A stretch of 48,865 nt of DNA, taken from positions 1-48,865 of the forward strand of contig CDMY01000573.1 of the NCBI GenBank assembly GCA_001179505.1, in the 5' to 3' direction. The notes beneath the pieces were generated by a model. That model had not been told where the DNA came from and did not search any database. It saw only the letters and a program-made list of their open reading frames with translations. Every line of letters starts with the position of its first letter. The stretch's first letter is position 1. Below are positions 1-48,865 of the stretch, piece after piece. Both the position numbers and the translations under genes were made by a program. The stretch is from Vitrella brassicaformis CCMP3155. Taxonomy: Eukaryota; Protista; Chromerida.

Positions 1-39
1 CGCTCATATTGCAGGGCGGTGGCTGCGTCCCGCGCCTAC

Positions 40-371
40 CGACGAAGGCGCGGCGAATGTATTCCTTCTGCTCCTTGCTCACGCCAGCCTTGATGATCAG
101 GCGCAGCTGGTCCGCCTTCGCCTTCATGGTGGCCCCGCTGTTGAGTATGGTGATGATCTCCTCCCATCTGTCGGCCTCCTTCTGCCCCTCCAACCTAACC
201 TTATTGGCTGCAGACAGAACACGACAGAAAGCATCCATGCATCTTGGCAACTACCACCTGGCCGTTCGTGTGCTCACCCTCCCTGGCCTTTTTGCTGGCT
301 TTGCTCTTCTCCTGCCGTTTCGATGTGCTCTTCTCAGCCGGGCCGGGCCGGCGTGTGTCGCGCCCCGACAT
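40..371 (-). CDS. Family-A tandem gene, copy c, exons 1-2 (basic N-terminus MSGRDTRRPG...KSKASKKARE, then helical exon ANKVRLEGQKEADRWEEII...); runs off the window start; function unknown
   Basis: ATG at 371; GT-AG intron with acceptor ending at 208; exon 207-40. Clear paralogs start at 48231 and 46784 with the same exon and intron layout. Confidence 0.6.
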
Positions 372-489
372 CACGCTAGGCGTCACACGTTATCTACACG
401 CATCAGACGTGCTACCTGCAAACGCGCACAGGGCCGGACAGATCCGATAACAGAAACGGCGTATGGTCCGTGAGGTGCACGCTCTCGCC

Positions 490-1010
490 GCCATCTCACG
501 CAGTCTGCACCCCCCACGATGCATTGCCGTGTTTCTCTCACCTTCTGAGGGCGTTATTTTCTGTCGTGGCCGACCTTCTGCCGGGTTGCCAGCTGGTGGC
601 TGTCCTGAGCTCCTTTTCAGCTTCGCGCGCCTGCACCTGCTGACTGTCCCGTCCTTGTCCTGCAAATGCACACACACACGTGCATCCGTGCATGTCGCTA
701 GCTCCATTGTGGTCTTGCGTACCCTCTCCTCCTCAGTCTCGTAGAGCTTGAATATCTTGTACGCATAGCGAGAGCGGTCGTGCACATCAAACAGCACCTC
801 CACGCATCCATGTAGCCCCCTCCCGCACCGGCACACTCCCGTCCACGTACACGCTGTCGGTGTCGCTCTCCACCGCCCTCGCCACCTCCTTCTGCACACA
901 AAGACCATGGATATGCACACATACACCGCTATTGCCATGCTGCATCCATAAAATCCATCGAAGGTCCGGGAACGTACCCGCCACTGCCCCTGTGTGAACT
1001 GCCGGCGCAT
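490..1010 (-). pseudogene. Hypothetical gene fragments (MRRQFTQGQWR / KEVARAVESDTDSVYVDG... / VEVLFDVHDRSRYAYKIFKLYETEEER), apparently frameshifted
   Basis: Typical acceptors (gtgtgcag) flank protein-like segments, but the natural-looking frames do not join without an indel near 810-830. Confidence 0.3.
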
Positions 1011-1310
1011 CTGCACACCAACAACAAGACGCACAATGCAGTGGACCATATCCTCCATAACTTCATCATGTTGTTCTTCCCTAGGCCTTCAACGTATTAT
1101 ATGCAGCGCTCACCGGCTCTCTCTTGCCGCTCGATGATGGCATCGACGCCAAGGCGTCTTCGACGGTCACGTAGGAAGGCATCTTCTCCTTCTCAACTCT
1201 GCAATGGCTTCGTTGGACAGGTGGAATAATAGAGCACGCTGAGGGGAGGAAGACGGAAAGTGGAACAAATGGGGAAAACAGAAGCAATGTTTCGTTATAC
1301 CGTCGCGCTC

Positions 1311-1341
1311 CCGTCTCCGTCGAGAAAGTGAAATCTCGCCG
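1311..1341. promoter_or_regulatory. Imperfect inverted-repeat motif ccgtctc-CGTCGAG-aaagtgaaat-CTCGCCG, copy 1
   Basis: Near-identical to 2123-2154; lies about 23 nt before an ATG at 1364. Confidence 0.3.
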
Positions 1342-2122
1342 CAGTTTGGCATCATCTTGCAATGGATGTCTTCTCCTTTTCACGTTTGATAATGTTCGGT
1401 CCAGCCACGATAGGCCAACGCTCAGGCCAGCGACGTTTTTGCCACCCCGTCAGCTTGCCAGGCAATGCCAGCTTTGTACAGCCTTGCCTTCATCTCGAGC
1501 GAGGGAGAGTGTGCAATCGGGCCTCCTTGGCTGCATTTGCAGCTTGTCTGTCGGCGGCAAGACATCAGAAAGGACGACAGAAATCCTGCCAGCACATTTG
1601 CAGACTCTGTTGTTGCTCAGTTATGCTCACCCTCCGGCCGCCTGCAGGCCTTCTTCAGCGTCGAACTTCTTTGCGCTGCCGCCCGGCTTGTCAGGGTGAA
1701 CCTTGAATGTCCTGTGTACGTGGGTACAGCCACGCCAATACAAAACAGACACATCGGTTAATGAGCGGACGACTCTCCTGCACCGAAGGTACGTACCATT
1801 GAGGTCTTGCGAAGAGCCTTCTCCGCCTTCTAAGACTTCTCCGTCGCCCACCATCCCAACCTGAGCTTCCGAAAGGCGTCAAACGGCAAGAAAACAACTT
1901 TCGACTTGCGGTCTGAGGCGGGCATTCTCTCACAGCCGATGCGGGCCGGGGGAGAGGAGGAGAAGGTGAGGAGCCAGGTAATGAGGAGCAATTTGGTGAG
2001 GAGGAGGCTCAGCCGAACTGCAAAAGAGCAGAACCAACGAGAGGATGACGAGGACGTGTTGAAATGAAGCGGAAACGAACAGGAATGCGCTAAGGAAAAA
2101 AACCGCGCCGTCCGTCTCCTGG

Positions 2123-2154
2123 CCGTCTCCCGGCGAGGAAGCGAAATCTCGCCG
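2123..2154. promoter_or_regulatory. Inverted-repeat motif ccgtctcc-CGGCGAG-gaagcgaaat-CTCGCCG, copy 2
   Basis: Perfect 7-bp arms with a 10-nt spacer, ending 28 nt upstream of the RING gene ATG at 2182. Confidence 0.35.
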
Positions 2155-2181
2155 AAAGAACTCTAAGCTCGCAAATGCGGA

Positions 2182-3389
2182 ATGAGTTGGGTGGGCTGTT
2201 TGACGTATCCTGGCTTTGACGATGCGTGCCGCATCTCCCGGGATGGAGAGGAGTCCACCGAAACGGGTCTACTTATCTCGCCCTGCAGCTGTCGCGGCAC
2301 AATGGGTGAGATGACGCCTGATCTCACCAAATTGGATCTCACTCGTCTTGCCTTTCTCATCTCGATTTTTCCATTCGTCGTGTGCAGGCTTTGTCCACGT
2401 TAACTGTATGGAGGCGTTCCGACGACAGAAGCTGCAGACGACAGGCAAGGCGCAGCCGCACATGGTGGTCTTTGCTAGGGTCTTTGCTGTGTGGTCTACA
2501 GGTGAGCCCTCAACGAGATGTGAGATCTGCCAGGGGTGAGGCTACCCAGAGCACACAATTCACACCTGACGCTGACAAGAAACTGGTGTGTTCATCAATC
2601 AGCGAGTACGACGAGTATCTGCTCGGAGGTGCTCCCGAACGCGAGAAGAGGATCTATTTGTATGACGACCTTTTCCAGAGATTGTGCTTATGGGTGGTGG
2701 CACCTGTGGCGCTGTGGGTCTTCGGCAACACTGTCACGTTCGCGATCGGCCCAATGGTGATATGCTTCATTTCTTATCTGTTGGAGTGTCTAGTCGCCCG
2801 CCACCCGCGGTGCGCCAGCGGCCGACAGCTGCGTTGGGGTATCCTTCTGCTGCTCGCCCTCATCACACTTTCTGTGCTGCTGATGGCATCCAACGCCGAT
2901 TGGTCGTTCTGGAGTAGCGGAGAGTCCGTTCTCCTGTCTGTTTTCGGCTCTGTGGTGGTGCTTCCAATCAGTCTGAAGGCACATTACCACTTCAGAATGC
3001 GCCGTCGGCTTCTCGAGCTACATCGCGACCATGACGTGACGCAGCAGGCGGGGTGTCAGCTGCTGTCTATGGGGTATGGCTTGATCCAGTCTACACATGC
3101 TTTTGCGGTGGCAAGTTCCTCGTCGAGGACTCTGGCGCTGCTATTTGCGGCCTTCGGCTGGGTCGGCTTGACTTCGTGTCTTCTTGCACTAATCATTCTT
3201 TGGCGGCATCGGTTTCTCCTCCGACGGCTCGTCAAACGGCACGTGACGCCCCACTTTCTGCCAGGTGAGGGGTGGGGAATCCTCACACCGATCGGCTCAT
3301 GTGTTGTGTCCTCACATATTCGATACCTGCAGCACATTTTCAGTGCGCCGACTGCAGACGGTGAGCAAAAAGGAATCCACTGTCAATGA
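2182..3389 (+). CDS. RING-CH (RINGv/MARCH-like) domain followed by several TM helices; putative membrane E3 ligase; 3' end uncertain
   Basis: Exons 2182-2305, 2388-2535 and 2603-3264 splice in frame. They give CRIS...LLISPCSCRGTMGFVHVNC...RCEIC (C-x-C-x7-H-x2-C signature) followed by hydrophobic segments. Confidence 0.7.
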
Positions 3390-3401
3390 AGGCACGGACT
3401 G

Positions 3402-4163
3402 ATGAGACTCGTCATGATCAGGAAGCGACCCAAGGACCGACTTTGTATGAGAGACCCCCTTTGGCTATCGTTCAGAGACGCTCTGTGCTGTCCGGTGGTC
3501 TACTGCCTCTTTACGATCGCCATTTCATCTTTACTGTACATATTAGCCTCCCCCGGTTCCCCCTATTTTCCGTGGCTGGAGCTCTCGTGGCTGCTGTTGT
3601 ACCGCTGCGTCAAGCTGATTGGCTGTGGCTCGCTCGTTGTCGGTGCGCCCATCGGTGCGGCCTTTTTTGCTTGGGTGCTTATCCTAACACGCGTGTCAGA
3701 GGCCCGCGTGTCAGAGGCCCTCATCATCTTCTTTGCGGCCTTGTGGATCACTATGACCCCTGTTGGGGTGTGGGTTGGCATGGTCTATTCGGAGCTCACG
3801 ATAGGCACGTTAATGGTCAACCTGACAGACAAAGGTCTTGTCGCGGTAGCATGGGTGCTGGCAATCGCGATCGCCATAATGCTGGCCATGAATGAGATTC
3901 CCGACGGGAATCCGTGTCTCTATGGGGTACACGGGTGGGAAGTCGCTCTTGGAGAGCAGAGGATTGGGTCCGCACTGGTGGCTCTAGTCCACTTCCTCTG
4001 TCACGTTTTTTTGCCTTGGTTTACGACAAGTGCCGGAGCCACGTTCATAGCACTGCTCGCCGTCATTACCTTTGTCGAAGCAAGTAAAACGCTTGAGTTT
4101 CTCTTGACCTTATTCGGTGCTTGGGTGGCTGAGGGGCTGTGTCTGCATTACTTGGACGGATGA
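3402..4163 (+). CDS. Intronless multi-pass membrane ORF (about 7 hydrophobic segments); a separate gene or the C-terminal half of the RING gene
   Basis: 253-aa ORF with alternating hydrophobic stretches and an in-frame 15-bp tandem duplication (RVSEA RVSEA, about 3689-3718). No clean in-frame splice from the upstream gene was found. Confidence 0.5.
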   Translation: MRLVMIRKRPKDRLCMRDPLWLSFRDALCCPVVYCLFTIAISSLLYILASPGSPYFPWLELSWLLLYRCVKLIGCGSLVVGAPIGAAFFAWVLILTRVSEARVSEALIIFFAALWITMTPVGVWVGMVYSELTIGTLMVNLTDKGLVAVAWVLAIAIAIMLAMNEIPDGNPCLYGVHGWEVALGEQRIGSALVALVHFLCHVFLPWFTTSAGATFIALLAVITFVEASKTLEFLLTLFGAWVAEGLCLHYLDG

Positions 4164-4700
4164 GGGACTCCGAGTGATCGTTGAATGGAATGTGACGTGT
4201 GTGCGGTGACCCTATTTGTTGCGTGTGTTTCGTCTTAAGTCCATTTGAACCGTTCTGTAATGAATTCAGCCACTGGAGAGAGGCATTTCTGTGAGCGCAT
4301 GGTGTATGATCCTCCAAAGCTTTGAGATGCGCCACGCACGCTTTCGCGGGGGGGGACAAATTGCCATCCACGCACACAGATATCCACAACATGCGCTATG
4401 CCATTCGTCTTCAGCCATACTTCTGTATCAAAAAGTGACGATTGACTGTCAGTGACGGGGTCTCAAAAACACAATCATGACACGACAACCGTGCGTGCGA
4501 GGCGTGCAGGTGTGCGTTATGAATACAATGGTCATTCGTACGCGCTCATCTACGTATCGAAAATGACAACAACAAACTCCTCGCCCCTCACACACACATC
4601 CCTGGTTGGGTGGCTGGCGGGTCGGGGTGCGCACACACGATGGATGCATTGCACTGACACTGATGAATCGGTCTATCGGATGGATGGATGGATGGATAGG

Positions 4701-7700
4701 TCAGGCCTTGAGTGCCTTCTCCATCTCGAAGAAGGCGCGCTTCTTCTTCCACCCCCGTGCGAAGGGTGTGGGGTGGTCGGCGCCCTGGAACTGCGTGTTG
4801 AGCCAGCTGTAGGGGTCATAGGTGCCCCAGATCACAAACCTGGAAGGACACAGCCACCAAGAATGATTGTGGTGAGTGTGGTGGGTGGTGCGTGTGTGTT
4901 GCGTGGATGTATTACGCTGTGCAGTTGGGCTCCTCGATGCACATGCGCAATAGCATGCCGTAGATCTGCCCCTGCAGAAGCGAAGGAAAGGATGAATGAG
5001 ATCAAAGGCAGGGAGCGGCATCTGGGTGCTTGTGTGTTGATTACCTGTATGTATTCCTTTTCGAAGTTCCACTGCTCCCCGCAGGGGACGTACCCCTGGC
5101 CGGACACCCACTGCCCGCACCCTACATCCATCTCAGTGATGGACACCTCCTACACACACAGAGAGAGAAAGAGAGAGAGAGACGTTGGCAGATCAACAAC
5201 AAACCAATGTGCTCTTCTCTCTGTGTGCCTTCCCCCCCCCAGCTCACCAGTCCCAGTGACCCCAATCTGCGCATCTGCTGCCGCACGCCGTCGTACAGCT
5301 CGAACGTGACGTCGATGTGCGTCTGGAAGCCGACGCCGTCCACCACAGGCTTGCCCTTGTATGAGCCGAGCGGGTGTTTCATCAGCCACTTGGCCAGGGC
5401 GTAGACGGCGCCCGACTTGCCGCTGTCCGCCGAAATGATGTAGAAATCGTTGTAGTAGTTGTTGATGGACGTGCCCATGTTGTCGGCGGCGATCTTGGCG
5501 CGGCGGAAGACCTTGGGGAGCCAATCGGGGATGTCCTCCATCCACGTGCCCTTGCGCTCGATCCACGTCGTGCCGTCTGATGACTGCCCATCTTGCAAGG
5601 CTGAGATCGATGGCCATCCACACACATACAACACACGATACACGACATCCGACACACATGGTCTGTGTCTCTGTCCCCTTCCCTGGCCTTCTTTTGTTCC
5701 CCTGCCCACCCTACCCTCATTGGCGATATCGAAGTGGTACGAACCCTTGCGCCCGGCGTATCTCTTGACGTACTTGTCAGTGAAGTCCATCAGCCACGCC
5801 TCCTTCTCCGCGGGCGGCTTCCCGCGGACCGGGCCGGGATGGTCGCGGTACCAGGCGATGGCGTGCAGGCGGTGCAGCATGCCGTGCTGCTCGGCGAAGT
5901 CCATGATCCAGTCGCATGTGGTCCACTGGTACTGGAGGATGGAGCCCGGCTTGCACTCGGACTTGGCCACGGTGACGCTGTAGTGGGTCTTGATGGTGTT
6001 GAGGTAGTCGCTGTAGTCGCGCAGCCAATACGAGATGGCCGTGCCGATCTTCAGCTGACGCTTCTCGGCCAACGCGCGGAGAGACCCTGAATGCGGTCAG
6101 GAAAGGGAGAGAGACACATGCATTTTGTTTGTGTGTGTGTGTGTGTGTGTGTCTGCGTAGGGCGGCTGACTGACCAGCAGGGTTGACAGTTGATGGGATG
6201 AAGACGTCCTGTCTCTTGAGCACGGTCTTGCACTTGCCATCAGGGCACCATGGCGCATACGTCATCTGCCGACCTGCACAAGACAAGCAAGCAGCACAGC
6301 ACACCGCAGATTCCGTCCATCCATCCATCCATCCATGTGTCTCCTTTCTAGCCTGCTCCACCCACTGACCTTCGAACTTGCAAGGGGGCTGTCCAGTCTG
6401 CTCGCAGACGTTGTTGCGCTTGCCGCCGTGGTGCTGCATCTTGAAGACCTTCCAGTTGCAGCACTCGACGGGCTCCTGGTTGCCGCACTTGTTGCACTTC
6501 TCACCGCACTTGGCGGGGCAGCACACGGGGCCCTTGGTGTAGGCACTGAACAGACCGCCATACTGCTTCTCGCACATCCACTTCTGGCTGTTCTCAGGGG
6601 TCGCAGCTGCAGACGTACGTACGCAGAGGAAGAAAGATGGATCGACCATGTCTCTCTCTCCCTCTCTCGCTGTGTTGAGGGTCACACTTACCAGGGAATG
6701 CGCAGTCCTTGGGGCCGCTAATCTCCTTCTTGTCAGGGTGTGCGCTGTTCTTCATGGTGACCACTCGGGGGAATAGGGTGCATGGGAACTGCTTGGTGGG
6801 CTGCCCCGACCAGGTCCAGAAGTAGCAGTCGACCTCGTCCTGGCACGCACGGGCGCAGTCCATCGGTGAGGCGATGTGCTGGATGTCCATCTTGGTCGAC
6901 GCCGTGTAGATCTTGCCTGCCTGGCCACAACGAGCCACGTCATTCTCTACACACATACACACACCCAGACAGAGACAGAGAGATTGACAGGTACATGCCA
7001 TCTGCCGGTCCATATGTGGGGGCTCTGCTCACTTCCAGTGCACCATGCGGGCGCGAATACGATGTTCTTAGAGGTGGGTTTCTTGTCGCCCCTGTGCTGC
7101 TTGAGGATGCAGTTGTTGCCGCCCTTGGCCACGCTGTTGTCGTACTGGAACCAGGTGCACAGCTTCTCGCGCACACAGTTGTCGTGGCAGTCCTCCAGAG
7201 ACCGAGCCTTGATGGTTCGCAGGTTCTTGCCCGTCAAAGTGTGCTTCCTGCCCCACTCCAGACAACCTGACACACAGAGAGACATCCACACACCACAACA
7301 CACGCATCAAGGATGCCGTGTATTCAGTTTGTGGTGTGAGCAGCCTGCCTGTGTCTCGGCAGGTAGCTGCGCCCGAGACGGACATGCCGAACTGGTCATA
7401 CTCCTTGTGGCTCTTGTCGATGATAAGGGCGCCCTTGTCGGTCTTGTACAGCCAGCAGGCCGTGGTGCTCTTGGTGACCGCCTTGTTGAGGCGGTCCGCC
7501 TTGGGCCGTCTGTCGAACCAGAAGGTGAATCCCTTGCAGCCGTTGGTGAAGAAGCACTTCTCCTGGCACTGCGACGCAGACGTGAAGACACCCGTATACT
7601 TGTGCTGGTTGCCCAGGATCTGGCCGTTGGGGAACTTGGTCGTTGGCACGTAGCAATCTGCAGGCAGAGAAACAAACAAACACGGCTGACTGAATGCTTC

Positions 7701-9608
7701 TGTGTCTGTCTGATTGTTCCTCTTCCTACCTACCGTGCAGGCAGTATTTGGGTCCTGAGATGAGGTTAGTGCCGATGTTCTTGCCGACGCCGGTGTATGA
7801 CTTGAGCAGCGTGCACCTCTTGGCCACGAAGTTGTACTTGAAGAACTTGCAGGGGAAGTTCTGGTGCCTCTTCTGACACTTGGCCTGGCAGTCGGAAGCG
7901 CTGTCCACCTTGTCGATGGCCTTGACGCAGTCCTTGGGCGCGTTGGAGCCGGTGCAGAAGTAGTTGGTGAACATCTCGGCACAGTTGGGCACCTCCTACA
8001 AAACGAGAAAAGGCCGAATAGATCTGTGTGTGGTGCCTTGCCTGTACTGTGTGCAGACCTGCAGTGCTATCTCGGTGACGAGGCTGGTGCCGGTGTCGTC
8101 ACGACTCTTCAGAATGCCGCGTGCGAAGGCGCCCTGACACCCATGCAGACAAGCACACAACGGATGGATCAAGAGGGGGCCGGTGCTGACATCGCTCGCT
8201 TCACTTACGTCTGCACCGATGAACTCCGTATGGAAGCTGGGCCGCCAGCCGAGCTGGGGCTTGTTCTTGTTGACGTCACTCACAGAAGCCTACACGCCAC
8301 AGCACGGCGTAGCCGACAGCAGTGGTTTGTAGACGGGTCAAATGTATGTGAATGTGCGTGTGCGAATGGGCGTACCAGGAAGACGGTCATTTTTTCCTTT
8401 GCCAGCCATTGTCTCTCCATCTCTACCCAGTGCCCCTCGTTCCATCTGTTGGGATTCTCCGACTTGCGGTAGAGCCGCACCCGCTGCAGATTAATGGGAC
8501 GTCTGTTGCCCGTGACCGTAAACTGCACACACACCACAGACACAGACACAGACACACACACAAAGAAAGAAAGAGTGAGCCACTCATAAATGTGAGCCCC
8601 CTTCTCATACCGCAATCCAGTAGAAGCTGGCATCAAAGATGAATCGCGGCCGCAGGCCGACGGCTGACTTGGTGGTCGTGATGGAGCCCTGTATCGTGCC
8701 CTGCAGCTGCCGCAGGGGCTCCTCGCTGCTCAGCATCCGGGACACCATGGAACCGGTCTTCGGGGCGGCGCCATTATGGACGAAAGCAAAGACATTCTCC
8801 TGTCCTTCTCGGGCGATGAGCGTCCCCATGAGGCCTGCAGGCAAAGAGAAGGTGCTCAATTCGTTCATCAGAAATGCCCATTATATGCCATCTCTGTTGT
8901 CTTACCGTGTGTGGCGTGGATGTGTTCGTGTTGATTGATTTCGTGTGCCACGTGCTGCGGCGTGACGTGTGCATGTGTGAGGCCCATTGTCTCCACGCCC
9001 AGCCAGGCACGGTGGATGGCATGCGCCAGCAGCACCGTGCTCATGTACGCCGACACGCCCACCGATCCGCACTCATCACCAGAGGCGGCATCGCCCTGCT
9101 GCCCCCAAAGAGCCCGGCCGTCTGTGTTCGCCTTGGCTCGGCGGGCACTGATGGCTGCCGCAATGGCCTCATGGGCAGGGCCCTCATTCTGTGGCTCAGT
9201 CAGGACGATGCGGGGCAGCTGGCGAGTCGCATTGATGGTGCCGATCTGATCAGCGGCCGGGCTGATGACGGCCAGGGGCGTTGCAATGGGGTCGTTATCG
9301 CCGTCCGCCGTGGCACTGCCGCCGTTGATGACCGAATAAGTGAGGTGGAAGGGCCGAAAAAGGGCCACCAGCGGCACCAGGCTGCTGTCACGAGTGGGCC
9401 AGCTGACATGCTCAATGGCCGTCAACACGCCGTATTCACCACAGATGTCCGTCGAAGACGATGCATCGCCGCCCAATGATGTTGAATGCACGACGCTCAC
9501 ACGGAATGACGCTACGCCCTCAAGCCCATCCGCAGAAGACCATCCACCCGTTGCTCGGACCAACGAGACGACAAGGGCGAAGATCATGACGCGAGAGGGA
9601 AAGTTCAT
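4701..9608 (-). CDS. Secreted modular protein A: signal peptide, unknown N-terminal region, 4 PAN/Apple domains, Cys-rich linker, GH10 (xylanase-family) catalytic domain
   Basis: MNFPSRVMIFALVVSLVRATG signal peptide; four Apple modules (e.g. SASDCQAKC...CKFFKY...CTL...SGPKYC). GH10 motifs LHAIAW, FDIANE (acid/base E), YNDF, DGVGFQTH, ITEMD (nucleophile E) and IWG. TGA at 4703-4701. Confidence 0.9.
8915..9510. repeat. Left arm of a ~600-bp near-identical inverted repeat (exon 1 of gene A)
   Basis: The reverse complement matches about 10316-10930 with only scattered substitutions; the encoded peptides are almost identical. Confidence 0.9.
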
Positions 9609-9938
9609 GGTTGGATGGGATCAATCAGAGAAGGGGATGGCTCCGCGGGCCACGGGGAGGCTCGGAAGTCACCTTTACCAGCCCGGCTTTGGCTGGACAC
9701 GTTGGTGTCTGTGTTGTTCAGGATTCAGGACCGAAACTAGACAATTGACCCCCGGATACCCTGCTGTCGGAGAAGGGGGGATAGACTATGTATGGGACAG
9801 CGCTGCCGGCTTGGATCTCCCCGGCCCCCAGAATTGCGAGCTCATATTGGGGGACAAGCAGAAGAGTGATAGTGATTTGCGAAACGAAGTTGTCCCTCTG
9901 AGGATCTACAAGTGCGAAGGCTTGGATTCTGTTCAACC

Positions 9939-10133
9939 ATGCTTCTCGAGATCGGAATCGCCGCTATCATCTACGGACCCCCGCACCTCCCTCTCCTGGT
10001 CCAAACGCTCGAGATGATGGGTGAGGCGACCCTTATCCTCGCTTCGGTCTGCTCGTGGGCCGCCACGGAGATCCAAATTCAGGAGAAAAACAGGCGCCGC
10101 GAGCGCCAGAGACGTCGTGCCAGTGGCTATTGA
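9939..10133 (+). CDS. Possible 64-aa small ORF (hydrophobic N-terminal part, Arg-rich C-terminus) in the spacer between the GH10 genes
   Basis: MLLEIGIAAIIYGPPHLPLLVQTLEMMGEATLILASVCSWAATEIQIQEKNRRRERQRRRASGY*; supported by composition only. Confidence 0.25.
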   Translation: MLLEIGIAAIIYGPPHLPLLVQTLEMMGEATLILASVCSWAATEIQIQEKNRRRERQRRRASGY

Positions 10134-10190
10134 GAGATCTGCATCTCGCCCCCTTCTCGAGACCTCCGCCCCCAAAACTCGCTGATTCCG

Positions 10191-13100
10191 ATGTTTTTTG
10201 AGCCCCGCATGATGTCGTCCGGCATGCGTGGCTTCACCCTCTTCATTCTCGTCTTATTTGCTGTTGCTCTAGTCGGGGCGGACATTGATGGAGGAGATTC
10301 AACCGAGGGCATGGTGTCATTCCGTGTGGGCGTCGTGCATTCATCATCATTGGGCGGCGATGCATCGTCTTCGACGGACATCTGTGGTGAATACGGCGTG
10401 TTGACGGCCATTGAGCATGTCAGCTGGCCCACTCGTGACAGCAGCCTGGTGCCGCTGGTGGCCCTTTTTCGGCCCTTCCACCTCACTTATTCGGTCATCA
10501 ACGGCGGCAGTGCCACGGCGGACGGCGATAACGACCCCATTGCAACGCCCCTGGCCGTCATCAGCCCGGCCGCTGATCAGATCGGCACCATTAACGCGAC
10601 TCGCCAGCTGCCCCGCATCGTCCTGACTGAGCCACAGAATGAGGGCCCTGCCCATGAGGCCATTGCGGCAGCCATCAGTGCCCGCCGAGCCAAGGCGAAT
10701 ACAGACGGCCGGGCTTTTCGGGGGCAGCAGGGCGATGCCGCCTCTGGTGATGAGTGCGGATCGGTGGGCGTGTCGGCGTACATGAGCACGGTGCTGTTGG
10801 CGCATGCCATCCACCGTGCCTGGCTGGGCGTGGAGGCAATGGGACTCACTCACGCACACGTCACGCCGCAGCACGTGGCACACGAGATCAACCAACACGA
10901 AGTCATCCACACCACACACGGTAAGACAACAAAATGAAGAGAAAGCAGGACAACATACCAACGGTGTCTCCTTGCATGCATGCAGGCCTCACCGGGATGC
11001 TCGTCGCCCACGATGAGACGGACAACACGTATTCCCTTATCCACCAGCAGCATCATGCAATGGAGTACGAAGGCGATGAAGACATGCCGACAAATCTCAT
11101 TGAGTCTCGCATGCTCACCGACGAGTCATCCATGAGCACGGAGCCACTCCGCCATCTCCAATCTTTCTCAGGCGGGATATCTGCGGGCAAAAAGGCGGTC
11201 GGCACACGCTTCACGTTTGTCTTCGGGTCAACCACTCTCTACTGGATCGCTGTAAGGACCGGCCGGCAGAGACACACGTCTCTCGGCTTTTTCTTATATT
11301 GATTTCTTTGTTCAGCTTCGTGCGAGCAACATGCTGCGCAAGGATGCCCCCATCAGCCAGCTGCGTGTGTACCGGAAGCCAGATTTTCCCAACAAGGGCA
11401 AAGGGCACTGGGCCTTCATGGAAAAGAAAATGACCGGCGACAACCTCAACTGGCTGGTAGGTTTAAGCGCACACATCTGCCAGCAGAGACAAGACCTGAT
11501 AGCATCTGTTCTGTGCATGCTTGCAGGGTTCGTCGATTAACGTGGTGAAGAGTGCACCGCAGATGTACTGGCGGCCGAGCTTTCATGTCGAAGTCACGGC
11601 GGCAGATGTGAGAAGAAAGCCTTACCGGGAAGCAGCGCACTTCTGTCAATTGTCATGTCTCCGCGCATGCAGGGTGCCTTTGCTCGAGGTGTTATCAAGG
11701 CACGCGAAGATGTGGGCAAAACAATCGTCACTGACATCGTCCCACAGGTACGACAAAGGGAGCAATGCCCACCCTCTCTCTCTTCCGCTCTCTCCTCCTC
11801 TTCGTTACGTCCAGCCGATCCCCAATTGCGCGAGAATGTTCACCGATTACAAGTGTCCTGGTGACTGCGCCAAGGTGATCAAAGGCACCGTCGGCAGCGC
11901 GTCAGGCTGCCAGACGAGATGCCAGCGCAACGAGGACGGCTTCCCATGCCGCCACTGGAAGTGGAACTTCGAGTCCAAGCAGTGCACACTCTTCAAGGGA
12001 AATGGCAACAAGATCATCCTGCAGCAGAGCCCATCAGCAGGCAGCTTCATCTACGGGCCCAAACACTGCAGGATCGGTCAGCCGGAAAGACCAGATGCTG
12101 ACGGTCCCTGCGTATGTCCCATCAATATGTGTCGCCCTCTATTGTCATGGCAGGGTGCTACACGCCGTTTACGAAAATGCCCGGCAAGAATTTGATGAAG
12201 GACAAGACGATCGAGAAGCATGTTTTGTCGGCAACGCTCTGCCAGGAAGAGTGCCTGTACACCCCCGGCTGCAAGGCCTTTACGTTTTGGTTCGACCGCC
12301 GCCCCAAGGCAGACCGCCTCAAGAAAAAAGCTGACAAGAGCACCACCGTTTGCGAGCTCTACAATGACGACCAAGGAGCAGAGATCATCGACTCTAGCAA
12401 ACGAGAATACAACTCCATGGGACCGTCGGTCTCTGGATCACCCAAGTGCCCCGACTTCGGTAAGCAAGTGGAATGGACGGAGAGAGAGACAGAGACACAC
12501 GTTCATTTTCCTTGTCTCTCTTCCATCAGCTTGTCTGAAGACGGGCAGGGCCCTGTCCGGCAAGAACCTCCCGCAGACCAAGTACGGGAAGGGCGAAGTG
12601 CGGGCCGGATCCCTAGAGGAGTGCCTCGGCATCTGCATGCGGCACCGACAGTGCCAGTTCTTCCAATACGACGGCGGCATGAAGAAGGGCGGCGTCAACT
12701 GTTTCCTCAAGGGCGACAAGGGCAAGGAGACGCCATCCAAGAACAGCAGGCTCACATGGGCCCCCGCCATCTGCATGGGAGGCAAGTCCACAGAAAGAGA
12801 CATGAGTTCAGATGCTGTGAGTGCCATGTCTCGTGTGTCTGGTTTGATTGATGGGTCATGCAGAGAAGGACATGGCTCGGTGCGCCAAGAGGGACAGCTT
12901 CTACGAGCAAGCGGGCGAGTTTCTCCGTCTCTCGTACATAACGACGCCCGCCGAGTGTGCGCTTACGTGCTTCAACGACGTCGAGTGCTACTTCTGGTAC
13001 TGGACCAGCGACATCACCGAGAAGGAGCCCTGCCGCCTGGTCGGTAGACAGTCCAAGCTCCAGAGCAACCCGCAGCAGTCCCTCCATTCTCTCATCGCTG

Positions 13101-15094
13101 GCCCCAAAAACTGCAACTACCCTGGTGAGAATGCTTGCAGCAGCATTCAAACAGACTCGTCACGCCCGTATGTGTGGGGATGGGTTCGTCAGACCCCAAT
13201 CCGCCGGCCAACAAGGTCCACTTCTGCCAGAGGCATGTGCGCGGCAAGTATGTCGACTACAAGACTGGAATATGCTGCCCCATGGAGTGCCCCGACCAGT
13301 GCAACAAGTGTGGCGCCAACGACAACCCCGAGTGTTGCAGCTTCAAGATCTGGGCGGGACACAGATACGGCATGACCAGGAACAACATCTGCGAGCAAGA
13401 CGGACACGCGCCTTGCAAGTTCCTTGGTGAGCGAGACACAGGCCAAATGAGGTCATTCCTGTAGCGCACTCGCCGCTGTCTCTGCCGGCCTGATGATCAC
13501 AGAACGCCAGATGACATGGGAGCCTTGGTGTGGCCTCGGCAAATGCGCCGTCGTCCCAAAGAGAGCGCAGCTCTTCACACCTGCAAAGGGCAGCGGCAAA
13601 GGTAACGAACGACCCAGACCGCAGCAATCGACCCAGACCATTGTGTTGCTTTTGTCCCTCAGACACGCTTCGTTTCCTGGCTGAGAAGCGTCAGCTGAAG
13701 ATCGGCACGGCCATCTCGTACTGGCTGCGTCGGCAGAAGGAGCTCATGGACATCATCAAGGAGCAATACACCGTCACCGTGGCCAAGTCGGAGTGCAAGC
13801 CGGGGTCGCTGCTGCGGTACAACTGGCGGCCGTGCGACTACCTCATGGACGAAGCCGAGAAGAATGACCAGCTCTTCAAGCTGCACGCCGTCGCATGGTA
13901 CCGGGATGAGCCGATGGTCATCAGGTATGTTGTATGTCTGGGAGGTCAATGCGTCTACATCTCGATCTTGATCTTAATCTTGATCTGTGTACACACCAAA
14001 TCGCAGAGGCAAGAACCCCAAGGAGAAGGACGAGTGGCTCTTCAAGTTCACCGAGCAGTACATCAAGCGCTATCTTCCACGCAAGGCCGCATACCACTTT
14101 GACCTTGCCAACGAGGGTACAACGGAGAACCCCGAGACACTCAAATCAGGCAAGGAAGGCCCGTTTCTGTCTGTGCGTGTCTCGAGCAGCCTTGGAGGAC
14201 GGGCAGGTGTCCGACGGCACCACATGGATCGAGCGCAAGGGCACATGGATGGTTAACATCCCCAACTGGATGCCCCGTCTGTTCGCCAAGGCCCGGCAGG
14301 TGGCCGATTCCCTTAAGAAGCCCATCATCAATGTCTACAACGACTACGGCATCCTGCACGAGGATGGCGGCAAGGGCCGGGCGGTGTACGCTATGGCCAA
14401 GTGGCTCATGAAGCACCCCATGGGCATGTACAAGGGCAGACCCACCATCGATGTCATCGGCTGTCAGACACACATCGACATCGCCTGGGACAAATTCGAC
14501 GCCGCCAGAGCGCAGATGCGCAAGATCGGCTCATTGGGACTGGTAATAATAATGAGACAGCACTGACGAAGGGAGCAAAGAGACGCGTTGGGCTGTGTGT
14601 TGTGTTGTGTGCAGGAGATTGCCATCACTGAGATGGACGTGGGTTGCGGCAAGTGGGTGCCCGGCCAGGGGTACAAGCCGTGCGGCCAGAATTTCGACTT
14701 CGAAAAGGATTACATACAGGTGCGCCCACAAACCAGCCGGAGAGACGCCACGCAATTCTTGGCGAACCTTATATGTGTGTCGTTTCGATGTGTCCCTCCT
14801 TCCCCCTTCTTGATGCAGTCCCAGGTGTTCGCCACCATCATGCGAATCTGCCTGGAGGAGCCCAACTGCACTTCGTAAGAACATGCCCCAAGGCACAAGA
14901 AGCCAACAGCCCCCCAGAGAGACACAGAGACACCCCTCCATGTATGCGTGTGCAGCTTCACAGTGTGGGGTACATACGACCCCACCAACTGGCTCAACAC
15001 GCAGTTCAAGGGCGAGGACCACCCCACACTCATCGGCCGCGGGTGGAAGAAGAAACTCGCCTTCTTTGAGCTCCAGAAGGCGCTCAGCATCTGA
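10191..15094 (+). CDS. Secreted modular protein B, paralog of A: signal peptide, unknown region, 4 PAN/Apple domains, Cys-rich linker, GH10 domain; about 17 exons
   Basis: Exon 1 (10191-10920) splices in phase 1 to 10986. Apple modules lie at about 11815-13125. GH10 motifs LHAVAW, FDLANE, YNDY, DVIGCQTH, ITEMD and TVWG; TGA at 15092-15094. Confidence 0.9.
10316..10930. repeat. Right arm of the ~600-bp inverted repeat (exon 1 of gene B)
   Basis: Matches the reverse complement of about 8915-9510. Confidence 0.9.
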
Positions 15095-15661
15095 CACAGC
15101 TGAGCCTGCCTGCCTAACTTGCTGTCCTTTTTCTGAACCCACCATTCATTCCATCAACCATCCATCCATTCATCCACCACCATTTGTTGAGGCTGCATGT
15201 CAGTGTCACTTTTTGTGAGGGCGCATGGTTCACACGGCTGCTTCATGGTGCTTGGTGGGTGCTGGGAGTGTGTGCGCGCGGTGGATGTGTCCGGGTGAGG
15301 GTGTTGTTCTTCACACGGTATTGTGCATTAGTCAATGCGGCGCTGCTTCCGGCAGGAGTTTTTCCAAGTGACATCCATCTGACGGCCCCGCCCATCTGTG
15401 CTTGCTGCGAATGATGATGTAAGACTTTTGTAATCCCACCCATCGTTGTATGTCTGTCTGTCTGCCTGCCTGTCTGTCTGGCCGCTGCTGTATTGGTGCA
15501 CATGTGTGTGTGTGTGACTAGCTGATGGACCGCCAAGACGACACGAGCGCAAACACTAAAGGAAACAACAACGAAAGATGATCAGGAATGAAGTGAGTCA
15601 CACACTCGCTTCCTCGACATACGCATGAAAAAGCCTCTCCCTCCGGATCCCTTCACTCACA

Positions 15662-18622
15662 TCATCTGCCACGTGTGCGCCTGTCTGGGGAGCGGCTGCT
15701 GCGGTCCCGCCCTCGATCTCTGTCTCTGTCCCTTTCCCGGTCTCTCTCCCTCTCCCCCCGTCGCTCGCGCCGCCGACGGTCATGGTCGCGGTCCCTGTCA
15801 CTCTCCCTCTCCCTGTCCCTCCGGCGGCGGTCGCGGGACTCGCCTGACCTTGACCGTGACCTCGAACGATGCCGCGAACGGGACGAGTGGCGGTCGCCAG
15901 CCTGGTCCCAACGGCTCCTCCTTCTCTCCGCAGGGGTCTCACCCTGAACACGAGAAAGAGTGCAGTCATAGTCTGGTCGATTGATTCGTCCTGTGGTTGT
16001 TTTGTAAGTCCTACCTGTGGCTGTGCCGCTGCAGCAGGTGCGCCGTTGGGCGTGGGGGCGGTGGAGCCGCCCGAGGACCCCACCTTGACTGCAGCAGCTT
16101 CATCGATGGCCGCACTTGGGGCAGCAGCGCTGGCCGGTGGGGGATCGGGGAGGGATGAGGTTGATGATGCTGACGTTGCCGACGGTTGTGTAACGCCCAT
16201 GCCGCTCAGACGGGACTGGACCGACTCCATGGCTGCTGCAACCAGGTGGGCCTTGCCTGACGGATACGACATAAGAATGGTGCAGGGATGGATTCACTCG
16301 GGGATGTGTCGTTGCATACCTGCTGCTGCATCTGGTGGCTGCTGGAGCGGTATGATTCGGGGCACCACTGGGGGAGGGGGAGGGGGTGGGGGAGGGGGTG
16401 CCTCAGCACCCGGCTGCACATCCCACTTCGATGGGCCTCCAAAACGACCTGATGACACGCACACATCCGCCAACAGATACTCCACACACCCCGCAATCTC
16501 TCCTTGTCGCATTTCTGACCTGGCCCAGGCTGCAGCAATGGTCCCTGAGGCGGCGGCATCGTCATGGGCACACCGACACCCATCACACCTGGACACACAC
16601 AAACACCCCACCCGAAAAAGACGATGAGTGCACCTGCCAACCCAACCGCTGGGACGAGCGCCATGCATCGCATACATCAGCCCCATTGCCATTCATCATT
16701 GGAAGCATGTCATCGCACAGGCACATAGACAGGCAGCAGCCCAGCCGAAAAAATCGAGGGAGACGACGGAGGAGGAAGGACCGAGGAACCGATGGACTGC
16801 TGGCTGGCTGGCTCTGGCCGGCTGGATGACGATGACCTCAGAGAGGAGTCCCAACAGGGGGCACTGCGCCACAAGCAAGGCCCGAGAGTGAGCCCGCGCG
16901 CTTGCCGACTGGTTGGCTGGTCGTTTAGACGCGATGCTGTCAGCCACGAGAGGTCCATCGCTGGGAGAGTCAACAACACAATGAGCGACAAGAGAGCGGG
17001 CCCCTCGTGCAATCTCTCCACCTTTCCAGTCAGCACCCACCCAAGGGGGTTGATCGATGAGCTGCCCTCGATTGCTGCTCGGTCGGTCGGTCGGTCGGCT
17101 TGCAGTCAGCTGCCGGGCGGGCGTGGCCATCGGTTCCTCCATCCTCCCTCCTCCGACATCTCGCCTCCACTGGCTGGCTGGCTAGCTGACTGAGTCGCTG
17201 TCTCCCACACCACACTTCCTGTCCCTCACGCCATGACGAGGACGCCTGAATGAATACACATCCCACACACAACCAGTGAGCTCAGGAAGGGATACTCGCG
17301 AAGAATGAGATAGGAAGGAGCAGGCAGACAACAGGCAGGCAGGCAGAACCGATGGACAGCTACCATGCCTCCCTCCCTCCTCCTTCTGCCCCAGACGGGC
17401 AGCTCTATGTGTGAACGCACTAACGCACGAACGAATCGCACCCTTACGCACCGCCCCCACGCACCGCCCCCATGGTTCGGATCCATCACCCACGCGGCCC
17501 CCCTCCCCCTCTACGCGTGTGCGTGTGAATGACGGACGCATACCTTGGGGCGTTGGCATCGCGGGGGGCACTCCGCCGTTGGGCTGCTGAGGCGACCCAC
17601 TGGGGCTCTTCCGGGGGTTCATCAGCAGCTCATTCTGCGCCTTGACTGACGGCAAGCACAAGACAGAAATGGTGATGTGATGAGGGTTGCCTGTCTGTCT
17701 GATCGGTCTGGGATTGTGTTCTGGTGCGCTAACCCACCCAGTTCTTCAAAGTACTCCGATGGCTGTGCGAACGTCTTGGGGTCGTATAGGTGTGTGGGGT
17801 AGTTGGACACGTCGGGGTCCTCTATCTGAAACTTCTCCATAATGCCCTGCACAAGACAAGGCGGAAGGCCGTCGGTGCAATGAATGCTTCTCACGCACAG
17901 CACATGTGGTGGCCGGATGGCTCGGCTGGCTGGGCTGCCTCGGTGTATTGTGGTACCTTACCTGCAGTATATATGGGTTCTTGAGCTGTATGTTCTCCCG
18001 CATCTTTTGGTTGATGGTGATGCCCCGCTCCTTGTAACCATGAAGATTCCTCATGCAATCCTGCAGTGAGTGCAACACATGGCATGCAACACACACACAC
18101 AGAAGGTGGGCTCATTCCTGGTCGGTCGGCGTCAAATCTGCTCACCAGAAACTCGTCCGATGGTCGCACACCTGGCTCTGCTGGCAGGGGAGGAAGGTCC
18201 GACAACTGATGGGGAGATCAATCACGCACACGAACGAACGAACGAACGACATGAGTCCCGCAATGAATGTGTTCATTCACTGTCCCTTTCTCACGTCAGC
18301 TCTTCCCCACCTCATCGAGCTCGCCGTTTGCCGCAGTCTTCAGAGCGTCCTCCACGTCCATCCCGCCCTCTCCCTCCCCACCCTGTCCGCCGGGAGAGGC
18401 CGCATCCACACCTGCGAAACTCGTCGTCGACGACACAGCCGCCTCCCTCGATGCACTCCTGTCGCTCCCCCCCTTGGCATCATCCGCAATCACGTCGGCA
18501 GCCGCCACGCCGTCTGGCTGAGCATCAGGCTGCTGGACGGCGTCACGTGGCTCATCTGCCTGCTCGTGTTCCTCCTCGTCTTCCGAGTCGATGTCGTAGC
18601 CTACAAGGTTCTTCTTGGGCAT
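15662..18622 (-). CDS. SAP30BP: SAP30-binding protein (HCNGP family), probably continuing into Pro-rich and Arg/Ser/Asp-rich (RS-like) C-terminal exons
   Basis: MPKKNLVGYDIDSEDEEE start and LPPLPAEP...INQKMRENIQLKNPYILQGIMEKFQIEDPDVSNYPTHLYDP resemble HCNGP motifs. A phase-1 donor near 17543 is compatible with a phase-1 acceptor near 16590. The link across 16590-17540 is uncertain. Confidence 0.7.
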
Positions 18623-18818
18623 CGCTGGCTGCAGCGATGCGATGCCACAAACTCCACAAACGAACTCCTCCCTGACGTCGACCTTCGTACATTTTGAGCT
18701 CGCAGTTGGAGGAGGAGAGGAAGGAAAGGGAAAAGGCATTCAAAGGCGTGACCCGGTGTCCGTCAGGCGTGTGCCCTTCGTCATTTTTTTATCGTTTCCT
18801 GCGAAGCGACCGTCTCGG

Positions 18819-19347
18819 ATGGTTCTCAAGATGGCCCTGCAGCAGGGGATGTTCCCGGGCGCCCTGTCCCGTTTCCTGTTCAAGAAGGGGGCGGGCGCCG
18901 TCAGCAACACACGCTTGTTTGAATACAGGTGTGGTGGGCAAAGAACGACCACAAAAGGACAGACAGGAAGCGTATGACAATCAATGTGCTGTCTGCCTGC
19001 CTTCCTGCTCGTTGCAGCATCAAGACGACTGTGTGCCGTGCGGTGCCGACCTCTGCGTCGGTGGCTCCACAGCCCAGCTCGGTGCTCAACAAGCAGAGCA
19101 CGGCCTCGTACGGCAGCGTGCCGTCATCGATGAGCACGGAGCCTGACCTGCACCACGTGACGCCCAAGTTCCACACAGAGGTGAGTAGAGTGAGGGAGGA
19201 AGGGAGCGGGCGAGAGAGAGAGAGAGAAGGGGAAGGAGGAAGACACGGATTGTGTGTCTGGTTCGTTGATTCGTTTGCACACTGCAGATGGCATCTCACG
19301 AGGTGACGTGGCAGGAGCTGCAGACCAAGGGGTTCGTCGGCTGCTAG
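18819..19347 (+). CDS. Small 110-aa three-exon protein; N-terminus resembles a mitochondrial presequence; unknown function
   Basis: Exons 18819-18928, 19018-19180 and 19288-19347 splice in frame via GT-AG and end in VTWQELQTKGFVGC*. Confidence 0.7.
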
Positions 19348-19469
19348 ATCGGACACACACAGCCGACGGCCTCAAACACGGTGGCGTTCATTTACAGCTC
19401 TCTATATATCCCCCATAGCTACAGATACGCCTGGCTGCGGGTGAGTCTGGCTGCCGACCTTGGCCTGGT

Positions 19470-19940
19470 GTGTCTGGCTGTCTGTCTGTCTGCCAGTGTT
19501 TCCTACGCCTAATTTGGCGTGACTGGTTACCTGCTAGCGCGCGCATGGGAGTTCTCGGTCTTGTCCCTGCCTGCCTGCCTGCCTGCTTGCCTGGATGGAT
19601 GGATGTGTGGGTGTCTAAGTGTTTTGAAGAAGCGAGGGCTGTTGGTTGTATTTTTCTCCTCGACACCGGATGGGGTATGAGCTGTGCGAGTGATTTTTCG
19701 CCCGCCCAGTGATATGGGGGGCTGGGCTGCTTTGCTTTGCTGCGCTGCGCTGCGCTGCGCTGCATGGTGCGTGGGTCTCATAGTGGTTTTGCACAGACGA
19801 GGAAGGCATGAAGGGAAATGGGGGAGTGGATGGGGGATTGGATTGGATTGGGTGGGAGAGGCTCGTGTGATCGTGTGTGTGTGTGTGCCTTGCATGGGCA
19901 TCGATTGCGTGTTGTGTGCAGAGAGATAGATAGATTGCCA
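19470..19940. repeat. Intergenic mosaic of short tandem repeats (CTGT, GCCT, GGAT, GCTGC, GATTG, GT, GATA)
   Basis: Directly visible short arrays. Confidence 0.7.
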
Positions 19941-20129
19941 GACAATTGAGATGGGCTGCATGACAGGATGGGGCGAGGGGCGGGAAGAACACTGGCTGGA
20001 TGACTGTTGGACAAAATGGAATCGAGCCGTCTTGGGTCGCTGCGCAATCAGATCTCTATCTCTAGTTTAAATCCCTCACTATCCCCTCCCCCATGCCATG
20101 CAACACATCCACAAGCCATATATGATCAC

Positions 20130-21630
20130 TCACGCAGTCCCACCTTCTTCCCCTTCAACAATCACCTCCTCATCCTCCCACTCATCATCTTCCGTAGCAC
20201 CCACCGCATCTGCTTCTGCTGCCTCAGGGCACATTTCTGCCTCCTCCCCTCCCTGTGCGCTCTCGAATGACGGTGTCCGCTCACTCGCCCACGATCCCCC
20301 AGGCACATTCAGGGCGGCCGACGGCGGCACCATCCTCACAGGGCTGCTCGCTTCCACATGTGGGACTATCGGTGAGGTGTCTCTTCTCGGATGGACAGCA
20401 GGGGGCGGTGACAAGGCGCGTGGCTCCTCGACTGTCTCGTCTGGCCGCTCAAGGATCGGCGGCAGGGAGGGGCTTCGCTGTCTCCCCCCATGAGACATCG
20501 GCGAGCCGAATGGCTCGATGGGTCTTCTTTCAACGTAGTGCAGCGATAGCGGGCTGAGCAAGCCACCAGAGAGACTGGCCTGTGTGCTCGATGGCGAGGC
20601 GCTTTCGTCGGAGGGAGGGCCCCTGACGAGAGGGGAAGGCAGAGACGCGCGATGTTGTGGCGCTGCGGTGACTTCTATTATGGTGCCGGGGGGCAGCAAC
20701 TCCATGTCTCGGGGGAACGCGGGACGAAGAGGCGTTGACGAAGGGTCTTTGCGACGTTGGCTCGAGCCTGACTTGTCTCCCTGAACAAACAAGAAAGGAC
20801 ATTGTATATACGGCCACAGGAAGACAAAGAGTTTGTTACTGTTCTCTGAATCACCTGCAGCGGAATTACTGCCATTCTGCTGGCTGGAAGCATTTCTGGC
20901 ATCTCTCGCCCCTCCCGGACGTAATGTGACCTCTCATCCTTCCTTCCAACGACCCTTTCTGCCCTCCGCACCGACCGACTCTGAGTCTCAGCCGGCACCA
21001 GTGACGAGCATTGCCTGACCTCGGGATCCCTGAAGGTCAGGAAGACCTTCTCCTGTCTCTTCCCCTCCTCCCCACGGACATATTCCTCGACGTCATACAA
21101 ACAGGGGCTCCTCGGTGGCAGCTTGGTCTCCTGCCTCATGCGCCGCTGCTCGATGCGGCTGGTGATCGCGCTGGGAGGCCCTGAACAGCCTTTCCGCAGG
21201 CAGGTGGACCGCTCGCTTTCGTGGACGGAGAGATGGGCCACCACGTCCAGCATCGCCAGAGGGGGGAGAGGGCCTTCCTGCGACGGTTGGGCGGTGTGCG
21301 ATTCGGCAGGGTGGTGCAAAGTGACGTTGGTGGTCACTCTGACAGGAACAAGCAGCCGTCATTCGTGTGCTATCTCTCTGTATCCTTCATCGCTCGAACC
21401 TGGCTCGGGCAGACATTCTTTTGGGCATTGGGTGCGATTCCCCTACGGCAGAGATGTTGTCGGGGGTCCTCAGAGACACACTCGGTGCCTCCTCAGCCTT
21501 GTCAATCAGCGTCGGGAAAGTCCCTGCATCCGCGGAGCGGACGCTCACACTCATAGCAGTGTCCCTCTGTGCGAAGCTGTCCTCCGTGCGCGGCTGGCTG
21601 GATCGCCGCACCCCGCCAATCACACCTGAG
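20130..21630 (-). CDS. Hypothetical low-complexity Pro/Ser-rich protein with an acidic C-terminus; start uncertain
   Basis: A 220-aa open frame ends ...EDDEWEDEEVIVEGEEGGTA*; upstream open segments have plausible splice sites; no domain recognised. Confidence 0.5.
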
Positions 21631-21953
21631 CAGACGCACACGGGGAGGAATTCGTCGAAGACATGAGCAAGATCTTACGTGGCGGGACAAGCCAACAGGA
21701 GCCACCAGAGCTGCGATGCGCCATTACTTTCTCGACAAGGTAGTGAGGGCTCTTCTGACAGAGTCTCTTGCAGTGTCCTGAGACGGAGACAGACACGCGA
21801 ACACATTCGTACTCATGGGGCCCTTCGAATTGCGTCTTCCAAATACCGTTTTGCGAGGCAGATGCGGACAATCGGACGCGCTGACCCTGCTCACCTTTTT
21901 TTCTCCTGTGGTTTAGCTCGCAGACGCGCAGCGCGCAATCCGAAGGGAATCTG

Positions 21954-24357
21954 ATGCGGAAGGGGAAGGGCGAGGAGAAGGAGTTTGACTGGTCCACTGC
22001 CACATTCAAGAAGTTCCTGCTCAAGATCTCCTACATCGGGACCAACTATGCCGTCAGTCAGTCACTCACCGGCACAACCCACACAGAGATGCATCAATCC
22101 ATTCCCTGTGCTCGCCTCACATCTACATTGTGGTCTCTCTCTGAGTGTGGCATGCAGGGCCTGGCCCATCAGCTGCCGTCATCGTCGGCTCCCTCATCCA
22201 GCGAGGCAGTGTCGGCTGCGGAGAACGTGCCGACAGTTGAAGGGGAGCTGATGAAGGCATTCCTCAAGACTAAACTCATCAAGGACGTCCAGAGCTGGTG
22301 AGAGATATCGACTCATTCATTGCAATCAATGCCGGGACCTTCTGCGTGTGGGATTGGATGTGTGTGTATTGGACGTGCAGTGGTTTCTCTCGGTGCGGTC
22401 GGACAGATAAGGGCGTCCATAGCAGCGGCAACTATGTGGCACTCTTCCTCAGAACCAAGTACCCAAAAAGAGGAGCATCGAGGCAGGCAGGCTGCTGCAT
22501 CTCTCTAATCGTGCCTTTGTTTTTGTCACACACTCGAGGCCGAAGCCGGCACACCCTGACGGTTCGCAGACATGCACACACAATGGCCGGCCGCGTGGCA
22601 GTTGACATCGTGCTGTGCTGCATGTGCTGTATCGGCTGGTTCAGACCACTACAACTACGCGCAGGTCATCAATGGTGTGCTGCCCCCCGACATCCGCGTG
22701 CTGGCATTCAAGCCAGTGCCTGACGACTTTGACGCAAGGTGATTGATACTCATGCATGGACTGCTCGATCAGTGAATGAGTGGAGTGTCCCCTCTCCCTC
22801 CCTCCGTCCCTCCCTCCCTCTCTGTCTGTCTGTCTCTCTCTCTGTCTGTCTGTATGTGTGTGTCAGGTTCAACTGTCTGCGGCGTGTCTACAAGTATTTC
22901 TTCGTCCCTTTTGGCATGGACCTCGCCCTCATGAACCAGGCAGCGCAGCACTTCGTAAGTCCACACAGTCAGCATACGAACGAAAGACCAGCTAGCTGCA
23001 CATGGGGCAGCCCTCTCTGCATGGCCATCCCCTGGCTGACTTTGCAGGTCGGCGAGCATGACTTCCGCAACTTCTGCAAGCTCGATGAAAACGTGCAGCA
23101 CTTCACGTGAGCAACACAACACCTGTTTGCACACCGGCAGACAGGCAGTGGATAGTCCCCGGCCTGCCTCGACCGTTCGTCCGCTTAGGCGTCGGATCAC
23201 ATCGATTGTGATTGAGCCGTGCGATGCCAACACGGCCGTGGCGACATTTACGGGAACGGCCTTCCTCTGGCATCAGGTAGGCAGCAGGCCAACACGCAAG
23301 CCATCGGTTGATTGGCATGGTACATGCACCTGTCAGATTCGGTGTATGGTGTCGGTCCTGATGCTGGTTGGACGAGGGCTTGAGCAGCCATCCGTCATCG
23401 CTGACCTCCTAGACGTCGACAAGCATCCGCAGAAGCCACAGTAGGAGCAAATGTGAGACTGCACCAAGACCTTCTCCATGAGCGTCGATTGTGGTGTGGT
23501 GTGTCAGGTATGAGTTGGCTGACCCTGCGGGCCTTGTTCTGTTTGATTGCTTCTTCGAAGGTCGGCCGGCGGACCGGGAGGGACTCGTGTCAGTGCGTTT
23601 GCCTTGGCCAACCAGCGACACACCGGCATGGCATTCTTCCTGCCCTGCCAGGCATTCATTTTGACACGAGTGAACACCAACAGGGGCCCAGGAGGCCTGC
23701 CGACACATTCAAGGTAAGGTGGGTTGCACATGCTCACGAAAACAGAGAGATGGATGGCACAACCAACCATGGGGTCGTTCCTTCACGGCTGCCGTGTGTG
23801 CGTGCGTGTGTATGTGTGTGTGTGTGTGTGTATGTGTGTTTTCCTTCCTTGCTGCTGTAGGATATGTATGTCAACCATGTCCGGAACGCCGCTGTCTGCC
23901 GCTGCCTCGCGGGCGTCCCATCCGCCCCGACCGGCCAGCCCCCACAGGAGGCCTCTTGTGCGGCATTTCCCGGCATCCAAGGCATGGAGACGGCCTCCCA
24001 CCGACCACCAGCCCGATACAGACCTCTCATGGGTGAGTCAACCTTCACACATTCACCTACTGCCTCGGTCAGCGACTCTTCAGCTATTAGTGGTTGTGTT
24101 GCTTTGGTGGCCCAACAGATCGGCCCACGAGCACGAGCTATGACGAGCGCCTGGCGAAACTGAGAGAGAAAAAGAGGCAGACAAGTCAGGGCAAGACGGC
24201 CGACATGCCTGTGGATGGTGGGGATGAGCGCATGGAGGATGGTGGGGGTGGAAAGGGGACTGGGAAGGACGAGCCAGTGTCAGATGGTGACAGAGACAAA
24301 GACAGGGGTGATGTCAAGAGGGCACGGACACACGAGGGCTCGACGGGAGAGGGATAG
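21954..24357 (+). CDS. PUS3: tRNA pseudouridine(38/39) synthase, TruA family (Pus3/Deg1-like)
   Basis: LKISYIGTNYAGLA, CGRTDKGVHS (catalytic Asp), LPPDIRV, FDARFNCLRRVYKYF, GEHDFRNFCK and GTAFLWHQIRCMV across in-frame exons; TAG at 24355-24357. Confidence 0.9.
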
Positions 24358-25060
24358 CAGCAGCGGGGGATGAGCAGAGTGTTGATGTGTTTATTCCGTT
24401 CGCCGCGGTGGGGTGGGTGGGAACAAAGACAGACATGGATGACCACACATTATAGGGTGTGCATCAATCAGTCACTGCATGGTCACAGGGTCCCTGCAGG
24501 GTCGATCATGGGCGGCTGCATGGCGAACGCGCCTCCCTGCCCTGCCCTCCCCTCTTGCCCTGGTACACAGACCACACATACCAATCATACCAATATATTC
24601 TGCATCCATGGAAATAAATAGCAATAACACCAACCGATGAGTATACAAGACAGACAGACACACCAAGAGATCGGCAGGGATGCAGGCAGGCAAGCAGGCA
24701 GCGTAAAAGTACACACATCGTCTCGTCCCCCATCCACACACACAGCAAATTGTCAGGCGGTCGGTCGCCACCCGCAGTAACTGCGTATAGTGTAGAGGCG
24801 GACGGACACAAACACGCTGCTTCCACCAATGGGCACAAATGAATGCCGTGGCATTGCATTGGCAACGGCTGGCTGCTTGGAAAAAAGCTGAGCTACAAGA
24901 CAGACAAAACCCTCCCGGTTGCAAGCAAAAGGAAGGTCCGAGGAGTACAAATGACCACGATCGTCGAGGCGAGTCGAGGCGAGGCAACCAGGGCTGCGCT
25001 GATACGCAGCGGGCAACTGGGGACGAAGGGAGGGGGATACCTCACTCAGTCACTCACCCC

Positions 25061-28000
25061 TCATCTGTCTGTCGCCGCCCTCTCCCCCTCCCCTCTCTCT
25101 CCCTCTCCCTCTCCATCCTGCCCTCCCTGCCTGACTGCCTTTCCGCTGAGAGCAATGGCCTGCGCTCTCAGAGGGGCGGGATTCTTCCACGGCACAGGTA
25201 CCGCCGCAGTCACCGAGTCCGACAGTGTCCGATCACCCCTAGCCGGGCTCCTGACACCATCCACCACCTCTGCTGGCCGTGGCGGCGCCTCGACAGTGAC
25301 GAGCGGCACTGCTGCCGGGTGGTCCGACATCGCCCGATCTCTCTCCTCATCCCTCACCTCCCTCACTCTCACAGGAGCGTTGAGCGTCTTTGTGTGGAGG
25401 CTCAGGGGCGGGGACCCCTGTGGGTAGTGCCGGTGGCGGGAGAGATACAGCGAGTGGTCCAGCATCCTGTTGGACGCCCGCAGAGACGGCCGGCCATCCG
25501 CTGGCGCGTCATGGATCGACCGGTATGGCGAGACGGGAGACAGCCCGCCGGACCGGAACGGTCTGCCGCGGCCGGGGGGCGGTGGCTGGGGGGTCATGGG
25601 CAGGCGGATGCGATGGGTTCTATCCACTGGCGGGACGGTGTCGTCGTCTCTGTCATCCTCATCTCCGTCAGGCTCCAGCTCCATCTCACCCGTGGCGGGG
25701 TTGTAGACCATGGCCCCCTCGACCCGTGCCAGACGGAAGTCCAGCCGTCCTTTGCCCCCCTCGCGCCGCTCGGTGGGCGACGCTGGCGGAGGAAGGCGGT
25801 AGGGGGGAGGCAGGTCCGCAGAGGCCGCATGGGGCCGCGACTCAGGGAGGTCATCCCCGTCCGAGTGCGTCTCTCTGGGGTTCTCTCCGTGTCTCGCTGG
25901 CTGCTCAGCGCCACCTCTGTCGGTTTGTGGTCTCGCCTCCTGCTTGCTGTCGTCGGCCAGCCCCTTCTTGCCATTGGCTGGAGGCTTGACAGCAATGGTC
26001 ACTTTGGGGGGCGCCTTCGGTGGCGCTTTGGGACGTCTGGGCGGCTCTGGTGGGGCCGACACACGAGCAGCTGCTGTTGGCGGCAGCTTGGGCGACACTC
26101 GCTCAGCCTCGCCCGCCTTGATGACCTCTTCCACTGCACCGCTGTCGCCGTCATTGCCGTGTCGCTCCTCGGCTTCGTCGAATGAGACCATCTTGCTAGG
26201 CTTGGACGTGTCGACCGCCTTGGGGTGCTTGGGGGTGCCCTCCACGCCCAGCCTGGCGAATGGCGACGAGAGGCCGTCGGGTCGGTCCTCGAGCCCCGGG
26301 TGGCTGTCGTTGGACGGGGGAGACGCCTCGGGCGACTCCTGGCATGATGACTCCTTGTCTCTGTCCGACCGGTCCTTCTTGTGGTGGTGGTGGTTGTGGG
26401 GGCCGCTGGAGTGGCGGCGGGCCAGTCGCTCGGCTCGCTCGCGCTCGGCCTTCTCGCGCTGCTCCTTACGGACCTGCACAGGGGAGGGGTGCCAGAGTGA
26501 TCAGTACACACAAGTGCTGCATCGGCTGGGCAGTGTGGTGGGAGGGGAGAGTGCCACTGACTGACTGACTGACCTTCGCATAGATGTTCTCCTTGCGGGC
26601 CTTGTTGAGCTCATCGCGGAAGGCGCCGAACTTGGCCAAAATGTCGACGGCCGGCTGACGGACGGCAGAACCAAACAATACACACACACACACACACACA
26701 GAGGGTCATGATCACGGATAGTGGGAGGCTGCAGTCTCGTGTGTTTTGTTTGCCCACCGTTCTTCGTTCGGCGAAGAGCGGCGGCAGCTCTTTGCAAAGC
26801 GCTTCGAGCTCCTCCAGACGGGCTTTGAGCTTCAACAGATCATGGTCCGCATCCTGCACACACCACACAGGACACAGACTTGTGTGTGCATGTGTGTGCT
26901 GAGAGTCTGCTGAGACTCCCTCGCCTTAATGAAGGTTTCCATGGCGTCCTTAAATTTGGGCTCGTAGTTGTGAGCGTCGATCTCCGTCTTGACCGTCCGC
27001 ACCGACCCATCCAGCGCCTTGAGCCGTTTCTTCTCCTCCTCTATCTCCACCTGCACACACACACGCACTCGCACGTGTGAGGAGTGCTCCCACTCCCCAG
27101 GCCGCCCCTCCCTCACCTTAGACGCGTCTACACATGGCTGGAGGTCGTCGAGGATGGCCCACGCGGCGGGATACTGCTCGTCGATCAGCGCGGCGATGAA
27201 CCGCAGCATCGACGTCGACCTGTCCACGGACTGGATCTTGCTCAGCAAGCCCAGGGCGTCCAGCGAAAAGCCACGCACACCACCTACACACATCCACACA
27301 CACAGAGCACATTGCTCGGTGCACCATCAGCGTGTGTTGGGGCTGGGCAGGTGGGCCTTTACCTACCTCTGTTGGTTCCGTGGTTGAGGTAGTTGCCGGC
27401 CCGCAGCACCACGCCGAGGACCATCCGGAGGGCAGTGGATCTCTTGATGCGGCTGATGGCATCGGTGACGCAGGCGAACTTCTCCTCCAGACCCTGACGC
27501 TCGTCCTTGAACGTCCCACGACTGACCGACCAACACACAATGGCACAAACACGGAAAACCCTCCCTGCCTGCCTCGCTCTCTCACCAGATGCAGCACTGC
27601 GCCCGCTGCTTGAACCGGTCGATTGTCAGCAGGTCCTTCAGGAATGCCTCACCCTGACATGCACACCCACACCCATACAACACCATGACCTCTGCTGCCC
27701 GTGAGATCCCTCCCCGTTGTCACTTCTCAGTCACCTTGGCGAGTGGCGGTGTGTCAGGTCCGGGGAGGAAGGCGTCGAGCTGTTTCTTCTCTTCGTCGGT
27801 TGGGTAGACGTCCATGAGTGCCCTCAGGTTGTCGAGAGGGAAGCTCGAGAGGTCCAGCTCCATGACACACGTCCGCACGGGCTCAACCGACTTGATGCCA
27901 AGACCGTTGAGCATAATCTCCAGGTTGGACGATCGCTTTGTGTCGAGGATGTTCGTCACCTTCACACACACATGCAGAGTGGAGTGATGGATGTGTGGTT

Positions 28001-31000
28001 TGTTGGTTGGTTGGCTGTGTCGACACACACCGACTTACTTACCGCTTTGCGTTTGTTGCCCGGCGTGAGTGCGCTCTTCGCCTTGGCCTCCTCTTCTGCC
28101 TTGTCTGAAAAGAAAAGCTCCGTGAACGACTGAACGAAGGAACCAACACACACAGACGGTGTGTACGATGGACTCCCACTGTGTCTCTCTGTGTGTCCCT
28201 GCCTCTACACTCACGCTATAGTTAATGGTGAGTTTGGCCGGTTTGACGGGTCTGGGCCCCTTGGACGGCGTCGACTTGGCGTGGCTGGGCGACCTGCTGG
28301 CCACCGGCGGCTCCTCCTCAGCATCATGGTGACCCTCGTCGACCTCCTTGACCACTTCGAACGCCGGCGGCAGCTTGGCCTCGTCCACCAACAGAGTCTC
28401 CCACAACGTCCCTAGCGTCTGCACAACACAACACAAGACAACACAAGACACACAGACTCTCAGTGCTCACCTGTCAGTCTGTCCGTTGGTGTGCACCCAC
28501 CTTGTTATCCGAAACGGCCTGCCACTGCACGCGCTTGCCCGTCTTGCCGGGCGGCGGGGCGGGGCCGAAGTCTACGGGCGGCAACTCCACTGATGGTGCG
28601 CCACCGAACTTGCCGAACTTTCCTGGCGCCTTGCCCTTGCTGATCGGCGGACCCTTCTTAGGCAGACGCTTGCCCATTGGCGGAGGGGGCCTCGCTGGCG
28701 ACGCTGCCGGGGTGCTCACAGGGGTGGTCTCCCTTGCCCCCGATGGCACCTCTCCGTCAGACTCTGCCGCAGCTGCCGGTGCCTTGGCCCTGACCATGGG
28801 AGGTGGGCGTGGCGGTGCCGCGCCTGGCGGCCTCCCGGGTGGAGCAGCCCCTGGCGGCCTCGCAGCTGGCGGAGCTGAGCCTGGCGGACGGCCGGGCGGT
28901 CTCGCACCAGGAGGCCTCTTGGGTGGCAACGCCTCGCCACCCCCTGCCTGCGGCGGCAGTGACGTTGGTGCAGACGCATCTTGTGGTAAGGGCACCTCGA
29001 CCATCGGTGGCCGGCTCGGAGGGGGGCCAGGGGGACGGGAGCCAGGCGGTCTTGATGGCATTGGCGGCACCTGTGCGGTGGTGGCCGTGGGAGGTGGTCC
29101 CGGAGGCTTTGCTCCAGGTGGCCGGCAGGGAAGAGGGGGAGCTGGCGCTGGGGCGGTCGCTGACGGAACGACCTCTGACGCCGAATCACTAGCAGCTAGC
29201 GGCGGCCTCTTGGGCGGTGGCCCGGGAGGTCTTGCACCCGGTGGCCTCATCGGTGGCCGCATTTTTGGCACCACAATGCCCTCCGACACGTCCACCTCAT
29301 CGGCAGCCGTCGGTGTCCCCACTGGCGGCGGTCCAGGGGGTCGTGCACCGGGTGGCCTCGCAGGCCTGACTGTGGCGGGAGGTGGGCCGGGAGGGCGCAC
29401 CGGGCCCGATGTTGTTGTGTCTTGTGTGGGGGGTGATGGTGGCGGCCTCGATGGACATGGGCCCGGTGGCCGAGCGTTGGGTGGTCGCACGGGAGCACGG
29501 AAAGGGAGAGGCAGCGAGGGGGGCGCAGGTGCAGCGACGGCTGCTTGGTGGGAGTCGTCAGCCGGTGCTGATGGTGGCTCCTCTGTGGGCGGTGCTGACG
29601 ACGACTGCGTGGGTGGCGGGCCGGGTGGTTTGGCGCCAGGGGGACGCACAGGGGGCCTACGGGGAGGGCGTGGTGGGGGTCTTGTCGGCGACGAGGCAGG
29701 AAGGAGAGGGGCTGACACATCCTGACCTGGAAAGGTGGAGAGATCGATCATCAGGACAGACAGGACACACGGAATGTGAAACCTCAGCTGCACAGCGTGT
29801 GCATCGTGTGCATCGTTTCTCCCAACCTTGTGCCGGCGCTTCCGTTGCAGCGCCTGCCTCCGGCTCTCCCTGTGGTGCGATGGGGGCCACTGATGACGCC
29901 AACACACTCGCCACTTGGCTGTCCATATCGCCGAGGTCCCTGACCAACTCGCCCAGTGCCGCCAAGGCCTGACTTATCCTCTCGGCTGTCTCGGTGCTGG
30001 TGCCGGGGGCAGCGAACTCGCTCGTTGGCGACGCTGTGGTGGTGGTTGGTCCGGATGCTGACGTGAGGACCGACTCGAGGCCCTTGACCTTCGGCACCAC
30101 AGACGCAACCCGCTGCAAGGAAGGAGCGACAAATACATAAATGGGTCAGGCAGTCGGTCAGTCCCAAAGGCATCCATGTCATGTGATTCTCACTCACCTC
30201 GCGGAAAGCCTCCAGCAATGCCCTCGGTGCGACATCCATGACACCCTTTGGGAACGTCTCGCCTCTGCCGACCTTGCCCAACTTGGCCCTGCCCTTGGGC
30301 GGCGGGGGCGACAGCTGGGGCGACCCTCCCTTCTGCACACCACCACCCGCACCCGGGGCCCTGGGCGGCAGCGTCTTCTTGGATGGCGGCCGCCCTTGCG
30401 CAGGGACACATGAGGGCGGCTCGATGGACACGAACCCCTCTGTGTGCCGCGTGGCGCCCGGGTCGACCTGATGCCAGTCGGCCTTGCCGTCGGAGCCCGC
30501 CCCCTTGGTGGCGCTGGAGGTGGGGCTGCCTCCCTCGGACGATGACGGCTCCGTGTCGATCTTGGGGGGGCCCTGCATGGGCTGCTTGCGCTGGCGGCTG
30601 AGGGCCACAGTCTTGTCGTGAATCGACTCTGACACGACACACACGAGAGATGGATGGAAGAAAGAACAGACACGTGGAGCGGCTGGCATGTGTGGTGGTG
30701 CGGTGGGTGGGTGTTTACTGCAGAGGAGGTCTTCTCTTTCGCGCAGGTCGCCGAGTTTCCTCAGCAGCAGCTGTCGGGTGAGAGTGCCAAAGGCCCACCG
30801 CAGCATCGTCTCGCGGGCTTGGGGCAGCAGCCGGCAAAACGTGTTCAACGCAGTCGCCTGCACCCCACACAAAGACAGATCAGCCCTCCCTCTTTCAGTA
30901 CATTCCTGCGGGCCCCCTGGCTCAGTTCACTGGCTGACCTGGTAGAGCTTCTCGAAGACGTCCCCCTGTGTGCGTGCTATGACGAGTATCTTGCGGGCGT

Positions 31001-33552
31001 TTGCGATGGTGGTCTGCAGCTTCTGGCTCATCTCCACCAGAAGGGAATCACCGATAGGCGACGACGATGAACTGCTGCCCGACGAGAAGATCTGCATCTT
31101 GATGGCCTGATTTTATGGTGAGCCACGGCACAGCACAGCACAGTCCAGTACACTTGTGTGTGTGCCTGTTGTCAGCTGGCTCACCGAAACGAGGCCCTTC
31201 CTTTGCGCTTTCTGATTTTGGTTCTGCTGCCCCGTGACTTTGGACTCAATGTCAGTCAGAGTCTCCATCACTTGCCTGATCGATGCGATACATGGGAGGA
31301 GGAATAAGGCGACCACACACAGTCCAGCCACACACTCGCACCATCCCCCCTCCCTGTTGGCTTACGAGCAAGTGGATGAGAGCAGGTTGAAGAGCCTCTG
31401 TGACTGCGTCATGAGGTCCCTCTGGTCGGTGGTGCCCTTCTCCCACTCGTCCAGCACAGACGTCAGCGAAGAGTCGTCGTCGGCCACCACACCCACATCA
31501 CGCGACGAGTAACGCAGCAACTGGCTCTCGAGGAACTCACTCTCCTCGCCGCACGATGAGTCGCCCGGCAGACGCACTCGCGAGCTGGGCGAACCACCAC
31601 TAGACACTGCACACAGACAGCCATCAACACAACACATGGGATGAACACAATGATGAAAGAGGCGGCGAGGCGGCCTGTGTGTGGGGGGTCTGGTCTGGTC
31701 ACTCAGGCACCCACCTGTGTCGATTGCCCCGTCGCCGATCATGACGTACGATCCCTCCGATGACGAATTCTCGAATCTACCCCTGACAGACGCACACAGA
31801 CACCAACACACGTGCCGACACGAAAGCGATGTGATGCTGGCTGGAGTCAGTCAGTGCGATCGATGTACCTCACCTGCCCAGCCCCATGCGATACTGGTGT
31901 AGCTGCTCCTTGAGCCTCTCCAGCTCCTGCGACTGACGCGACACCTCCTCCGATTTCTCACGCAAGGCAGTACCGGCCGCCTCCTTCTCGGCATTGAGGT
32001 TCATGAGGCGGTTCTGGTAGATCTTGATGTCGTCGGCTACCTGCCGGTGCGCGCGCTTCTCCTTGTCCCGCTCCTCACGGACCAGCCGGAGCTGACGATA
32101 CAGCTCGTCAAACGACGTGAATGCCTTGCCGCGGTCCTATCAATCACACGCACACAGAAACAAACACATACCCTCGTCAACACCAGCCATTGTATTTATG
32201 GCCGGCTGGCCCACCGAGTCAGGGTCCGATTTCGCGATGATCCTTAGGTGCTGCAGCTCCTCCTCAGTCTCCTGCGTCATTCGCTTGATGCGCTGCTCGT
32301 ACTCCTCGTCCTTCTCGCGCAGCCGCTCAACCAACTCAGTGTAGGTGAAGGTTGTGGGCTGCCTCGGGTCGCGAGGCTGACGACCAGGGGAGTGCCGGAG
32401 CGGTGGCAGGCCCGGCGATGGCGGGCTGCTCTTGCAGCTGCCGAAGCTGCGGTCGCTCTCGGTGCCGGGTGACAGCCGCTCGCGGATGCTGCCCGACGGG
32501 CGGGGGGAGGGGGTGGGGCCGCGCTCGGGAGGCAGGGCGGGCGACTTGATCTCACGGCCTGCATGGATATATGGGGATGGAGGGGCGAGGGGGAGGGAGG
32601 AAGGAGAGATGTCGTTGATGTGATGTGGTGTGGGTGGCTTTGATGTTCGTACCTGTCATCTGTTCCATGAGCCGTTTAATTTCGCTTTCCTTCTCTTGCA
32701 GCCGGGTGGTCCACGCCTCTTCGTCAGCTATGCGGCGCTGCTCGTACTCCTCGCGCATGAGGCTGAACACAACACACATACAGAACACACAAACACATAT
32801 ATATAACGCACCAGATGACGGACAGCTCTGTGGCTGCATCTCACTCACTTGAGTCGTTCGTCCATCTCCCGCACCCTCTCTTCCCCCACCATGGTAGTGG
32901 GTGTGGCATGGCCAGCTATCGGCCCCGCACCCACACCCACGACCACGGCATCACCATCTTCATCACCATCACCATCACCTCCACACTGCACCTGGGCGTC
33001 TGCCCGCCTGCCGTCCTTGTAGGTCTGGTCGCGATAGCTCTGGATGGTCAGGTTCTTCATCTCGATCGCCCTCGTCAGCGACTCGCAGCTCGTCTGGATC
33101 GCCTGCTTTTCGCGCTGCAGTCTCGCCATGTCGTGCTGCAGCCCCCTGTTCTCCAAATCTAGCTGGTGCACGAGCTGCTCGAGCTCCTTCATGCGCCTGC
33201 GGTCGCTGGCAGACATCAGAGGAGCGGCAGACGGCGTCATGGGCGACTGGAAGGCGGGCTGATTGCTGCTTGCGGCAGGCGACTCCATGGCAGGGGCGGT
33301 GGTGTGACCAGGATCGGCCGCAGGGGGGTGGTCGGATACGGCAGCTGCAGCAGCTGCAGCTGCGGCATCTCCAGGTGGCTGGCCGGCCGCATCTATGGCC
33401 TCGTTGAGATGAGCAAAGGTCTCCTCCTCGTTCGTTGCGTCCGAAGGCTGATCCATGGCCGCTGGCGGCGAGTTCTGCTGCTCGTCGTTGTGACCATTGC
33501 TGTCGGGAGGGGGAGCCTCGCTGAGGTCCTCAGGAGTTTCCTCTCCGTTCAT
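25061..33552 (-). CDS. Large formin: N-terminal coiled coils, very long Pro-rich FH1, FH2, low-complexity C-terminal tail; 3' end approximate
   Basis: FH1 at about 28500-29720. FH2 motifs RVQW, TLWE, ILDTKRSSNLEIML, YPTDEE, VLRAGNYLN, GFSLDALGLLSKIQS...SMLRFIA and FGAFRDEL. Exon junctions checked by hand from 33552 are phase-compatible, apart from the first junction near 32990-32762. Confidence 0.85.
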
Positions 33553-33784
33553 GACAGATGATGATCAGGAAAGGAGTGGCATTGCGGAGATTTTTCTCCT
33601 GCGCTTATGGCTACCGTCGCTACGGAAAGGTGTCGTCGACGCTCTATCATCCAATCGTTGCTTACTCCGAAAAAGCAGCTTGAAAGTCGCAAAGCTTAGG
33701 GTGCTTCCTGAAACCGCTGCTGTTGCTAAAGGTGCAGGATGCTGTGGAGGCCAGGAGTGAGCAAGATCTGCCCCACCTCCAAAG

Positions 33785-35366
33785 ATGAATAGTGCCTTCG
33801 CACTGCATGTGCGGTCGTGTTGCATCCTCGCTGCTCTGAGCGACGCTGCCGCCTTCCACGCCAGCCGACTCGCCCCGCAGCTGCCACGTGCAGGTCTGCC
33901 TCTCACTCGTCGCTTCTCCGCAGTGCAGCACAAGACCGCATCTTCAGCAGTGGACGTCATCGGCATGGCTGAGGCGCCGAAAACAGCTGCTGGTGGGCAT
34001 TCACACACCACATCCAGACGGACACGCATGACTGCACTGATGGATGTGCGAGTGGATTGCAGCTCTGATTATCGGCGATGAGGTACTAAGGGGAAAGACG
34101 CTGGACACCAACAGCCACACGCTGGCGAAGCTCTTGTTTCGGTGCGGCGTGACGCTTCGCAAGATAGAGGTCATCAGCGACGAGATAGAGGTCATCAGTG
34201 AGGCCGTCAAGCGGCTCTCTGACACACACGACATCCTCTTCACGTCGGGAGGAATTGGGCCGACGCACGAGTGAGCCAAGACACACCAACGGCAGGTGTA
34301 CGTGATGGTTTTCTGCCGTCGCCATTTCTGTGCAGCGATATGACATATGAGGCGATCGGCCAGGCGTTTGACGCGCCGCTGGAATATCACCAGCCCACTC
34401 TCGCGGCCATGGAGGACTTTTATGCGCAGAAGTAAGTGAACAGATGAACACACGCGCACACACACACACACACACACGAGGAGACTTTCCCTCTGTGTGT
34501 GCTTGTATTGATGGCATACATCAGGCATCCTGACCACCTGCCGTTGAATGATGCGCGTAAGCGGATGGCGCTCATCCCTGCCGGCTCGACGGTGTACAAC
34601 ACCGAGGGGCTGTGGGTGCCGCTGGTGCGTGTCCGCAATGTCCACATACTGCCCGGAGTGCCACACCTCTTTGCCAAGATGCTCACCGCAAACCAAGACC
34701 TCTTCAAGGCCAAAAGTGAGTGAACTTCCCTACTATAGTTGACCAACGATTGCGCACGTCGCGTCCATGTGTGGCTGGATGGATGGCATCTCTGTCGATC
34801 TGTGCAGATGTCAGCTTTTATCGTCGCATCATCTACACGTCAATGGCTGAGGGCTCGATCGCCGGCATCCTGGGTGATGCCGCCAAGGCATGCCCCGAGG
34901 TGTCCATCGGCTCCTACCCCCGGAGCCTCTTCCCGTCCAACGAACACGGCAAGACAGACACAGACCTCCCACCTGGTGAGAGTGCAAAGAGCGGGGCCAG
35001 CACCATCGTGACCGACCAAGGGAAAGTGTACCATACGCTACAGGTCGGTCGGTCGTGCAGACATATACATCGATTGCTGCATGATGGATGTGTTGACTGA
35101 CGTCCGCGTACATGTCATGTGTATGCGTGTTGGATGGATGAATGCAGTTCTACGTGTGCGTCACGGTCGAGGGGCGGGAGGAGAGTTCGGTGCTGAGGGT
35201 GGCAGACGACCTCCTGCAGGTCTGTCTGTCAGTCAGAGTGCATGTGCGATGCGCGTGAACACCCGCTCCTCTCTGTGTCTGGGTCTGTTCATCTCCCTGA
35301 TTGCAGAAGTTGGGTCACGATGCCGAGCTGCATGAGGAAGACGTCCGAGTACAGAGCAAAATATGA
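33785..35366 (+). CDS. Stand-alone molybdopterin-binding (MoCF_biosynth/CinA-N, FLAD1-like) domain protein with a bipartite leader
   Basis: ALIIGDEVLRGKTLDTNSHTLAK, TSGGIGPTHDDMTYEAIGQAF, RKRMALIP and VHILPGVP motifs; C-terminal EVSIGSYP; TGA at 35364-35366. Confidence 0.85.
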
Positions 35367-35532
35367 ATGTGATGCGGGATGCATTCATGGCACTCGGACA
35401 AATGTCGGGCCGCTGTTTTGACGTTTTGTGCGTGGAATTGGACTGGCCAGTACTGTACATGACGCAGCTGGCAAGAGCTGCACGGCCAGAATGATTAAAG
35501 ATCCTCGCCGCGATCAAACCTTTCCGGCAGAG

Positions 35533-37972
35533 ATGCCGCTCATCAAACTGAAGCCCTCATCCGCCGATACTCCAGACGCCATGAGTGCCGGATTTACCGC
35601 TGCGACCTCCCGCAACGCCGACGTTGCAGGCGGCGCACAGCCTGCTGTCAGCAGCAGCAACGCTACGGACGCATCAGAGGAGAAGATCAAGCTATCTAAT
35701 GGCTTCTGTGAGCCCAACAAGGTATCCATCGCCTGGGTCAACTACCGCGCCAAGATCATCAAGATCTCCCTCATCGTCGCCGCCCTCTGGCTGGCCGCAT
35801 ACGCATTCATGGAGGTCTTCAACGCTGTCTGGCAGAACGGGGGCAGTGGCACCACCACCACACACACACAAGGCGGCCAGGGCGGCGGCCCCTATCTGCA
35901 GGGGAAAGCGGGCAGAAAGAAGGTCAAATCGGTTGCTGCTCACGTCATGCTGCCCAGGATGATCAGGGCCAGCCACCAGGATGCCAACCGCACTCTGCCT
36001 GTCGATGCCATGATGTACGACAGTGAGGACTTTGAGGGCACGGCAGGCGTCGTCAAGAACTGGCTGGAGCGGTTTGCTGATCTCGACGTGCGGCTGCTGG
36101 ACTCACAGCTGGCACAGCAGACGCCCCCGGTGGTGTTCCCTCCCGCCTCATTGCTGGACCCGGAGACTCTGCTGGACTGGTATGAGCAGCGGGGGAGTGT
36201 GTTCATCTGGCTGATCAACGGCGACACCATGAACAAGTACGGGTCCTCCCATATCCTCTGCCACGAGACGGAGCGGCTCATCAGGGAGCTCAACACACAG
36301 ACCTTCGACTGGTCCAAGAGCCCCCAGGACCAGGGGCGCATCCGGCTGCACGCCAGCTGCTTGTCGTGCGACACGGCCTGCTTCCGCTCGGGGTCGAAGG
36401 GCACAATGGGCTTCCGGTTCCTGGCGGCCGTGCACGTCAATGGCTGGTATGACAGACAGACCGACAGACAGACAGACAGACGAACAGAGACACAGAGAGC
36501 AGGAATAAACACGGAAGGACTCTTTCTCTTGGTCCAGGTGCGATTGTCTAGACGAGGACGTGCTGTACTCGACCGCTCACGCCGTCCTGGTCAACGACGC
36601 CGCCAAAGGGCCGGTCATCGATGGGGTCGTGCCCACACTGGGCGTCCCAGTGGCTGTGTATCTGACCAGCAACCTATACATGTGGCAGAAGTGGCGGGAG
36701 GAGGCCGCCAAGCTGCCCGGCGACCCCCCCGATGTCTTTCTGCTGCCTGCTCCTCTGGCCGTCAAGAGGGAGAGCGTGTGGCGCCTGCAGGCACTCGCGA
36801 AGGTCACAATGACCGTCACATAGAAAGCATCAACACAAGGGAAGGTCCACCGCATAGTTTCCTTGTCTCAGGCAACCGATCTGGCCAATCCTGCCGACCG
36901 ACCCTTGACAGTCGGCTTTCACACGAGCTGCTGCAGCGAGAGCATCGGGTGCGGGAGAAAAGTCCTACACATAAATACCGTTTTTGTGGATTCTTCTTCT
37001 CTGCATTGCAGGTGTCCAGGGAAAGAGGATTCCCTCGGTTGCTGCTTCAAGCCTGGGTGCGAGAGCGTCCGGTCGTTCATCGACAAAGTCAAGACACATG
37101 TCAAGCGGCGATACACACCAGGTTGGCAAGGGAAAAGAGGACACACGGCACACAACGCAAAGGTCAGAGTGGTGTGTGGGTGGCTGATTGATTTGATGTC
37201 TGCAGATAAGGTGAGGGTGTTGGATTTGCCCAACGATGTGTGGAAGGACCGGGAGGAGAGATCCAAGGCGCTGCAGGAGGTCCGAGACACACCACAAATA
37301 AATCCACACAGACATCCATCTACACGTGTCTCTCCCTCCTTCTCCGTCTGTCTGTCTGTCTGTGTCAGAACGCGACAGCTTTGCTGACAAATGAGCTGTC
37401 TCGTTTTGACATCGGTGTGGTGTGGGCCCCCTCCAGCTCGCCCGACGCCACTCCCGTGTTGTCCAAGAAGGTCGACGAGACCACCCCCGACGAGCGGCGG
37501 CTCTTCACCTTCCCATCGTGGTTCGTCACACACCTCGCCATGGGCATTCCCACTATCGCACACCACGGGTGAGTGAGAGACGCAGAGAGTGGCGGACGTG
37601 CTTATGCAGTGTGTGTGGGGGTGTGGGGTGTTTCTGTAGGGTGGCCGGGGTGCATGATGTGACTCTGCGTTCAAAGATGAGGACGGTGGTGGACATGGAC
37701 GAGCAGGCCATCCGGCTGCTCGACAGGCTCATCCAGAGCCCAGCTTATCGTGCAGAGCTGACGGCAGAGGCAGTGGCACTCGCGCGCGAATACGACCCGG
37801 CCGCATACACATACCGGTCGGTACACACAGCTGAAGTGCGCATGCACGAAGAAGACCACATGTGTGTGTCATGTGTGTCAGGTGGCTGCCTGTGCTGAGA
37901 CGTCTGATCGACAAGACACTGGAGCTGAAGCGCAACATGGCTGCATCGGGGGGGCAGGGTGAGCAGCCTTGA
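35533..37972 (+). CDS. Type II membrane protein with a GT-B (GT4-like) glycosyltransferase C-terminal region
   Basis: Single TM (IIKISLIVAALWLAAYAF) and in-frame exons. The C-terminus HLAMGIPTIA...IRLLDRLIQSPAYRAELTAEAVALAREYDPAAYTYRW resembles the GT-B C-terminal helices. An alternative start lies at 35491. Confidence 0.6.
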
Positions 37973-38354
37973 TTGAGGCCGCGCAGTGGTTGGTGCTTCC
38001 CTTCCGCTAGGCAGTTAACTGACGGACACTCGTAGGCATTGATGCGTGGTATACACCGTCCCGCAGGTGCACAGGAGGCAGCAAAAACTTGACACGTGGA
38101 TGCAACTCATGCACTGCACGCCAGCATGCCATCCACAAACGCAGCAACCATACCGCACCAACACACCACACAAAAAGTCCTCCCGCTCCCGTGTTGTGTT
38201 GTGGCTGCCCATCGTGCAGTCCGCGCGCAGGGGTACTGCGCCGGAAGCACAGTAACAAGACACACCGGTCTGTCTTTAGGCAACAAATCCCCCACCCACC
38301 CCCCAAAGCACGTGCCATAACCAAACAAACAACATGGCCGACAGCCCAGCCCCC

Positions 38355-38426
38355 TCGCGCACGCAACACATCAGGCGGGCGGCTCCCTGCAGGATTCACC
38401 GCCCCCCGTCATTCGTCGCAGCACGA
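38355..38426 (-). promoter_or_regulatory. Type II SECIS element in the 3' UTR of the PUB gene
   Basis: Minus strand reads tcgtgctgcgac-ga-ATGAC-ggggggcggt-g-AA-tcct-gca-ggga-gccgcccgcc-TGAT-gt-gttgcgtgcgcga. It has helix I, the UGAN/NGAN quartet, a 10-bp helix II (9 paired), AA 11 nt from the quartet, and an apical mini-stem. Confidence 0.85.
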
Positions 38427-38587
38427 GTATGGAGGCCGTCCGTCGACCAGATGAGTAATGTGGCCCTTCCGTCGATTTGCCGCCGTGCGATTGACCGCGA
38501 CCGCCTGAGAAACCAAGCACCGCTGCATGTGAGAGCGCGAGTCATTGCGTGGTGTGTGTATGTCGTCCTACCAACGGAAGGTCCACT

Positions 38588-40448
38588 TTAGCGTCATCCG
38601 CCCCTAGGGGGAGGGGGCTTGGGCAAGTCCTGAACACACACGCACATATACACATGGCCACGAACGGGCAAAGCACACATGAGACATGTCGACACAGTGC
38701 CATCCATCTGCCAGTGTCCGTGCCTGTATGGTTTTGACCGCTCCAGCTCCCCCGCCCGGCCCTGGTTTCTTGCCACTCCCCCCACCCCCGCCACCTCCCC
38801 CGCCCGACGAGGAGCTGCCGCCGCCGAACAGCGTGTTGAAGAACTTGCTTATCCCCGACGAGCCAGAAGCGTTGCCGCTCTGCGGAGGGATGGAGGAGGG
38901 CTGCACACGGAGGGCACCGACATGGGGTGTTGTTGGTGTGTTGGGTGTGGCATGATGTGTTGTGTTGTGTTGTTGGTTACCGGCTGTTGGTATTGGGGTG
39001 CGTCATATCGGTTGGGATCGTTTTGGAAGTTGCTGAACCTGGCCCGCTGCTGCGCGCGAAGGGCACTCAACTCATCGTTGCTCTTCTGCAATGCACAGAG
39101 AGAGATGGAGGGCTTGCTGTCCCTGTGTCCCAGATCTGTCCCTCCCGCTCCCCCTATCTCACACACGCACCTTGATGGCCTCGGCAGTGTCGATCCGTTT
39201 CTTGAAGTCAAACGCCGTCTTGCCGCCCTTGCTGGGAGCACTACTGTCAGACTTGCTGAAGCCACCAAACACACGAACACAGGAGAGCACGTCTGCTGAG
39301 CTATACCCGTCATGTCCTGGTGTTGCCTGTCCCAGTCACCGACCCACCCCCACCCAGAGATGCTGTTGGAGCTCTCCGATCGCGGCCCGACGTTATCTGG
39401 TGGCGGCGCCAGCGTCCCAGAGGCCTTGGGGCTCATCGAGCCAGGGCTGGCCGGACCCTGCAGGCACATGCCAGACACACACAAAAGGGCGAATGGTCCG
39501 TCTGTGGTGTTGCCGGTCACACGTGTTGCCCAGCTCACTCACCTCAAACTGTTTGCGCTTCTCTGCCCGGATCTGCGCCATCTGCTCGTTGTGACTCTTC
39601 TGCAGAAAGACGGTGTGTGTGGTGGGAAAAGAAAGAGATGCATACGACGTGCCTGTGTGTACCATGTGTTGTGTGTTGTGTGTTGGTCATTGAGCCTTAC
39701 CAGCTCTGCCTGCGCCCGCAGTGTCTTCTGGGCAGGGACAATGTTCTGAAACTTGGGCCGCTCAACCGAAACCTGAACGAAGAACACGCCACACCACACA
39801 CACAACCGATGGATGAGGAGCCCTCACGCCAATGCCCGCCTGCCTTACCTGTGGCTGCTGCTGCGACTGCTGCTGTGGCTCATGGTTGAGGCTGACTAGG
39901 ATGCCCTCAAAAGTGTCGCAGAAGGGCTCCAGGGCAGACGCGGCCGCAGACATCGGGTACACGAACGTCTCGCCAACCTGTTCCATGCACACACAGTTGC
40001 TGAACAAACACACACGGCGGTGGGGGAGGCGTGTGTTTTTTTCGGACCTCGTTGAAGCCGCAATGCCTGATGACATCCTCAAACAGAATGCCCTCGGGCG
40101 CCCCGTCCAGAAACAGCTGTGTCAACGACAGAACACCCACGCACACACGCATCCCATCTCGCACCCTGCCGCCTGTTTCTGTCCATCCATCTCTCCTTCT
40201 GGCCTGCCTACTTTGGCCTTGATGGTGGCATTGGTCCGCTTGATAGTGCGATACTTGGCCTCTGAGGGGTTCGATACGATGCTGACGGACGGACAGAAAG
40301 ACAGTCAGAACCGAACAACATACGCCTTCAGCATCTTCTGTTGGTCGCCTTCTTACTTTCTGAGGAGCTTAAGAAGGAGTGCGTACGCCTCAGCCTTGAC
40401 GGCGTCCGGCAACTCCAAATGGGCGATGGTTTCCGTCAACTCCTCCAT
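38588..40448 (-). CDS. PUB-domain selenoprotein (about 330 aa, 11 exons) with a Gly-rich SelK-like tail ending PPPPRGG-U-R*
   Basis: PUB signature LLKLLRNIVSNPSEAKYRTIKRTN...HCGFNEVGETFVYP. All exons splice in frame. TGA at 38596-38594, CGC, then TAA at 38590-38588; SECIS about 170 nt downstream. Confidence 0.85.
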
Positions 40449-41689
40449 AGCCGACTGACCACGGCACTCACGTCTGAGTCAGCGAGAACCGGCGACAGAC
40501 GGACGATAACAACAACGGAAACAAACACGCCTCCCCTCCCCTCTCACCTTCCCTCCGAGCCCTTTCCCTTTGTCTCTCCGAGTGGATCGTCTTCGAGCTC
40601 GCAGACAAGCGGCGGAGTAGGGCGTGAAGCGCCCGCGCCAAGCGACAGCGAAAGGCATCACATCTTCTGACAGCCGCCGCCTCATGCTGACGACTCGCGC
40701 GAGAAATTGAAGCAGATCTGGGGCTTTGCAATTGTCTGTGAGGAGGCTGATATCATTCACACATGCGAGATGCGTTCTGCCATTGTGTTGTTGTGTGCCA
40801 GGTGTGCGTCAGCGAACGGCGGAGGCGGAGGAAGAAAACCTGCACACACACACGAAGTCTGTCAGCCATGCATTTCTCTTCTTCTCTCCATGTGTGTGGT
40901 GTTCACTGTTTAGGAGCGAGCCGTGGTGTCTTCGTTATTCATCGCTACCAGCAAGCCTGGTGTTGCTGTGTGGGTCACTGATGGGTGATGGTCGGCGGTG
41001 TGAGTGGAGGGACTCGGAGGCCTTTCAGCGCTCGGCGAGGATCTGTCTATCCCCTGACTGACTCGTGTACACAGAGTGGGAAGGACGGACGACGGCTGTC
41101 TGTGAGGGTGCGCACAGCTGACATTTCTAGCCACGGGTGGTCGTGAAGCCGGTGCATGGGGGGATGGATGGATGGATGGATGGACAGCTTCTTGTTGATA
41201 TGTGGGGGTGGAGACACTTCACGTTCATGTGTGTCATATTCAAGGATTCTCTTCACAAAACACCTTGACAAGCAGCAACCCTCTTAAAAGCAAAATCGGC
41301 CTGCCTGTCTTGCCTGTCTGCCTATTATCCACGCATCCGTCACATGCGACCATCATGAGCGGCCATCGCGAGTGGATGCGGTCCGCCACTCAGCTGAGCC
41401 ACGGCGATGTAGTGAAGGCCACGTGGGTGGTGGAGGACGTCTGCTGCCAACTGCCGGTCGGATGAAAGGGGCGGAGATGAATCAATGGGCATGGCGGTCG
41501 GCAGGGCAGTGTCGAATAAGCGGGGTGGGGCATGACGATAGGTGTGGCACATCGGCAGAAGAGCAGAAAAGGCCCACAGATATAAAATGTAGGCGGCGAT
41601 CTACACAAGGCAGAGGAGACATGAGATGTAGAAAGGTCATGAAAAGTCCTCTGGTCATACCTGAGTGTCGTATTGGCGCAGTGGCCGAA

Positions 41690-43180
41690 GGATCATTCCA
41701 GCATGCGGTCCTTCTCTGGCTTGGTCACACCCTTGAGCAGCCGGGCCAGACGCTGCGCCTTGTCCTGCATGCTGCTGTCGCTGTCGTGGCAGGCACCAGC
41801 AGCGCTCTTAAAAGCAACATCAGCCTGCCCGCCTATTCGAGCACACACGGCTCCCCCCTCGCTGAATCTGTGTCGGTCGGTCGGTCTCTCCCCCCCTCTC
41901 TGTACATCTCTTACTCTCCCACCGCTGCTCAATTAGAAAACACGCGATAGCACATGCATGGCACAGCTACCCCTTCCAGAAATCTCCCTCTACATGTGTG
42001 TGTTGGTGCCTGTCTTCTGTCTGTGTGTGTGCATAGTATGCGCATAGTGGGGTGGGGTGGGTGGGTGTGGCTGTGTATAGCTATGGAAGGCTGTGTGTGT
42101 TGCTGCCCCGGAGAACGAGGGGCGGCTGGCGGGCGCCAGGAGGACGAGGTCGAGTGGCAGCAGCAGCAGCAGCGGCAGCATAAGCAAAGGCCGCGGGTGC
42201 GGCACCTGAACACACCGACACACAGACACATACGCACACACAAGGTAACACACACACATGAATGGGTGTCTCTCTTACTTGGCAGCTCGTCGTTGTTTTC
42301 GTCATGTTGGCCGTCGACCTGGTGCGGCCGCGCCCCGCCCCTCCCGCCCTGGCGTCCTCGTCGTCATTGTAGTACCACTCGCCGTCATCCCCACCCTCGT
42401 CGGCCTCGTCGTCATCGGGCAGCGGGTTCTTCTGCTCTCACTTGCCCATGATGGCCTGCAGGTCGTCAGCCGAGAGGTCCCACCCGGGCGGGACGTGGCC
42501 GCCGTCGTCACTGACCCCGAAGAGTGCGGGCAGCAAGCCCAGACACTCCTCAGGGTCGGTGATGAGGTAGGACTCGGCCTGGACCTCCTCCGCACGAGGA
42601 GGGGCTGGAAGGCCAGGGAGAGAGAGAGGAGGGCCACCACGACCGTGAGAGAGCGGCAAGGCATCCTTGCTCGCGAGGGGTCGAGAGTGTGCGGGTAGCG
42701 CGCGCGGGAGTTTGCGGGTGCGGAGGCGTGCGGGGGAAGGGAACCTGAAATAACACCACACGACATCGCAACGCATATATGCAAAGAGAGGGCAGGATGG
42801 ATGTGTCTGACCTCATCCACGTCATCGAGGTAGGTGGCCTTGTTGACCTCGCTCCGCTCGACCGTCGCCCTTGCCCTCTCCAACCATTCCTCCCTATGGT
42901 CCTCCTCGGCAGCAGCAGCGCCCGTGTCGTCGCGGTCACCTCGATCAGAGCCCCGCAGCGCCTCCTCCTCCTCCTCCTGCTGATCCAGCTCGTGGATCTC
43001 GGCCGCTTGTGGTGTGTGCCAACCAGCCATCCATCCATCCATCCATCCACCAACCCACTGACTGACCAACACGTACTGTACCTGCGCCCGGTTTGCCCAT
43101 GAGTACCACCATCGTATCTTGAGTGTCTTCCTGTGTTGCTCGATGATGTCCAGCTCTGACGGACCAATGGACAACACATG
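41690..43180 (-). pseudogene. Family-B repeated gene, copy 1, multi-exon with in-frame stops; unknown function
   Basis: Exons AAEIHELDQ...KATYLDDVDE and EEVQAESYLITDPEECLGLLPALF...MGK*EQKNPLPDDDE recur at 43726-44520; in-frame TGA at about 42438 and about 41693. Confidence 0.45.
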
Positions 43181-43424
43181 CCGTCAGAAATGAGGATGGT
43201 TTGTCACTGGCGAAATCCCAACGACACTCCTCACCGGAAGAATGTCGAGATCGCTGAGAAAGAAAAGCGTTGTGCGATCTTGGAAGAATCCGTCAGATAT
43301 AAGATGTAGGCAGCAATCGAAAGTGTGTCTCCGTATCTAATTGGGGGAGACACACATGATCGTATCCACCCTTCCATCACTTTGGCTCGTGTATCATCAG
43401 ACGCTTACGTCGTACCCGAGCTGT

Positions 43425-43725
43425 NNNNNNNNNNNNNNNNNNNNNNNNNNNNNNNNNNNNNNNNNNNNNNNNNNNNNNNNNNNNNNNNNNNNNNNNNNNN
43501 NNNNNNNNNNNNNNNNNNNNNNNNNNNNNNNNNNNNNNNNNNNNNNNNNNNNNNNNNNNNNNNNNNNNNNNNNNNNNNNNNNNNNNNNNNNNNNNNNNNN
43601 NNNNNNNNNNNNNNNNNNNNNNNNNNNNNNNNNNNNNNNNNNNNNNNNNNNNNNNNNNNNNNNNNNNNNNNNNNNNNNNNNNNNNNNNNNNNNNNNNNNN
43701 NNNNNNNNNNNNNNNNNNNNNNNNA
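43425..43725. other. Assembly gap (N run)
   Basis: About 300 consecutive N. Confidence 1.
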
Positions 43726-44900
43726 AGGTAACACACACACATGAATGGGTGTCTCTCTTACTTGGCAGCTCGTCGTTGTTTTCGTCATGTTGGCCGTCGA
43801 CCTGGTGCGGCCGCGCCCCGCCCCTCCCGCCCTGGCGTCCTCGTCGTCATTGTAGTACCACTCGCCGTCATCCCCACCCTCGTCGGCCTCGTCGTCATCG
43901 GGCAGCGGGTTCTTCTGCTCTCACTTGCCCATGATGGCCTGCAGGTCGTCAGCCGAGAGGTCCCACCCGGGCGGGACGTGGCCGCTGTCATCACTGACAC
44001 CGAAGAGTGCGGGCAGCAAGCCCAGACACTCCTCAGGGTCGGTGATGAGGTAGGACTCGGCCTGGACCTCCTCCGCACGAGGAGGGGCTGGAAGGCCAGG
44101 GAGAGAGAGAGGAGGGCCACCACGACCGTGAGAGAGCGGCAAGGCATCCTTGCTCGCGAGGGGTCGAGAGTGTGCGGGTAGCGCGCGCGGGAGTTTGCGG
44201 GTGCGGAGGCGTGCGGGGGAAGGGAACCTGAAATAACACCACACGACATCGCAACGCATATATGCAAAGAGAGGGCAGGATGTATGTGTGTGACCTCAAG
44301 GGTTACGGGTGGCGCTCATCCACTTCATCGAGGTAGGTGGCCTTGTTGACCTCGCTCCGCTCGACCGTCGCCCTTGCCCTCTCCAACCATTCCTCCCTAT
44401 CGTCCTCCTCGGCAGCAGCAGCGTCCGTGTCGTCGCGGTCACCTCGATCAGAGCCCCGCAGCGCCTCCTCCCCATCCTGATCCAGCTCGTGGATCTCGGC
44501 CGCAGTGCCGAAGCGCTCAGGGATGAGAAGGGGCGCGCCGCTCTCCATCTCGATGTGCCATCTGCCGTCCTGCTGATAAAGGTTGACCCGACCGTCAACG
44601 ATACGAGGCTGACGGTCGGTCGCCCTGATGAGCTGGCAGATGGGCACCACGACGACATTGCACCAAATGATTGTGCACCACTTGAACCTGAGAAGCACAG
44701 GTAGCGAAGACGCCAAGCAATACGACACAAATGTATGCCACCATGGCTAGGATACGCCCACCCATTGGGCAGAGCTTGCATATGATGAAGATTATGTCGG
44801 TGATTACCCACGGCATGTTCCAGTGCTTGTTGATGCGGCACTGCCCATTGGTGAGGTCCAGGTAGCGGAGCACGCGCCGGATTTCGCTGTGCTGACACAC
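43726..44900 (-). pseudogene. Family-B copy 2; 43726-44270 is near-identical to 42243-42790
   Basis: Direct sequence identity, with additional upstream exons at about 44520-44900. Confidence 0.5.
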
Positions 44901-45339
44901 CACAGTGAAACGAAGAGATGCATACATCGCACTCGCATTCAATCACTGCCTCTCTGTCCTGCCACGGACGCATGCCTTACGTGTTGGTTCGTCTCGATGC
45001 GGGGTGCTGAAGTGGAGGAGGTAGCCGAACAGCTCCATGCAGCTAGCTGTCGAAGCCCTCGAACTCGATGCGGTGGACGTCGGCATCTCTTGAGGCGGCG
45101 GATGGCTACTTCCATCCACAGCTCCTCGTGGGGGTGCCGCTTGCGTGCCATTGTGGCGTCGATGGTTGTGGTCAGGGCAACGAGGGCTTTCTTTCACTCG
45201 CTCTGTGGCCTGACTAAACCAACACAGACAGACAGACAGACAGACAGAAGAAAAATGGCATATGCGAGTCTCAGCCAAGTTGTGAGTCGGCTTCGCTTGC
45301 TGTTTGTGTACTTCGAGTCGCCGTGCATATCCGCATCTG

Positions 45340-46047
45340 CCCAACGCCCTCAATGGGGCCCACAGGTGTAGAGCGTAGGCAGCGATCTGCACGAAGCAGG
45401 AGAGACATGACATACAAGGGGACCGTAAGGCATTCGGCAGTTATACTTGGGTGCCGCACTCACTGGCACAGTGGGTCGACGAGCAAGCATCCGTCAAATA
45501 TAAAATGCAGACAGCGATGCCTGAACCCAACCGAAGCGTTGTATGTCTCGCATTGCTGCTCGTCGTGAAGGCCTGCTCACCTGACGCTCCTGCTCTCGGT
45601 CGGCCTCTCTGTACATCTCTCACTCTCCCACCGCTGCTCATTTAGAGAACGCGCAATAGCACATGCATGGCACAGCTACCCCTCCCAGAAATCTCCCTCT
45701 ACGTGTGTTGGTCCTGTCCTGTCTTGTCCTCTGTCTGTGTGTGCGTGGGGTGGGGTGGGTGCGGGTGTGGCTCTGTATGGCTACGATCGGTTGAGAGGCT
45801 GGCGGGCGCTAGCAGCAGCACGAGCACGGGGTGCGGGTGGTGCGGCGCCTGAACACACATACAGACAGACAGACAGACAGACACACACACAAGGAAACAC
45901 ACACACATATATATCTCCCTCTATTCTGCATGTCCCTGCATGTGCACATGAATGGGTGTCTCTCTTACTTGGCAGCTCGTCGTTGCTTTGGTCGTCTTGG
46001 CCGTCGACCTGGTGCGGCCGCGCCCCGCCCCTCCCGCCCTGAAAGGC
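45340..46047 (-). repeat. Diverged third copy of the family-B 3' segment (matches about 41560-42350)
   Basis: Shares a ~100-bp block (cctctctgtacatctc...gaaatctccctctac, 45603-45702 versus 41893-41993) and the PHQVDGQ...DELP exon. Confidence 0.6.
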
Positions 46048-46049
46048 CT

Positions 46050-46349
46050 NNNNNNNNNNNNNNNNNNNNNNNNNNNNNNNNNNNNNNNNNNNNNNNNNNN
46101 NNNNNNNNNNNNNNNNNNNNNNNNNNNNNNNNNNNNNNNNNNNNNNNNNNNNNNNNNNNNNNNNNNNNNNNNNNNNNNNNNNNNNNNNNNNNNNNNNNNN
46201 NNNNNNNNNNNNNNNNNNNNNNNNNNNNNNNNNNNNNNNNNNNNNNNNNNNNNNNNNNNNNNNNNNNNNNNNNNNNNNNNNNNNNNNNNNNNNNNNNNNN
46301 NNNNNNNNNNNNNNNNNNNNNNNNNNNNNNNNNNNNNNNNNNNNNNNNN
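46050..46349. other. Assembly gap (N run)
   Basis: 300 consecutive N. Confidence 1.
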
Positions 46350-46784
46350 GTGTCCTGCACACAAGACAAAGAGGGAGGAGCGGATGAGATGAAGGCACGC
46401 TCATATTGCAGGGCGGTGGCTGCGTCCCGCGCCTACCGACGAAGAAGCGGCGAATGCGCTCCTTCTGATCCTTGCTCACGCCACTTGAGAAGATCGGGCC
46501 CAGCTGCTGTGCTATCTCCTCCTTGGAGGCGCCGCTGTTGAGGATGGTGCCGATTTCCTCCCATTTGTCGGCCTCCTTCTGCCCCTCCTTCCTACCCTTG
46601 TCGGCTGTAGACAGAACACGACAGAAAGCATCCATGCATCTTGGCAACTACCACCTGGCGGTGTTTCTGTCGTGTGCTCACCCTCTCTCCCCTTTTTGCC
46701 CGTCTTGCTCTTCTGCCGTTTGGATGTGTCCTTCTCGTCCGCAAACGGCCTGCCCGCGGGCCGGCGTCCTCCTCGCCCCGCCAT
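46350..46784 (-). CDS. Family-A copy a, exons 1-2, truncated by the gap
   Basis: MAGRGGRRPAG...KSKTGKKGRE followed by ADKGRKEGQKEADKWEEIG...; same introns as the other copies. Confidence 0.55.
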
Positions 46785-46974
46785 GCGTCAGGGGTCGATA
46801 AGCAAGGATCCGTCAAATATAAAATGCAGGCAACGATTCATCACGTGACGCCTGAGAGAAGACGAGACGTGACCAAGGGAGATATACCAACAGTTCTCTC
46901 AACGTATGTGTGTCTCTCTGCTTCCTGGCCTACCTTGAGCTAAAAGTATTTGCGCCAGCCGCTCTCCAGGTCCT

Positions 46975-48231
46975 TCACGGCACCGGTTGCGGCGTGTGGC
47001 TGTTGGCGGGGTTGGGAGGGCGGGGATGTCTGTTAAGGCGCGTGTCGATCTTGGCCTTCGCGCCTTTTACCCTCCCTCCGTCCCACACCCTCCGCCATGC
47101 CCTCTCCTCCCGCTGGCGCAGCTCGTCCTGGCTGGGGATGCCGCCCTTGCCCGTGGCTACCCAGGGCTGGCGGCGCTCCCCTTTGGGAGGGGTGGGGGCG
47201 GAGTCGAGGGACTTAAGTTGCGCGGCCTTTGGTGGCGGCGCGAGGGGCAGGGTGTGGAGGGTGGTGGTGGCACTGGCCTGGTGTTTGGGCATCCACAGGT
47301 CATCGATGTGCTCAATGGCCTGGATGCAATGCAGACGAAACCCCGACGCTCTACCCTCCTTGTTTGTATGTGCTTGGGCGTGTGCATGTGGAGTGAGGCA
47401 AGCCTGCACCCGCTCACCGGCTCGGTGTGGTAAATGCCACGCTTCAGCCGTCGCACCAGGTCTGCAGCCTCTTTAGTCTGCAATACAAGTCGAACAAATC
47501 AGACAAACCAACCACACACCCAACAATGTCGTGTGTGTGTGTGTGTGTGTGTTGGGGAGGGGGGCGGACCTGCGTCTCCGGCGACACCTGCAGCCGGCGC
47601 AGGCTGCTCTCGAGCTCCGCCAGCTTAGTGGCCACACACACACCGCCGCCCCCCACCCCCACAGCCCCGGTCGAGCCGCCCGCCGCCGGAGCACCGCCCC
47701 CCTTCTGCAGCCGCAGCTGGGCCGCAGCAGCCCGCATCAGGCGGGCCTCCTCAGCGGCCTCACGCTGCTCGCGGAGGGGCGACACGTCCTCATGGCCTGC
47801 ACACAAGACAAAGAGGGAGGAGCGGATGAGATGAAGGCACGCTCATATTGCAGGGCGGTGGCTGCGTCCCGCGCCTACCGACCAAGGAGCGGCGAATGTG
47901 GTCCTTCTGCTCCTTGCTCACGCCAGCGTCGATGATCAGGCGCAGCTGGTCCCCCTTGGCCTTCATGCTGGCCCCGCTGCTCAGGATGGTGATGATCTCC
48001 TCAGAGATGTCGGCGTCCTTCTGCCCCTCCAACCTAACCTTATTGGCTGCAGACAGAACACGACAGAAAGCATCCATGCATCTTGGCAACCACCACCTGG
48101 CCGTCCTCTATCGTGTGCTCACCGTCCCGCCCCTTCTTGCCCGTCTTGCTCTTTTTGTACTTGCTCATCTCCTTGTGGTGCGGGCCGTCTGCAAACGGCC
48201 TGCCGGGCCGCCAGCCGTCGCGCCCCGACAT
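46975..48231 (-). CDS. Family-A copy b, apparently complete five-exon gene; unknown function
   Basis: MSGRDGWRPG...; ANKVRLEGQKDAD...; DVSPLREQREAAEEARL...; TKEAADLVRRLKRGIYHTEP; AIEHIDDL...QPVP*. Confidence 0.6.
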
Positions 48232-48236
48232 GGATC

Positions 48237-48336
48237 ACACTCCACGGTGACCGTCGCCCCTCTCGCCCTGCATGGCCACTGCAAACAAAGACAGACATAC
48301 CGACAGCCACACAGTCGTCTGTGTCTCGTGTTGTGT

Positions 48337-48372
<36 letters not shown>

Positions 48373-48781
48373 TCTGTGCCTGACCCTTCACGGAATCGAG
48401 CAACGTGAGGCATTCGGCCACCCCCTGCTGGCCCTTCCGCACCATCTCACGCAACTCCTCGCCACTAAGCCCCTCTCCCCCCTGTTTGGTTGGAGGCATC
48501 CATATATATGTGTGTGTGTGTGTGTGTGTTGGGGAGGGGGGGCGGACCTGCTTGTACGCAAGAGACCCCTGGAGGCGCCGTAGGCCGCTCTCCAGGTCGG
48601 CAACCTTAGCGGCATCCACACACACACCCCCGCCCCCCGACCCCCACAGCCCCGGTCGAGCCGCCCGCCGCCGGAGCACCGCCACCCTTCTGCAGATGCA
48701 GCTGGGCCACGCGATCCCGCAGCAGCCGGGCTTCCTCAGCGCCCTCACGCTGGTCCCGGAAGGGCGATGCGTCCTGGTGTC
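48237..48781 (-). CDS. Family-A 3' exons (GHQDASPFRDQREGAEEARL...), phase-compatible with exon 2 at 207-40 if the window ends are joined
   Basis: Paralogous to exon 3 of copy b and preceded by the same 82-bp intron (48863-48782). Confidence 0.55.
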
Positions 48782-48824
48782 CTGCACACAAGACAAAGAG
48801 GGAGGAGCGGATGAGATGAAGGCA

Positions 48825-48865
48825 CGCTCATATTGCAGGGCGGTGGCTGCGTCCCGCGCCTACCG
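48825..48865. repeat. 41-bp terminal direct repeat identical to positions 1-41
   Basis: cgctcatattgcagggcggtggctgcgtcccgcgcctaccg occurs at both ends and internally near 46398 and 47840. Confidence 0.95.

What the first reader, a model, noticed from the sequence alone, without database searches (positions are those of the whole stretch)
38355..38629. Hidden selenocysteine: GG-UGA-R-UAA terminus plus a canonical type II SECIS in the PUB gene
Seen in sequence: the last exon (38629-38588, minus) reads GAC TTG CCC AAG CCC CCT CCC CCT AGG GGC GGA TGA CGC TAA. About 170 nt downstream is ATGAC-N11-AA-ministem-N10-TGAT, with a 12-bp helix I (one bulge) and a 9/10-paired helix II. Established: eukaryotic SECIS elements have this AUGA...AA...GA geometry, and SelK/SelS carry Sec in a C-terminal GGU motif one or two residues before the stop. 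Inference: the UGA is decoded as Sec. Gene callers, including the supplied ORF track, stop at 38594 and would miss it.
Basis: partly seen in the sequence, partly recalled or inferred. Interest (0 to 1): 0.92.

Follow-up and report, generated by a model that had tools for sequence, protein, structure and literature searches.

The report
Hidden selenocysteine in a PUB protein
A Vitrella brassicaformis gene for a p97-binding (PUB-domain) protein almost certainly ends in a selenocysteine that the public annotation reads as a stop. It belongs to a conserved protist family that is truncated in the same way throughout the databases.

Summary
On the minus strand the reading frame runs ...PPPPRGG-TGA(38596-38594)-CGC-TAA(38590-38588). 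A SECIS-shaped hairpin lies at 38357-38426 (Rfam SECIS_1 21.5 bits, below the gathering score; fold z -4.8).

RNA contigs confirm 12 exons and the splice into the Sec exon, which uses a GC-AG intron. They place the hairpin in the 3'UTR. The Sec exon is therefore penultimate, and the UGA-to-AUGA spacing in the mRNA is 114 nt.

The gene is annotated in Vitrella brassicaformis CCMP3155 as a PUB domain-containing protein ending at ...RGG. An exhaustive HMMER search found 44 cluster representatives with the same tail, all ending at this point.

DNA from 10 orthologues, including Chromera and Perkinsus, shows TGA at this site every time. A short conserved extension follows (G, R or GPRxC), then TAA or TAG. 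One relative has Cys there (...PRCCR-TAA). Two orthologues carry canonical SECIS patterns.

I read it as a soluble PUB-domain selenoprotein with a SelK/SelS-style Gly-rich tail and no membrane anchor. A "PUB" family is already listed among algal selenoproteins (Jiang 2020), so this is a new member of a known, barely described kind.

The parts
38594..38596 (-). In-frame UGA read as selenocysteine (residue 332 of 333)
   Evidence: Sequence. Present unchanged in the RNA contigs (no other letters). TGA at the aligned site in 10 of 10 orthologues, and Cys in P0042.
38588..38593 (-). CGC (Arg) plus the true stop TAA
   Evidence: Chromera velia has the same U-R-TAA ending.
38572..38629 (-). Exon 11, 58 nt, penultimate. 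It carries DLPKPPPPRGG-U-R-stop plus 16 nt of 3'UTR.
   Evidence: RNA contig joints. Canonical boundaries computed.
38630..38723 (-). GC-AG intron (94 nt) before the Sec exon
   Evidence: Joint 38628/38723 with 4 ambiguous letters. Only a shift of +1 gives a GC..AG splice.
38505..38571 (-). GT-AG intron (67 nt) inside the 3'UTR, between the stop and the SECIS
   Evidence: Joint seen in contigs of X1 and X7; boundaries.
38357..38426 (-). Type II SECIS element. AUGA at 38412-38409, AA 12 nt later, ministem, UGAU. The stem extends to about 38347-38438.
   Evidence: Rfam SECIS_1 21.5 bits over the full model. Fold -55.7 kcal/mol, z -4.8. 0 of 1000 shuffles reach its pattern score.
38025..38504 (-). 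Last exon, all 3'UTR. The 3' end lies somewhere around 37997-38065.
   Evidence: Contigs X1 record 1, X2 records 4 and 5, X7 record 8.
38724..40448 (-). Coding exons 1-10, starting at ATG 40448. Exons: 40448-40357, 40281-40212, 40116-40048, 39977-39849, 39772-39701, 39599-39543, 39457-39354, 39255-39171, 39085-38981, 38900-38724.
   Evidence: Spliced RNA contigs. Translation gives 331 aa up to the UGA. Identical to residues 33-363 of annotated protein P0001.
39942..40391 (-). PUB domain (residues 20-89 of the product), split over exons 1-4
   Evidence: Pfam PF09409 at 46.7-47 bits against a cutoff of 34.3. AlphaFold pLDDT above 90 for residues 1-110. Best Foldseek matches are PNGase PUB domains 2hpl/2hpj, TM 0.76-0.78, rmsd 2.2 A.
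38597..38900 (-). Gly/Ser/Pro-rich basic tail: FFNTLFGGGSSSS, a poly-G run, KKPGPGGG, VKTIQDLPKPPPPRGG. It is interrupted by the GC-AG intron.
   Evidence: Translation. Family consensus GWFxxxFGGxSSS...GPRMKTIxDLPKPVxRGG. Predicted disordered.

Best explanation
This is a genuine selenoprotein gene of Vitrella brassicaformis.

The 12-exon mRNA encodes a soluble 333-residue protein. It has an N-terminal PUB domain, the module that docks onto the C-terminal tail of the AAA ATPase p97/Cdc48. Next come two long helices and a conserved KSAFDF...LRAxQKxKY segment. The protein ends in a flexible Gly/Ser/Pro-rich basic tail, ...KTIQDLPKPPPPRGG-Sec-Arg.

The UGA at 38596-38594 is recoded to selenocysteine by a type II SECIS located in the last exon, 114 nt downstream in the spliced mRNA. 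Translation then ends one codon later at UAA.

Shown here: the sequence, the splicing, the 3'UTR content, the PUB fold, family-wide conservation of UGA plus a short translated extension, and a Cys-containing relative.

Inferred: the protein is recruited to p97 through its PUB domain and presents a reactive selenol on a disordered tether. SelK and SelS do this from the ER membrane. I therefore expect it to act in p97-dependent protein quality control. Ribosomes that fail to insert Sec would release a product ending in -GG. The UGA lies only 22 nt before the last exon junction, so by the mammalian 50-55 nt rule it should not trigger nonsense-mediated decay.
For: Sequence and RNA
- The sequence is as described.
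- Spliced RNA contigs from four runs give the exon chain and no base differences. They link the Sec exon to the SECIS-bearing exon.
- SECIS: Rfam full-length alignment at 21.5 bits, fold z -4.8, 0 of 1000 shuffles reach its score.

Family evidence
- Annotated protein P0001 stops exactly at the UGA.
- An exhaustive HMMER search gave 127 hits. 44 have the same tail, and all end at ...R/A-G(G)(G).
- Orthologue DNA has TGA first in 10 of 10 cases. The second stop, where it can be read (10 cases counting Vitrella), is always TAA or TAG. The extension is G (5 cases), R (Vitrella and Chromera) or GPRxC (3 cases, which differ by synonymous changes).
- The Cys form P0042 ends ...PRCCR-TAA.
- Canonical SECIS patterns lie 47 nt and 100 nt after the UGA codon in L001 and in Perkinsus L002. 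For each, 0 of 1000 shuffles reach the observed score.

Protein features
- PUB domain by Pfam and by fold.
- No hydrophobic segment: the maximum Kyte-Doolittle 19-residue mean is 0.99.

Literature
- Jiang et al. 2020 (PMC7539508) list 'PUB domain-containing protein' among algal selenoprotein families.
Against: - The SECIS scores below Rfam's gathering threshold (21.5 against 35 bits) and dropped out when a 24-kb stretch was scanned.
- Rfam does not score the orthologue SECIS candidates.
- I found no convincing SECIS in Chromera, L011 or L013.
- Sec machinery (tRNA-Sec, EFSec, SBP2, SPS2, PSTK, SecS) was not checked in this genome. The only pointers are unchecked notes of other candidate selenoproteins.
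- The RNA contigs are unstranded, and a convergent gene ends at 37971, so part of the 3'UTR coverage could be the neighbour's.
- No protein-level evidence exists.
- The p97 role is inference from domain identity alone.
Confidence: 0.88

Rival explanations
1. The UGA is an ordinary stop. The protein naturally ends ...PRGG, and the downstream hairpin and second stop are coincidences.
For: - All database gene models end there.
- The SECIS is below the Rfam gathering score.
- Shorter PUB proteins of about 180-200 aa from ciliates and a dinoflagellate also end in GG or GGG. One of them (L008) has TGA directly followed by TAA with no SECIS found.
Against: - TGA is first in 11 of 11 long-type genes, while the second in-frame stop is TAA or TAG in 10 of 10.
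- Residues after the UGA are conserved: G or R, and GPRxC with synonymous codon differences, in proteins under 50% identical overall.
- A relative has Cys at the aligned position and the same terminal Arg.
- SECIS-pattern hairpins occur in three independent orthologues, none matched by 1000 shuffles each.
Confidence: 0.05
2. The UGA is read through without selenium. A near-cognate tRNA inserts Trp, Arg or Cys, giving a short C-terminal extension, and the hairpin merely stimulates read-through.
For: The post-UGA extension is conserved, which by itself shows translation past the UGA, not Sec. Selenium incorporation was not tested.
Against: - The hairpin has the specific SECIS signature: an AUGA/UGAU quartet, AA 12 nt after the core, and a ministem. 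It aligns over the whole Rfam SECIS model.
- The only substitution seen at the site is Cys, the usual partner of Sec.
- The GG-U context at position -2 or -3 is that of SelK/SelS (PMC10650576).
- The same genome is noted to hold many other candidate selenoproteins (unchecked).
Confidence: 0.04
3. The Sec form is a minor product. Most ribosomes terminate at the UGA, and the functional protein is the -GG form, with Sec insertion only a regulated variant.
For: A UGA this near the natural stop is typically decoded inefficiently in SelS/SelK-type mRNAs. Truncated SelK ending in -GG is a known product that is cleared by KLHDC2 in mammals (PMC9098119).
Against: Family-wide purifying selection on the UGA, on the residues after it and on the SECIS implies that the Sec form is what is selected. 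The ratio of the two forms cannot be judged from sequence.
Confidence: 0.03

Closest known systems
'PUB' (PUB domain-containing protein) selenoprotein family listed for algae in Jiang et al. 2020, BMC Genomics 21:699 (PMC7539508)
   Same: It is a PUB-domain protein that contains Sec. The paper describes the Sec form as one of the least widely distributed algal selenoproteins.
   Different: The held text of the paper gives only the name. It gives no Sec position, architecture, SECIS or function, and Vitrella and Chromera are not mentioned.
SELENOK/SELENOS family (ER-membrane selenoproteins of the p97-dependent ERAD machinery)
   Same: - A disordered tail rich in Gly, Pro and basic residues.
- Sec at the second or third position from the C-terminus, preceded by GG.
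- A functional link to p97/VCP.
- Failed recoding would leave a -GG end.
(Family definition from PMC10650576; degron from PMC9098119.)
   Different: - No N-terminal transmembrane helix.
- No Pfam SelK_SelG hit in any of 30 members.
- No SelK-type protein among 127 HMMER hits.
- About 330 aa rather than about 95 or 190 aa.
- The p97 link would come through a PUB domain, which binds the p97 C-terminal tail, rather than SelS's VIM motif, which binds the p97 N domain.
PUB-domain p97 adaptors (PNGase, UBXD1/UBXN6, HOIP/RNF31)
   Same: Same fold. The best structural matches are PNGase PUB (2hpl, 2hpj, 2ccq), then UBXD1 and HOIP. The NPxExK(Y/F)R motif is conserved across the family.
   Different: None of these carries a Sec tail. 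This family has no catalytic, UBX or RBR domain. Some members instead insert UBA, UIM, RanBP2 zinc-finger or glutaredoxin modules in the linker.
Orthologues: Chromera velia Cvel_15491 (A0A0G4F7A6), Perkinsus chesapeaki KAF4655476.1, Rhytidocystis pertsovi and dinoflagellate transcripts
   Same: Same full-length architecture. Each product is truncated at the same point. Chromera has the identical UGA-Arg-TAA ending.
   Different: 25-33% identity to the Vitrella protein. Most non-chromerid members have U-G-stop or U-GPRxC-stop. I could not find a clear SECIS in the Chromera 3'UTR.

Membership tests
Eukaryotic selenoprotein gene | In-frame UGA within a conserved reading frame, with conservation continuing past it | tested here: met
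   UGA at 38596-38594. The extension (G, R or GPRxC) is conserved in 10 orthologues through synonymous changes.
Eukaryotic selenoprotein gene | SECIS element in the 3'UTR of the same mRNA | tested here: met
   Hairpin at 38357-38426 lies inside the last exon, which RNA contigs join to the Sec exon. Strandedness of the coverage is inferred, not measured.
Eukaryotic selenoprotein gene | Homologues with Cys (or Sec) aligned to the UGA | tested here: met
   P0042/P0132 end ...PRCCR-TAA, against ...PRGG-U-R-TAA here.
Eukaryotic selenoprotein gene | Genome encodes tRNA-Sec, EFSec, SBP2, SPS2, PSTK and SecS | not tested
   No tRNA in this window. Only unchecked notes of other candidate selenoproteins exist.
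Eukaryotic selenoprotein gene | Selenium incorporated into the protein | not testable with these tools
   Needs 75Se labelling or mass spectrometry.
SECIS element (Rfam RF00031 SECIS_1) | AUGA...GA non-Watson-Crick quartet between helix I and helix II, with unpaired AA 11-12 nt after the core | tested here: met
   AUGA-C-N11-AA...UGAU. Helix I is 13 bp with a bulge. Helix II is 9 bp with one G.G mismatch. A 4-bp ministem makes it type II.
SECIS element (Rfam RF00031 SECIS_1) | Score at or above the curated gathering threshold (35 bits) | tested here: not met
   21.5 bits, E 0.24 for 1 kb against 4227 families. No hit at gathering level.
SELENOK/SELENOS family | Single transmembrane helix in the N-terminal region | tested here: not met
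   Maximum 19-residue Kyte-Doolittle mean is 0.99, and it falls inside the PUB domain. AlphaFold shows a globular PUB domain plus soluble helices.
SELENOK/SELENOS family | Gly-rich segment with high Gly, Pro and positive charge | tested here: met
   GGGSSSS, a poly-G run, then SGKKPGPGGG...KPPPPRGG. Conserved family-wide.
SELENOK/SELENOS family | Sec at the second or third position from the C-terminus | tested here: met
   Sec is penultimate (U-R-stop). It is U-G-stop in most orthologues.
SELENOK/SELENOS family | Sequence-profile membership (Pfam PF10961 SelK_SelG) | tested here: not met
   No hit at E up to 10 for the tail, or at E up to 1 for 30 family members. The Atlas feature search of the tail returns PUB clusters, not SelK.
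PUB domain (Pfam PF09409) | Profile score above the gathering threshold, and a PUB fold | tested here: met
   46.7-47 bits against 34.3. 30 of 30 family members hit. Foldseek TM 0.76-0.78 to PNGase PUB.
PUB domain (Pfam PF09409) | Binds the C-terminal tail of p97/Cdc48 | not testable with these tools
   Inferred from fold and motif conservation only.
Algal 'PUB' selenoprotein family (Jiang et al. 2020) | PUB-domain protein with Sec | tested here: met
   against the listing in PMC7539508.
Algal 'PUB' selenoprotein family (Jiang et al. 2020) | Same Sec position and architecture as the published members | not testable with these tools
   The published sequences are only in an external web database. 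The paper text and the held supplement give no details.

The most novel reading that the evidence does not exclude
The Gly-rich GG-Sec tail may be an autonomous functional module of the p97/Cdc48 system that evolution has attached to different anchors. In SelK and SelS the anchor is a membrane helix. In this family it is a soluble PUB domain that grips the p97 C-terminus directly.

If so, this widespread but essentially undescribed protist family would be a natural, membrane-free model for finding out what the SelK/SelS selenol actually does at p97. Its shared motif (R/K-M/I-K/G-T/R-I-x-D/H-L...GG-U) would indicate common descent of the tails.
Probability: 0.35. Interest if true: 0.7.

Novelty: new member of a known kind. 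Interest (0 to 1): 0.55.

Why it matters
- It corrects the public annotation. The Vitrella, Chromera and Perkinsus entries, and dozens of transcriptome models, are all cut at the Sec codon.
- It shows that the family spans at least chromerids, an apicomplexan, perkinsids and dinoflagellates.
- The architecture is a 'Rosetta stone'. A dedicated p97-binding domain is fused to a SelK/SelS-style selenocysteine tail. This supports the view that such tails work at p97, and it offers a soluble protein in which to test that chemistry.
- The gene also has an intron between the Sec codon and the SECIS. That matters for gene finders, which assume the SECIS follows in the same exon, and for thinking about nonsense-mediated decay of selenoprotein mRNAs in alveolates.

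Tried and rejected
- Protein word-index searches with the full protein and with a 25-sequence alignment of the N-terminal parts were swamped by low-complexity words. They returned only 1 and 3 proteins, so I could not get a named taxonomic census or find members in Emiliania, Aureococcus or Symbiodinium.
- Rfam at gathering level finds nothing in the window. A 24-kb scan in E-value mode lost even the candidate SECIS, so it is useless as a control.
- Rfam SECIS_1 did not score the L001, Perkinsus or Chromera 3' regions.
Searches should be ignored.
- MAFFT misaligned the three SECIS candidates at the 3' GA, so I built no covariance model.
- A SelK relationship was sought with Pfam, with HMMER over 1.84 billion representatives and with the Atlas. 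None supports homology. The resemblance to human SelK's RRMGRINHL...GGUGR is from memory and at motif level only.
- The Gobler 2011 and 2013 Aureococcus papers, probably the origin of the 'PUB' family name, are not held.
- No notes on tRNA-Sec or selenophosphate synthetase exist for this genome.
Full report
**1. The observation**

On the minus strand the window reads ...ttcag|GAC TTG CCC AAG CCC CCT CCC CCT AGG GGC GGA TGA CGC TAA. The G of GAC is at 38629, TGA at 38596-38594 and TAA at 38590-38588.

Further downstream lies ATGA (38412-38409), then C, 11 nt, AA, a short ministem and TGAT. Complementary arms flank this core.

- RNAfold closes the whole 96-nt stretch into one hairpin of -55.7 kcal/mol. 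Shuffles average -39.8, giving z -4.8, and 0 of 200 fold as well.
- Rfam's SECIS_1 model aligns over its full length (positions 1-64) at 21.5 bits. The E-value is 0.24 for 1 kb, both strands, against all 4227 families. That is below the curated 35 bits, so nothing appears at gathering level.
- A simple pattern-plus-helix scanner scores the element 16.0. None of 1000 dinucleotide shuffles of the 500-nt 3' region reach that, and fewer than 1% give any hit.

**2. Gene structure from RNA**

Logan contigs from four public runs were laid on 37800-41000. They give a spliced transcript on the minus strand. One 1626-nt contig (X7, record 8) spans all of it.

After resolving the ambiguous letters at each joint, there are 12 exons, ten GT-AG introns and one GC-AG intron. 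The GC-AG intron (38630-38723) is the one just before the Sec exon.

- The Sec exon (38629-38572, 58 nt) is therefore penultimate, and the SECIS sits in the last exon.
- In the mRNA the UGA-to-AUGA spacing is 114 nt, against 181 nt in the genome.
- The UGA lies 22 nt before the last exon junction.
- No base differences from the genome were seen, so the TGA is not an assembly error or an edited site.

A convergent plus-strand gene ends with TGA at 37969-37971, so the two 3'UTRs may overlap, and the contigs are unstranded. Two points argue that the 38025-38505 coverage belongs to this gene. In runs X1 and X2 the neighbour's last coding exon has zero depth while 38025-38505 is covered. In X1 and X7 that stretch is contiguous with the Sec exon across the minus-strand splice. 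The SECIS therefore belongs to this gene's 3'UTR, which is about 500 nt long.

**3. The protein**

Translation from ATG 40448 gives 331 residues up to the UGA, then Sec-Arg-stop.

A protein search identified the locus as Vitrella brassicaformis CCMP3155. The product is annotated 'PUB domain-containing protein' (P0001, 363 aa), and its model ends ...PPPPRGG, exactly at the UGA.

Its 32 extra N-terminal residues come from two upstream exons that the RNA contigs do not support. The contigs run unspliced to 40548-40559 with an in-frame stop 10 codons before ATG 40448. Many orthologues also start at the equivalent Met.

- Pfam PUB scores 46.7-47 bits against a cutoff of 34.3.
- AlphaFold with a 30-sequence alignment gives pLDDT above 90 for residues 1-110.
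- Foldseek's best solved matches are the PNGase PUB domains, including the p97 complex 2hpl (TM 0.76-0.78, rmsd 2.0-2.2 A). UBXD1 and HOIP follow.
- After the PUB domain come two long helices and a disordered Gly/Ser/Pro/basic tail.
- There is no transmembrane segment. The maximum 19-residue hydropathy is 0.99.

**4. The family**

An exhaustive HMMER search of 1.84 billion cluster representatives gave 127 hits at E up to 1e-3. About two dozen align over the full length.

44 representatives carry the tail motif (K/R)(T/G)xxD(L/I/M)P... In every one of the 43 that reach the end of that motif, the predicted product stops right after ...(R/A)G, GG or GGG; the 44th, a 158-aa fragment, breaks off a little earlier at ...KPVQ.

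The family consensus is:
- a PUB domain
- a variable linker, with UBA, UIM, RanBP2 zinc-finger or glutaredoxin inserts in some members
- KSAFDF...SLQxLRAxQKxKY...DPxA...AYxxPxS
- GWFxxxFGGxSSS and a Gly-rich run
- GPRMKTIxDLPKPVxRGG

Named members are Chromera velia Cvel_15491, Perkinsus chesapeaki KAF4655476.1, a dinoflagellate and the apicomplexan Rhytidocystis pertsovi.

**5. What follows the 'stop' in orthologues**

I fetched the DNA of ten long-type orthologues. The endings were read.

| Ending after TGA | Loci |
|---|---|
| GGT then TAA or TAG | L001, L003, L006, L011, L014 |
| CGT then TAA | Chromera (L009/L010); Vitrella has CGC then TAA |
| Gly-Pro-Arg-x-Cys then stop | L007, L012, L013 |
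| GGT then a probable intron | Perkinsus (L002) |

The first in-frame stop is TGA in 10 of 10. The three GPRxC genes differ at synonymous positions (GGT/GGA, CCA/CCG, CGG/CGA), although the proteins fall in different 50%-identity clusters. L006 keeps the remnant CGG GGG TGC TAG after an early TAG.

Counting Vitrella, TGA is first in 11 of 11. The second stop, where it can be read, is TAA or TAG in 10 of 10. One relative (P0042, two runs) has ...PRCCR-TAA. That is a Cys at the position of Sec, with the same terminal Arg as in the chromerids.

Together these points show that the codons after the UGA are translated and under selection, and that the site is a Sec/Cys position.

**6. SECIS in orthologues**

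The canonical pattern (AUGA, 10-13 nt, AA, then GA, with both helices) is present in two orthologues:
- 47 nt after the UGA codon in L001
- 100 nt after it in Perkinsus L002

For each, none of 1000 shuffles reach the observed score.

Rfam's metazoan-trained model does not score them. L003, L007, L012 and L014 have (A/G)UGA...GA hairpins 70-150 nt downstream with non-canonical spacing. I found nothing convincing in Chromera, L011 or L013. This part is supportive but incomplete and needs SECISearch3.

**7. Mechanism**

Shown: UGA plus SECIS in one mRNA, conservation across the family, and a PUB fold.

Inferred: SECIS-directed Sec insertion gives a 333-aa soluble protein. The PUB domain docks onto the p97/Cdc48 C-terminal tail, as in PNGase, UBXD1 and HOIP. 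The Sec sits at the end of a flexible basic Gly/Pro tether.

This mirrors SelK and SelS. That family is defined by an N-terminal membrane helix, a Gly/Pro/basic-rich segment, and Sec at position -2 or -3, and its members work with p97 in ERAD (PMC10650576). Failed recoding would leave a -GG end. In mammals that is the KLHDC2 C-degron of truncated SelK (PMC9098119). Whether alveolates use such a degron is unknown.

**8. Comparison and novelty**

The gene meets two of the three defining features of the SelK/SelS family (the Gly-rich segment and the Sec position). It fails the third (the transmembrane helix) and fails the Pfam profile test. It works like SelK/SelS but should not be filed as a member.

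Jiang et al. 2020 list 'PUB: PUB domain-containing protein' among 42 algal selenoprotein families. They name it among the least widely distributed Sec forms and do not claim it as new. No description of its Sec position, tail or function is in the held text. No held paper mentions Vitrella together with selenoproteins.

I therefore rate this a new member of a known but barely described kind. The added points are:
- the family-wide truncated annotation
- the SelK/S-like tail on a p97-binding domain
- the GPRxC extension subgroup
- the intron between the Sec codon and the SECIS

**9. Caveats**

- Sec machinery in the genome was not checked. Only unchecked earlier notes list SelT, SelS, SelK, SelO, GPx, deiodinase-like and MGMT candidates.
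- There is no protein evidence.
- RNA coverage is unstranded.
- SECIS support from Rfam is sub-threshold.

**Verdict:** Confidence is about 0.88 that the UGA encodes Sec. Interest is 0.55.

Noticed in passing
window 40449-40850 (minus) and 40609-41000 (plus): The annotated protein P0001 has 32 extra N-terminal residues from two upstream minus-strand exons. The RNA contigs instead run unspliced to 40548-40559, with an in-frame stop before ATG 40448. They also show a plus-strand GT-AG intron (40738-40801) overlapping the supposed first exon. The annotated 5' end is probably wrong.
   Followed up: partly
window 37422-37971 (plus): A convergent plus-strand gene (...DEQAIRLLDRLIQSPAYRAELTAEAVALAREYDPAAYTYR / WLPVLRRLIDKTLELKRNMAASGGQGEQP) has its last exon at about 37882-37971 and stops at TGA 37969-37971. 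Its 3'UTR probably overlaps the selenoprotein's 3'UTR tail to tail.
   Followed up: partly
L008 (P0094), and P0048, P0054, P0088, P0100, P0103, P0121: A shorter PUB family (about 180-200 aa; ciliates Pseudomicrothorax and Furgasonia, dinoflagellate Togula) has a related tail (...FGAxxxTxKDIGVDLCAQKGG) and also ends in GG, GGG or GGGG. In L008 the ending is GGA TGA TAA. It could be a second set of C-terminal Sec proteins or a natural -GG end. In ciliates UGA may be the only stop, so this stays open.
   Followed up: partly
L007, L012, L013 (and the remnant in L006): A subgroup of the family extends past Sec as U-G-P-R-x-C-stop. That puts a Cys five residues after Sec, a possible selenenylsulfide partner.
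   Followed up: no
A1 members P0007, P0023, P0027 (UBA); P0025, P0029 (RanBP2 zinc finger); P0036 (glutaredoxin); two members with UIM: Family members insert ubiquitin-binding or redox modules in the linker between the PUB domain and the Sec tail. This fits a role in ubiquitin/p97 pathways.
   Followed up: no
L002 3275-3300 (Perkinsus chesapeaki): After TGA GGT the genomic frame runs on without a stop for more than 20 codons. The letters G|GTACTAAG suggest an intron starting right after the Sec-Gly codons, comparable to the 3'UTR intron in Vitrella.
   Followed up: no
window 43001-44000 and 46001-47000: Two 1-kb bins have much lower G+C (0.39 and 0.42) than the window's usual 0.55-0.68.
   Followed up: no
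window 37870-37937 (minus): Weak Rfam match to the lncRNA region ZNRD1-AS1_1 (27.4 bits, E 0.066, gathering score 50). It lies over the neighbour gene's last intron/exon boundary and is most likely chance.
   Followed up: no
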